Positions 1 to 7,674 of a stretch of 7,674 nucleotides of DNA are shown piece after piece. The notes under the pieces were generated by a model that worked only from the letters and a program-made list of their open reading frames with translations, searched no databases and had not been told where the DNA came from. The translations under genes and the position numbers were made by a program. The stretch lies in IMG/VR virus record IMGVR_UViG_2703719355_000017; one strand, 5' to 3'. Positions within the stretch are counted from its first letter, which is position 1; every line of letters starts with the position of its first letter. This DNA is from a virus (taxonomy: Duplodnaviria > Heunggongvirae > Uroviricota > Caudoviricetes).

Positions 1-426
1 TCAATGCACAGCCACAATATTTCCTGCAGGGCCACCACGATTCATCTGGTTGAAACCAGCGATCGCCACTGCGACAAAATCATCAGCGTCTCTCACCAGT
101 CGTTCCCGCGTCTCCACTAGTTCCCGAAAATAGGCTGAGCTATGGCTGCGCATTCGGGCCACCAGCAGAGGTGGCATTGCTTTTTCGATAGCTGGTAACA
201 ACGCCTGAATTTTTTTAACCGCATCAGGGGTGTCTTTCTCCACCCAGCGGAAAATTTTCTGAGTATTGCGTGCCAGGGCTTCCGGATGGCTGTCGTCATA
301 CAGTTCAGGAAACGTCATACCCAACTCAAAATAAGCCTGGGTTATTCCAGCTGCTGGAACTTTTTCGCCATCAGGACGCGCCCAGGCATTCATCGCCATG
401 CGGATGTGTTCATGCTTGATTTTCAT
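1..426 (-). CDS. ydaT: YdaT-family prophage protein, 141 aa (proposed CII-like regulator)
   Basis: Complete ORF with ATG at 426..424 and TGA at 3..1. Its start overlaps the stop of the upstream HTH gene (ATGA), suggesting translational coupling. Size and position after a YdaS-like gene match the Rac-type ydaS-ydaT pair; N-terminus MKIKHEHI. Family assignment is from memory, not a search. Confidence 0.65.
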   Translation of the reverse strand: MKIKHEHIRMAMNAWARPDGEKVPAAGITQAYFELGMTFPELYDDSHPEALARNTQKIFRWVEKDTPDAVKKIQALLPAIEKAMPPLLVARMRSHSSAYFRELVETRERLVRDADDFVAVAIAGFNQMNRGGPAGNIVAVH

Positions 427-725
427 GAATCAACTCCATCAGATAAGCATGCACTACAATCACCTTCAGCATGAACTACATGTGTTTGCCCCAAACGAAT
501 GCCGCTCGCATACTCAGGCCAAATAAGCTCCCAATCATGGGGTCGTAGCTCCGCCCTACTTACTTGGCCTTCCGTCGCAGATTCGATCATAAGGGCGCGG
601 GTTGGAGATATAGCTGCTCGTCCAGACGCCATTTGCGATAAGTAAGATGGCGATACACCAAGTCTGGCCGCGAATTTCTTAGCATCACCAACCCTCAATG
701 ATTTAATAAACTCTTTTAATGTCAT
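423..725 (-). CDS. ydaS: Cro-like YdaS-family HTH DNA-binding protein, 100 aa
   Basis: ATG at 725..723 with SD GAGG (734..731) 5 nt upstream on the minus strand. HTH-like segment AKKFAARLGVSPSYLSQMASGRAAISPTRALMIESATEG. Divergent from the repressor-like gene. Confidence 0.75.
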   Translation of the reverse strand: MTLKEFIKSLRVGDAKKFAARLGVSPSYLSQMASGRAAISPTRALMIESATEGQVSRAELRPHDWELIWPEYASGIRLGQTHVVHAEGDCSACLSDGVDS

Positions 726-729
726 ACCT

Positions 730-822
730 TCCTCGGTTTAGTGTTTTTTTGCGAGTTTAGTGTTTAATAAACCGTTAAGTCAAGTATTTGCTTGTTTAGT
801 GATTACTAAAGATAATTACCAC
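730..822. promoter_or_regulatory. Divergent back-to-back promoter/operator region (PR/PRM-like)
   Basis: Minus strand: -35 TTGACT (783..778), 18-nt spacer, -10 TAAACT (759..754). Plus strand: -35 TTGCTT (788-793), 17-nt spacer, -10 GATAAT (811-816), placing the start site at or next to the ATG at 823 (leaderless). GTTTAGTG occurs three times (736-743, 755-762, 794-801), plus near-palindrome GTTTAATAAAC (762-772). Confidence 0.5.
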
Positions 823-1194
823 ATGCAAAAAAAAGAAATTCGCCGTTTACGTCTCAAGGAGTGGTTTAAAGATAAAACTCTGCCACCCAAAGAGAAGAGC
901 TACCTATCTCAACTAATGAGTGGGAGGGCCTCGTTTGGAGAAAAGGCTGCCAGAAGAATAGAGCAAACATACGGGATGCCGGAAGGGTATCTGGATGCGG
1001 AATACGCAGAACAACCGGAAGTTTCTCCACCACATGCAGGGTTAACGTCTAATCAACTGGAATTATTGCAGATTTTTTCAGCCTTCCCTGAGGATGAGCA
1101 ACGCCAGATAATCAGCGAGTTAAAGCAGAAAAAAGAATCAATGGAAGATCTCATAGCGAGATGGATTGCGGCGCAAAAATGCCGCCGCGCCTGA
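823..1194 (+). CDS. paaR2: CI-like HTH repressor, 123 aa; regulator of the three-component TA module (PaaR2-like)
   Basis: ORF 760..1194, but the ATG at 760 lies inside the operator/promoter. ATG at 823 sits just downstream of the GATAAT -10 and has no SD, consistent with a leaderless mRNA. HTH-like segment EKSYLSQLMSGRASFGEKAARRIEQTYGMPEGYLD. Followed 20 nt later by the antitoxin gene. Confidence 0.7.
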   Translation: MQKKEIRRLRLKEWFKDKTLPPKEKSYLSQLMSGRASFGEKAARRIEQTYGMPEGYLDAEYAEQPEVSPPHAGLTSNQLELLQIFSAFPEDEQRQIISELKQKKESMEDLIARWIAAQKCRRA

Positions 1195-1214
1195 GTTATA
1201 AAACCGGAGGAAAC

Positions 1215-1406
1215 ATGAATAGAGCCCTTTCACCAATGGTTTCTGAATTTGAAACCATTGAACAAGAAAACAGTTACAACGAATGGCTGCGTGCGAAAGT
1301 AGCAACGAGCCTTGCAGATCCGCGCCCAGCAATTCCCCATGACGAAGTTGAGCGCAGAATGGCAGAACGCTTTGCTAAAATGCGCAAGGAACGGAGCAAG
1401 CAGTAA
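1215..1406 (+). CDS. paaA2: Small antitoxin, 63 aa (PaaA2-like)
   Basis: ATG at 1215 with SD GGAGG (1206-1210). Charged, probably disordered 63-aa product MNRALSPMVSEFETIEQENSYNEWLRAKVATSLADPRPAIPHDEVERRMAERFAKMRKERSKQ. Stop TAA 1404-1406 lies 1 nt before the toxin ATG. Confidence 0.8.
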   Translation: MNRALSPMVSEFETIEQENSYNEWLRAKVATSLADPRPAIPHDEVERRMAERFAKMRKERSKQ

Positions 1407-1407
1407 A

Positions 1408-1686
1408 ATGTTACCCGTGTTATGGCTTGAAAACGCAGATACCGACCTAGATGATATAGCTAGCTATATTGCTCGTTTCGACATAGATGCGGCTGAACGC
1501 TTATGGCAGCGATTAAGGGGTTGTGTGCTGCCGTTATCCGAACATCCGTATTTATACCCACCAAGCGACAGAGTACCTGGCTTGCGTGAGATTGTAGCCC
1601 ACCCTAACTATATAATTCTATACCGCGTAACAACATCAAGCGTTGAAGTAGTAAACGTGATCCACGCAAGACGCCAGTTTCCCTAA
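1408..1686 (+). CDS. parE2: ParE/RelE-superfamily toxin, 92 aa (ParE2-like)
   Basis: ATG at 1408 immediately after the antitoxin stop. C-terminal signature of the ParE/RelE fold (YIILYRV...VEVVNVIHARRQ). The ORF track start at 1312 is inside the antitoxin gene and is rejected. Confidence 0.85.
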   Translation: MLPVLWLENADTDLDDIASYIARFDIDAAERLWQRLRGCVLPLSEHPYLYPPSDRVPGLREIVAHPNYIILYRVTTSSVEVVNVIHARRQFP

Positions 1687-1756
1687 CTTTCACTACCAAT
1701 AGAAACATAACAACCGCAACGACTTTATCAAAAGCGTTGTGTTTGTTACGCTCCGT

Positions 1757-1805
1757 GGTTTAGTTTTTACTTGACTTAAGTTTAATGTTTATTAAACTAA
1801 AAATA
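1757..1805 (+). promoter_or_regulatory. Second operator/promoter copy (OL/PL-like) downstream of the toxin gene
   Basis: GGTTTAGTTTTT (1757-1768) parallels GGTTTAGTGTTTTT at 735-748. -35 TTGACT (1771-1776), 16-nt spacer, -10 TAAACT (1793-1798). GTTTAATGTTTATTAAAC (1780-1797) matches GTTTAGTGTTTAATAAAC (755-772) at 16 of 18 positions. Confidence 0.45.
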
Positions 1806-1979
1806 CCAACCCACCCCGCCCCACAGAACGCCGGGCAATACTTCGAGTTACCAGGCAGTGGTCAGGGGGGTAAGTAGCCAGCCCGAGGCGTAAGAACATG
1901 ACGGCAGGGTTCAACTTTAATAACTATGCAGCAGGTTTTTGTTCCGCTACCCCGGCGTTAAGGGGAAACAGAGGATTTC

Positions 1980-2318
1980 TCAGTGGGCGAAGTCAAACAT
2001 CAGAATGGAAGGCATCCCAGGATCGGCAAAGAAGCAGCAATGGCGCTTTATATTGACATCAGCGCCATTACCGGACAGGTAAGAGTTATCAGAGCGGTAA
2101 CTAAGCGGTATGCGCCTTTGCTTCAGAAAGGCTCTGGTGAGTGCACCGAAGATACTGTCAACGATTTCGTCATCGAACTGCGAGGACTCATCTTCAGTTA
2201 CAAGGTGACCACAATTTTTGCAGATGGCTCCCGCGAAACTGTCAGAGCCCTGCGGCTTAAAGGATGTGTCAAAGACTTCGCCACCACATTCTGGGCAAGA
2301 AAACTTAATTGTATTCAT
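1980..2318 (-). CDS. Small zinc-ribbon protein, 112 aa from the ATG (function unknown)
   Basis: ATG at 2318..2316; the track's first codon is TTG at 2324. GAGG on the minus strand about 9 nt upstream. N-terminus carries CPECGG-x21-CKNCG (C-x2-C...C-x2-C) followed by an acidic stretch. Preferred over the co-extensive plus-strand ORF, which has more rare Arg codons (AGA/AGG/CGA). The C-terminal half is less protein-like, so true length is uncertain. Confidence 0.5.
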   Translation of the reverse strand: MNTIKFSCPECGGEVFDTSFKPQGSDSFAGAICKNCGHLVTEDESSQFDDEIVDSIFGALTRAFLKQRRIPLSYRSDNSYLSGNGADVNIKRHCCFFADPGMPSILMFDFAH

Positions 2319-2410
2319 AACCAATTTCCTCTCGAGTAACAGCCCCCTCAGAGGATACCACCTCGCCTGACGTGGTTAAAAGCAGGCAACGCTAACCACA
2401 AGGAGCTGAC

Positions 2411-2629
2411 ATGCAGAAACCAGAACCCACTATCATCGCACCAGGCTATACCGATGATGAACTTTATGAGTGGATGCGCCAGAAAATTAATGCAGCGCAG
2501 GATCTGAAATGGGCCAATGAAGCCAGGGCTAAGCAGGCTGAAAATCTGTCCGCTCTGGAGCAGGATATCACCAGACTGGAAAAAGCAGCGGCATTAAGCA
2601 TTGCCAGAATGATTACATACCCACGTTAA
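2411..2629 (+). CDS. Hypothetical protein, 72 aa, predicted helical/coiled-coil
   Basis: Strong SD AGGAG (2401-2405) 5 nt before ATG 2411. Product MQKPEPTIIAPGYTDDELYEWMRQKINAAQDLKWANEARAKQAENLSALEQDITRLEKAAALSIARMITYPR. No family recognised by eye. Confidence 0.7.
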   Translation: MQKPEPTIIAPGYTDDELYEWMRQKINAAQDLKWANEARAKQAENLSALEQDITRLEKAAALSIARMITYPR

Positions 2630-2651
2630 TAGCTAACCAACGAGGCTAATA

Positions 2652-3026
2652 ATGGAATTTAAAGATTTACCAATGCAATTCCAGGAAATGGCAGCGAATA
2701 TAGTTCGTTCCCAACTGGCGACTCTTGACCTGAGTACCGTAGAAAAAGAAACCATCGATACTATATCCAGTAACGTGCGTCGTGCCTTTATCGGTCTGTA
2801 CGAAGAGAAGCAGCTCTCTGATAACCAGGATTTACATGAAAAATACTTCCTGGATCTAATGGACATCATTAATAAGGGATTTGGCTTGTTAATGAAACAG
2901 AAAGGGATTCGAATGAACCCCCTTGAAAATTACTTCGCAACAAGAAGCATTAATTCCTGTGATTTAAAGCATCCCGCCACAGACGGGAGTGTTACAGCTA
3001 GCCATGAGATTTCGATTAATCATTAA
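2652..3026 (+). CDS. Hypothetical protein, 124 aa
   Basis: SD GAGG (2642-2645) 6 nt before ATG 2652. Starts 22 nt after the previous gene, suggesting an operon. Lower GC than flanking genes by eye. No family recognised. Confidence 0.7.
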   Translation: MEFKDLPMQFQEMAANIVRSQLATLDLSTVEKETIDTISSNVRRAFIGLYEEKQLSDNQDLHEKYFLDLMDIINKGFGLLMKQKGIRMNPLENYFATRSINSCDLKHPATDGSVTASHEISINH

Positions 3027-3114
3027 AATCAATAGCTATTTCAATAAGTGATGCCATCTCGTTGCGTTTTGTTGAATTCATCTTACGTAATACTTCATGT
3101 TGATTAGCACCTTT

Positions 3115-3155
3115 GGCGGCATCAGTTTAATTGCTGGCTGATGTCCGCCCTTTTT
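3115..3155 (+). terminator. Putative rho-independent terminator
   Basis: GC-rich stem GGCGGCATCAG (3115-3125) pairs with CTGATGTCCGCC (3138-3149) with one bulge; 12-nt loop; followed by TTTTT (3151-3155). Lies about 90 nt after the 124-aa gene. Confidence 0.5.
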
Positions 3156-3159
3156 AAAG

Positions 3160-3178
3160 TGAATTTTGTGATGCGGTG
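3160..3178. repeat. Left arm of a 19-bp perfect inverted repeat
   Basis: TGAATTTTGTGATGCGGTG (3160-3178) is the exact reverse complement of 3303-3321. Arms are separated by 124 bp. Confidence 0.9.
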
Positions 3179-3302
3179 AATGCGGCTCAGCGCACGCGGA
3201 ACAGTTAAAAAGGCCAGTTGACTTCCGTATTGGTTCTTATGGGTGGGTTCTCTGTATCCGGCGTTAATTGTTAACTGGTTAACGTCACCTGGAGGCACCA
3301 GG

Positions 3303-3321
3303 CACCGCATCACAAAATTCA
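3303..3321. repeat. Right arm of a 19-bp perfect inverted repeat
   Basis: CACCGCATCACAAAATTCA (3303-3321), reverse complement of 3160-3178. Confidence 0.9.
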
Positions 3322-3338
3322 TTGTTGAGGACGCGATA

Positions 3339-3527
3339 ATGGAAACGTTATTACCAAACGTTAATACGTCTGAAGGTTGCTTTGAAATTGGTGTCAAAAT
3401 CAGTAACCCTGTATTTACTGAAGATGCCATTAATAAGAGAAAACACGAACGGGAGCTATTAAATCAAATATGCATTGTTTCAATGCTGGCCCGTTTACGT
3501 CTGATGCAAAAAGGATACTGGCAATGA
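3339..3527 (+). CDS. Hypothetical small protein, 62 aa
   Basis: ATG 3339 with GAGGA (3327-3331) 7 nt upstream. The longer track ORF from 3243 would start inside the inverted-repeat region and is rejected. Stop TGA 3525-3527 overlaps the next start. Confidence 0.55.
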   Translation: METLLPNVNTSEGCFEIGVKISNPVFTEDAINKRKHERELLNQICIVSMLARLRLMQKGYWQ

Positions 3528-3715
3528 ATACATCATTTGCACTCGTTCTGACGGTTTTTCTTAATACGGGCGAGCCGCTTGACCTTATTGTTGACATACG
3601 TGACTCAATGGAAGAATGCATGGCTGCCGCAGCGGAACAGAAAATTCCCGGTAACTGTTATCCGGTTGATAAAGTTATTCGCATGGATAATAACGAAGTC
3701 CCGGCAGGGCTTTAA
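3524..3715 (+). CDS. Hypothetical small protein, 63 aa, with a short N-terminal hydrophobic segment
   Basis: ATG 3524 overlaps the preceding stop (ATGA), suggesting translational coupling. Product MNTSFALVLTVFLNTGEPLDL... The track ORF start at 3470 is upstream of the coupled ATG. Confidence 0.55.
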   Translation: MNTSFALVLTVFLNTGEPLDLIVDIRDSMEECMAAAAEQKIPGNCYPVDKVIRMDNNEVPAGL

Positions 3716-3805
3716 ACCAGTACCGTAATAAATATCCGGTTTCATTTTTATATGCCTGCAATGGCAGGGATTTGTTCACCCTAAAAATAGTTACGAGGTT
3801 TATCA

Positions 3806-6256
3806 ATGAGCGCTGATAAAGAAGAAATTGCACTATATTACGAAGCCAAAAATGACAAAGTCAGAAAACGCCTTGGGATTAAAGGCGGTTTTTACTGGCG
3901 CACAGCAAAAAAATTATCGATTGCAATATCACGCGGTGTTGTCGCAATGGACGATGCCGGATTTGACGAAGAGGATTTTAAAAAACCTGTTCGCGTCCAT
4001 TTACCCGTTGTGAATGACCTTCCTCCGGAAGGCGTGTTTGATACCGAATTCTGCAACCGATACGAAAAAGGCGGGGAAGATGGTATCACAATGGTACTTA
4101 TCGCGCCCTCTGTTCAGGATAAACCAGCCAGCACTGACAATACCAACGTCAACGGTGAAGACATGACTGAGATTGAGGAGAATATGCTCCTGCCAGTTTC
4201 AGGTCAGATTCTGCCTGTTCGATGGCTGGCGCAACACAACAGCGAAAAACCGATCACGCACGTTTCGCAGGACGAACTGCGCGCATTACATAACGCACAG
4301 GATGAAAAACTTCCCGCCGTTACCGCGCTGGCCATCTCAAATAAAGCAGCGCAACTCGAACCACTGGAAATTCGCGATCTCCACAAACTGGTACGCGACA
4401 CTGACAAAGTTTTCCCTAATCCTGGTAATTCAGACCTGGGACTGATGACCGCTTTTTTCGAAGCATACCTGGGCGCTGACTACACCGATCGCGGTCTGCT
4501 TACAAAAGAGTGGATGAAAGGAAATCGTGTTTCACGCATCACCCGCACGGCTTCCGGTGCTAATGCCGGTGGAGGGAACAAAACCGATCGCAATCCGAAT
4601 TTAGTACACACCTTTGATACGCTGGATGTGGAGATTGCAGCGGCCACACTTCCGATGGATTTTAATATTTATGAAATTCCGGGCAGCGTTTATCGTCGCG
4701 CAAAAGAAGTCGTCCGGAAGAAAGAAAGTCCGTTCAAAGAATGGTCCGCAGCACTTCGCGCAATCCCGGGTATCCTGGATTATTCCCGCGCCGCTATTTT
4801 TGCACTTATCCGGAGCGCACACCCTGAGTTTTATCATTACCCGGGACGCCTTCAGGGGTATATCAACGCCTATTTAACGGAGACTGATCACGAGAACCCT
4901 ACCGAGGAAACTCTCGCTGCTGCACGACATACACCGGAAAAAGATATCCTGGAAGAAGTTAACCGCGAACTGGCTGCTGAACACGAAACAGAAGAAGAAA
5001 AAAATAATGAGGAAAAATCACAACCGTCTGACGCAATGGCAGATGAACAGGCAACGGCTGAAGAAATGGAGCCGGATACAACTGAACATCACCAGGACAC
5101 GCAATCGCTGGATACTCAGGAACAGGTAGATCCAGTTAAACAGGTAAAAGTTACCGCTGACGAAGTAAACAAAATTATGCAGGCAGCCAATATCAGCCAG
5201 CCTGACGCCGATAAGTTACTTGCTGTATCACGTGGTGAATTTGTTGAGGGGATTAGCGCCCCTAATGATCCGAAATGGGTCAAGGGGATCCAGACTCGCG
5301 ATTCTGTGAACCAGAACCAGCATGAATCGGAACGGAACTACCAAAAAGCGGAACAAAACAGCCCAAATGCGTTACAAAACGAGCCAGAAACGAAACAACC
5401 TGAACCAGTAGTGCAACAGGAACCGGAAAAGATCTGCACCGCCTGCGGTCAGAGCGGTGGCGGCAACTGCCCTGATTGTGGTGCGGTGATGGGTGACGCA
5501 ACATACCAGGAAATATTCGATGGAGAGAATCAGCCTGAAGTTCAGGAAAATGATCCGGAGGAAATGGAAGGCACTGCGCATCAGCACAAGGAGAACACTG
5601 GCGGCAATCAGCATCATGCCAGCGATAGTGAAACTGGCGAGGCGTCAGATCCCTTAATTAAGGCGAACGGTCATCATAATCTCACATCCACCAGCAGAGC
5701 GGGGATTCATCTGATGATCGACCTTGAAACCATGGGAAAAAATCCCGATGCCCCGATTATCTCAATAGGTGCAATATTTTTCGATCCGCAAACCGGAGAT
5801 ATGGGACCGGAATTTAGTAAGACTATCGATCTGGAAACTGCTGGCGGAGTCATTGATCGGGACACCATTAAATGGTGGCTTAAACAATCACGCGAAGCGC
5901 AATCTGCCATTATGGCCGATGAAATCCCGTTAGATGATGCACTGTTACAATTGCGGGAATTTATCGACGAAAACTCCGGTGAATTTTTTGTTCATGTCTG
6001 GGGAAATGGAGCCAACTTCGACAACGTAATTTTACGCCGTTCATATGAACGACAGGGCATCCCCTGCCCGTGGCGCTACTGCAACGATCGCGATGTACGC
6101 ACAATTGTTGAACTGGGAAATTCCATTGGCTTTGATGTCAGAATGACTATTCCATTCGAAGGTGTACCTCACAATGCACTCGATGATGCACGTCACCAGG
6201 CAAAACAAGTTTCAGCTATCTGGCAAAAACTGATCCCGAGTCAGGCTGATTTTTAA
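3806..6256 (+). CDS. Large prophage exonuclease-like protein, 816 aa: N-terminal region of unknown function, acidic low-complexity linker, C4 zinc-ribbon motif, C-terminal DEDDh (DnaQ/RNase T-like) 3'-5' exonuclease domain
   Basis: SD GAGG (3795-3798) 7 nt before ATG 3806. DEDDh motifs read directly: Exo I MIDLETMG (D639, E641; nt 5720-5728), Exo II HVWGNGANFDN (D739; nt 6020-6022), Exo III HNALDD (H789, D794; nt 6170-6187). C-x2-C-x7-C-x2-C at residues 544-558 (nt 5435-5479). Acidic E/D/Q/T-rich region at about residues 360-630. Confidence 0.85.
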   Translation: MSADKEEIALYYEAKNDKVRKRLGIKGGFYWRTAKKLSIAISRGVVAMDDAGFDEEDFKKPVRVHLPVVNDLPPEGVFDTEFCNRYEKGGEDGITMVLIAPSVQDKPASTDNTNVNGEDMTEIEENMLLPVSGQILPVRWLAQHNSEKPITHVSQDELRALHNAQDEKLPAVTALAISNKAAQLEPLEIRDLHKLVRDTDKVFPNPGNSDLGLMTAFFEAYLGADYTDRGLLTKEWMKGNRVSRITRTASGANAGGGNKTDRNPNLVHTFDTLDVEIAAATLPMDFNIYEIPGSVYRRAKEVVRKKESPFKEWSAALRAIPGILDYSRAAIFALIRSAHPEFYHYPGRLQGYINAYLTETDHENPTEETLAAARHTPEKDILEEVNRELAAEHETEEEKNNEEKSQPSDAMADEQATAEEMEPDTTEHHQDTQSLDTQEQVDPVKQVKVTADEVNKIMQAANISQPDADKLLAVSRGEFVEGISAPNDPKWVKGIQTRDSVNQNQHESERNYQKAEQNSPNALQNEPETKQPEPVVQQEPEKICTACGQSGGGNCPDCGAVMGDATYQEIFDGENQPEVQENDPEEMEGTAHQHKENTGGNQHHASDSETGEASDPLIKANGHHNLTSTSRAGIHLMIDLETMGKNPDAPIISIGAIFFDPQTGDMGPEFSKTIDLETAGGVIDRDTIKWWLKQSREAQSAIMADEIPLDDALLQLREFIDENSGEFFVHVWGNGANFDNVILRRSYERQGIPCPWRYCNDRDVRTIVELGNSIGFDVRMTIPFEGVPHNALDDARHQAKQVSAIWQKLIPSQADF

Positions 6257-6267
6257 TGTTCAACCGT

Positions 6268-6299
6268 CGCCAGTTGTAGTTGGTATTCTGCAACTGGCG
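6268..6299 (+). other. Perfect 9-bp stem / 14-nt loop hairpin between the exonuclease and xis genes
   Basis: CGCCAGTTG (6268-6276) and CAACTGGCG (6291-6299) are exact reverse complements. No downstream T-run, so not a classical terminator. Lies just upstream of the xis SD GGAG (6305-6308). Confidence 0.4.
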
Positions 6300-6317
6300 C
6301 GTTCCGGAGTGATAACC

Positions 6318-6587
6318 ATGAGCGAACAGTACCTGATAACGCTCGATGAGTGGAAACCCAAACGGTTCAGTCTCCCAATAACAAACACTACCCTGGTGAA
6401 ATACGGAAAACTTGGATACATCGTACCAAGACCACAAAAAATTCGTGGACGTTGGCTGATAGATCGCCGGGCAGTATTTGTTGGACCTGGTGAAACGGGA
6501 ATTGCGCCGGAAATTCATACTGGCGATGATGATGCACTGAAGGAGATTTTAACTCATGTCACCGAGGCCACGAAAAAACAGCACTGA
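6318..6587 (+). CDS. xis: Excisionase (lambda Xis-like), 89 aa
   Basis: ATG 6318 with GGAG 8 nt upstream; the track start at 6309 is a GTG in the same frame. Segment YLITLDEWKPKRFSLPITNTTLVKYGKLGYIVPRPQKIRGRWLIDRRAVFV resembles lambda Xis as recalled. 3' end overlaps the int start by 32 nt, as in lambda. Confidence 0.75.
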   Translation: MSEQYLITLDEWKPKRFSLPITNTTLVKYGKLGYIVPRPQKIRGRWLIDRRAVFVGPGETGIAPEIHTGDDDALKEILTHVTEATKKQH

Positions 6588-7674
6588 CGTAGCCGGTCTT
6601 TACGAAAAGTTTGATCGCAGAACTGGCAGAGTTTACTACCAGTATAAAAACCCTGTGACTGGAAAATTTCACGGACTCGGAACAGACAAAGGCAAAGCTG
6701 AAAGAATCGCTTCCACAGCCAATCAGCGAATAGCTGCAGCAGAAGCCGAATATTTCATGCGCAAAATTGATGAAAGCCCGTCAGCAACAAAACGTCGGGG
6801 TATCAGATTAAAGGCATGGGTTGATCGATATCTGAAAATACAGGACGCGCGGCTGAAAAATGGAGATATTGCAGCTACAACCCACAAAGAAAAAGCGCGA
6901 ATGGCTGCATACCTGGTTTCCCGTCTGGGAAACCACCCATTGAAAGAACTGGAAGTAAGAGACTTTGCATTAATACTGGATGAGTGGCTGGATAAAGACA
7001 TGGTCAGCACAGCGAGAGTAAATCGTGGATTATGGGTTGATATTTATAAAGAAGCACAGCATGCAGGGGAAGTTCCTCCTGGATGGAATCCTCCGGAGGC
7101 TACCCGTAAACCGATCCCTAAAGTAACCAGAGCCAGGCTCACCATGGAAGACTGGCAAAAAATTTACAATGCAACGCCTGAAAAACACTTTATCCGTAAC
7201 GCAATGCTTCTTGCGATTGTTACTGGTCAGCGCCGTGATGACATTTGCCACATGCGTTTTTCAGATGTGTGGAACGAACACTTGCATATCACCCAGGGAA
7301 AAACCGGAATGCGTCTGGCGTTACCGCTTACACTACGCTGTGATGCCATTGGGATAACGTTAAAAGAAGTTATTGATGGGTGCCGAGACAGAATATTAAG
7401 TCCATATCTAATCCATAGTCGGCACCAGAAACAACCGAAGCCGATGAGTAAAGACAACCTGAGCGACTACTTTGCCAAAGCACGGGATCTGGCTGGGATA
7501 ATTCCACCAGCAGGAAAAACTCCGCCAACATTTCATGAACAACGCTCTCTATCAGAACGGCTGTACCGTGCACAGGGTATCGATACAAAAACATTACTAG
7601 GACATAAAGTCCAGGCAACCACCGATCGCTATAACGATACTCGAGGTCAGGAATGGGTTAAGTTGGTTATTTGA
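6556..7674 (+). CDS. int: Tyrosine site-specific integrase, lambda Int family, 372 aa
   Basis: ATG 6556 with SD AGGAG (6541-6545). Basic N-terminal arm-type domain (YYQYKNPVTGKFHGLGTDKGKAERIA). Catalytic-domain motifs VTGQRRDD, QGKTG, PPTFHEQRSLSERLY, LLGHK, and TTDRY with the presumed catalytic Tyr359 (nt 7630-7632). Strongly resembles lambda Int as recalled. Stop TGA at 7672-7674 is the window end. Confidence 0.93.
   Translation: MSPRPRKNSTDVAGLYEKFDRRTGRVYYQYKNPVTGKFHGLGTDKGKAERIASTANQRIAAAEAEYFMRKIDESPSATKRRGIRLKAWVDRYLKIQDARLKNGDIAATTHKEKARMAAYLVSRLGNHPLKELEVRDFALILDEWLDKDMVSTARVNRGLWVDIYKEAQHAGEVPPGWNPPEATRKPIPKVTRARLTMEDWQKIYNATPEKHFIRNAMLLAIVTGQRRDDICHMRFSDVWNEHLHITQGKTGMRLALPLTLRCDAIGITLKEVIDGCRDRILSPYLIHSRHQKQPKPMSKDNLSDYFAKARDLAGIIPPAGKTPPTFHEQRSLSERLYRAQGIDTKTLLGHKVQATTDRYNDTRGQEWVKLVI

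Follow-up and report, generated by a model that had tools for sequence, protein, structure and literature searches.

A probable CP-933P/Sp12-type immunity region, with a toxin-antitoxin pair between repressor and PL, in a mosaic lambdoid prophage

Background

The closest described relative of the locus considered here is the paaR2-paaA2-parE2 / ydaS-ydaT immunity region of prophage CP-933P. The module, its regulators, the OL/PL copy and the YdaT box with its PRE-type promoter have all been published already (PMC8630535, PMC9986795). For CP-933P, footprints, 5' RACE and leaderless translation have been shown, as have bistable, heritable expression states; the N-terminus of PaaR2 (MQKKE) has been fixed by experiment, and the promoter PL933P with its operators OL1-3 is repressed by both PaaR2 and YdaS (PMC8630535). 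The YdaT box has been footprinted, and YdaT thereby activates a PRE-type promoter reading towards paaR2 (PMC9986795). The paaA2-parE2 pair causes post-segregational killing with a protease-labile antitoxin, and the role published for it is addiction or plasmid stabilisation, not exclusion (PMC8630535). According to the authors of the mBio paper, ParE2 activity was undetectable in either state of the switch (PMC8630535). Hence the physiological role of the pair rests on plasmid-stabilisation assays.

Phage lambda offers a second point of reference. There, too, the gene of the lysogenic repressor is followed immediately by cargo that lies within the OR-OL interval and is expressed in the lysogen; the repressor mRNA made from PRM is leaderless, and the logic of PR, PRM, PL and PRE is common to both systems. 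The differences lie in the cargo and in the repressor. RexAB acts in exclusion or abortive infection, whereas PaaA2-ParE2 is a toxin-antitoxin (TA) system of type II with a published role in addiction, and CI has an S24 autocleavage domain that PaaR2 lacks. The original prediction took the positional analogy between paaA2-parE2 and rexA-rexB to be the point of interest, but that analogy is likewise already in print (PMC9986795).

Results

We analysed one stretch of phage DNA of 7,674 nucleotides (IMG/VR record IMGVR_UViG_2703719355_000017), called the window below. Our reference was prophage Sp12 of the Sakai strain, which is said to be identical to CP-933P and whose proteins match the solved structures. 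Positions 12-2668 of the window are 95.1% identical to Sp12 at the nucleotide level. The list of open reading frames contains five intact genes, ydaT, ydaS, paaR2, paaA2 and parE2, which have the same order, orientation and spacing as in Sp12/CP-933P and correspond to Sakai genes ECs_2277-2281. Comparison of the window proteins with those of Sp12 gave 121/123 identical residues for PaaR2 (ECs_2279), 63/63 for PaaA2 (ECs_2280), 90/92 for ParE2 (ECs_2281), 99/100 for YdaS and 117/141 for YdaT. This near-identity bears out the match to the CP-933P module that had been proposed. The observation behind the original prediction is real, and the genes had been read at their correct positions. We conclude that the locus is very probably the immunity region of a lambdoid prophage of the CP-933P/Sp12 type, and we found nothing in the window sequence that contradicts this explanation. 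Rfam at its gathering thresholds gave no match in the window.

The window is nevertheless not a copy of Sp12. It differs in carrying another allele of YdaT, in the early-left operon, which is mosaic past 2668, and in xis and int (6301-7674), which are unrelated to those of Sp12; int is intact and encodes 372 aa, while its Sp12 counterpart is a pseudogene. Among complete RefSeq E. coli genomes, no match to the whole window exceeded about 93% identity at 94% coverage.

The gene of the CI-analogue repressor, paaR2, occupies 823-1194 on the plus strand and encodes 123 aa from the ATG at 823. PaaR2 combines an N-domain of the helix-turn-helix (HTH) type with a C-domain that is helical, and Pfam finds no S24 peptidase domain in it; its PHROG annotation is 'transcriptional regulator'. 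In a PDB sequence search residues 1-65 proved identical to entry 7nkv, 'phage repressor protein CI', and both substitutions relative to Sp12 (G66E and G67V) fall in the inter-domain linker. A scan of representative genomes recovered distant homologues only, at 44-76% identity, from Xenorhabdus, Photorhabdus, Yersinia, Erwinia and others, and no PaaA or ParE in the loci of these homologues.

An HTH gene followed by a 63-aa antitoxin and a toxin of the ParE fold had been predicted, and open reading frames, Pfam and PDB matches agree in confirming it. The antitoxin gene paaA2 (1215-1406, plus strand) starts at the ATG at 1215, and the 20-nt gap that separates it from paaR2 contains a ribosome binding site, GGAGG, at 1206-1210. 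Residues 2-63 of PaaA2 are identical to PDB 3zbe/5cw7, and the protein belongs to PF21217 (PaaA2, E 1e-19), a family of short antitoxins without a DNA-binding domain. One nucleotide further on, parE2 (1408-1686, plus strand) encodes 92 aa from the ATG at 1408. Its product carries S9N and T18A relative to Sp12, is identical to PDB 5cw7_B at 90 of 92 positions and matches PF05016 (ParE_toxin, E 1.6e-16). Thus an antitoxin of the PaaA family, a ParE toxin directly downstream and a separate HTH regulator upstream on the same strand, the components of a three-component type II TA system, are all present. The terminator scan found no terminator-like site from paaR2 to parE2. The spacing suggests that the three genes form one transcription unit here, co-transcription itself being known from CP-933P (PMC8630535). 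The unit may end at a stable hairpin at 1708-1748 on the plus strand, between parE2 and PL. The folded segment 1680-1770 has a minimum free energy of -19.5 kcal/mol (z = -3.2), and positions 1687-1748 do not differ from Sp12; the hairpin has no clean U-tract and was missed by the terminator scan.

On the opposite strand, ydaS (423-725, minus strand, 100 aa) encodes the Cro-analogue HTH repressor. YdaS differs at one residue from PDB 8c7k, as it does from the Sp12 protein, and matches Pfam YdaS_toxin and HTH_3. The start of ydaT (1-426, minus strand, 141 aa) overlaps the ydaS stop by ATGA. YdaT, the CII-analogue transcriptional activator, is 83% identical to its Sp12 counterpart, though the YdaT box is identical, and 90% identical to that of Sp4; its PDB matches are 3c4r (E 5e-89) and 8bt1 (E 7e-78), Pfam assigns it to YdaT_toxin, and PHROGs describes it as 'CII-like transcriptional activator'. 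The YdaT box (OM), TTGATTTTCATGAATCAA, at 416-433, spans the ydaS stop and the ydaT start. It matches the published 5'-TTGATTN6AATCAA-3' exactly, and the 50 nt around it are identical to Sp12. Since at least one match to this pattern occurred in 116 of 200 shuffled sequences, a single match alone is not statistically unusual; the probable significance of the box rests on its position and on its identity to a footprinted site.

The divergent control region (OR) between ydaS and paaR2 comprises the 97 bp at 726-822, of which 96 are identical to Sp12. GTTTAGT repeats start at 736, 755 and 794 (within 736-807). The motif occurs four times, always in one of the two regulatory regions, and none of 200 shuffled sequences reached four copies (mean 0.86). 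The promoter scan placed a PR-type promoter on the minus strand, with TTGACT at 783-778 and TAAACT at 759-754 separated by an 18-nt spacer. PRM on the plus strand would consist of TTGCTT (788-793) and GATAAT (811-816) with a 17-nt spacer, hexamers that are our own reading. The distance from GATAAT to the paaR2 ATG downstream, 6 nt, is compatible with a leaderless paaR2 mRNA, and transcription may start at or near the A of that ATG.

A second operator and promoter copy, the OL/PL analogue, lies just downstream of parE2 at 1757-1800 (plus strand) and is identical to Sp12. Its operator repeats at 1758-1771 and 1780-1793 are inverted repeats shared with OR. The promoter scan assigned PL to TTGACT (1771-1776) and TAAACT (1793-1798) on the plus strand with a 16-nt spacer, a pattern found in none of 200 shuffled sequences. 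The hexamers of PR and PL are alike, as the mBio paper reports (PMC8630535), and PL is directed rightward, into ydfC, dicB, exonuclease, xis and int of the early-left operon. The locus therefore has what marks an immunity region of the CP-933P type, namely operator repeats over PR and PRM, a second operator set with PL, and a YdaT box. The TA pair, as had been predicted, lies in the position of rexA-rexB, between the CI analogue and OL/PL.

Of the relatives compared, CP-933M/Sp4 resembles the window in having a repressor, a 63-aa PaaA and a ParE, flanked by a divergent cro/ydaT pair on one side and by a PL-type promoter on the other. The PaaR1 operators of its OR are repeated downstream of parE1, at that promoter, and the same conserved leader follows PL. 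It differs in immunity specificity. PaaR1 has an N-domain of the HTH_3 type, its identity to PaaR2 is no more than 42%, over the C-terminal 98 aa, and its operators are of a different type (AAAAACTGT / ACAGTTTTT); PaaA1 and ParE1 are 70% and 66% identical to PaaA2 and ParE2 of the window.

The comparison with the Rac prophage had also been suggested, and it holds for the layout, with the repressor divergent from ydaS-ydaT, and for the homology of YdaS (40% over 58 aa, E 2e-8) and YdaT (33% over 144 aa, E 2e-14). It does not extend to the repressor, as PaaR2 is not detectably like RacR (BLASTP E 0.3). Rac has a near-identical YdaT box at the start of ydaT (PMC11879457), and it keeps the leader downstream of PL, with 87% identity over window positions 1803-1966. 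The difference is that nothing is carried behind racR, the conserved PL leader beginning about 146 nt past the racR stop. Covariation in this leader was not found by RNAalifold, the sequences being too similar.

The window's left flank, up to about 432-442, is common to phages 606R7, Tritos and 640R1 and prophage Sp4, and all four match it again from about 1803-1812; in Rac the right flank alone (1803-1966) is common to both. Between the flanks all five differ from the window. The boundaries at which these heteroimmune relatives diverge enclose the TA pair, which is thus inside the exchangeable immunity cassette; ydaT is outside it. Rac, 606R7, Tritos and 640R1 carry nothing in the slot that follows the repressor, and in Sp4/CP-933M it holds paaA1-parE1 behind PaaR1. 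Of 5426 complete E. coli genomes, 17 have a tandem variant, in which a PaaR2-type repressor is followed by a PaaR1-type regulator and then by paaA-parE; NZ_CP015229.1 is an example. It resembles an intermediate left by the capture of a regulator-TA cassette behind the repressor of a prophage. By tblastn, phage Evi alone among deposited phage genomes has a close relative of ParE2. Hence the TA-bearing cassette is almost absent from deposited phage records.

Discussion

If the window copy works like that of CP-933P, to which the data on binding, promoter activities, bistability, operon structure and addiction all belong, its operation can be pictured as follows. PaaR2, as the CI analogue, and YdaS, as the Cro analogue, would compete for the GTTTAGT-type operators of the 97-bp region, giving a bistable switch. 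In one state PRM would transcribe paaR2-paaA2-parE2 as a leaderless mRNA, and in the other PR would transcribe ydaS-ydaT. PL, with its own operator copies just 3' of parE2, would also be repressed by both proteins. During establishment YdaT, as the CII analogue, would bind TTGATT-N6-AATCAA at the ydaS/ydaT junction and activate a PRE-type promoter whose transcript runs back into the operon of the repressor. The paaA2-parE2 pair would be cargo in the slot between repressor and OL, co-transcribed with the repressor. Labile PaaA2, degraded by ClpXP/ClpAP, would neutralise stable ParE2, and a cell losing the cassette would be poisoned by the toxin. Hence the cassette, and with it the prophage, would be addictive.

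Among TA systems of type II, several have a part in phage defence. One may ask if the pair is a functional counterpart of RexAB, a device for abortive infection or exclusion that the operon of the lysogenic repressor would express; such a role would be compatible with addiction. An infecting phage that stops host transcription or otherwise depletes PaaA2 would set ParE2 free, and the infection would be aborted. The position shared with rexAB, from repressor to OL, and the co-expression with the repressor speak for this suggestion. So does the nature of the slot, a variable cargo space that is TA-filled in two heteroimmune cassette types. Against it, PaaA2 and ParE2 show no sequence relationship to RexA or RexB (Pfam gives PaaA2 and ParE_toxin only), and none of the five proteins matches a PADLOC defence model. 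The CP-933P literature gives addiction or plasmid stabilisation, with no detectable activation of ParE2 in either state (PMC8630535), and in the literature on paaA2/parE2 and defence we found no exclusion phenotype. We consider the suggestion unlikely. Of the analogy with RexAB, the position stands; homology does not, and the role in print is addiction rather than exclusion.

Alternatively, the locus could be a plain three-component TA operon in which PaaR2 serves the TA pair only, its resemblance to an immunity region being coincidental. This is how the system was originally described (as reported in PMC8630535), and PaaA2, having no DNA-binding domain, does need a separate regulator. However, a PL-type promoter downstream of parE2 has a second copy of the operators, the heteroimmune phages have their boundaries at the same places as the cassette, the N-domain of PaaR2 is fused in other taxa to Peptidase_S24, as in repressors of the CI/LexA type, and PaaR2 represses both PR and PL in published assays (PMC8630535). 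Contradicted by published and comparative data alike, this reading is very improbable and we reject it. The Pfam names YdaS_toxin and YdaT_toxin might suggest another reading, with ydaS-ydaT as a toxin-antitoxin pair in its own right. This is extremely improbable and is likewise rejected, for in published work YdaT was not toxic and both proteins were shown to be DNA-binding regulators (PMC8630535, PMC9986795, PMC11879457), PHROGs files YdaT as an activator, and the YdaT box is present and exact.

Conclusion

What the window itself establishes is the gene content, the near-identity to characterised proteins and sites, and the place of the TA pair inside an exchangeable cassette. As a discovery the locus matters little. 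The value of the check is that the window can be filed as an immunity cassette of the CP-933P/Sp12 type on the backbone of a different, mosaic prophage with an intact integrase. The comparison also lends modest support to the published idea that the immunity cassette received a TA pair by insertion and that the two move together, since the slot is empty in Rac and three heteroimmune phages and filled in two cassette types, and since a rare tandem variant exists.

One speculation may be added. Beyond generic addiction, paaA-parE might guard the exchangeable immunity cassette, act as a RexAB-like abortive-infection device, or do both. We give this only a small chance, and we raise it because the pair lies strictly within the cassette boundaries, occurs in two heteroimmune types (the PaaR2 and PaaR1 types) and has a tandem variant. 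If true, systems that punish the loss or replacement of immunity would have a general landing site in the slot that follows lambdoid repressors.

Identity of the locus

All five genes of the original prediction are present and intact where it had placed them. In the ORF list, ydaT (1-426, minus strand, 141 aa) is overlapped through an ATGA by ydaS (423-725, minus strand, 100 aa). On the plus strand, paaR2, the HTH gene (823-1194, ATG at 823, 123 aa), is followed by paaA2 (1215-1406, 63 aa, with GGAGG upstream at 1206-1210) and by parE2 (1408-1686, 92 aa), which starts 1 nt past the paaA2 stop. In sequence searches of solved structures, all five proteins had near-identical counterparts. Residues 2-63 of the antitoxin are identical to PaaA2 (3zbe/5cw7) and the toxin is 90/92 identical to ParE2 (5cw7_B), which bears out the proposed paaA/parE-family pair. 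Residues 1-65 of the HTH protein are identical to the PaaR2 N-domain 7nkv, whose entry is titled 'phage repressor protein CI'. The structure 8c7k, 'phage antirepressor protein Cro', agrees with the 100-aa protein at 99/100 positions, and the 141-aa protein matches the YdaT structures 3c4r and 8bt1. Pfam is in accord (PaaA2, ParE_toxin, YdaS_toxin/HTH_3, YdaT_toxin), and PHROGs classes YdaT as a CII-like activator.

The same gene order is found in ECs_2277-2281 of the Sakai prophage Sp12, which is reported to be identical to CP-933P (PMC8630535). Sp12 and window 12-2668 share 95.1% nucleotide identity. OR, the control region between paaR2 and ydaS (726-822), is 96/97 identical, and the second operator and promoter copy (OL/PL, 1757-1800) and the YdaT box are identical. 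Among the proteins, identity is 63/63 for PaaA2, 90/92 for ParE2, 121/123 for PaaR2, 99/100 for YdaS and 117/141 for YdaT. The match to CP-933P proposed in the prediction is a near-identity of both proteins and sites.

Past 2668 the window is mosaic. Its xis and int (6301-7674) bear no relation to the Sp12 genes. The excisionase gene (6309-6587, plus strand) overlaps that of a lambda-type integrase (6556-7674, plus strand; 372 aa, Arm-DNA-binding and Phage_integrase domains), which is intact, whereas int of Sp12 is a pseudogene. In the closest whole-window relatives the integration site adjoins potC. Of 5426 complete E. coli genomes, 591 contain 80% or more of window 1-1900; for the whole window, no complete genome gives a better match than ~93% identity with 94% of the length covered.

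Control sites and proposed mechanism

Four copies of the operator word GTTTAGT are present in the 7.7 kb (736, 755, 794 and 1758), against a mean of 0.86 in shuffled sequences, none of which (0/200) reached four. A repeat search brought the operators to five copies, clustered at 736-807 and 1758-1793, and inverted repeats connect the two clusters. The promoter scan returned a PR-type promoter towards ydaS (783-754, minus strand, TTGACT-N18-TAAACT) and a PL-type promoter (1771-1798, plus strand, TTGACT-N16-TAAACT). By sequence, these predicted promoters match the published PR and PL, whose hexamers are identical to each other in CP-933P (PMC8630535). Our own reading of the sequence adds a PRM candidate on the plus strand (TTGCTT at 788-793, a 17-nt spacer, GATAAT at 811-816). 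Its GATAAT lies 6 nt upstream of the paaR2 ATG and so fits the leaderless paaR2 mRNA demonstrated in CP-933P (PMC8630535). An exact match to the published YdaT site TTGATTN6AATCAA (PMC9986795) at 416-433 spans the ydaS stop and the ydaT start. Between parE2 and PL, a stable hairpin (1708-1748, z = -3.2) may mark the end of the operon.

Since proteins and sites are near-identical to those of CP-933P, the published mechanism (PMC8630535; PMC9986795) can be transferred to the window copy, where we expect with high confidence that it would apply. The OR operators would be contested by PaaR2 and YdaS, each of which would also repress PL. PRM would be activated by PaaR2 at low levels, and a PRE-type promoter at the ydaS/ydaT junction by YdaT. 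Such a locus would be bistable, and co-transcription of the TA pair with the repressor would make the region addictive.

The rexAB slot

The TA pair is flanked by the repressor gene and the OL/PL copy, and thus occupies the position of lambda rexA-rexB, as had been claimed. The window, phages 606R7, Tritos and 640R1, and prophage Sp4 (CP-933M) have a common left flank up to ~432-442; these and Rac have a common right flank from ~1803-1812, directly after the PL -10. Between the flanks, the five heteroimmune relatives all differ from the window. Common flanks around a different interior place the exchangeable immunity cassette at roughly 433-1802; it holds ydaS, OR, paaR2, paaA2, parE2 and OL/PL. 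The PL side directly follows the repressor, without cargo, in 606R7, Tritos and 640R1, and in Rac the conserved PL leader starts ~146 nt past the racR stop. Sp4 carries paaA1-parE1 behind PaaR1 in the same slot, with the operators of the Sp4 cassette repeated downstream of parE1.

The leader itself (1803-1968, ~165 nt) follows closely on the PL -10, and the exchangeable cassette ends at it on the right. It is 87-97% identical in prophages and phages whose immunity cassettes differ (Sp4, Rac, 606R7, Tritos and 640R1). A role as a recombination linker is conceivable, as is one in antitermination or processing; RNAalifold returned a fold for it, although no covariation.

Lambda RexA and RexB are unrelated to PaaA2 or ParE2, neither of which matches PADLOC defence models. 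Activation of ParE2 was found in neither switch state, and stabilisation of the immunity region, not exclusion, was proposed as the role of the pair (PMC8630535). Our literature search found no report of a defence phenotype for paaA2/parE2. The parallel with the Rac racR/ydaS-ydaT layout holds, and PMC11879457 discusses it together with cross-binding of the YdaT box, but BLASTP detects no similarity between PaaR2 and RacR.

Relatives of the cassette

Escherichia phage Evi (LR597642.1; 6001-7899 of comparison locus L112) carries the entire ydaT-to-parE2 cassette at 96.3% identity. Its parE2 is unannotated yet intact (97.8%), and is the only close ParE2 relative that tblastn finds among deposited phage records.

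A tandem-regulator arrangement occurs in comparison loci L080-L091 and in 17/5426 complete E. coli genomes (L080 5001-6313; also L081-L089 and L091, e.g. NZ_CP015229.1). Here a 30-nt gap separates a PaaR2-type repressor (73% identical) from a downstream HTH_3 regulator of the PaaR1 type (131 aa, 58% identical to Sp4 PaaR1), and paaA (95%) and parE (88%) come next. This variant may represent a halfway stage in which a regulator-TA cassette was acquired by a prophage and placed behind its repressor. The divergent ydaS is retained next to more distant PaaR homologues (44-58% identity; Xenorhabdus, Photorhabdus, Yersinia and others), whose loci lack PaaA/ParE.

The C-domain of PaaR2 itself is helical, and the protein lacks an S24 autocleavage domain. 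Its N-terminal HTH domain recurs in Erwinia, Martelella and Yersinia loci (68-76% identity over ~58 aa), joined there to a Peptidase_S24 autocleavage domain (L018 2960-3625; L022 2715-3347; L025 4057-4725), a fusion that links it by homology to CI/LexA-type repressors. The fusions represent domain shuffling between SOS-inducible and non-inducible repressors.

Other early-left features

A zinc-ribbon ORF (1980-2324, minus strand, CxxC...CxxC) lies on the opposite strand within the early-left operon; relatives name it 'ECs_2282 family putative zinc-binding protein'. The window ORF encodes 114 aa, against the 66 aa annotated for it in Sp12 and further genomes, and therefore has a different 3' end. 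A sub-threshold DicF-like sRNA match (3104-3150, plus strand; 35.1 bits against the Rfam gathering score of 48, E 2e-5) precedes dicB (3342-3527, Pfam DicB E 2e-37) and a DUF1482 gene (3527-3715), in the same synteny as around the annotated DicF of Tritos. STnc100 also matches below threshold (3148-3371). The 816-aa exonuclease (3806-6256, plus strand) has an Exonuc_VIII (RecE N-terminal) region at its N-terminus and a Rv2179c-like 3'-5' exoribonuclease domain at its C-terminus, separated by a long acidic stretch of low complexity; the Sp12 gene has no nucleotide-level match to the N-terminal half of this exonuclease (~3800-5138).

Significance

The observation is confirmed and its interpretation supported. 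The guess that the module had already been described was right: the immunity-region context, PRM, PR, PL, PRE, the operators and bistability are all in Jurenas et al. 2021 (PMC8630535). The positional analogy to rexAB, offered as the point of interest, is not new either, because everything in the finding is already published (Jurenas et al. 2021; Prolic-Kalinsek et al.; PMC11879457). What the window presents is a system known from earlier work, carried in a mosaic backbone that is new.

Follow-up and report, generated by a model that had tools for sequence, protein, structure and literature searches.

A CP-933P-type immunity region with divergent promoters, shared operator repeats and a predicted leaderless repressor transcript in a caudoviral genome fragment

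Genes and Identity of the Locus

The window considered here, the whole analysed stretch of 7,674 nucleotides from a member of the Caudoviricetes (IMG/VR record IMGVR_UViG_2703719355_000017), contains the immunity region of a lambdoid prophage of the CP-933P type, with the gene order ydaT-ydaS / paaR2-paaA2-parE2. Two genes are encoded on the minus strand. The first, ydaT (positions 1 to 426), specifies a CII-like activator of 141 aa that matches the Pfam family YdaT_toxin (E = 1e-9) and the resolved structures 3c4r and 8bt1 (E = 5e-89). The second, ydaS (423 to 725), specifies a Cro-like helix-turn-helix (HTH) regulator of 100 aa, recognized by the Pfam models YdaS_toxin (E = 3.9e-12) and HTH_3 (E = 1.4e-6) along with a weak P22_Cro match. 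On the plus strand, paaR2 (823 to 1194) encodes a CI-like repressor of 123 aa whose residues 1-65 match, at 100% identity, the N-terminal domain solved in PDB entries 7nkv and 8c3k, deposited as 'Phage repressor protein CI', although the full protein matches no Pfam family, HTH models included, at E <= 0.01. It is followed by the antitoxin gene paaA2 (1215 to 1406, plus strand; 63 aa; Pfam PaaA2, E = 1e-19) and the toxin gene parE2 (1408 to 1686, plus strand; 92 aa; Pfam ParE_toxin, E = 1.6e-16). The two HTH reading frames on which an earlier note on this DNA had built its interpretation, of 123 aa on the plus strand and 100 aa on the minus strand, are thus both present as described.

The same region has been studied in the cryptic prophage CP-933P / Sp12 of Escherichia coli O157:H7 (Jurenas et al., mBio 2021; PMC8630535), with which the window shares the gene order ydaT-ydaS / paaR2-paaA2-parE2-PL, the 97-bp length of the paaR2-ydaS intergenic region (726 to 822), and the promoter hexamers and repeats within it. 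Every feature of a CP-933P-type region that can be read from DNA is found in the window, namely a PaaR2 beginning MQKKE, the paaA2-parE2 pair, the 97-bp intergenic region, a PL promoter and a YdaT box. The primers FL1 and FL2 of that study are identical to window positions 726-745 and 801-822, so that the fragment used there in electrophoretic mobility shift assays (EMSA) corresponds exactly to 726-822; the primers used to clone PRM and PR likewise match the window base for base.

The allele carried by the window is nevertheless its own. Within the 97 bp there is a single mismatch to E. coli O157:H7, a G at position 774, in the spacer of PR and within the second operator repeat, where all five aligned E. 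coli genomes have A. Relative to strain TW14359 of O157:H7, PaaA2 is identical, PaaR2 differs at 2 residues (E66/V67 in the window for G/G), YdaS at one (A for T at position 37) and ParE2 at 2, while YdaT represents a different allele with 24 of its 141 residues changed. Two published ydaS primers expose one synonymous difference at 696. The 261-bp stretch surrounding the control region (640 to 900) was found in 593 of 5,426 complete E. coli genomes (about 11%), none of which matched it perfectly over 640-900, and it is also carried by Escherichia phage Evi. On the 3' side of parE2, the similarity of the prophage arm to the best-matching E. coli genomes is only about 92-93%.

Two further regulatory elements of the locus had been overlooked by the earlier note. 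Downstream of parE2 lies a PL933P-type promoter with OL-type repeats (1758 to 1798, plus strand), composed of TTGACT at 1771-1776, a 16-nt spacer and TAAACT at 1793-1798, the same -35 and -10 hexamers as in PR; a GTTTAGT begins at 1758, and the 18-bp palindrome GTTTAATGTTTATTAAAC occupies 1780-1797 with a score of 14/18. Two instances of the combination TTGACT-N(15-19)-TAAACT are present in the window, where 0.01 would be expected. At the junction of ydaS and ydaT (416 to 433), in the region of the PRE933P promoter, lies the YdaT box (OM), TTGATTTTCATGAATCAA, an inverted repeat that fits TTGATT-N6-AATCAA perfectly and is the sole zero-mismatch match to this motif in the window; both the motif and a DNase I footprint upon it have been described (PMC9986795). 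No Rfam family matched the window at the gathering threshold.

Divergent Promoters and the Repressor Start Codon

The intergenic region presents two promoters back to back. The PR933P-type promoter of ydaS-ydaT (754 to 783, minus strand) consists of a -35 hexamer TTGACT (783 to 778), an 18-nt spacer and a -10 hexamer TAAACT (759 to 754), with a start predicted near 747 on the minus strand; it was called by a consensus scanner with 9 of 12 matches, and a putative Shine-Dalgarno sequence for ydaS, GAGGAAGG, lies downstream at 727 to 734 on the same strand. Facing away from it, the PRM933P-type promoter of paaR2-paaA2-parE2 (788 to 816, plus strand) has TTGCTT at 788-793, a 17-nt spacer and GATAAT at 811-816. 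The -35 hexamers are separated by 4 bp (784 to 787), a distance that had been given correctly before. The consensus scan missed PRM, because TTGCTT fits TTGACA at only 3 of 6 positions, and a poor -35 of this kind fits a weak, PRM-like promoter. Promoter-like sites were not enriched between 400 and 1300 relative to shuffled sequence (2 found against 1.3 expected), and with PRM itself uncalled the scan therefore provides no independent evidence for this promoter.

That evidence comes instead from experiments on the O157:H7 prophage, where PR933P and PRM933P were predicted within the 97-bp region and both confirmed by 5' RACE, PRM additionally by gfp fusions (PMC8630535). The divergent arrangement claimed for the window from its letters alone is consequently mapped for an intergenic region that differs by 1 nt. 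More generally, what is said here on start sites and leaderless translation, on binding and footprints, and on cross-repression and bistability has been published for that one-nucleotide variant of the 97 bp; the identity of the locus, the anatomy of the repeats and their conservation are contributions of the present analysis.

In the window, GATAAT is followed by six nucleotides (TACCAC) and then by the ATG at 823, and the 20 nt upstream of this ATG contain no tetramer resembling a Shine-Dalgarno sequence, as had been noted. The published RACE start of PRM coincides with the paaR2 start codon (PMC8630535); with the A of the ATG as the first base of the message, the paaR2 mRNA is leaderless. 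Translation from such a message was confirmed by expression from a leaderless construct, by N-terminal sequencing that returned MQKKE, and by the intact mass of the protein (PMC8630535), and MQKKE is the N-terminus of the frame that opens at 823. The earlier prediction of a leaderless repressor transcript resembling that of lambda cI from PRM had thus already been borne out in O157:H7.

Operator Repeats and Their Anatomy

The 7674-bp window contains the octamer GTTTAGTG in exactly three places, each on the plus strand, at 736-743, 755-762 and 794-801. These copies overlap the ydaS leader, the ydaS -10 hexamer (754 to 759) and the spacer of PRM, respectively, and the coordinates and overlaps given for them in the earlier note are accurate. 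Whether such repeats could have arisen by chance in AT-rich DNA, or whether they are iterons or the sites of a host factor unrelated to the HTH pair, can be judged from their frequency, distribution and occupancy. The region is indeed AT-rich, and one of 200 shuffles contained three copies somewhere in the window, where the mean expectation is 0.20. Their clustering is a different matter: three occurrences of any 8-mer within 70 nt arose in about 0.2-0.3% of simulations, namely 6 of 2000 with a Markov model of the whole window and 32 of 20000 with the local AT-rich composition. The same half-sites recur at PL and are conserved across genera, and the repeats lie within the footprints published for PaaR2 and YdaS (PMC8630535). 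An origin by chance or for an unrelated factor is accordingly given a negligible probability.

The octamers are part of a larger arrangement that the earlier note had not seen. A degenerate fourth copy, GTTAAGTCA, lies at 774-782, so that four sites begin at 736, 755, 774 and 794 with start-to-start distances of 19, 19 and 20 bp. Inverted partners at 764-772 and 803-811 turn two of the copies into imperfect 18-bp palindromes, 755-772 and 794-811, with 12 and 14 of 18 positions matching. The published account describes four evenly spaced 18-bp inverted repeats with the half-site consensus GTTTAGTAA, in which IR1 lies over PRM, IR3 over PR, and IR2 and IR4 each have one good half-site, and it also describes three pseudosymmetric operators, OR1-OR3 (PMC8630535). 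Placed on the window by means of the text and the primers of that report, a mapping that is itself inferred, IR4 (repeat 4; 736 to 753; GTTTAGTGTTTTTTTGCG) would lie within the ydaS leader with a single conserved half-site. IR3 (755 to 772; GTTTAGTGTTTAATAAAC) would be the 12/18 palindrome overlapping the -10 of PR, and IR2 (repeat 2; 774 to 791; GTTAAGTCAAGTATTTGC) a degenerate site with one half only, overlapping the -35 of PR and containing G774. IR1 (794 to 811; GTTTAGTGATTACTAAAG) would be the 14/18 palindrome that fills the PRM spacer and touches its -10.

On the 97-bp fragment, PaaR2 and YdaS each produce a specific shift in EMSA with several complexes, and DNase I footprints spanning both promoters extend over about 78 bp for PaaR2 and over 27 and 32 bp for YdaS, which occupies the PRM side first (PMC8630535). 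The binding assays that had been proposed for both HTH proteins thus exist for O157:H7, with both proteins binding. For the operators themselves the earlier reading stands in part: the GTTTAGTG copies do lie within footprinted operators, but the published units are four 18-bp inverted repeats and three pseudosymmetric operators rather than three direct octamers.

A perfect 9-nt inverted repeat, TTTTTTTGC / GCAAAAAAA, at 744-752 and 825-833 was also considered, as a long-range pairing that might sequester the AUG in PRE-derived transcripts. It was rejected as a selected feature: its arms are homopolymer runs, E. coli genomes differ in the length of the T-run, both arms carry substitutions in phage Evi, and the more distant relatives conserve neither of them.

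Conservation in Distant Relatives

A scan for PaaR2 homologues with one genome per species returned 27 distant homologues of 44-76% amino acid identity, from the genera Xenorhabdus, Photorhabdus, Yersinia, Erwinia, Raoultella, Enterobacter, Morganella, Arsenophonus, Winslowiella, Acerihabitans, Massilia, Mycoavidus and Glomeribacter, and others. A divergent YdaS homologue accompanies 22 of the 27, and YdaT 12. The core GTCAAGTATTTGCTTGTTTAG, which includes the -35 hexamers of PR and PRM together with the left half-site of IR1, lies upstream of the paaR2 homologue in 26 of the 27 relatives. In 17 of them, belonging to 14 genera, the leaderless geometry of a -10 element, 5-7 nt and an ATG is kept, and the core stops 22-24 nt short of the ATG, compared with 23 nt in the window; their -10 elements, CAAAAT or CACAAT, align to GATAAT of the window.

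Sixteen of these leaderless-type relatives could be aligned with the window without gaps from the -10 of PR to the ATG. Across the 17 sequences the elements AGTTTA and GTCAA of PR are nearly invariant, and the invariant columns comprise AGTTTA, TAAAC, TCAA, TTTG-TT, TAA, A-AAT and the ATG, of which TTTG-TT and A-AAT belong to PRM. Invariance within the conserved block extends to the -35 and -10 positions and to the outer positions of the half-sites. IR1 is kept in the relatives as GTTTAGnnATTACTAAT, and IR4, the copy at 736, is absent from them.

The relatives bear on the start of the repressor. The paaR2 frame of the window is open back to a GTG at 760, which would give a protein of 144 aa, and in-frame GTG codons stand at -63 and -24 (760 and 799); translation could in principle begin at either, or on a longer transcript, leaving the proximity of GATAAT and the ATG a coincidence, and transcripts that read through from PRE would indeed have a leader. 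Against this stand the RACE start at the ATG, the MQKKE N-terminus and the expected intact mass obtained for O157:H7 (PMC8630535). In 12 of the 16 leaderless-type relatives checked, of the 17, there is no in-frame start codon upstream, several having a stop within 3-27 nt, and the distance from -10 to ATG is fixed at 5-7 nt. Strings resembling a Shine-Dalgarno sequence are absent from 13 of the 16 and adjoin the ATG in three (both Erwinia loci and Acerihabitans), a spacing too small for them to function. The upstream GTG codons are rejected as starts on the published N-terminus and RACE data and on the start codons of the relatives, and a leadered repressor is regarded as highly improbable. 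The leaderless start at 823 is retained, and its conserved geometry lends evolutionary support to the view that leaderless translation has been selected in this repressor family. In nine loci of Xenorhabdus and Photorhabdus an insertion of 48-310 nt separates the -10 from the ATG, and the gene is for that reason presumably leadered.

The comparison also informs the nature of the recognition unit. The proteins could read asymmetric direct repeats, either the three GTTTAGTG octamers or the pseudosymmetric OR1-OR3, rather than symmetric 18-bp palindromes, and an imperfect 24-nt direct repeat (748-771 and 787-810, 83% identical) would agree with this. The relatives, however, lack the copy at 736, and their best-kept columns are the symmetric outer positions GTTTA...TAAAC. 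Moreover, the PR-proximal 18-mer is flipped: the consensus of the 16 relatives is GTTTATTAAACACTAAAC, of which IR3 of the window, GTTTAGTGTTTAATAAAC, is the exact reverse complement, with the flanking promoter elements unchanged. Inversion of a site between constant promoter flanks argues for a symmetric reading of the 18-bp palindromes, a point that PMC8630535 leaves open. Recognition of direct repeats is thus considered unlikely, and the comparative evidence favours recognition of inverted repeats; the half-site contacted by each protein, and the binding of a dimer to each 18-bp palindrome, are inferred. Although PDB entries 8c3k and 8c3l exist, a literature search found no later paper defining the contacts between PaaR2 and DNA.

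None of the 27 relatives has PaaA2 or ParE2 within 1.5 kb downstream of the repressor gene. The absence of the toxin-antitoxin pair from all of them supports the proposal, made in PMC8630535, that paaA2-parE2 was inserted into a pre-existing immunity region.

A Lambda-like Switch

In O157:H7, each regulator represses both promoters, by up to 45-fold in gfp fusions, and PaaR2 at low levels stimulates PRM about 4-fold; a third regulated promoter, PL933P, has the same hexamers as PR933P at -35 and -10, and a PRE promoter is activated by YdaT (PMC8630535). A two-colour reporter reveals two heritable states, and a stop codon in paaR2 or ydaS abolishes the corresponding one (PMC8630535), results that bear out the bistable geometry attributed to this stretch in the earlier note. 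As published, then, the region is almost certainly a lambda-like switch in which two regulators repress each other through operators that they share and the repressor mRNA is leaderless.

Applied to the window, the 726-822 region would serve as the OR-type control region of a CP-933P-type immunity switch. From it, PR, starting near 747 on the minus strand, would drive ydaS, the Cro analogue, and ydaT, the CII analogue, while PRM would drive paaR2-paaA2-parE2 on the plus strand with the A of the ATG at 823 as the first base of the transcript. PaaR2 and YdaS would compete for the four GTTTAGT-type sites at 736, 755, 774 and 794. At low concentration PaaR2 would repress PR and stimulate the weak PRM, and at high concentration it would shut off both promoters; YdaS would fill the PRM side before its own promoter, which it would occupy when more concentrated, and the resulting mutual repression would generate two heritable states. 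The PL operator set (1758 to 1798) and the YdaT box with PRE (416 to 433) would complete a lambda-like circuit.

The likeness to lambda OR comprises divergent promoters whose start sites lie about 76 bp apart, operators shared by the two regulators and filled in opposite order by repressor and antirepressor, a weak PRM stimulated by low levels of repressor, and a leaderless repressor mRNA. It extends to OL/PL operators at a distance and to a PRE promoter with its CII-like activator. The lambda OR itself contains three 17-bp operators at 23-24 bp. The CP-933P-type region shares the back-to-back PR and PRM and the leaderless repressor geometry of a lambda-type switch but, in place of three 17-bp operators, has four 18-bp sites in a register of 19-20 bp, a difference also noted in PMC8630535.

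The genes and proteins differ as well. YdaS has no homology to Cro, nor YdaT to CII, and the place that rexAB takes in lambda is filled by paaA2-parE2. PaaR2, which is reported to form octamers, likewise a lambda-like feature, has an HTH predicted by HHpred, lacks a peptidase motif and shows no response to mitomycin C (PMC8630535). At only 123 aa, lacking a Pfam match and an S24 peptidase domain and not inducible by the SOS response, it departs from lambda CI; it has the N-terminal HTH of the CI/LexA (S24) family but not the C-terminal S24 peptidase, and because this autocleavage domain is absent PaaR2 is a functional analogue of CI rather than a member of the CI/LexA family.

The Rac prophage of E. 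coli K-12 has a similar divergent arrangement of repressor and ydaS-ydaT and an almost identical YdaT box, with cross-binding between the two prophages. Its repressor, by contrast, is RacR rather than PaaR2, it has no toxin-antitoxin pair, and its YdaS and YdaT share only 26% and 31% identity with their CP-933P counterparts (PMC8630535). Rac YdaT also binds the intergenic region, a property that CP-933P YdaT lacks.

Implications

The interpretation in the earlier note is supported, and the case illustrates that a reading of the sequence by itself can recover a whole regulatory architecture correctly. For a nearly identical sequence, the switch with its promoters, its leaderless paaR2 mRNA, its bistability and the binding of both regulators has been known since 2021, and because the promoters, the leaderless mRNA, the binding and the bistability were demonstrated experimentally at that time, the finding counts as an ordinary one. 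What remains new is the conservation of the cassette and of its leaderless geometry across genera, the flipped IR3 and the G774 variant.

A block of about 70 bp, from the -10 of PR to the start codon of paaR2, has remained almost unaltered in sequence across at least 14 genera of Gamma- and Betaproteobacteria. Its carriers include the fungal endosymbionts Mycoavidus and Glomeribacter, and the loci are prophage-like. It is conceivable, though we hold the idea at somewhat less than even confidence, that the PaaR2/YdaS control region is an unusually conserved and portable immunity cassette, of which the CP-933P lineage is a derived form. The derivation would then have consisted of inversion of the PR-proximal operator, addition of a fourth site in the ydaS leader, and acquisition of paaA2-parE2; in Xenorhabdus and Photorhabdus, an insertion of 48-310 nt would have turned a leaderless gene into a leadered one. 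If the operators and the specificity of the HTH proteins are indeed shared, elements that carry the cassette would be homoimmune across genera, contrary to the rapid diversification that usually characterizes lambdoid immunity.

Operator architecture of the promoter region

The 18-bp operator repeat proximal to PR, the minus-strand ydaS-ydaT promoter, occupies 755-772 (IR3), and the consensus GTTTATTAAACACTAAAC drawn from the upstream regions of distant PaaR2-homologue loci (L006-L032, one genome per species) is its exact reverse complement. The -10 and -35 elements that flank this operator are the same in the window and in the relatives, and on this comparison the PR-proximal operator is inverted in place relative to theirs. 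The adjacent degenerate repeat IR2 (774-791) carries a G at position 774, also within the PR spacer, where A stands in five genomes of E. coli (O157:H7 among them) as well as in the Escherichia phage Evi. As judged from these alignments, G774 is a base specific to the window, and no complete E. coli genome perfectly matches the window over 640-900. With G774, the IR2 half-site becomes GTTAAGT, nearer to the GTTTAGT consensus than the ATTAAGT that results from A.

A perfect 9-nt inverted repeat, TTTTTTTGC and GCAAAAAAA (744-752 and 825-833), flanks the entire promoter region and takes in the G of the paaR2 ATG. It is probably fortuitous, since it is composed of homopolymer runs, varies among E. 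coli genomes and lacks conservation in the relatives.

Leaderless and leadered repressor genes

No Shine-Dalgarno sequence for the repressor gene paaR2 is present in 806-822. The gene is reportedly expressed also from PRE, an upstream YdaT-dependent promoter (PMC8630535), and on such a leadered transcript the paaR2 AUG would be internal and likewise without a Shine-Dalgarno sequence. Among the homologues from Xenorhabdus and Photorhabdus (L006, L007, L009-L013, L018 and L019, at about 1400-1500), an insert of 48-310 nt separates the conserved -10 from the repressor ATG, which would give these repressor genes a leader in place of the leaderless layout. The insert in X. khoisanae (L018) consists of tandem repeats of ~22 nt each, and in X. 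ehlersii (L006) an ATG located 4 nt past the -10 starts a mini-ORF of 14 codons.

Mosaicism and lineage-specific gene content

A mosaic boundary is placed, from sequence identity, within or adjoining ydaT (window 1-426 versus 423-1700). The stretch from ydaS to parE2 is nearly identical to O157:H7; YdaT differs from its O157:H7 counterpart at 24 of 141 residues, the PDB 3c4r allele being closer. The remaining prophage arm, which bears dicB, a ydfD-like gene, an 816-aa exonuclease VIII/Rv2179c fusion, xis and int, reaches just ~92-93% against the best-matching E. coli genomes. A DicF-like antisense sRNA match on the plus strand (3104-3150; E = 1.8e-5) spans the whole Rfam model (1-52 of 52) at 35.1 bits, below the gathering score of 48, and lies a short way upstream of the dicB homologue (3243-3527); the match resembles a diverged copy of DicF at the Qin-like position. 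A sub-threshold STnc100 match at 3148-3371 overlaps dicB.

A divergent YdaS homologue is present in 22 of the 27 distant PaaR2 loci and paaA2/parE2 in none of them within 1.5 kb downstream of the repressor homologue, so that the toxin-antitoxin pair appears to be an insertion confined to the CP-933P lineage.

Follow-up and report, generated by a model that had tools for sequence, protein, structure and literature searches.

A probable PL/OL element of a CP-933P-type lambdoid prophage, followed by a conserved leader RNA

The segment from 1757 to 1805 is, with high confidence, the leftward early promoter/operator (PL/OL) of a lambdoid prophage of the CP-933P/Sp12 type, and would be silenced by the PaaR2 repressor in the lysogen. 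It lies in a window (the whole 7,674-nucleotide stretch of viral DNA that was analysed) which the ORF map and profile searches define as a lambdoid segment extending from the immunity region to the integrase. Judged by sequence identity, it is the PL933P/OL element of CP-933P, which was already published, named and assayed in 2021. The assignment draws on results obtained here, namely the identity to PL933P, the enrichment of an operator motif, the inverted relation between PR and PL, and the co-inheritance of operator and repressor. Downstream of PL we found a leader RNA, conserved among prophages with different repressors, that is tentatively proposed to be a new family.

The promoter, its operator palindromes and the published element

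Direct reading of the sequence and a consensus scan place TTGACT-N16-TAAACT at 1771-1798 on the plus strand. Both of its hexamers, the -35 TTGACT (1771-1776, plus strand) and the -10 TAAACT (1793-1798, plus strand), recur as the hexamers of the ydaS promoter on the minus strand, the -35 at 783-778 and the -10 at 759-754. The promoter-distal palindrome, GTTTAGTTTTTACTTGAC (1758-1775), with a perfect left half and a degenerate right half, overlaps the -35 hexamer. The promoter-proximal palindrome, GTTTAATGTTTATTAAAC (1780-1797), has perfect 7-bp arms around a 4-bp centre, fills the PL spacer and overlaps the -10 hexamer. GTTTAATGTTTATTAAAC is identical to GTTTAGTGTTTAATAAAC at 755-772 in 16 of 18 positions (17/19 counting the preceding A), and GGTTTAGT at 1757-1764 matches 735-742. 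The original prediction had named both the plus-strand promoter embedded in operator motifs and the 16-of-18 match, and both were found.

The consensus of both 18-bp palindromes is GTTTAnT-N4-AnTAAAC. When GTTTANT-N4-ANTAAAC was searched for with up to 2 mismatches, 4 sites were detected in the 7674 bp (755, 794, 1758 and 1780), compared with 0.37 by chance, and none of 200 shuffles reached 4. All four fall in the ydaS/paaR2 intergenic region (OR) or in OL, and none elsewhere in the window. The exact heptamer GTTTAGT occurs 4 times (736, 755, 794 and 1758; 0.86 expected), and half-sites with up to 1 mismatch number 8 in 705-811 and 5 in 1758-1802, compared with 19 in all the rest of the window (~7500 bp). 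In OL we count two complete palindromes and one further half-site (1796-1802), where the publication counts OL1-3.

Comparison of the OR region with 1757-1805, as proposed with the original prediction, revealed shared palindromes, the same hexamers and an inverted 12-mer: TACTTGACTTAA (1768-1779), around the -35, is the exact reverse complement of 775-786. The minus-strand ydaS promoter (PR) reads TTGACT-N18-TAAACT at 783-754, so its spacer is 18 nt as against 16 nt in PL. Because the 12-mer is an exact reverse complement and the hexamers are shared, the element is an inverted (mirror) copy of the leftward promoter PR, facing outward, more than a direct copy of the operator motifs. The description of the element as a near copy of the operator motifs thus holds for the motifs, but the closest relation is the inverted one. 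A generic promoter scan returned 10 sites in the window against 11.2 expected from shuffles, and hence the PL call leans on context and on the published assay. The transcript is predicted to start at 1805-1806 (plus strand), 7 nt past the -10 hexamer; it is within 1798-1812 that the window becomes homologous to prophages of other immunity.

The window is ~98% identical to E. coli O157:H7 and its relatives (megablast), in which this gene order is that of the cryptic prophage CP-933P/Sp12. The element is identical to the O157:H7 genome at 49/49 positions and the OR region at 96/97, and 4 substitutions lie just upstream, at 1749-1756. The same locus was studied in EDL933 by Jurenas et al. (2021; mBio 12:e02947-21, PMC8630535), who named it PL933P, with OL1-3. 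A PL933P-gfp fusion was active, and arabinose-induced PaaR2 or YdaS repressed it ~100-fold, in agreement with the repressor control originally predicted for this promoter; basal PaaR2 was already enough for repression, and YdaT was without effect (PMC8630535). The EMSA, footprinting and 5' RACE experiments of that work cover the OR region, and looping enters it as the motivation for seeking an OL, given that PaaR2 octamerises in solution (PMC8630535). Primers F-PL-SacI and R-PL-BamHI of the same paper map with 0 mismatches to 1687-1707 (plus strand) and 1783-1804 (minus strand), and delimit 1687-1804 (plus strand) as the equivalent of the PL933P-gfp insert. Since the design of the PRM/PR primers puts the BamHI side toward gfp, the plus-strand orientation was the one assayed. 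Repression of PL by the PaaR2 variant of the window would be expected, as carried over from the identical published promoter sequence.

The window and CP-933P share paaR2-paaA2-parE2 upstream of the promoter; downstream of it, both have the exonuclease gene, preceded by the zinc-ribbon gene, ydfC and dicB. They differ in the host genome, here a 98% relative of EDL933, and in the integrase, whose frame is open in the window (372 codons to the window end) but is annotated as a frameshifted, incomplete pseudogene in O157:H7.

The immunity region and the genes downstream of PL

To the left of the 97-bp ydaS/paaR2 intergenic region lie ydaS (423-725, minus strand), which codes for the Cro analogue that also represses PL933P in the published assay, and ydaT (1-426, minus strand), whose product matches PDB 3c4r/8bt1. 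The intergenic region is the OR region (726-822), with divergent PR (minus strand) and PRM (plus strand); it carries palindromes at 755-772 and 794-811 and half-sites at 736 and 774-780, and shares the operator motif with OL. To its right, paaR2 (823-1194, plus strand) codes for the CI-analogue repressor, which is identical to the O157:H7 protein at 122/124 positions and differs from it at residues 66-67. Its N-terminal domain matches PDB 7nkv/8c3k (E 1e-39 against 7nkv). PaaR2 is a short repressor (123 residues) in which a profile search detected no LexA/S24-type domain, and its C-terminal part shows weak similarity to the DicA model (28.8 bits, cut-off 101). A full-text literature search for the codes 7NKV, 8C3K and 8C3L, which are structures of the PaaR2 N-terminal domain, found no paper.

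The toxin-antitoxin genes paaA2 (1215-1406, plus strand; Pfam PF21217, the PaaA2 'stability determinant', 33 residues) and parE2 (1408-1686, plus strand; the product matches PDB 5cw7 with E 9e-59) sit at a rexAB-like position, with the repressor gene on one side and OL on the other. The identities of the genes from ydaT and ydaS to paaR2, paaA2 and parE2 are supported by Pfam, NCBIfam and PDB matches, by synteny with O157:H7 and by 98-100% protein identity. Between the parE2 stop codon and OL there is a stable hairpin (1708-1749, plus strand; z = -2.84) with no canonical U tract, where transcription of the paaR2 operon may end.

Every gene between 2411 and the window end has the orientation of PL. 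After the promoter, the minus strand carries a zinc-ribbon ORF (1980-2318) that matches NCBIfam ECs_2282 with 54.6 bits (cut-off 37); owing to a differing stop codon, it has 112 codons in the window and 66 in O157:H7 and phage Evi. It is overlapped by a plus-strand ORF (1983-2339) with an AGAGGA-N7-GTG start that is open in the window, in O157:H7 and in phage Evi. A codon-position test between the two ORFs had 7-8 substitutions only to work with, and the NCBIfam match favours the minus-strand ORF. On the plus strand, ydfC and then a PHROG-6937 gene lie ahead of a DicF-like sRNA (3104-3150, plus strand), whose Rfam score is below the gathering threshold and which contains a terminator-like hairpin with a U tract at 3118-3145. 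The cell-division inhibitor gene dicB (3339-3527), the RecE-like exonuclease gene (3806-6256), the excisionase gene xis (6309-6587) and the integrase gene int (6556 to the window end at 7674) follow, all on the plus strand; a DUF1482/ydfD-like gene lies on the same strand between dicB and the exonuclease gene. The original prediction was therefore right that the site points toward accessory genes, the exonuclease, xis and int, and that transcription from it would run antisense to the zinc-ribbon gene. A boxA with up to 1 mismatch is absent from the window, and profile searches of downstream ORFs gave no match to an N-like protein.

The cargo of this operon (ydfC, the DicF-like RNA and dicB, then the DUF1482/ydfD-like gene and the recE-like exonuclease gene) is homologous to that downstream of the dicB-operon promoter of Qin in E. 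coli K-12 (DicA/DicC), and the logic is the same in that an immunity repressor silences a division-inhibitor operon. The repressor and operators differ, and the antisense zinc-ribbon gene here replaces ydfA and ydfB. The dicB gene of Qin, located 3' of DicF, owes its expression to an upstream promoter repressed by DicA.

The order of genes and sites (ydaT and ydaS leftward, OR, paaR2-paaA2-parE2 rightward, the element at 1757-1805, then accessory genes, exonuclease, xis and int), as far as it can be read from the DNA, matches the lambda paradigm. As in lambda, OL/PL is located 3' of the cI-type operon, has operators of the OR sequence type that overlap the -35 and -10, is repressed by the CI analogue and the Cro analogue, is directed at recombination, xis and int genes, and marks one edge of an exchangeable immunity region. 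Of the structural features of a lambdoid OL/PL, the window shows the promoter overlapped by operators, operators of the OR type confined to OR and OL, and an operator type that co-varies with the repressor; the N/nut module was looked for and not found. The differences are that the operator GTTTAnT-N4-AnTAAAC is unrelated to that of lambda; that two clear sites are found here but three 17-mers in lambda; that OR and OL lie ~1 kb apart here, compared with ~2.3-2.4 kb in lambda; that a toxin-antitoxin pair takes the place of rexAB; that neither an N gene nor nutL was found here; and that PaaR2 is a short protein in which no LexA/S24-type domain was detected. With the gene order, the confinement of the motif to OR and this site, and the publication of an identical PL933P, the OL/PL-like identity first proposed by analogy with lambda stands.

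Megablast matches in thousands of genomes begin at 1798-1812 or end at ~434. These breakpoints of homology place OL/PL inside an exchangeable cassette, and 435-1800 (ydaS, OR, paaR2, paaA2, parE2 and OL/PL) behaves as such an immunity cassette. Related prophages with other repressors have the same layout, each with a repeat of its own that is found at OR and again at OL. The repeat type of E. coli N63 is ACAATWAAAAACTGT-N9-ACAGTTTTTWATTGT, found as ACAATAAAAAACTGT-N9-ACAGTTTTTTATTGT at OR and as ACAATTAAAAACTGT-N9-ACAGTTTTTAATTGT at OL over a TTGACA promoter. The Rac-like phage vB_EcoS-666R9 has AGTACAT-type repeats, and the phage record pPE4 has TCACA-N5-GTGA repeats, in each case at OR and OL; strain NR2550, with a LexA-family CI, has the same layout of the immunity region. 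The operator thus co-varies with the repressor, as a functional OL predicts.

A conserved leader RNA downstream of PL

The ~165 nt that follow the predicted start (1803-1968) are common to prophages that differ in immunity; they occur in thousands of E. coli genomes as well as in 12 phage records. The leader directly follows PL in Rac-, Qin- and CP-933P-type prophages, whatever their repressor; in the Rac prophage of K-12 it is found between racR and ydaG (111.8 bits). In a species survey, one genome per species was scanned with the 19-mer TAAGTAGCCAGCCNGAGGC, and copies were detected in Escherichia/Shigella, Serratia, Pectobacterium, Superficieibacter, Symbiopectobacterium and Arsenophonus/Phlomobacter. 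Several of the surveyed genomes had many leader copies, and each copy examined begins a few nt after a locus-specific promoter-like site. A copy placed between argW and intS of K-12 KplE1 was discarded, since the coordinates were strain-specific and the true site is the racR-ydaG interval of Rac.

The structured leader of the PL transcript, as defined by covariation, extends over 1809-1907 (plus strand) and scores 103 bits with a covariance model. It consists of one irregular hairpin with the helices P1 (1813-1817/1865-1871), P2 (1821-1824/1858-1861) and P3 (1830-1835/1851-1856), a 15-nt loop, CAAUACUUCGAGUUA (1836-1850), and a conserved tail, UAAGUAGCCAGCCCGAGGC..GAACAUGACGGC, 3' of the hairpin, all on the plus strand. 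Across the family the 15-nt loop is of an invariant type, CAAUACNNCGAGUUA, and the hairpin is followed by the near-invariant UAAGUAGCCAGCCYGAGGC-N4-GAACAUGACGGC. The three-helix hairpin was obtained in almost all folds, both by single-sequence MFE folding of 32 aligned leaders and by constrained folding of 41 distinct sequences.

From an ungapped, structure-blind alignment of 14 equal-length members (A5), RNAalifold recovered the three helices de novo; it predicted 15 pairs, 12 of them in the helices, and 11 of the 15 are compensatory. In A5, 83.2% of the cells pair, compared with 62.0 +/- 1.8 in shuffles, and the covariation score is 0.570 against 0.189; none of 500 shuffles reached 0.570, and slid controls gave at most 0.117. 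In an N-padded, structure-guided alignment of 33 members (A4), which we fitted to the structure, 17 of 18 pairs had double-sided changes. When all leaders were aligned with MAFFT alone, the stems were misaligned and RNAalifold returned a 3-bp hairpin only. Folded singly, the 171-nt leader has an ordinary energy (z = +0.47), and the evidence for structure is therefore covariation and not stability. The covariance model, R1, was built from A5. It gave 48-113 bits on complete leader copies and 48-67 bits on complete Arsenophonus/Phlomobacter copies outside the training set; two incomplete copies, either truncated or interrupted by the end of a contig, scored 38-42 bits.

A search of the leader against Rfam 15 gave no match at E <= 1, a full-text literature search with its conserved 12-mer returned unrelated papers only, and the RacR paper (PMC11879457) makes no mention of ydaG, ydaF or the leader. 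The leader resembles putL of HK022, a cis-acting antiterminator RNA, in being a structured RNA with which the leftward early transcript of a lambdoid phage starts, directly downstream of PL; it differs in that putL has two stem-loops and the leader a single hairpin of three helices, capped by a conserved loop of 15 nt. The proposal that it is a put-like antiterminator was rejected: R1 had no match at putL or putR, which were also read directly, and the best HK022 hit (13.3 bits, E 0.35) falls inside a tail gene. Likewise, an assignment of the CA-rich 5' end to AgvB or another prophage anti-sRNA was discarded, as these are sRNAs of 51-60 nt at other positions (e.g., downstream of PR'), with Rfam families of their own that gave no match.

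A small upstream ORF (1898-2056, plus strand) begins at a GAGG-N9-AUG ACG GC start that is conserved in the leader family. GAGG-N9-AUG, of which the GAGG belongs to the conserved tail, reads as a Shine-Dalgarno sequence and start codon, and the length of the ORF varies from 4 to 52 codons. A second small hairpin is present at 1950-1965, and its stem, by eye, changes across genera (CCCC/GGGG, GCC/GGC, GCCG/CGGC and GCCAG/CUGGC).

In Arsenophonus and in some Symbiopectobacterium copies the leader is followed by a boxA (CGCUCUUUAAC), and N-like proteins (phrog_271) are encoded further downstream in both genera. A boxB-like hairpin with a GAAAAA loop is present in Arsenophonus copies, and a boxC-like UUUUGGGGUGUG in Arsenophonus and Symbiopectobacterium; by comparison with lambda, we take these elements to be nut boxes. 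As the leader co-occurs with N and nutL in these genera, it is not simply a substitute for N.

We tentatively propose, with slightly less than even confidence, that 1809-1907 represents an apparently undescribed family of structured leader RNAs and possibly a new cis-regulatory element of the early-left operon. Such a leader could act on transcript elongation, Rho-dependent silencing, RNA processing or translation in this operon. Candidate roles that we infer are Rho-dependent silencing of kil/dicB, an RNase III or 5'-end stability element, a site for an elongation-modifying factor, and control coupled to the upstream ORF. Cardinale and colleagues reportedly found in 2008 that Rho is required to keep the rac kil gene silent.

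Proposed regulation and reach of PL transcription

In the proposed mechanism, TTGACT-16-TAAACT would be used as a sigma-70 promoter that fires on the plus strand, with a probable start at ~1805, and transcription would leave the immunity region toward the accessory, dicF-dicB, exonuclease, xis and int genes, and may reach xis-int. The two 18-bp palindromes, of the same type as those of OR ~1 kb away, would act as operators that cover the -35, the spacer and the -10. In the lysogenic state, PaaR2 presumably occupies both palindromes directly and would block RNA polymerase; YdaS could likewise occupy them and block RNA polymerase. The palindrome centres are at 763.5 and 802.5 in OR and at 1766.5 and 1788.5 in OL, ~1.0 kb apart, and PaaR2 octamers may therefore loop OL to OR.

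This pairing of palindromes, together with the octamerisation of PaaR2 in solution that was given as the reason to look for an OL (PMC8630535), would also be expected if the element were mainly an auxiliary operator, that is, a second anchor for PaaR2 octamers in a lambda-like loop with OR, promoter activity being secondary. Such an anchor would tighten PR repression and PRM autoregulation, and is compatible with a promoter role. We consider it unlikely to be the main function, because the promoter is strong enough for a 100-fold dynamic range in the reporter (PMC8630535), and because the conserved leader and co-oriented genes follow the promoter in every relative. It is very improbable that the similarity arose by chance in AT-rich DNA or is left over, without function, from a duplication. 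AT-rich intergenic DNA does yield many weak promoter-like matches, as the scan with no excess over shuffles illustrates, but the palindrome and half-site statistics, the perfect conservation of the element beside a variable flank, the function seen in the published reporter (PMC8630535) and the parallel OR/OL pairs of unrelated immunity types all argue against it. Equally hard to credit is that the site, which adjoins parE2, is the autoregulatory operator of paaA2-parE2 and is bound by the toxin-antitoxin complex in the classical type II style: it is downstream of these genes and faces away from them, the 33-residue PF21217 match of PaaA2 contains no DNA-binding domain, and the published work assigns regulation of the toxin-antitoxin genes to PaaR2, YdaS and YdaT (PMC8630535).

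A more substantial alternative concerns how far transcription proceeds. PL may be real but most transcripts may stop early, either within the leader or on reaching the DicF-like terminator, and xis-int would then not be effectively under PL control; we regard this as a plausible minority view. It is consistent with the lack of a boxA/nut site and an N-like gene among our findings in the window, with the terminator-like hairpin and U tract inside the DicF-like element, with possible convergent transcription from the zinc-ribbon gene, and with the integrase being a pseudogene in O157:H7. On the other hand, the genes of 2411-7674 are all co-oriented with short gaps, and the conserved leader could itself favour read-through. 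Moreover, because dicB of Qin is expressed from a promoter upstream of DicF, read-through past DicF does occur there.

We conclude that the PL/OL element was rediscovered here from raw sequence, which validates a sequence-only reading of lambdoid switch architecture. Two questions are raised by it: whether OL and OR are brought together by PaaR2 over a toxin-antitoxin operon of just 1 kb, and how a prophage that lacks N transcribes past the DicF terminator to dicB, the exonuclease gene, xis and int. The leader, which precedes the toxicity genes kil and dicB of the early-left operon and is found in thousands of E. coli genomes, that of K-12 with its Rac prophage among them, is a more promising lead than the promoter.

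A conserved leader RNA directly downstream of PL

The first ~100 nt of the PL transcript (1809-1907, + strand) can be folded into a hairpin of three helices whose loop reads CAAUACNNCGAGUUA. A conserved tail comes after the hairpin, and the fold is backed by conservation and strong covariation. Its counterpart in the K-12 Rac prophage lies between racR and ydaG (1506-1603 of comparison locus L053). The leader was found in at least six genera of Enterobacterales, and it keeps its position directly 3′ of PL in prophages carrying many different repressors. No match was obtained with Rfam or with the HK022 put sites, and a literature search with the leader sequence string returned none. Short contigs from bins assigned to Candidatus Nanosynbacter (L042) and to Collinsella (L043) also contain an E. 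coli-type leader with its promoter; they probably represent binning contamination. In the record named Actinobacillus phage vB_Apl-pPE4 (L005), the genes ydaS, ydaT, kil and recE are found in a Rac-like region.

In the Arsenophonus copies and some Symbiopectobacterium copies, a boxA is present 20-50 nt past the leader (comparison loci L010, 1328-1338; L033, 4500-4510 and 7179-7189; L020, 3048-3058; and others). The Arsenophonus copies also have a boxB-like hairpin with a GAAAAA loop, and in both genera a boxC-like motif comes next and N-like proteins (phrog_271) are encoded farther downstream. None of these, i.e., boxA, boxB-like hairpin, boxC-like motif or N-like protein, was found with the E. 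coli leader copies, the window included.

At the leader end, GAGG-N9-AUG ACG GC (1885-1905, + strand) is conserved among relatives and resembles the initiation site of a very small upstream ORF, the candidate at 1898-2056 (+ strand). The length of this ORF varies from 4 to 52 codons among relatives, and in E. coli N63 it continues in frame into a DUF1391 (ydfA-like) gene. A second small hairpin, CCCC-GGCGUUAA-GGGG (1950-1965, + strand), lies just 5′ of the point (~1968) at which homology to other prophages ends. Between genera its stem varies (GCC/GGC, GCCG/CGGC, GCCAG/CUGGC), and in relatives the first gene of the PL operon has its ribosome-binding site right next to this hairpin.

ORFs and candidate RNAs beyond the leader

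Two candidate ORFs overlap fully at 1980-2339. A stop-codon difference at ~2120 gives the zinc-ribbon ORF on the - strand, within this interval, a length of 112 codons in the window and of 66 codons in O157:H7 and phage Evi. The + strand candidate (1983-2339; AGAGGA-N7-GTG start) has an uninterrupted frame in the window, O157:H7 and Evi alike, and of the two ORFs it is the one that the phage Evi annotation lists.

Farther downstream, two sub-threshold Rfam matches were detected on the + strand: DicF (3104-3150; 35.1 bits, E = 8e-5), which contains a terminator-like hairpin (3118-3145, + strand), and STnc100 (3148-3371; 34 bits, E = 1.4e-4), which extends into the start of dicB (3339). The integrase ORF (6556-7674, + strand) runs for 372 codons with no stop before the window end, whereas the annotation of O157:H7 treats its integrase as a pseudogene, frameshifted and incomplete. 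Judged from this open frame, the window prophage may have undergone less decay than CP-933P.

The immunity cassette and a second version of unrelated sequence

The interval from the stop codon of parE2 to OL contains a stable hairpin (1708-1749, + strand; z = -2.84). It has no adjacent U tract. In the relatives N63 and pPE4, this place is taken by canonical intrinsic terminators.

Homology of the cassette breaks at ~434, the ydaS/ydaT junction, and at ~1798-1812, the PL start. The block formed by ydaS, the repressor, the TA genes and the two sets of operators moves as a unit; ydaT, the analogue of CII, and the PL leader are common to different immunity types.

E. coli N63 carries a second cassette (3011-4571 of locus L002), unrelated in sequence to that of the window. 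Its order is Cro-like gene, 133-aa HTH repressor, RelB/PaaA-like antitoxin, ParE-family toxin and OL/PL, and both of its operators carry a large inverted repeat specific to this cassette. Since this cassette of unrelated sequence has the same architecture, a repressor-linked three-gene TA system within an immunity region is a recurrent design.

Follow-up and report, generated by a model that had tools for sequence, protein, structure and literature searches.

Which strand of a short segment at the head of a prophage early operon encodes protein? In the 7,674-nucleotide stretch of caudoviral DNA analyzed here (the window), a minus-strand open reading frame (ORF) with a zinc-ribbon motif and a co-extensive plus-strand ORF share the same bases, and an earlier note on this DNA had left the matter as a choice between one gene and the other. 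Comparison of 150 related loci supports coding constraint on both strands, so posing the two genes as alternatives does not fit what we found, and the answer to the question of which strand is real is probably "both". We consider it reasonably likely that positions 1970–2388 form a compact cassette in which both strands are protein-coding, with a core of ~350 bp and an E. coli form of ~420 bp.

Layout of the locus

On re-reading the sequence, the minus-strand ORF runs from an ATG at 2316–2318 to a stop codon at 1980–1982 (112 aa) and is preceded by a Shine-Dalgarno (SD) sequence, GAGAGGAAA, at 2325–2333 on the minus strand. The zinc ribbon and acidic segment that the note had described are both read in the sequence, as C8-x2-C11...C33-x2-C36 followed by the stretch VTEDESSQFDDE. 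The plus-strand ORF is likewise found as described, spanning 1983–2339 with a GTG start behind GAGGA at 1971–1975, and a further ATG lies within it at 2040. The codons of the two ORFs align exactly across the strands: the first base of a codon in one pairs with the third base of a codon in the other.

The zinc-ribbon core, 66 codons at 2121–2318 on the minus strand, is wholly nested, antisense, inside the plus ORF, and the same ~200 bases at the head of the early operon carry both. It is followed by codon 67 (2118–2120) and by a read-through tail of 45 codons (residues 68–112) that ends with the stop codon (1980–2117). On the plus strand, the 99-aa form of the ORF occupies 2040–2339 (stop codon 2337–2339), and its 26 N-terminal codons (2040–2117) lie beyond the zinc-ribbon coding sequence. 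An optional E. coli-type 5' extension (1971–2039), comprising the GAGGA, the GTG and 19 codons, lengthens the product to 118 aa. The region upstream of the zinc-ribbon gene (2319–2388) is also conserved, with the block of homology ending at ~2388. As the note had it, the zinc-ribbon gene is an opposite-strand gene in a leftward early operon, convergent with parE2 and antisense to early transcription; parE2 ends at 1686, and the early promoter is a sigma-70 promoter at 1771–1798. A promoter/terminator scan called no terminator between the two genes, and no Rfam family was matched within 1970–2390 at E ≤ 1.

The predicted zinc-ribbon protein and its stop-loss allele

The minus-strand product matches NCBIfam NF047912 (ECs_2282_CxxC, a family of putative zinc-binding proteins) with 54.6 bits against a cutoff of 37 (E 7.6e-15; residues 4–57, profile positions 1–54 of 60), and all hallmarks of the family are present, namely C8, C11, C33 and C36 together with GSDSFAGA and VTEDESSQFD. 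The core also carries the full acidic motif VTEDESSQFDD and a C-terminal helix. Homologues from Escherichia, Citrobacter, Klebsiella, Enterobacter and Serratia are 55–95% identical and retain the ATG, the position of the stop codon and the four cysteines, which are invariant in the alignments.

The 112-aa length reported in the note is an artefact of a stop-loss allele; the family form is 66 aa. Codon 67 reads CAA (Gln) in the window, whereas each of the 149 loci with which it was compared has TAA or TAG there; the TAA-to-CAA change at 2118–2120 is found in the window alone among the 150 loci. The other intact homologues stop after 62–66 codons (66 in 124 of the 150 loci), and none of those compared extends C-terminally past 66 aa. 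The window ORF therefore lies outside the ~60–66 aa size of NF047912 while its first 66 residues are a normal member. On the plus strand the stop-loss change is synonymous (Leu, TTA to TTG). The tail is open in 47 of 50 distinct sequences, an openness that it owes solely to lying exactly antisense to the codons of the plus-ORF N-terminal region. The window allele also carries D63A (2130–2132) and, with both changes, may be decaying. Interruption of the minus frame, which the note had held to be decisive together with loss of the cysteines, does occur in 24 of the 150 loci, 22 of them by E14*, but the cysteines themselves are invariant. Where E14* occurs (~15% of sampled loci), the zinc-ribbon gene is dispensable.

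The closest known relative is ECs_2282, the type member of NF047912 (NP_310309.2, E. coli O157:H7 Sakai prophage Sp12; identical to EDL933_RS35180 of CP-933P, where the zinc-ribbon gene lies at NZ_CP008957.1 2344277–2344477), whose 66 residues are ~95% identical to the window core, the window allele differing in its lost stop (112 aa) and D63A. The neighborhood is the same in both: paaR2-paaA2-parE2, the opposite-strand gene, then ydfC, dicB, exonuclease, xis and int. The NF047912 entry consists of a name, without recorded function, expression data or overlapping partner, and searches by locus tag, neighboring tags and peptide sequences found no paper on ECs_2282.

The 66-residue protein is acidic and without a hydrophobic segment. 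Searches of Pfam, PHROGs, NCBIfam, PADLOC and PDB sequences for functional homologues gave generic zinc-ribbon similarity only, and a scan of genome contigs yielded nothing but short, unrelated zinc ribbons, found in a Bacteroidota MAG and a Rhizobium; similarity to phrog_4852 has an E of 6e-9. In the structure prediction, which the note had proposed for the minus product, Foldseek matches are all zinc ribbons, but at E ≥ 1 and from a poor AF2 model (pLDDT 57). Membership in the TFIIB/TFIIE-type ribbons was rejected (PF08271, 19.9 bits against a cutoff of 29; PDB 1vd4, E 0.22), and that resemblance is one of general fold only. A Lar-like restriction alleviation protein (phrog_6422; E 0.033, 15.6 bits) was also set aside, the match covering only the zinc-ribbon region. 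In agreement with the note, the protein is not SieB-like, as it has no PF14163 match at E ≤ 0.1.

The predicted plus-strand protein

The plus-strand product matches phrog_21318 over its full length (E 6.3e-64; residues 20–118, profile positions 1–99 of 99). Family members are 93–118 aa long, and in the window the protein would have 99 aa from the ATG at 2040 or 118 aa from the GTG at 1983. Hypothetical proteins of 99–118 aa in PHROG 21318, including URE76712.1 of vB_EcoS-813R8, BCI48940.1 of Stx2_14040, VUF53767.1 of phage Evi and EDL933_RS09595, correspond to this same ORF. Their records place it right after the repressor/PL region and co-directional with ydfC and dicB, without the antisense zinc-ribbon gene, and none remarks on the DNA shared by the two families.

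The plus ORF is open in 149 of the 150 loci and also in Serratia, and it is intact in the clade whose zinc-ribbon gene has E14*. Homology among lineages begins at its start region, which is conserved; four lineages (Citrobacter, Klebsiella) have a GGAG-type SD there. The 5' extension is less constant. The GTG at 1983 (ATG in the variant L149) and its SD are kept in E. coli-type variants while the extension peptide varies, the extension is absent from the other genera, and in the EDL933 ompW-prophage copy it is frameshifted by a 1-nt deletion.

The plus-strand family is tiny, with 8 cluster representatives among 1.84 billion in a profile search, and no fold or sequence relatives beyond the cassette family were found. 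No function by homology emerged for it from searches of Pfam, PHROGs, NCBIfam, PADLOC and PDB sequences. The AF2 model of the protein is moderately confident (pLDDT 70, rising to 77–84 over residues 41–90). Annotation of the locus is split: the minus gene is the usual choice of PGAP with NF047912, the plus ORF that of phage records and also of PGAP in the single E14* copy that was looked at, from the EDL933 ompW prophage. Dual coding would explain this systematic conflict.

Promoters and operon context

A consensus scan places a PL-type early promoter, TTGACT-N16-TAAACT with operator repeats, at 1771–1798 on the plus strand, where it forms an inverted copy of the PR promoter/operator. This promoter, which would carry plus-sense transcription across the cassette, we take to be PL933P; reporter assays of PL933P showed ~100-fold repression by PaaR2 and by YdaS (PMC8630535). 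The plus ORF is the first gene downstream of it in the window, and the cassette sits directly behind the PaaR2/YdaS bistable-switch promoter and upstream of the cell-division inhibitors dicF and dicB. In EDL933, a Cappable-seq start site in plus sense at 1,848,930, detected in all 9 conditions, lies 129 nt upstream of the 95%-identical plus-ORF copy in the ompW prophage and is preceded by TTGACC-N18-TAAATT (PMC10469882 tables). Among the entries listed in the supplementary tables of the same study (PMC10469882), none lies at the CP-933P copy, and so none is a start site for its zinc-ribbon gene.

Upstream of the zinc-ribbon gene we found an extended -10-like sequence, TGgTATCCT, at 2352–2360 on the minus strand and two interleaved inverted repeats (ACCAC 2357–2361 with GTGGT 2372–2376; GCCTG 2365–2369 with CAGGC 2383–2387). 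This ~70-nt block is conserved in E. coli, K. michiganensis, C. freundii and Enterobacter and partly in Serratia, and the sequence past GCCTG varies with genomic context. A strict consensus scan for a zinc-gene promoter gives no call; from the conserved elements we infer that the block at 2319–2388 may act as one.

The orientation of the cassette is constant. In every context the plus ORF points the same way as the early operon around it and the zinc-ribbon gene points against that operon, both where the cassette lies on the PL side (six lineages) and where, in C. amalonaticus and K. variicola, it follows closely on cro on the PR side.

Tests for selection in the two frames

The comparison set comprised 150 loci with 50 distinct sequences, both ORFs being represented in five genera and full length together in 124 of the loci; synonymous divergence between the major lineages is saturated (dS > 1). 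Substitutions were counted by parsimony on a neighbor-joining tree, a procedure applied here to recombining prophage DNA. The zinc-ribbon frame shows clear signs of purifying selection, with a tree-based dN/dS of 0.38 and a dNN/dSN of 0.33 (CI 0.21–0.49). Outside the overlap, the same is clearly indicated for the plus frame: its 26 free codons have a dN/dS of 0.47 (CI 0.30–0.72; binomial p 8.6e-6), the lowest of the six frames, and over 2040–2117 it is the only frame free of stops in all 50 distinct sequences. Pairwise NG86 estimates for these codons give omega values of 0.12–0.64, with dS often >1, and no indels were found in them across eight lineages.

Inside the overlap the picture is mixed. 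The naive dN/dS of the plus frame is 1.01, the value that the shadow frame of a single coding gene would give, and this counts against dual coding. At plus third positions, the rate of nonsynonymous change is no lower than that of synonymous change (1.28 and 1.01 per site). The comparison of synonymous and nonsynonymous sites by which the note had hoped to choose a frame is accordingly positive for the zinc-ribbon frame and for the plus frame beyond the overlap, but shows no third-position contrast for the plus frame within it. Other measures bear on the overlap as well. The dNN/dNS is 0.66 (CI 0.44–0.94), and plus-synonymous sites evolve at 0.35 times their rate outside, which speaks for the zinc-ribbon frame. 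Zinc-synonymous changes are biased toward conservative replacements in the plus protein: accepted transitions score 1.06 on BLOSUM62 and the full set of possible transitions 0.40 (n = 83, P = 0.0004), or 0.89 and 0.40 with each site change counted once (n = 38, P = 0.03); for transversions the bias is not significant. None of 101 accepted zinc-synonymous changes creates a plus stop, as 4–5% of the possible ones would.

The openness of the frames was assessed by an analytic calculation based on codon usage in the remaining genes of the window. An antisense frame would be open across its partner in only 2–15% of synonymous recodings per lineage. With coding on the zinc strand alone, the plus frame would stay open with a probability of 0.02–0.15 per lineage, or 0.006–0.04 with 27 free codons included; with coding on the plus strand alone, an open zinc-ribbon frame with four cysteines and an ATG would arise with a chance of ~1e-4 per lineage.

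The strongest competitor of dual coding is that the zinc-ribbon gene alone is real, the plus ORF being its shadow and the conserved 78 nt beyond the overlap a 3' untranslated region or terminator that resembles coding sequence. We regard this as unlikely. It would account for the shadow-like dN/dS and the missing third-position contrast in the overlap, for the choice of the minus gene by PGAP and in the Sakai re-annotation and for the lack of plus-family relatives beyond the cassette, and the 78 nt contain a potential GGCGCT...AGCGCC hairpin. However, those 78 nt are constrained in frame, free of stops and indels across eight lineages at dS > 1, and homology begins at the plus start with its SD. 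Openness in 149 of 150 loci stands against a per-lineage chance of 0.006–0.04, and the conservative, stop-avoiding bias of zinc-synonymous changes, the survival of the plus ORF in the E14* clade and the constant orientation to the host operon also argue against it.

A less probable alternative, which we doubt more strongly, is that the two ORFs are both translated while a function at the protein level belongs to the zinc-ribbon product alone. The plus ORF would then be kept for ribosome cover of the early-left transcript, shielding its first 300–350 nt from Rho-dependent polarity on ydfC-dicF-dicB or tuning antisense interference. The open plus ORF is indeed the strongest plus-strand signal, amino acid constraint in the overlap is weak, and the ORF always comes first or nearly first in an early operon, in the slot filled by ydfA-ydfB in Qin-type prophages. 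Against this stand the constraint on the N-terminal 26 residues (dN/dS 0.47), the conservative replacements in the overlap and the moderately confident predicted fold.

That the plus gene alone is real, with the zinc-ribbon ORF a chance antisense frame whose cysteine pattern follows from conserved Thr/Ala codons, is very improbable: phage genome records and some PGAP runs annotate the plus ORF alone and the zinc-ribbon frame is broken in E14* loci (22 of 150) and by stop loss in the window, whereas the zinc-frame dN/dS of 0.38 contrasts with the >1 expected from the fact that zinc-synonymous sites coincide with plus first positions, the rate at plus-synonymous sites is threefold lower within the overlap than beyond it, the four cysteines require ACA or GCA plus codons in every lineage, the zinc-ribbon ATG is kept at two loci (L007 and L008) although the plus ORF ends before it, a TAA or TAG stop is present at every locus except the window, the 70-nt upstream block and SD are conserved, and the protein matches NCBIfam and resembles phrog_4852.

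Discussion

Under dual coding, the preferred reading, the two genes would be used at different stages of the life cycle. The zinc-ribbon gene would be expressed from its own weak promoter during lysogeny, while repressor shuts PL, and the stop-lost window allele would yield an extended protein of 112 aa. Firing of the repressor-controlled early-left promoter (PL933P type, 1771–1798) would silence the zinc-ribbon gene through head-on transcription and antisense pairing, and the plus protein would then be the first product made. The TFIIB/TFIIE-like ribbon, the invariant acidic motif and an amphipathic helix suggest that the zinc-ribbon protein most likely works through binding to another protein or to a nucleic acid, in the role of a small regulator or exclusion factor. 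The arrangement, as read from the DNA, is compatible with a candidate regulator or exclusion factor antagonized by early transcription.

In lambda, P22 and Rac, sieB lies on the opposite strand in the PL region. Like sieB, the zinc-ribbon gene is small, has putative expression signals of its own and opposes early-left transcription. The positional resemblance drawn in the note is borne out in an Enterobacter hormaechei relative (L015), where a SieB-family gene (PF14163) adjoins the zinc-ribbon gene, 277 nt upstream on the same strand. Unlike the zinc-ribbon protein, SieB is a membrane protein of ~170–190 aa, and its gene is not nested in another coding gene. The Qin dicB operon offers another comparison, as ydfA-ydfB occupy the same slot, between a conserved early leader (window 1804–1969) and ydfC; their sequences are unrelated, and both genes lie on the operon strand without an antisense gene.

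Bacteria and phages have few fully nested antisense coding pairs, and these are often disputed because they usually rest on expression data from one strain. Known antisense ORFs of E. coli O157:H7 are mostly young, narrowly distributed and located inside well-known genes. The reported O157:H7 pairs include ano, asa and three EDL933 pairs (PMC9927249). These share with the cassette the placement of one ORF antisense within another and the organism group and are reported to rest mainly on RNA-seq, Ribo-seq and phenotypes, whereas the cassette rests on comparison across five genera. The cassette also differs in that its two partners are both small and uncharacterized and that, of the two, the embedded gene shows the stronger constraint.

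The locus is present in 937 of 5,426 complete E. coli genomes, including O157:H7 prophages Sp12 and CP-933P. Its pair of ORFs is kept in five enterobacterial genera with separable frame signatures, and natural alleles (E14*, stop loss) that break one frame and spare the other make it an unusually tractable test case. A bolder proposal, which we offer tentatively and hold to be rather less likely than not to be correct, is that the cassette works as a dual-coding strand switch, conserved and mobile, in which one stretch of 200 bp would serve for both a zinc-ribbon protein of lysogeny and an early-lytic protein. The zinc-ribbon protein would be read against the operon from its own promoter and the plus protein from PL or PR, with convergent transcription and mRNA pairing making the two products mutually exclusive. 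If so, the locus would signal which state the prophage repressor is in and also strengthen that state, and the pair would be among the few antisense pairs with selection on both frames across several genera. Given the position of the cassette between the PaaR2/YdaS promoter and dicF/dicB, either product could affect prophage maintenance or host killing.

Two reading frames in exact antisense register

On re-reading the sequence, we found both ORFs as the earlier note had described them, with the exception of the length of the minus-strand product. The minus ORF begins at ATG 2316-2318, is preceded by a Shine-Dalgarno sequence, GAGAGGAAA, at 2325-2333, and runs for 112 aa in the window to a stop at 1980-1982, while the plus ORF spans 1983-2339 with a GTG start, GAGGA at 1971-1975 and an internal ATG at 2040. 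Their codon registers coincide exactly in antisense, every triplet serving as a codon on either strand. The minus protein matches NCBIfam NF047912, the "ECs_2282 family putative zinc-binding protein" (54.6 bits, cutoff 37) and resembles the N-terminus of phrog_4852 less strongly (E 6e-9); the plus protein matches phrog_21318 over its full length (E 6e-64). Public annotation of this locus, found in 937 of 5,426 complete E. coli genomes, is divided between the strands: a 66-aa minus gene is called by RefSeq/PGAP and the Sakai re-annotation, the 118-aa plus ORF in phage records, and a 99-aa plus ORF by PGAP itself in strain GF31 and the EDL933 ompW prophage.

The 112-aa length given previously for the zinc-ribbon product proved to be an allele artefact, as intact homologues nearly all end after residue 66 (the exceptions are a Serratia protein of 62 aa and two miscalled variants of 64 and 68 aa). 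Codon 67 (2118-2120) is CAA in the window and TAA or TAG at all other loci compared, making the window the sole stop-loss allele among 150; codon 63 is GCC (Ala) in the window versus GAC (Asp). The stop loss is silent on the plus strand (Leu TTA to TTG). The 45-codon read-through arises only because the frame lies exactly antisense to the N-terminal coding region of the plus ORF; 47 of 50 distinct sequences have no stop in it.

Maintenance of both frames across lineages

Approximately 150 homologous loci were gathered from complete E. coli genomes, by scanning IMG/VR and metagenomes for a conserved 27-mer, and by look-ups of diverged proteins. Zinc-ribbon proteins 55-70% identical to that of E. 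coli are found in C. amalonaticus, K. variicola, C. freundii, K. michiganensis, E. hormaechei and Serratia sp., and C8, C11, C33, C36, GSDSFAGA and VTEDES are invariant or near-invariant across the alignments. The antisense ORF is also open in each of these lineages (93-186 codons stop to stop) and in all of them its end lies a few codons at most from the zinc-gene ATG. Its start region forms one border of the between-lineage homology; there the Citrobacter and Klebsiella lineages have an ATG preceded by a GGAG-type Shine-Dalgarno sequence, and the Enterobacter ORF extends farther upstream. The other border is a GCCTG motif ~70 nt upstream of the zinc-gene ATG, and the flanks outside both borders are unrelated between lineages.

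In every context examined, the plus ORF is co-directional with the surrounding early operon. It lies on the early-left (PL) side, downstream of the repressor, in E. coli, C. freundii, Enterobacter, K. michiganensis and Serratia, and on the early-right (PR) side in C. amalonaticus and K. variicola (L007 and L008; locus 4004-4285), where the cassette directly follows cro in the cII position. The E. hormaechei locus (L015) also carries a Pfam SieB-family gene (3323-3823), 277 nt upstream of the zinc-ribbon gene and on the same strand, both genes being oriented against the repressor/PL operon.

Using the codon usage of the window's other genes (TTA and CTA 33% of Leu, TCA 21% of Ser), we estimated how often either frame would be open by chance. 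Over the zinc gene, 2-15% of synonymous recodings in a given lineage leave the plus frame open, and 0.6-4% do so once the 27 free codons are counted in; for the zinc frame the figure is 2-8% per lineage, falling to ~1e-4 with the four Cys and the ATG as added conditions. Given the saturation of synonymous sites between the major lineages, these chances multiply across at least four or five of them. Of the 150 loci, 149 have an open plus ORF and 24 a broken zinc ORF; 22 of those 24 share one nonsense change, E14* (codon 14, GAA to TAA), that reads as Phe to Leu on the plus strand. The E14* clade consists of E. coli prophages including L111, L018 and the EDL933 ompW prophage (L241, NZ_CP008957.1 1848502-1848801); in the last of these, the one E14* annotation inspected, PGAP calls the plus ORF instead.

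Tests for selection on the two frames

We classified 368 substitutions, placed by parsimony on an NJ tree of 50 distinct sequences, for their effect in both frames (transition:transversion count 247:121; kappa set to 4). Within the 66-codon overlap, changes nonsynonymous in both frames number 61 (0.67 per site), those synonymous only in the zinc frame 101 (2.01), those synonymous only in the plus frame 54 (1.01) and those synonymous in both 10 (3.81). The zinc frame has a dN/dS of 0.38 and, among plus-nonsynonymous changes, a dNN/dSN of 0.33 (bootstrap CI 0.21-0.49; first letter zinc frame, second plus frame), and plus-synonymous sites in the overlap change 0.35 times (CI 0.24-0.50) as fast as those outside it. 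As the zinc-frame ratio should exceed 1 were only the plus strand coding, the zinc frame is coding.

Outside the overlap (26 codons, window 2040-2117) the plus frame has a dN/dS of 0.47 (CI 0.30-0.72; binomial p 8.6e-6), the lowest of the six frames, and is the sole frame stop-free in all sequences; indels are absent, and pairwise NG86 omega ranges from 0.12 to 0.64, dS often exceeding 1. Inside the overlap the evidence for the plus frame is mixed. Its naive dN/dS is 1.01, the value of a shadow frame (the mirror frame of the non-overlap region likewise gives 1.0), and plus third positions show no deficit of nonsynonymous changes relative to synonymous ones (1.28 versus 1.01 per site). The dNN/dNS ratio is 0.66 (CI 0.44-0.94), and dSN is 0.70 times (CI 0.49-0.97) the rate at synonymous sites outside the overlap. 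A cleaner test conditions on zinc-frame synonymy: accepted zinc-synonymous transitions score 1.06 on BLOSUM62 in the plus protein versus 0.40 for the full set of possible ones (n=83, P=0.0004), or 0.89 versus 0.40 when each site change is counted once (n=38, P=0.03), and for zinc-synonymous transversions the bias is not significant. None of the 101 accepted zinc-synonymous changes creates a plus stop, as 4-5% of possible changes would.

Genomic setting and expression signals

The window comes from a lambdoid prophage of the E. coli O157:H7 Sp12/CP-933P type and comprises its immunity and early-left region. A ydaT-like gene (1-426, minus), a ydaS/cro-like gene (423-725, minus) and paaR2-paaA2-parE2 (760-1686, plus) precede the cassette (~1970-2390); ydfC (2411-2629) follows it, and 3' of ydfC come, in order, a DicF-like RNA, dicB, a DUF1482 gene, an exonuclease gene (3806-6256), xis and int, a gene order identical in the Sakai and EDL933 records. 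A promoter scan found a sigma-70 promoter, TTGACT-N16-TAAACT, at 1771-1798 (plus), which corresponds to the PR promoter and operator repeats, inverted (complementarity 100% over 12 nt, 79% over 24 nt), and which we equate with PL933P, the CP-933P early-left promoter. Operator-like repeats, TTTGCGAGTTTAGTGTTTAATAAA and variants, lie at 748-810 and 1768-1798, with TACTTGACTTAA as a 12-nt perfect inverted copy common to the PR and PL regions; the CP-933P OR/OL architecture (PMC8630535) is consistent with this sharing.

A ~165-nt leader (1804-1969, plus), a candidate nut-like site, sRNA or attenuator, separates the PL-type promoter from the cassette and recurs in the majority of those complete E. 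coli genomes (4,328 of 5,426) that match window 1700-2700. Among the matches listed, Qin-type prophages have the leader followed by ydfA-ydfB, for which the cassette substitutes between leader and ydfC. Farther downstream, a DicF-like sRNA (3104-3150, plus; RF00039, 35.1 bits versus gathering score 48, E 8e-5) and an STnc100-like stretch following it (3148-3371, plus; RF02076, 34 bits versus 47), both sub-threshold, sit where a dicF-dicB operon predicts. Opposite this region, a 102-aa ORF (3122-3430, minus) without a match in the PHROG search may be another shadow ORF.

Plus-sense transcription is documented by a TSS at EDL933 1,848,930 (minus strand), present in all nine conditions of the Cappable-seq tables and assigned to EDL933_RS09595 (PMC10469882), the plus-type ORF of the ompW prophage. 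This TSS lies 129 nt upstream of the ATG and is preceded by TTGACC-N18-TAAATT; the PL933P reporter data are a second line. In the same prophage a 1-nt deletion (L241 2340-2360, minus strand), GGGCGAAGTC to GGGCGAGTC, shifts the GTG of the 118-aa form out of frame and leaves only the 99-aa ORF. This marks the ATG at window 2040 as the conserved start and makes the 19-codon E. coli-type extension optional.

Upstream of the zinc gene, a block conserved across genera (2352-2387), with variable flanks, contains an extended -10-like motif, TGgTATCCT (2352-2360), kept as TGnTATCYT or TGnTATTCT in Klebsiella, Citrobacter, Enterobacter and Serratia, from which we infer a putative zinc-gene promoter. 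Interleaved inverted repeats overlap the motif (ACCAC 2357-2361/GTGGT 2372-2376, ACCAC-N10-GTGGT; GCCTG 2365-2369/CAGGC 2383-2387), and the block may act as an operator or fold into an RNA pseudoknot; covariation was not observed.

Protein function and interpretation

Sequence-profile and structure comparisons gave no informative relatives for either protein. The zinc-ribbon protein resembles TFIIE-alpha/TFIIB-type ribbons at non-significant levels only (1vd4, E 0.22; PF08271, sub-cutoff), and its Foldseek matches are all zinc ribbons with E of at least 1. Pfam and PHROG searches rejected a SieB identity and made a Lar-like one unconvincing. The plus protein is predicted to fold as helix-helix-beta-hairpin-helix (pLDDT 70), and no structural neighbours of this model were found.

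The earlier note had posed a choice between a minus-strand and a plus-strand gene. The zinc-ribbon gene is real, and its family already named; the plus ORF, too, has the hallmarks of a gene that is translated and under constraint, and the coding strand is probably both. As a working model, the two strands would be used at separate stages with mutual antisense interference, with synthesis of the zinc-ribbon protein under repression and of the plus protein when PL or PR fires, a scheme that agrees with the geometry and constant orientation of the pair. We found no record of dual coding at this locus in the annotations or the papers searched, and on the sequence comparisons it would be a new and comparatively well-supported antisense nested gene pair, a rare class.

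Follow-up and report, generated by a model that had tools for sequence, protein, structure and literature searches.

The dicBF operon is the source of two classic inhibitors of cell division and of a small RNA that is relevant to virulence in pathogenic E. coli. Melson and Kendall are said to have described, in 2019, four copies of dicF in EHEC. In its published form the operon reads ydfABC-dicF-dicB-ydfD, and its expression involves termination as well as processing by RNase E and RNase III (PMC5069750, PMC9438474). The DicF hairpin of K-12 ends a short transcript and is also read through into dicB (PMC5069750, PMC9438474), the spacer between dicF and dicB houses the region processed by RNase III, and K-12 DicF is known to bind Hfq and to be processed by RNase E and RNase III (PMC5069750). 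In K-12 and in phage Tritos, ydfC is followed by about 340 nt that hold no plus-strand open reading frame, and then by dicF and dicB.

Here we describe a stretch of viral DNA of 7,674 nt (the window), in which the segment 2325-3155 had been singled out in an initial annotation as a self-contained two-gene cassette of unknown function. We conclude, with a probability of roughly three in four, that this segment forms the first, protein-coding half of an early-left operon of the dicBF type, in a lambdoid prophage of E. coli. On this reading the unknown cassette finds a definite place within the dicBF operon and is an ordinary addition to a known type of operon; as neither protein has a known function, the practical gain is modest.

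Organisation of the locus and its control region

Along the plus strand, the gene of a DicA/PaaR2-like repressor and a PaaA2-ParE toxin-antitoxin pair come first, followed by a promoter-like site at about 1771-1798, a leader and a zinc-ribbon gene that lies on the minus strand, and then by ydfC, a gene of 124 codons (orf124), a DicF-like hairpin, a spacer, dicB, a ydfD-like gene, an exonuclease gene, xis and int. The locus shares with the dicBF operon of K-12 Qin the gene ydfC (94% identity), the position of the dicF-like element, a near-identical dicF-dicB spacer, the succession of dicB and a DUF1482 ydfD-like gene, and a DicA-like repressor upstream. It differs from Qin in the PaaA2-ParE pair, which is inserted after the repressor, in the minus-strand zinc-ribbon gene, which takes the place of the promoter-proximal ydfA and ydfB, and in having orf124 plus 77 nt where ydfC and dicF of Qin are separated by an untranslated leader of 340 nt. 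With lambda-type early-left accessory genes (kil, cIII, ea) and with phage morons it has in common the position between the immunity region and exo-xis-int, and the presence of small variable genes, one of them AT-rich, beside division inhibitors; a comparison of the two proteins with the Pfam families of the lambda early-left region gave no sequence similarity. That the segment belongs to a lambdoid early-left region, where genes of the kil and exclusion type reside, had been proposed initially and is borne out by what comes next downstream, a DicF-like sRNA and then DicB, an inhibitor of division.

The dicF-dicB spacer (3156-3338, plus strand) is near-identical to that of K-12 and Tritos in alignment, apart from 14 inserted nucleotides and one short patch of divergence. 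It is followed by dicB (3339-3527, plus strand), which encodes a cell-division inhibitor of 62 aa and matches Pfam PF05358 over its full length (1.3e-38), and by the ydfD-like DUF1482 gene (3524-3715, plus strand; PF07358, 2.4e-20), which is annotated in relatives and, judging from these, would overlap dicB by 4 nt. A sub-threshold match to STnc100 was also seen within the spacer, at 3162-3316.

Upstream, a promoter scan pointed to a PdicB/pL-like candidate for the early-left promoter (1757-1800, plus strand), which consists of TTGACT at 1771-1776, a gap of 16 nt and TAAACT at 1793-1798, and which is overlapped by operator-like repeats. The match to consensus is 9/12, and the repeats D1, I1 and I3 (12/12 exact) at 1757-1800 are common to the intergenic region between cro and the repressor gene (738-810). 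Based on the consensus match together with the repeats, the promoter of the operon is probably this operator-covered site at about 1771-1798. The leader behind it (1808-1972, plus strand) aligns with the 5' leader of Tritos ydfA and the homology stops at about 1973, which implies that ydfA and ydfB have been replaced. What follows is a CxxC zinc-ribbon gene of the ECs_2282 family (1980-2324, minus strand; NCBIfam NF047912, 7.9e-15), annotated beside ydfC in relatives too, which points away from ydfC and is antisense to the putative transcript of the operon. It counts against the proposed promoter and operon that this gene lies between the candidate promoter and ydfC, as a transcript of the operon would have to cross it in antisense.

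With its neighbour at 1980-2324 on the minus strand, ydfC is preceded by a divergent intergenic region of 86 bp (2325-2410), just as the initial annotation had it. The spacer has a GC content of 54.7%, and a consensus scan of its plus strand, a method that may miss weak or atypical promoters, found no sigma-70-like match; a weak promoter may lie close to ydfC. The description of the cassette as self-contained is not upheld, as no such match precedes it and the terminator assigned to it belongs to a DicF-like sRNA within a longer operon.

The hairpin upstream of dicB

The structure that had been read as the cassette's own terminator is a strong one: behind a hairpin at 3115-3149 come a C (3150) and five U (3151-3155), and the hairpin folds with -21 kcal/mol (z = -3.35), a stability that none of 200 shuffles attains. 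Its position upstream of dicB is syntenic with dicF of K-12 and Tritos, and Rfam RF00039 matches 3104-3150 over the full model with 35.1 bits (E = 4e-6). This is under the gathering score of 48 and far from the 75-77 bits of canonical dicF copies; a search of the window against Rfam at the gathering threshold gives no match, and DicF is seen only under an E-value threshold. From synteny and the model match, the terminator is identified as the hairpin of a divergent DicF-like sRNA allele (3104-3155, plus strand); what the initial annotation had right was its strength, not its ownership by the cassette.

The allele shares with RF00039 the GGCGG...CCGCC hairpin with its U-tract, the full-length match and the position before dicB. 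It differs in the loop, which reads UAAUUGCU instead of UUUUACUCCGUGA, and consequently the core directed against the Shine-Dalgarno sequence of ftsZ is missing. K-12 DicF is distinct from it in both the 5' tail and the loop, and the K-12 sRNA alone folds with -15.9 kcal/mol compared to -21 kcal/mol for the allele described here, which has a longer stem that is almost perfectly paired.

By analogy with the K-12 operon, ydfC and orf124 would be silent in the lysogen and would be transcribed from the repressor-controlled promoter upon derepression. The hairpin would then stop a share of the transcripts, so that the 3' UTR of orf124 would be the precursor of a DicF-like sRNA, and dicB and the genes further on would be supplied by read-through. 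Compared to K-12, read-through into dicB could be low because of the longer, nearly perfect stem.

The strongest competitor to this part of the reading holds that the hairpin has lost its function as an sRNA and is a terminator or attenuator only, which merely limits transcription into dicB. We consider this rather less probable than a functional sRNA. The Rfam score under threshold, the longer stem and the loss of the long K-12-type leader upstream of dicF speak for it, as does the loop of only 8 nt, which is without ACUCCG. In a crude and merely suggestive RNAduplex test against the ribosome-binding site of ftsZ, the allele pairs with -12.1 kcal/mol, about the mean of its shuffles (-12.6). 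However, in the same crude test K-12 DicF itself, with -17.1 kcal/mol, reaches just the 15th percentile of shuffles. The allele is moreover kept in 59 viral contigs, in four loop variants only and with a common CAUGUUGAUU motif in the 5' tail, which suggests selection beyond the stem, and a hairpin with a U-tract is the usual Hfq-binding module of sRNAs derived from 3' UTRs (PMC9438474). Among species-representative genomes the DicF-type pattern was found on two E. coli contigs only, which gives no cross-species covariation. The locus carries a minority allele of DicF that sits under the threshold of Rfam and does not contain the anti-ftsZ loop sequence. Should this allele act on other targets, tallies of 'dicF copies' in pathogenic strains would lump together sRNAs that differ in function.

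Two small genes that come and go separately

The two genes are both on the plus strand, at 2411-2629 (72 aa) and 2652-3026 (124 aa), with a gap of 22 nt between them, and each has a sequence resembling a Shine-Dalgarno site (AAGGAG at 2400-2405 and GAGG at 2642-2645), in agreement with the initial annotation of two tightly spaced genes with strong ribosome-binding sites. Neither protein had been recognised there. The 72-aa protein can be assigned by its sequence to YdfC, a named protein of uncharacterised function: 68 of its 72 residues are identical to YdfC of E. coli K-12 (b1573), it matches phrog_1744 (7.8e-38, residues 1-68 of 68), and the matching gene of relatives carries the PGAP name 'protein YdfC'. 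Of 5426 complete E. coli genomes, 4662 contain a match to some part of a query that runs from ydfC to dicB, and ydfC belongs to the core of the dicBF operon. The AF2 model of the protein is one long helix (residues 15-69, pLDDT 88.8), and a single amphipathic helix of 55 residues probably forms a coiled coil.

The product of orf124 matches phrog_6937 end to end (1.1e-80, residues 1-124 of 124), and its first 52-75 residues also match four further PHROGs (1363, 2151, 9419 and 33007), whose C-termini past about residue 55 are unrelated to its own. What these proteins share is a conserved helical N-module of about 52 aa (MEFKDLP...NVRxAFxxLY), joined to many unrelated C-termini. A profile search with the orf124 alignment against 1.84 billion cluster representatives returned 57 clusters only, all of them prophage-type small proteins that carry the N-module, and a Pfam domain was found in 0 of 10 longer N-module proteins scanned. 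The family ranges over Escherichia and a few other Enterobacteriaceae, and the exact orf124 sequence is present on 100 E. coli contigs. To our knowledge, no function has been described for any member of these five PHROGs.

The homology and structure searches that had been suggested for both proteins yielded family matches, to YdfC/phrog_1744 and to phrog_6937, but did not point to a function: searches by sequence in Pfam, NCBIfam, PADLOC and PDB gave nothing for either protein, and the PHROGs that they match are of unknown function. The AF2 model of orf124 is poor (pLDDT 57.6), and Foldseek of this model against the PDB found nothing below E = 2. Both proteins lack a transmembrane segment and have a pI of about 5.3, and orf124 may tentatively be pictured as a soluble, mildly acidic helical protein. 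The median dN/dS is 0.19 for ydfC (22 distinct alleles) and 0.25 for orf124 (28 distinct alleles), which implies purifying selection on both; this value and the conservation of orf124 rule out that it is a spurious open reading frame.

The segment had further been described as lower in GC than its surroundings, which is correct for a part of it. The GC content of the whole segment is 43.4%, that of the window 46.5%, and 17% of windows of the same size do not exceed the value of the segment. Between the two genes, AT-richness is limited to orf124, which with 40.3% is within the lowest 4% of windows, whereas ydfC with 47.5% is average; the 77-nt spacer 3' of orf124 has 32.5%, and the low-GC tract runs on through dicB (37.0%) to about 4000. 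Besides being AT-richer, orf124 is absent from K-12 Qin and phage Tritos, and in the closest full-length relative the same backbone surrounds a different allele, of 135 aa, in the orf124 slot. The allele is swapped in L150; in L009 and L035 orf124 is joined, as here, to the DicF variant by 77 nt. The mosaic breakpoints relative to the closest relatives are at about 2673 and 3109, on either side of orf124 and not of the ydfC-orf124 pair. In all this orf124 behaves like an accessory insert. It is a swappable prophage gene from a small enterobacterial family with a conserved N-module and swappable C-termini, and the long stretch that K-12 leaves untranslated ahead of dicF, behind ydfC, is a variable gene slot in other prophages.

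Do the two genes nevertheless form a functional pair? Of 105 non-identical loci anchored on DicF, 17 have both ydfC and an N-module gene, 37 only the former and 37 only the latter (odds ratio 0.17, p = 3e-5, for loci that are phylogenetically non-independent). Since they are more often separate than together, ydfC and orf124 are not a unit. An obligate complex, in which the coiled coil of YdfC would bind the N-module and the pair would be one unit inside the operon, is therefore unlikely: one gene stands alone in 74 of the 105 loci, K-12 and Tritos carry ydfC without orf124, and in loci of the L055 type orf124 comes directly after ydfA instead. What lends this idea some appeal is the spacer of adjacent pairs, which is mostly exactly 22 nt (2 or 15 nt in a few cases), and a natural fusion protein of 149 aa that joins a YdfC-like N-terminus (39% over 33 residues) to an N-module (43% over 51 residues). 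The fusion is known from 5 sequences on 8 contigs and is located at the equivalent early-left position of another, distant lambdoid phage.

Lower still in our estimation is the autonomous cassette, or moron, of the initial annotation, in which ydfC and orf124 would have been acquired horizontally as a single unit. This unit would have a promoter (in 2325-2410) and a terminator (at 3115-3155) of its own, and the repressed prophage would express it to the benefit of the lysogen, for example by exclusion or anti-defence. The divergent spacer, the strong hairpin, the AT-rich and variably present orf124, and a mosaic joint at the start codon of ydfC, precisely where many database matches begin, are all in keeping with it. 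However, deviant composition and variable presence are seen for orf124 and not for ydfC, which is average in GC and widespread; the terminator, for all its hairpin and U-tract, is the conserved DicF element at its conserved position and not specific to the cassette; the breakpoints bracket orf124 and not the pair; and the two genes are negatively associated. As the consensus scan of the upstream spacer yielded no sigma-70-like site on the plus strand, and thus no promoter of its own for the pair, the definition of a moron probably does not extend to ydfC and orf124 together; what stands of the proposal is the insert-like character of orf124. A toxin-antitoxin or defence pair, which two small adjoining genes in a prophage accessory region close to a PaaA2-ParE pair might bring to mind, is highly improbable and was rejected because of the separability of the genes, with ydfC alone in K-12, and because of the complete absence of PADLOC, Pfam and NCBIfam families for both proteins.

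A possible role for the variable slot

Within the dicBF-type operon, we speculate that YdfC and orf124 might bind host or phage proteins as part of the host-takeover or exclusion programme of DicF and DicB; this is a tentative suggestion, in which docking would fall to the conserved N-module and specificity to the variable C-terminus. Even more tentatively, the whole MEFKDLP N-module family could consist of modular adaptors of early operons, and the region between the promoter and dicB could be a slot for host takeover or exclusion in which a diversifying protein is combined with a retargeted sRNA. The two-helix N-terminal module would dock on a partner that stays constant, perhaps YdfC itself or a helix resembling it, as found in the fusion protein, and the C-termini swapped by recombination would retarget the protein to other proteins of the host or of rival phages. 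At the same time the 3' UTR would yield a DicF allele with a seed retargeted from ftsZ, such that the slot would be no passive leader.

A conserved convergent partner gene 3' of orf124 was considered and rejected, as the minus-strand genes of three relatives (L001, L007 and L090) are mutually unrelated. The window itself holds, on the minus strand at 3016-3091, the remnant of a 73-aa gene, namely its 3' end of about 25 codons; the gene is intact in L001 at 4217-4438, and the alignment of the window with L001, on which this assignment is based, extends to 3091.

Genomic context and operon identity

The window covers the arm of a lambdoid E. coli prophage that runs from the immunity region to the integrase, with the + strand as the early-left direction. 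A YdaT-like gene (1-426) and a YdaS/Cro-like HTH gene (423-725) on the - strand are followed on the + strand by a DicA/PaaR2-like regulator (760-1194), the PaaA2 antitoxin (1161-1406; PF21217) and the ParE toxin (ending at 1686; PF05016). Beyond a zinc-ribbon gene of the ECs_2282 family (1980-2324, - strand) lie, all on the + strand, the 72-aa ydfC (2411-2629), the 124-aa orf124 (2652-3026), dicB (3339-3527; PF05358, 1.3e-38), a ydfD-like gene (DUF1482; 3524-3715), an 816-aa exonuclease (3806-6256), the excisionase (6309-6587) and the integrase (6556-7674). The regulator, PaaA2 and ParE form a three-gene toxin-antitoxin module (760-1686) and, because it sits directly at the immunity region, the regulator may have a second role as the prophage repressor.

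The initial annotation had described 2325-3155 as a self-contained, lower-GC cassette of two unrecognisable genes with its own terminator. What was seen in the sequence is real: the two genes are only 22 nt apart, with Shine-Dalgarno sites (AAGGAG 5 nt before the ydfC ATG, GAGG 6 nt before that of orf124), the upstream zinc-ribbon neighbour is divergent, and a terminator-like hairpin (3115-3149, followed by U5 at 3151-3155) has a folding energy of -21 kcal/mol and beats 200 of 200 shuffles. The lower GC content holds for the span as a whole (43.4% versus 46.5% for the window) and for orf124 (40.3%) but not for ydfC, which is average at 47.5%; only orf124 and the spacer 3' of it are AT-rich, and the low-GC tract goes on through dicB (37.0%). 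The reading as a self-contained cassette is not supported, since the hairpin is a DicF-like sRNA element at the dicF position of a dicBF-type operon. In E. coli K-12 this operon runs ydfA-ydfB-ydfC, a long untranslated region that includes dicF, and then dicB-ydfD (PMC5069750; PMC9438474). From the identities of the parts and this published order it follows that the pair is the front of a dicBF-type operon, YdfC plus a gene in a variable slot, and no self-contained unit.

Unlike K-12, the window has neither ydfA nor ydfB. It keeps, at 1808-1972, the leader found 5' of ydfA in phage Tritos; homology to Tritos breaks at ~1973, where the minus-strand zinc-ribbon module starts, and the order of minus-strand zinc-ribbon gene and ydfC is repeated in many genomes. 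The 86-bp spacer that precedes ydfC showed no sigma-70-like site on its + strand. A promoter-like site, TTGACT-16-TAAACT (1771-1798), lies ~85 nt past the ParE stop codon and is overlapped, at 1757-1800, by operator-like repeats of the GTTTAGTGTTT type; these also fill the cro/repressor intergenic region (738-810), with a 12/12 exact inverted match between 775-786 and 1768-1779. We infer that this putative site corresponds to PdicB and would serve as the early-left promoter under repressor control; its transcript would have to cross the zinc-ribbon gene antisense. That gene, on the opposite strand between the putative promoter and ydfC, extends to the recombination joint at ~1973 and encodes 114 aa, versus 43-66 aa annotated in relatives.

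A minority DicF allele

The most interesting by-product of this analysis is the DicF allele itself. The full Rfam RF00039 model aligns to 3104-3150 with 35.1 bits (E = 4e-6), a match obtained at an E-value threshold and under the gathering score of 48, whereas canonical DicF copies score 75-77 bits. In the alignment with the K-12 cryptic prophage Qin and Tritos the hairpin falls exactly at the dicF position, and the dicF-dicB spacer after it is almost identical; judged by sequence and position, what had been called a terminator forms the 3' hairpin of a DicF-like sRNA. The K-12 DicF has a 5' end produced by RNase E and a 3' end that arises either through Rho-independent termination or when RNase III cuts a read-through transcript (PMC5069750; PMC9438474).

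Compared with K-12 DicF, the allele has a longer, nearly perfect stem and a different 5' tail, and its 8-nt loop reads UAAUUGCU instead of UUUUACUCCGUGA. It also lacks ACUCCG, by which the K-12 sRNA base-pairs with the ftsZ Shine-Dalgarno region, and in a crude test its duplex with the ftsZ ribosome-binding site (-12.1 kcal/mol) equals the shuffle mean, versus -17.1 kcal/mol for K-12 DicF. The hairpin, in four loop variants, is present in 59 IMG/VR contigs, the copies sharing a CAUGUUGAUU motif in the 5' tail; the canonical form occurs in at least 120 contigs, and of 5426 complete E. coli genomes only 18 have a match to the window allele. It is a conserved minority form and may act on targets other than those of canonical DicF. 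The dicF-dicB spacer, nearly K-12-identical save for a 14-nt insertion, matches Rfam STnc100 (RF02076) at 3162-3316, but below threshold (33.7 bits versus a gathering score of 47).

YdfC and the slot gene

Both ORFs are real genes, with median dN/dS values of 0.19 for ydfC (22 distinct alleles) and 0.25 for orf124 (28 distinct alleles). The claim that neither protein is recognisable fails for the first, which by its sequence is YdfC: it is identical to K-12 b1573 at 68 of 72 positions, it matches phrog_1744, and the NCBI pipeline calls the matching gene ydfC in relatives. The claim stands as regards function, as neither protein has a match in Pfam, NCBIfam, PADLOC or PDB sequences, and the literature up to 2026 gives no known function for YdfC. 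Both are predicted to be soluble and mildly acidic, without transmembrane segments. YdfC is modelled by AF2 as one helix (residues 15-69, pLDDT 88.8), with hydrophobic residues in 11 of 15 a/d positions of its heptad register; the model of orf124 is of low confidence (pLDDT 57.6), comprises three helices and a disordered tail, and gave no structural neighbour.

The product of orf124 matches phrog_6937 end to end (1.1e-80), and 100 E. coli contigs carry the identical sequence, labelled "hypothetical protein". The family is small, with just 57 clusters at 50% identity in a search of 1.84 billion representatives. Nearly all members begin with a conserved N-module (MEFKDLP...NVRxAFxxLY), after which the C-termini diverge, for total lengths of 31-208 aa; none of the ten longer members scanned has a Pfam domain.

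K-12 and Tritos have no + strand ORF in the 340 nt that separate ydfC from dicF, a stretch that orf124 and 77 nt replace in the window. At 3016-3091 on the - strand are the last ~25 codons, ending in MNSTKRNEMASLIEIAIDFND and a stop codon that overlaps the orf124 3' end, of a 73-aa gene that is intact in a relative (L001, 4217-4438). Because the 77 nt hold this remnant, the window lineage has, as far as the alignments indicate, lost in one deletion both the minus-strand gene and the leader of K-12 type that precedes dicF. The junction of orf124, the 77 nt and the DicF variant recurs in two viral contigs (L009 and L035) and therefore marks a lineage, no assembly accident.

Are the two genes a unit?

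Most of the evidence speaks against it. Of 80 viral loci chosen via the N-module, about half have ydfC directly upstream, usually 22 nt off, and ~34 have no ydfC within 600 nt upstream; one locus (L055) has the order ydfA-like gene, orf124, 317 nt, canonical DicF and dicB. A second set of 105 non-identical loci, chosen only by the DicF hairpin and covering 2.5 kb upstream, avoids the selection bias of the first: 17 of the 105 carry both genes, 37 only ydfC, another 37 only the N-module gene, and 14 neither of them (odds ratio 0.17, Fisher p = 3e-5, for loci that are phylogenetically non-independent). Mosaic breakpoints against the closest relatives, at ~2673 and ~3109, bracket orf124 and the DicF 5' tail rather than the pair. 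In the closest full-length relative (NZ_AP029605.1 2647168-2655890; 93% identity, integrated beside potC) the slot in the same backbone holds a 135-aa allele, with an N-module 49% identical and an unrelated C-terminus, and an intact 77-aa minus-strand gene. The exact mosaic of the window is absent from all complete E. coli genomes of the collection.

Contrary to this, a natural 149-aa protein (5 sequences on 8 contigs, e.g. L090 6001-6450 and L089 1037-1486) fuses a YdfC-like N-terminus to the N-module, a Rosetta-stone sign which hints that the two can work together. The fusion belongs to a different lambdoid phage, where it takes up the equivalent place in the early-left operon (Cro | cI-S24 ... 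fusion ... Rv2179c-like exonuclease), and no DicF was found near it. We speculate, with a probability of only about one in five, that YdfC and orf124 would be protein-binding accessory factors produced upon derepression, serving a host-takeover or exclusion programme alongside DicF and DicB, with the N-module as the docking part and the variable C-terminus as the specificity part.

As a separate observation, the 816-aa exonuclease of the window has an N-terminal region of the RecE-type Exonuc_VIII (PF06630) and, instead of the RecE nuclease domain, a C-terminal Rv2179c-like 3'-5' exonuclease domain (PF16473).

Follow-up and report, generated by a model that had tools for sequence, protein, structure and literature searches.

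What might an exact inverted repeat be doing between a transcription terminator and the start of a small toxic gene? The question is raised by a 7,674-nucleotide stretch of viral DNA (Caudoviricetes; IMG/VR record IMGVR_UViG_2703719355_000017), hereafter the window. The original prediction had listed four roles for the repeat and chosen none of them: a long-stem RNA such as an RNase III processing site, a pair of operators, a miniature inverted-repeat transposable element (MITE) and an inversion site. The first of these gains support from covariation, from an asymmetry of G.U pairing between the strands and from an RNase III-dependent 3' end reported for the homologue in Escherichia coli K-12, whereas the other three fail. 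We report that the 19-bp repeat is the closing helix (P1) of a multi-hairpin RNA of ~160 nt, read on the + strand and lying between the terminator of a DicF-like small RNA (sRNA) and dicB.

The repeat, its prophage setting and the RNA that it closes

Recomputation returned the repeat as it had been described: TGAATTTTGTGATGCGGTG occupies positions 3160-3178, its exact reverse complement positions 3303-3321, and the arms stand 124 nt apart. It is the sole perfect inverted repeat of at least 13 nt that a repeat scan found in the window, where neither arm recurs elsewhere. A chance origin, already judged very unlikely, is indeed so: no perfect inverted repeat longer than 14 nt (spacer up to ~300 nt) arose in 300 first-order Markov shuffles, and the analytic expectation for one of at least 19 nt is 8e-6. 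Read as RNA, the helix comprises 21 contiguous pairs, A3158-U3323 and G3159.U3322 being added to the 19 Watson-Crick pairs of the repeat.

The window is the early region of a Qin/Kim-like lambdoid prophage. Its gene order begins with YdaT and YdaS/Cro-like genes on the - strand, a cI-like gene and a PaaA2-ParE toxin-antitoxin pair, continues with a pL-like promoter candidate, two small ORFs, the DicF-like RNA, the element, dicB and a DUF1482 gene, and ends with an exonuclease, an excisionase and an integrase (Table 1). One copy of a 24-nt operator-like inverted repeat (762-785 / 1774-1797) overlaps the promoter candidate, which by analogy with dicBp of K-12 is likely to be the source of the transcript carrying the element; a scan of both strands from 2900 to 3600 found no promoter-like (sigma-70-like) site. 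The Rfam DicF model matches positions 3104-3150 with 35.1 bits (E=7.8e-5), below its curated cut-off of 48, and a terminator scan placed the hairpin at 3118-3145 and the U-run at 3151-3155. Among 5426 complete E. coli genomes, 4642 carry homologues of the segment 3100-3400, annotated beside dicB, at a median of 2 places per genome and at up to 9, and the copy in the Qin prophage of K-12 is 87.8% identical across the 180-nt element.

Table 1. Features of the element and its surroundings (window coordinates).
Feature	Position	Strand	Basis
pL/dicBp-like promoter candidate TTGACT-16-TAAACT	1771..1798	+	Consensus scan, gene order and orientation
DicF-like small RNA with intrinsic terminator	3104..3155	+	Rfam DicF match, terminator scan
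P1 5' strand (includes left arm of the repeat, 3160-3178)	3158..3178	+	Repeat scan, folding, covariation
Putative RNase III cut, 5' strand	3169..3170	+	3' end of K-12 72-nt DicF transferred by alignment
H1 hairpin, GCGGC...GC.CGC	3182..3197	+	99% paired, no informative variation
Variable middle domain	3198..3259	+	Base pairs GGA/UCC kept via compensatory changes
H4 hairpin, 10-bp stem, loop GUUAACU	3260..3286	+	92.5% paired, 4 pairs with double changes
Hairpin E, CCUGG-AGGCA-CCAGG	3288..3302	+	100% paired; signature common to canonical STnc100
P1 3' strand (includes right arm of the repeat, 3303-3321)	3303..3323	+	Repeat scan, folding, covariation
Predicted partner RNase III cut	3313..3314	+	Usual 2-nt 3' overhang geometry applied to the 3169/3170 cut
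dicB Shine-Dalgarno sequence, GAGGA	3327..3331	+	Precedes ATG 3339
dicB, 62 aa, cell-division inhibitor	3339..3527	+	Pfam PF05358, E=1.3e-38; dicB in RefSeq homologues

The surroundings had been read correctly, with a terminator-like hairpin and T-run just 5' of the repeat and a Shine-Dalgarno (SD) sequence and ATG (3339) on its 3' side. Overlooked at the time were the identity of the upstream terminator as that of a DicF-like sRNA, the identity of the downstream gene as dicB and the nature of the repeat as the closing helix of the core. The statement that no convincing ORF lies between the arms also holds, since homologues differ by indels whose lengths are not divisible by three, and base-pair covariation is seen in the conserved blocks. 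On the same two grounds we rule out a coding role for the ORFs that cross the element (- strand, 3122..3430; + strand, from a GTG, 3243..3527, in frame with dicB); the indel that separates the window from K-12 measures 14 nt, again not a multiple of three. To call the interior 124 bp of non-coding DNA was thus right as regards coding, but it passed over the fact that this is the most conserved part of the element, a multi-hairpin core resembling STnc100.

Folding of 3150-3335 gave -72.5 kcal/mol (z=-4.99), and P1 persisted in all folding contexts, including those to which DicF and dicB sequence had been added. The inner 8-9 nt of its 5' strand (~3170-3178) correspond to the P1 found family-wide, and 3158-3169 form a branch-specific extension. 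Within the core, H1 is almost invariant across the long-stem branch, and the middle domain combines a base (helix 4) that is 97% paired, with double changes in 2 of its 3 pairs, and an interior that is variable in length and sequence. Double changes in H4 are seen for example in a Klebsiella phage copy, and hairpin E, which abuts the 3' strand of P1, shows a U-A to G-C replacement in 9 of 24 sequences. When copies from other contexts are aligned, two blocks are almost invariant, the first at 3172-3210 of the window (TGCGGTGAATGCGGCTnAGCGCACGCGGAACAGTTAAAA) and the second at 3258-3309 (CCGGCGTTAATTGTTAACTGGTTAACGTCACCTGGAGGCACCAGGCACCGCA); the stretch at ~3211-3257 varies in length and sequence, and the interior of the element is more conserved than its arms.

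Conservation of the helix and kinship with STnc100

Covariation was assessed in 24 divergent homologues of the long-stem branch, over a structure consisting of the P1 core, the P1 extension, H1, the base of the middle domain, H4 and E. In this set, whose counts and slid control are flattered by an exact-motif collection, by interrelated sequences and by a structure taken from the window's own fold, the P1 core is paired in 93.0% of cells with both-side changes in 12 of its 19 pairs, the whole structure is 90.7% paired on the + strand vs 35-42% when partners are slid by 1-3 columns, and none of 500 shuffles reached the observed covariation score. Stems of 17-22 bp with differing sequences are found in Citrobacter (GCAGGCUUUAAGGUGCGGUG / CACUGCACCUUAAAGUCUGU), Scandinavium, Klebsiella-phage and viral copies. 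Cells with G.U number 152 and those with A.C 31, and pairing drops to 80.5% when the same structure is read on the opposite strand; the excess of G.U and this lower pairing point to a helix formed in + strand RNA, which has the same sense as dicB. To judge from these sequence comparisons, the P1 duplex appears to have been kept by selection as RNA on the transcribed (+) strand.

The Rfam model of STnc100 (RF02076) aligns over its full length to 3148-3371 with 34.0 bits (E=1.4e-4), below its curated cut-off of 47, and the outer helix of that alignment is the inverted repeat. STnc100 is a multi-copy, transcribed, prophage-associated RNA, related to PasD and without an established function; in EHEC its canonical copies are expressed abundantly, and a Northern blot has detected one of them. 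At the curated Rfam threshold, canonical copies score 57-138 bits and often form tandem arrays beside phage tRNA genes, and the leaders of dicB (that of K-12 Qin included), kilR (Rac), tciA (P7) and a Klebsiella phage are not called. As the model aligns from end to end and yet the leader copies score below the threshold, we regard the element as part of a divergent, unannotated STnc100 branch. The architecture of the family is present, namely a P1 that starts with GGUG/AAU, hairpins within the domain and a final CCNGG-AGGCA-CCNGG hairpin directly next to the CACC strand of P1. We speak of an STnc100-like divergent branch and not of a member, because the architecture and two blocks are common to both and the curated score is not reached. 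The 3' hairpin of the model (positions ~165-206) is forced onto the SD and start region of dicB, and no terminator-like site follows P1. A tRNA-like or riboswitch core, which could be imagined from the last hairpin stacking on P1 and from copies lying beside tRNA genes or upstream of genes, had no support, an Rfam search at E<=1 having returned only DicF and STnc100.

The length of P1 was surveyed in 146 motif-defined family members. Counted from the junction, positions 1-8 are paired in 71-100% of these elements and covary (U-A in 80 and C-G in 46 at position 5; G-C in 95 and A-U in 38 at position 6; U-A in 76 and C-G in 28 at position 7), and from position 9 outward pairing lies at background, 35-63%. 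P1 runs unbroken for 21-22 pairs in 25 unique elements, those of the dicB type together with the Citrobacter and Scandinavium copies; the kilR-type stem has 10 pairs, a 1-nt bulge and ~9 further pairs, and the P7 and D6 copies have only the canonical 9-bp P1. As far as these sequences indicate, the extension of P1 by ~12 bp beyond the family-wide ~8 bp is specific to the leader copies ahead of dicB, kilR and other small genes.

These long-stem elements are situated inside operons and end 27-66 nt before a start codon, in a slot where at least seven unrelated proteins are encoded. The same element lies directly 5' of kilR in Rac-type and Stx phages and directly 5' of terB/tciA in P7 and D6, and it precedes other small ORFs in Citrobacter, Scandinavium, Pseudescherichia, a Klebsiella phage and viral contigs. 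In the Rac prophage of K-12 it is again found 5' of kilR, with the sRNA KilS in the place of DicF.

Probable RNase III processing of the dicBF-type transcript and its alternatives

Substrates of RNase III are near-continuous duplexes of about two helical turns (20-22 bp or more), a length that the 21 contiguous pairs of P1 attain. [quoted passage not shown] In MG1655 coordinates dicF occupies 1649382-1649434 and the left arm 1649444-1649462; 72 nt counted from 1649382, the length being that given in these citing papers, end at 1649453, which is the tenth nucleotide of the 19-nt K-12 left arm. Transferred to the window by alignment, the corresponding cut would leave 9 bp of P1 on the side of the core, which is the canonical length for the family. 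With a family-wide P1 of ~8 bp among the 146 elements, the reported cut coincides with the boundary between canonical P1 and extension. RNase III usually leaves a 2-nt 3' overhang, and a partner cut of this geometry at ~3314 is predicted to leave dicB mRNA with a leader of ~25 nt.

Further evidence from K-12 comes from two studies. By a coarse method (ratio peaks, sites at least 400 bp apart, low read counts), Gordon 2017 lists in Table S1 a site 'dicF-dicB' at 1649470, flagged as known, with 26 reads in the rnc deletion vs 0 in both wild-type replicates, and a site 'kilR-sieB' at 1418510, with 41 reads vs 0. The former position falls 8 nt inside the element; the latter lies ~110 nt upstream of the Rac stem, and for this reason we count only the Qin entry as support. 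A literature search on RNase III with kilR and Rac gave no match. According to Ragunathan 2023, a read-through ydfABC-dicFB-ydfD transcript of 1608 nt exists and ydfA transcript bands are undetected in an rnc deletion mutant; the sole RNase III site discussed there is an upstream one, at the 5' end of a 190-nt DicF. Competition of the arms with this upstream K-12 site was considered and ruled out, as that site has its own local hairpin of ~25 bp.

We therefore come to an answer that we consider probable: the P1 stalk is an RNase III processing site of a prophage dicBF-type transcript, and separates the DicF-like sRNA from the dicB message. The element would be transcribed on the + strand within the early-left (dicBF-type) operon, and P1, lengthened to ~21 bp here and in kilR and other leader copies, would be long enough to serve as a substrate of the host RNase III. 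Upon read-through of the DicF terminator, the enzyme would cut the stalk ~9 bp from the junction, which would create the longer, 72-nt-type 3' end of DicF and detach the sRNA from the dicB mRNA. Were the second strand also cut, as is usual, the dicB mRNA would keep a short 5'-monophosphate leader, and an STnc100-like core with a P1 of canonical length would be released. The present analysis itself supplies the helix, with its covariation, strand, placement and homology with the copies in K-12 and Rac, and the K-12 literature, in part as cited by later papers, supplies the RNase III-dependent 3' end and the loss of reads; that a second cut follows, that the core is set free and which way RNase III affects dicB are what we infer.

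Another view of the same cleavage gives the core a role of its own: RNase III would excise it as a functional third product of operons with dicF-dicB, kilS-kilR, tciA or similar spacers, and the element would be a portable STnc100-like leader that many temperate phages of enterobacteria place ahead of small toxic host-takeover genes. The core might then be a trans-acting or protein-binding RNA, or a sensor gating the toxin gene, and the stalk a maturation signal, as in rRNA, that leaves the canonical P1 of 8-9 bp. We find this rather unlikely; the zero wild-type reads in the K-12 core argue against a stable excised core under those conditions.

Processing between DicF and dicB could also affect translation of dicB. 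In the minimum free energy (MFE) structure of 3150-3335, UUUUUAA of the DicF terminator U-run is paired with UUGAGGA, which holds the dicB SD, as an outer extension of P1. The partition-function model gives the SD a probability of being unpaired of 0.15-0.16 in the window precursor (0.15 in K-12 Qin), of 0.51 (0.31 in K-12 Qin) after a cut at ~3314 and of 0.72 (0.77 in K-12 Qin) when the left half is absent. These modelled values, together with the MFE pairing and a natural variant that lacks the left half and keeps dicB, would suit a cis-acting translational repressor operating independently of cleavage, in which the stem and its extension hold the dicB ribosome-binding site in duplex with the DicF U-run until opened. 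We nonetheless judge such a repressor unlikely, because the extension is weak, rich in G.U and just 68.5% paired across homologues, because the centroid structures leave the dicB SD free, and because the SD of the kilR copy is open in the precursor (probability of being unpaired 0.77-0.99); moreover, the perfect 21-bp core is far longer than occlusion requires, and the SD lies outside it. Occlusion of the SD as a general function was rejected likewise, being modelled in dicB copies and absent in kilR.

A small local hairpin encloses the AUG of dicB in every modelled construct. With this hairpin, the weak extension, the SD that is free in the centroids and the open kilR SD, unmasking of the SD would be a secondary effect and specific to dicB at most. 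By analogy with K-12, the zero wild-type coverage there is more consistent with RNase III starting the decay of the leader and of downstream RNA. For the processing site, we lean towards a reading in which the two products are uncoupled and the toxic dicB mRNA decays faster under repression; partial exposure of the SD would be a secondary contribution peculiar to dicB.

Kinship with STnc100 suggests a further alternative, that of a stand-alone small RNA of STnc100 type, with the stem merely as its closing helix and any RNase III cleavage as incidental turnover. It would agree with the end-to-end alignment of the model, with the GGUGAAU block and AGGCA hairpin common to canonical copies, and with the detection of such copies in EHEC and by Northern blot, but we regard it as quite doubtful. 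No promoter-like site was found on either strand in 2900-3600, and the element, followed directly by the dicB SD, has no terminator of its own. Like the K-12 Qin and Rac copies it scores below the Rfam cut-off, long stems are specific to the intra-operon copies, and the K-12 core yields 0 reads in the wild type.

A role at the level of DNA, be it as an invertible switch of fimS/hin type, as MITE termini or as paired operators for a repressor, is extremely improbable in spite of the perfect 19-bp arms, an integrase gene 3.2 kb downstream and the several copies per genome: each version was tested and not supported, and the arms tolerate G.U pairs in one strand sense only. For inversion, a query with the interior inverted reached at least 80% coverage in 0 of 4642 genomes, its maximum of 61% coming from the flanks only, whereas the native order did so in 4005-4403, and the scan of 2900-3600 found no promoter-like site inside the element. 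For a MITE, every top match to an empty-site query was split in two by the element itself, the flanking AAAG and TTGT do not form a target-site duplication, and copies always occupy the same operon position; in addition, the arms covary where a transposase site would stay conserved, and it is the interior that is the better conserved. For operators, an identical left arm is shared by the window, SE11 and Rac-SA53, phages whose repressor/Cro-like proteins are unrelated or nearly so, and the operator-like repeat of the window (762-785 / 1774-1797) is a different sequence.

Significance and comparison with known systems

RNase III processing at the dicF-dicB position has been in the literature since 1990 (Faubladier 1990, through the papers that cite it), and the element is a homologue of a known one, not a new kind of element. 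In the literature examined, we found no description of the spacer as STnc100-like, no mention that it recurs as the leader of several unrelated small genes, and no remark that the reported cut falls just where canonical P1 gives way to the extension; these three points are modest additions. They bear on DicF and DicB, two toxic regulators that act on cell division, metabolism and phage resistance and whose outputs are balanced in ways still under study. The 72-nt DicF generated by RNase III would be tied to a specific, evolutionarily maintained helix, and the dicB-type helix and core, which also lead kilR, tciA and other small phage genes, would be linked to the widespread STnc100/PasD family. 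The element thus offers a testable handle on how prophages may uncouple an sRNA from a toxin mRNA, and on the role of STnc100-type RNAs. As regards annotation, the Rfam threshold misses the leader branch in most E. coli genomes.

The closest known system is the dicF-dicB spacer of the K-12 Qin (Kim) prophage, a direct homologue in which the order of DicF terminator, stem, core, stem, SD and dicB is kept and the arms are equally distant from terminator and ATG. Its arms (GAUGUGGUG/CACUGCAUC) contain two G.U pairs at places where the window has Watson-Crick pairs. The window differs in a variable middle domain that is 14 nt longer, in a DicF-like RNA whose 5' half has diverged (35 vs 76.7 bits) and in its upstream genes. 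The kilS-kilR region of Rac and the Kil leaders of Stx and Rac-type phages have the same left arm and core, with a DicF-like terminator (the 3' end of KilS) just upstream, and in the Rac kilR leader the element ends ~20 nt before the SD and ATG of another division inhibitor directed at FtsZ. This leader differs by a 1-nt bulge after 10 bp, by a G.U pair, by an SD that is not occluded in the model and by a protein unrelated to DicB.

STnc100 (RF02076) is likewise a prophage-located multi-hairpin domain closed by P1, with a ...GGUG-AAU start and CCNGG-AGGCA-CCNGG followed by CACC. In comparison, the window's H1 and H4 differ in sequence and its P1 measures 21 bp against ~8 bp in the family; the window element, without a terminator hairpin of its own, is a leader in an early-left operon, while canonical copies form late-region arrays beside tRNA genes. 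The RNase III sites R1.1-R5 of T7 and that of the lambda N leader are simple hairpins of ~50-60 nt with internal loops. They too are substrates of the host RNase III between two products of a phage polycistronic RNA, but the duplex in the window closes a conserved multi-hairpin domain of 124 nt. With its two strands supplied by sequences on either side of a structured RNA, the duplex also recalls the processing stalks of rRNA operons, from which, in contrast, a stable product is known to be excised.

Putative operator-promoter sites around a toxin-antitoxin block

The immunity region of this lambdoid prophage contains a PaaA2-ParE pair recognized by Pfam matches, with a cI-like gene on one side and a pL-like promoter on the other. 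There is also an inverted repeat whose two 24-nt copies are 79% complementary and contain a perfect core of 12 nt (TTAAGTCAAGTA); each copy overlaps a promoter-like TTGACT-N16/18-TAAACT, and the two sites lie on opposite strands. Judged from sequence, the repeat looks like an OR/OL-type operator-promoter pair placed around the repressor and the toxin-antitoxin block, and the site of the + strand copy is, by analogy, likely to be the promoter of the DicF-like/dicB operon. Just downstream of the pL-like promoter and antisense to the operon, a 114-aa ORF carries paired CxxC motifs (CPECGG...CKNCGH).

Coordinates of the features discussed in this part (L-numbers denote comparison sequences)
Feature	Sequence	Position	Strand	Basis
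PaaA2-type antitoxin (PF21217, E=1.7e-19) and ParE toxin (PF05016, E=4e-16)	window	1161-1686		Pfam matches
24-nt inverted repeat	window	762-785 and 1774-1797		repeat search
CxxC ORF	window	1980-2324	minus
DicF-like RNA	window	3104-3150
Hairpin AUAAUGG...CGUUAU	window	3335-3352		predicted fold
Canonical STnc100 array	L139	2265-3380
Canonical STnc100 array	L152	342-1253
Canonical STnc100 array	L172	1702-2340
Canonical STnc100 array	L186	7405-8488
Variant element with a recombination junction, E. coli ET120	L003	1440-1592
Hairpin upstream of dicF, K-12	L002	~1238-1323
Locus containing KilS, K-12 Rac	L010 (NC_000913.3)	1418000-1419000	minus	annotated sRNA

The DicF-like RNA and the dicB start codon

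The DicF-like RNA scores 35.1 bits against an Rfam cut-off of 48, compared with 76.7 for K-12 DicF. Its terminator half is conserved relative to the K-12 RNA and its 5' half has diverged, and because of this divergence the two RNAs may differ in target range. At the other end of the element, the STnc100-like RNA preceding dicB, the dicB start codon is contained in a small local hairpin in the predicted fold, with a modelled probability of being unpaired of 0.00-0.05 in all constructs tested, both before and after the inferred RNase III cut.

Canonical STnc100 arrays and a natural variant

Canonical STnc100 copies occur in tandem arrays of up to five copies adjoining phage tRNA genes, the motif being repeated at 253-nt spacing in L152; tRNA-Asn and tRNA-Thr precede the P7 and D6 copies too. 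A natural variant is found in E. coli ET120, where a recombination junction falls within the element. Unrelated DNA stands in place of its left arm, hairpin H1 and middle domain, and the variant retains H4, hairpin E, the right arm and dicB. It provides a ready-made "left-arm deletion" allele of the element.

Comparison with the K-12 dicF and kilS loci

The K-12 operon has one other reported RNase III site, at which the 190-nt DicF begins (Ragunathan et al. 2023). This site sits in a separate local hairpin of ~25 bp, so that K-12 DicF is, on the modelled folds, flanked on both sides by independent RNase III stems, two in all. The upstream region of the window is unrelated to its K-12 counterpart, and its folding yielded no significant structure (z=-0.7). 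In K-12 Rac, a DicF-like terminator forms the end of the annotated sRNA KilS (b4833), and after it come the same stem-core-stem element and kilR; the dicF-element-dicB layout is thus duplicated as kilS-element-kilR.

Follow-up and report, generated by a model that had tools for sequence, protein, structure and literature searches.

The N-terminal domain of RecE boosts linear-linear recombineering. It is dispensable for basic recombineering and its function is unknown, and the nuclease domain of RecE occupies residues 564-866 (PMC11611040). RecE relatives lacking the nuclease domain have been described by Zheng et al. (2025, PMC12315714), who also place DnaQ-like 3'-5' nucleases within the Rec modules of lambdoid phages, with occasional copies beside int, the int-proximal genes being explicitly not counted as members of a Rec module. 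Exonucleases of the DEDDh type are further represented by DexA, a 227-aa stand-alone protein of the virulent phage T4, with a catalytic motif printed as D7, E12, D119, D191 and H186 (PMC12153337); since residue 12 of DexA is Gly, the printed E12 is evidently E9. Kang et al. (2025, PMC12153337) report that EcD, a plasmid-borne DexA homologue of E. coli, degrades T4 DNA, leaves unmodified dsDNA intact and confers protection from T4. As markers of this "HREX" type of nuclease, the same paper gives DexA W152 and D169, proposed as 5hmC readers, and D90, a tetramer residue that is lost in the dimer-only state.

The viral DNA analysed here (the window, 7,674 nucleotides) encodes an 816-aa mosaic protein belonging to the RecE family, with the RecE N-terminal scaffold kept and the PD-(D/E)XK 5'-3' head exchanged for a DEDDh domain of the DexA/Rv2179c type. 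A literature search returned no study of this protein and no biochemistry or genetics on any fused relative. Below, we compare it with RecE, DexA and EcD, and weigh its possible roles.

Genomic organization

The open reading frame at 3806-6256 encodes 816 aa, exactly as a sequence-only reading of this DNA had described, and the gene call of the source contig has the same coordinates. That reading also placed xis 62 nt downstream, which agrees with the xis ATG at 6318, counted from the last base of the stop codon. The gene and its neighbours are as follows.

3339-3527, + strand: dicB, upstream operon partner (Pfam, gene calls)
3524-3715, + strand: DUF1482/ydfD-like gene, upstream operon partner (Pfam, gene calls)
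3795..3798, + strand: Shine-Dalgarno sequence GAGG, 7 nt before the ATG of the 816-aa gene (direct sequence read)
3806..6256, + strand: gene for the 816-aa fusion of a RecE-type N-terminal module (N-module) and a predicted DEDDh exonuclease, ATG start, stop included (ORF list)
6318-6587, + strand: xis, downstream (ORF list, gene calls)
6556-7674, + strand: integrase, downstream, with the potC side of the attachment site further out (ORF list, gene calls)

The order dicB, DUF1482, 816-aa gene, xis, int is kept in most of 80 viral loci, and none of these immediate neighbours is an annealase, SSB or anti-RecBCD gene. No sigma-70-like promoter was found on the + strand between 3000 and 6700, and the 90-nt gap preceding the gene contains only a weak hairpin. 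The transcription unit also encodes a DicF-like RNA, some 650 nt upstream of the gene; an Rfam scan returned nothing at gathering scores. The gene lies at the end nearest to int in the early-left (dicB-type) operon of a lambdoid prophage that is integrated beside potC. From this position, the operon is expected to be repressed in the lysogen.

Comparison with RecE

The sequence-only reading had found no identifiable catalytic motif in the N-terminal ~630 residues and had left their likeness to RecE to a search. This part of the protein proved to be a recognizable RecE-type module with a Pfam match, a zinc ribbon and two acidic linkers.

3806..4105, + strand: N-terminal alpha/beta unit, residues 1-100, which holds the start of the Exonuc_VIII match (AlphaFold2, block pLDDT 73-88)
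3977..5659, + strand: region homologous to Rac RecE 50-591, residues 58-618, 55% identity (BLASTP against K-12 RecE)
4184..4915, + strand: two helical units, residues ~127-370, the best-conserved part of the scaffold (AlphaFold2; 198 representative homologues; dN/dS ~0.13)
4916..5215, + strand: acidic linker 1, residues 371-470, net charge -19 (composition; low pLDDT at its start)
5426..5491, + strand: zinc ribbon CxxC-x7-CxxC, formed by C544, C547, C555 and C558 (sequence; conserved in the RecE alignment)
5492..5695, + strand: acidic linker 2, residues 563-630, net charge -13 (composition; RecE homology stops inside it, at residue 618)
5708..6223, + strand: predicted DEDDh 3'-5' exonuclease domain, DexA/Rv2179c-like, residues 635-806 (Pfam PF16473, PDB match 8KEL, alignments)

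Pfam PF06630 (Exonuc_VIII) matches residues 56-187 (E 7.8e-26). The NCBIfam RecE equivalog PRK09709 aligns residues 1-619 with model positions 1-603 of 877, scoring 899.5 bits, which is under the curated equivalog cut-off of 1269. The zinc ribbon is matched weakly by Pfam DZR (E 0.13), and no recognizable fold relative of the N-module was found. BLASTP homology to Rac RecE spans RecE 50-591 and stops near the start of the RecE nuclease domain, indicating a RecE-family scaffold with a replaced head. No PD-(D/E)XK head was detected: the BLASTP alignment ends at RecE 591, and the best tblastn match to RecE 592-866 had an E of 1.1. The 816-aa protein therefore shares with Rac RecE the N-terminal ~560 residues, including the zinc ribbon and acidic linkers, and its gene shares a place late in the early-left operon near xis/int. 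It differs in having a DEDDh domain of predicted opposite polarity where RecE has its PD-(D/E)XK nuclease, and in having no recT after the gene. The ydfE pseudogene of the K-12 Qin prophage was considered as a remnant of the 816-aa gene and rejected, BLASTP finding no homology.

The N-module carries various heads. Among 88 long representatives, 24 have a RecE-type nuclease, 14 a DEDDh domain and two a RecT annealase domain, and 45 of the 48 scanned representatives with neither nuclease head have no recognizable head at all. The "RecE-2" or head-less RecE-family proteins (~600-650 aa, PF06630 only) likewise have the N-module in common with the 816-aa protein but no recognizable catalytic head, whereas the DEDDh head is intact here.

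The C-terminal exonuclease domain

Pfam PF16473 (Rv2179c-like 3'-5' exoribonuclease domain) matches residues 635-806 with E 4.9e-66 and 222 bits against a cut-off of 27, and covers the profile from 2 to 177 of its 177 positions; a second, weak match is to the generic RNase_T family. The HMM search thus upholds the proposal that the C-terminus is a DnaQ/RNase T-like DEDDh domain, not a lambda-Exo/RecE fold. The proposed catalytic residues D639, E641, D739, H789 and D794 are present at these positions and align with D7, E9, D119, H186 and D191 of T4 DexA, and the D-E-D-H-D pentad is invariant in the family alignment, across genera. We infer a DEDD fold from homology to the solved DexA structure 8KEL; homology likewise predicts 3'-5' polarity and a DNA substrate. 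AlphaFold2 gave pLDDT 35 for residues 530-816, from a shallow alignment of near-identical sequences only.

T4 DexA (PDB 8KEL/8KEN) shares the DEDDh fold family and the five catalytic residues, with 24-33% domain identity depending on the alignment. It is a stand-alone protein with extra loops, whereas the 816-aa protein, from a temperate phage, bears the domain as its C-terminal head. Mycobacterium tuberculosis Rv2179c, the founding member of PF16473, shares its Pfam family with the 816-aa protein: it is a small stand-alone bacterial protein, an exoribonuclease according to the Pfam description and reportedly also according to Abendroth and colleagues in 2014.

Recombination genes near fused and stand-alone heads

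No annealase was found by Pfam in the ten other main ORFs of the window, and when all six frames were searched by tblastn, using K-12 RecT, another RecT domain, lambda Bet, Exo and Gam, and the RecE nuclease domain, no E value was better than about 0.2-0.3. The claim that no recT/bet-like gene follows the 816-aa gene therefore extends to overlooked frames. Matches of the query RecT_P0123 inside the 816-aa gene came from linker residues of the query, and none was obtained with its RecT domain alone. As argued earlier, the missing annealase weighs against a classical pair of exonuclease and annealase. It is no argument against a part in DNA-end processing.

Around the fused versions of 26 species, none of 126 neighbouring ORFs is an annealase or SSB. 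Stand-alone orthologues of the head, carried by other temperate phages, directly follow an SSB gene in seven species, with a Sak4-like AAA_24 gene one further up. Across 50 species, the 144 ORFs neighbouring stand-alone heads include eight SSB, six AAA_24, three ERF and two Rad52-like genes. This proximity may partly reflect a shared operon position, not function. The DnaQ-type nucleases of lambdoid phages such as epsilon34 are also early-left-operon 3'-5' DEDD nucleases, some "very near int", but their Rec-module copies adjoin annealase or SSB genes, which the 816-aa gene does not, and the main text of that paper describes no fusion to a RecE N-module (PMC12315714).

Abundance, selection and annotation

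The gene is a very common E. coli prophage gene that is already catalogued, an ordinary status that the sequence-only reading had missed. An identical database entry, P0001, bears the name "Exodeoxyribonuclease VIII from bacteriophage origin", and the intact ORF occurs in hundreds of protein clusters. Of 5426 complete E. coli genomes, 4072 (75%) contain DNA for the head, often in several copies, and 1736 (32%) contain that for the recE nuclease head. Isolated, viable phages also carry the gene; carriers include phages Evi (LR597642) and vB_EcoS-813R8 (ON470619) and the prophage of ATCC 25922. Both folded modules are under purifying selection, with dN/dS of 0.13 in the N-module and of 0.17-0.26 in the head; in comparisons with close relatives from E. 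coli and phages, acidic linker 1 stands at 0.36-0.38. In many database entries the protein is named "3'-5' exoribonuclease".

Proposed role and alternatives

The role that we consider most likely for the 816-aa protein, at about even confidence, is that of an early-operon exonuclease predicted to process DNA ends in the 3'-5' direction. On derepression of the prophage, its gene would be co-transcribed with dicB, xis and int. The N-module would bring the head to the same target or partner as in RecE, and the head would take nucleotides off free DNA 3' ends by a two-metal DEDDh mechanism. A head acting on 3' ends and delivered in this way leads to the proposal that, early in lytic development, 3' tails or flaps at the ends of phage or host DNA are trimmed in cooperation with recombination and replication functions of the host, not with a dedicated annealase. 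The link to DNA ends comes from the occurrence of the N-module on RecE-type nuclease heads and RecT domains, from the stand-alone heads beside SSB, Sak4-like, Erf and Rad52-like genes, and from the DnaQ-like nucleases placed within lambdoid Rec modules (PMC12315714). Against it, the fused versions are without annealase or SSB neighbours, int-proximal DnaQ-type genes are not counted as Rec-module members, the Pfam family is named after an exoribonuclease, and DnaQ-like 3'-5' exonucleases usually inhibit, not promote, homologous recombination (Zheng et al., PMC12315714).

The last point would suit a counter-defence or anti-recombination factor that removes 3' tails and so blocks RecA loading, or that destroys host immune nucleic acids with free 3' ends. 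The gene is found in lambdoid phages that lack a Rec module, a class that makes up about 22% of lambdoid phages (PMC12315714); phage Evi has only RusA. However, host RecBCD recombination is reported to benefit phages without a Rec module (PMC12315714), so that destruction of 3' tails would counteract that benefit. This reading is purely inferential, and no neighbouring gene, among the window ORFs or around the fused relatives, indicates a particular defence system; we judge it distinctly unlikely. The Pfam description and the PGAP and database names would instead fit an RNA-directed 3'-5' exoribonuclease that trims or degrades RNAs on induction, such as host RNAs or operon transcripts like the DicF precursor; a DicF-like RNA shares a transcription unit with the gene. 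Yet T4 DexA, a DNA exonuclease, accounts for all the solved relatives that sequence searches found, the scaffold is otherwise joined to DNA nucleases and an annealase, the stand-alone relatives adjoin SSB and annealase genes, and nothing ties the protein to DicF processing; an RNA substrate thus seems improbable, and we give it little weight. Least credible by far is a non-functional leftover of an accidental fusion in a decaying prophage. Cryptic prophages do accumulate rearranged genes, and most scanned N-module proteins without a nuclease head have no recognizable head of any kind, but purifying selection on both modules already disfavours decay, as do the invariance of the pentad across genera and the presence of the gene in viable phages and, often in multiple copies, in three quarters of complete E. 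coli genomes.

We place defence below DNA-end processing and, on balance, consider it unlikely. A prophage-expressed nuclease of the HREX type would degrade incoming, perhaps base-modified, DNA from its 3' ends and spare that of the host. Prophage early-left operons carry exclusion functions and dicB is linked to phage resistance. This reading also draws on the anti-T4 activity of EcD (Kang et al. 2025, PMC12153337) and on a 189-aa EcD-like protein that we recovered, which also matches PF16473, has the catalytic pentad in common with the 816-aa protein and is 39.5% identical to its C-terminal domain. The start of the EcD-like gene corresponds to the EcD forward primer and its 3' end to the reverse primer bar one base, the protein ending in …TPFLNI; an exact match to the reverse primer was not found, probably because the printed sequence contains one extra A. 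The two proteins differ at the positions proposed to matter. The 5hmC-reader residues W152 and D169 of DexA correspond to W132 and E145 in the stand-alone EcD-like protein but to C759 and N772 here, and across the fused family the position of the W varies and that of D169 is never acidic. The tetramer residue D90 of DexA is retained here as D711 and aligns with A78 in the EcD-like protein, which is a further point of agreement between that protein and EcD. Anti-T4 activity was reported for EcD only, on the basis of plasmid expression (PMC12153337). The EcD-like gene is itself prophage-encoded, lying in a P2-like early operon between cox/int and Dam/gpA, a position that fits a role in phage DNA metabolism as well as it fits defence. 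For the 816-aa protein, PADLOC-DB v2 returned no families at E 0.01 or better, and its gene lies distally in an operon that should be repressed in lysogens. With no PADLOC match, HREX positions that are not conserved, an operon expected to be repressed and stand-alone relatives in recombination modules, the suggestion of the sequence-only reading that the protein serves defence, exclusion or host RNA processing is not supported as stated. The proposal that E. coli DexA homologues are bacterial defence proteins also needs qualifying, since EcD and the 816-aa protein are both products of early prophage genes and the family member most common in E. coli is without the proposed 5hmC readers.

Implications for the RecE family

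Many records label the 816-aa protein "exodeoxyribonuclease VIII", for a gene more widespread than true recE. A recombination potential read from that name would be wrong, because the protein has no RecE nuclease domain and its polarity should be the opposite. In the head swap, nature has run an experiment with the RecE N-terminal domain: one scaffold borne by nucleases of both polarities and by an annealase suggests that the N-module is a targeting module. Tentatively, and as a generalization that we hold to be possible but on the doubtful side, the RecE N-terminus would be a general delivery platform for interchangeable heads (5'-3' nuclease, 3'-5' nuclease, annealase or none), with the DEDDh-headed form the commonest in E. 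coli. Such a platform would define an annealase-independent 3'-end pathway that co-opts host recombination or replication proteins via the N-module.

A RecE-like scaffold with a replaced catalytic head

The exact 816-aa sequence is already in databases as "Exodeoxyribonuclease VIII from bacteriophage origin", and an identical gene call exists on E. coli draft-genome contig CYGN01000006.1 (GCA_001286505.1), whose first part is the window. The ATG is preceded, 7 nt upstream, by a GAGG ribosome-binding site. BLASTP aligned residues 58-618 with residues 50-591 of K-12 Rac RecE at 55% identity, settling whether the N-terminal ~630 residues resemble the RecE extension, and no alignment to Rac RecE extended past RecE residue 591 (window residue 618). 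Positions 1-603 of the 877 in the NCBIfam RecE equivalog model match residues 1-619 of the protein; with the model's final third unmatched, the score of 899.5 bits stays under the cut-off of 1269 bits. The RecE nuclease domain spans residues 564-866 (PMC11611040), and the homology break falls near its start. The window protein thus combines a RecE scaffold with a DEDDh head that has taken the place of the 5'-3' PD-(D/E)XK head.

A search with scaffold residues 51-380 against 1.84 billion cluster representatives (E 0.001 or better) recovered just 198 relatives. When the 88 relatives of at least 450 aa were classified by head at phmmer sensitivity, 24 carried a RecE-type nuclease, 14 a DEDDh domain and 50 neither. 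Pfam analysis of 48 of these 50 identified a RecT annealase domain in 2 and a weak PDDEXK match in 1, with no tail domain recognised in the other 45. Zheng et al. describe "RecE-2" proteins, RecE relatives without a nuclease domain (PMC12315714), and the head-less proteins found here are probably of that kind. In three recovered proteins, P0123 (703 aa), P0315 and P0362, the RecE N-module is joined straight to a RecT domain (PF06630 + PF03837) with no nuclease between. They may be genuine fusions or may have arisen by deletion between neighboring recE and recT genes; in view of this doubt and their rarity, they are given little weight. Interchangeable heads on the RecE N-terminal domain are evidence, at the level of sequence, for a reusable scaffold.

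The DEDDh active site and comparison with EcD

The C-terminal DEDDh domain proposed from the sequence was recovered by Pfam as PF16473 (Rv2179c-like 3'-5' exoribonuclease domain), which matches residues 635-806 over its entire profile (E 4.9e-66). By sequence, its closest relative with a solved structure is T4 DexA (8KEL/8KEN; Kang et al., 2025, PMC12153337). The active site is intact: the five predicted catalytic residues D639/E641/D739/H789/D794 align respectively to DexA D7/E9/D119/H186/D191, a pentad invariant in an alignment of DexA with ten diverse family members. The Figure 5 legend of PMC12153337 gives DexA "E12" as catalytic; position 12 of DexA holds a Gly, the glutamate of the DEDDh motif being E9.

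Kang et al. (2025) reported that EcD, an E. coli DexA homologue, digests T4 DNA but leaves unmodified DNA undigested, and that its plasmid-borne expression protects cells; they ascribed its specificity to equivalents of DexA W152/D169 together with the missing D90 tetramer contact (PMC12153337). With the forward primer listed for EcD in their supplement, we recovered a 189-aa EcD-like protein in six viral contigs (L192:6404-6991 (-), L171, L176, L186, L187 and L189). The 3' end of its gene equals the EcD reverse primer save one base, the printed primer having one more A, and its A78 aligns with DexA D90 as stated for EcD. This gene belongs to an early operon of a P2-like prophage (int, cox-like, DUF4761, exonuclease, Dam methylase, DUF4406, gpA), a prophage origin not mentioned in PMC12153337. 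The EcD-like protein is 39.5% identical to the window head and differs from it at the specificity positions.

Residues at the DexA specificity and tetramer positions
DexA W152 (proposed 5hmC reader): EcD-like W132; window C759
DexA D169 (proposed 5hmC reader): EcD-like E145; window N772
DexA D90 (tetramer contact): EcD-like A78; window D711

Across the fused family, residues vary in the W152 column, and none in the D169 column is acidic.

Genomic neighborhood

Features of the window
1-725 (-) and 760-1194 (+): immunity region; YdaS-like HTH and YdaT-like genes, divergent from a 123-144-aa gene
1215-1406 and 1408-1686 (+): PaaA2-type antitoxin/ParE toxin pair (Pfam, gene calls)
3104-3150 (+): DicF-like small RNA (Rfam, 35.1 bits against a gathering threshold of 48, E 4.6e-06, whole model)
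3148-3371 (+): match to STnc100, a gammaproteobacterial sRNA (Rfam, sub-threshold, 34 bits against 47, E 7.9e-06)
3806-6256 (+): 816-aa exonuclease ORF, ATG start, read from the window

The immunity region is Rac/Qin-type, not lambda-type; the 123-144-aa gene at the cI/dicA-equivalent place has no Pfam match. The PaaA2/ParE pair is inserted just 3' of the repressor-like gene in this region, and its counterpart in the closest E. coli relative is annotated RelB/RelE-ParE. The DicF-like RNA forms a terminator-like hairpin (3118-3145) followed by a T run and lies between a 124-aa hypothetical gene and dicB, the placement of dicF in the K-12 Qin prophage. The STnc100-like match overlaps the dicB leader and start. 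No promoter-like site was found on the + strand between 3000 and 6700, and xis starts 62 nt past the exonuclease stop codon.

The annealase is missing. Pfam identified YdaT/YdaS-like proteins, the PaaA2/ParE pair, DicB and DUF1482 among the other ten window ORFs and no annealase family, and six-frame tblastn with RecT, a second RecT domain, lambda Bet/Exo/Gam and the RecE nuclease domain returned noise (best E 0.2-0.3), leaving no recT/bet homolog in an overlooked frame. All factual elements of the sequence-only reading, including the ORF and the xis spacing, were thus accurate. Annealases are also absent from all 80 close viral contigs (all at least 90% identical), most of which keep the operon order dicB, DUF1482, exonuclease gene, xis, int.

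A head profile search, taking one genome per species, gave 80 loci from Enterobacterales, Aeromonas, Aliivibrio and others. The head is fused to the N-module in 26 (641-828 aa) and stands alone in 53 (182-235 aa). The 126 neighbor ORFs of fused genes include integrase (24), a small Rrf2-like protein (16), excisionase and repressor-type HTH proteins, with no annealase or SSB families. The Rrf2-like neighbor (iron-dependent transcriptional regulator family, ~115-125 aa) occurs in L091-L098, L111, L117 and other fused loci outside Escherichia; it apparently lies directly upstream of the exonuclease and appears to stand in for the E. coli DUF1482. The 144 neighbors of stand-alone genes include SSB (8), AAA_24/Sak4-like (6), ERF (3) and Rad52-like (2) proteins. 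SSB is directly 5' in 7 species, mostly preceded in turn by the Sak4-like gene; this is the Sak4-SSB recombination module of HK620-type phages (PMC5928155). Zheng et al. (2025) place DnaQ-like 3'-5' nucleases within lambdoid Rec modules, do not count "sporadic" DnaQ-type genes "very near int" as members, and find ~22% of lambdoid phages without a Rec module (PMC12315714), a class that the window fits. In phage Evi, which carries the gene, the sole annotated recombination function is a RusA resolvase.

Distribution, selection and mosaicism

The PF06630 + PF16473 architecture is present in 120 of the 120 best database relatives, and a 92%-identical cluster, "MULTISPECIES: exonuclease [Enterobacteriaceae]", is on at least 1000 contigs. 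Across 5426 complete E. coli genomes, head DNA (probe, window 5681-6256) was found in 4072, at 8065 places and up to 7 per genome; K-12 recE nuclease head DNA was found in 1736, at 1827 places. Isolated phages with the gene include vB_EcoS-813R8, Evi, Tritos, PPompW phage and Stx2a-converting phages. Head copies 52-90% identical occur under the labels Veillonella parvula MAG (L088, with dicB and DUF1482 upstream), Geobacteraceae MAG (L104, integrase downstream), Actinomycetes MAG (L125) and Chryseobacterium sp. (L152); these non-enterobacterial copies are most likely contamination or mis-binning.

Against ~92%-identical relatives, dN/dS is 0.13 in the N-module, 0.17-0.26 in the head and 0.36-0.70 in the linkers; purifying selection therefore maintains both folded parts. 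A second major allele in E. albertii/E. ruysiae (L087, L089 and L090; ORFs of 811-823 aa starting MSKVFICAAIPD…) has the linker, zinc ribbon and DEDDh half in common with the window gene (head identity 89-90% in L087 and L089, 71% in L090). Over the first ~250 residues this allele has essentially no relationship to the window protein, which makes the gene mosaic at both ends. PHROG 2082 (823 aa) apparently represents this allele type.

Proposed role

The best-supported reading, in which our confidence is about even, is DNA 3'-end processing during early lytic growth via host recombination/replication functions; confidence in the architecture alone is much higher. Upon derepression the gene would be co-transcribed with dicB, xis and int, the N-module would target the DEDDh head as it does in RecE, and the head would hydrolyse DNA from 3' ends by a two-metal mechanism.

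An exclusion or defense nuclease like HREX, the defense exonuclease type proposed by Kang et al., is unlikely. The window protein has C759, N772 and D711 in place of EcD-like W132, E145 and A78, and zero PADLOC models match it; lacking both the proposed 5hmC-reader residues and a PADLOC match, it cannot, on sequence grounds, be assigned the published EcD mechanism. The earlier suggestion of exclusion/defense or host DNA/RNA processing is only partly supported. An anti-recombination or counter-defense role seems rather improbable, and an RNA-directed exonuclease, the activity to which the family name points, slightly more so. That the gene is a dead remnant can very nearly be dismissed.

The protein and its architecture are already catalogued (deposited sequences, PGAP names, PHROGs 607 and 2082, Pfam architecture), and related nucleases were noted in two 2025 papers (PMC12153337, PMC12315714). 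Our literature search found no paper on the RecE-scaffold/DEDDh head swap or testing this protein. We class the protein as a variant within known kinds rather than as a new type of system. Its annotation should be corrected, as it is not exonuclease VIII, and caution is warranted in extending the HREX defense model to this commonest E. coli family member. One useful outcome is the view of the enigmatic RecE N-terminal domain as a putative reusable scaffold.
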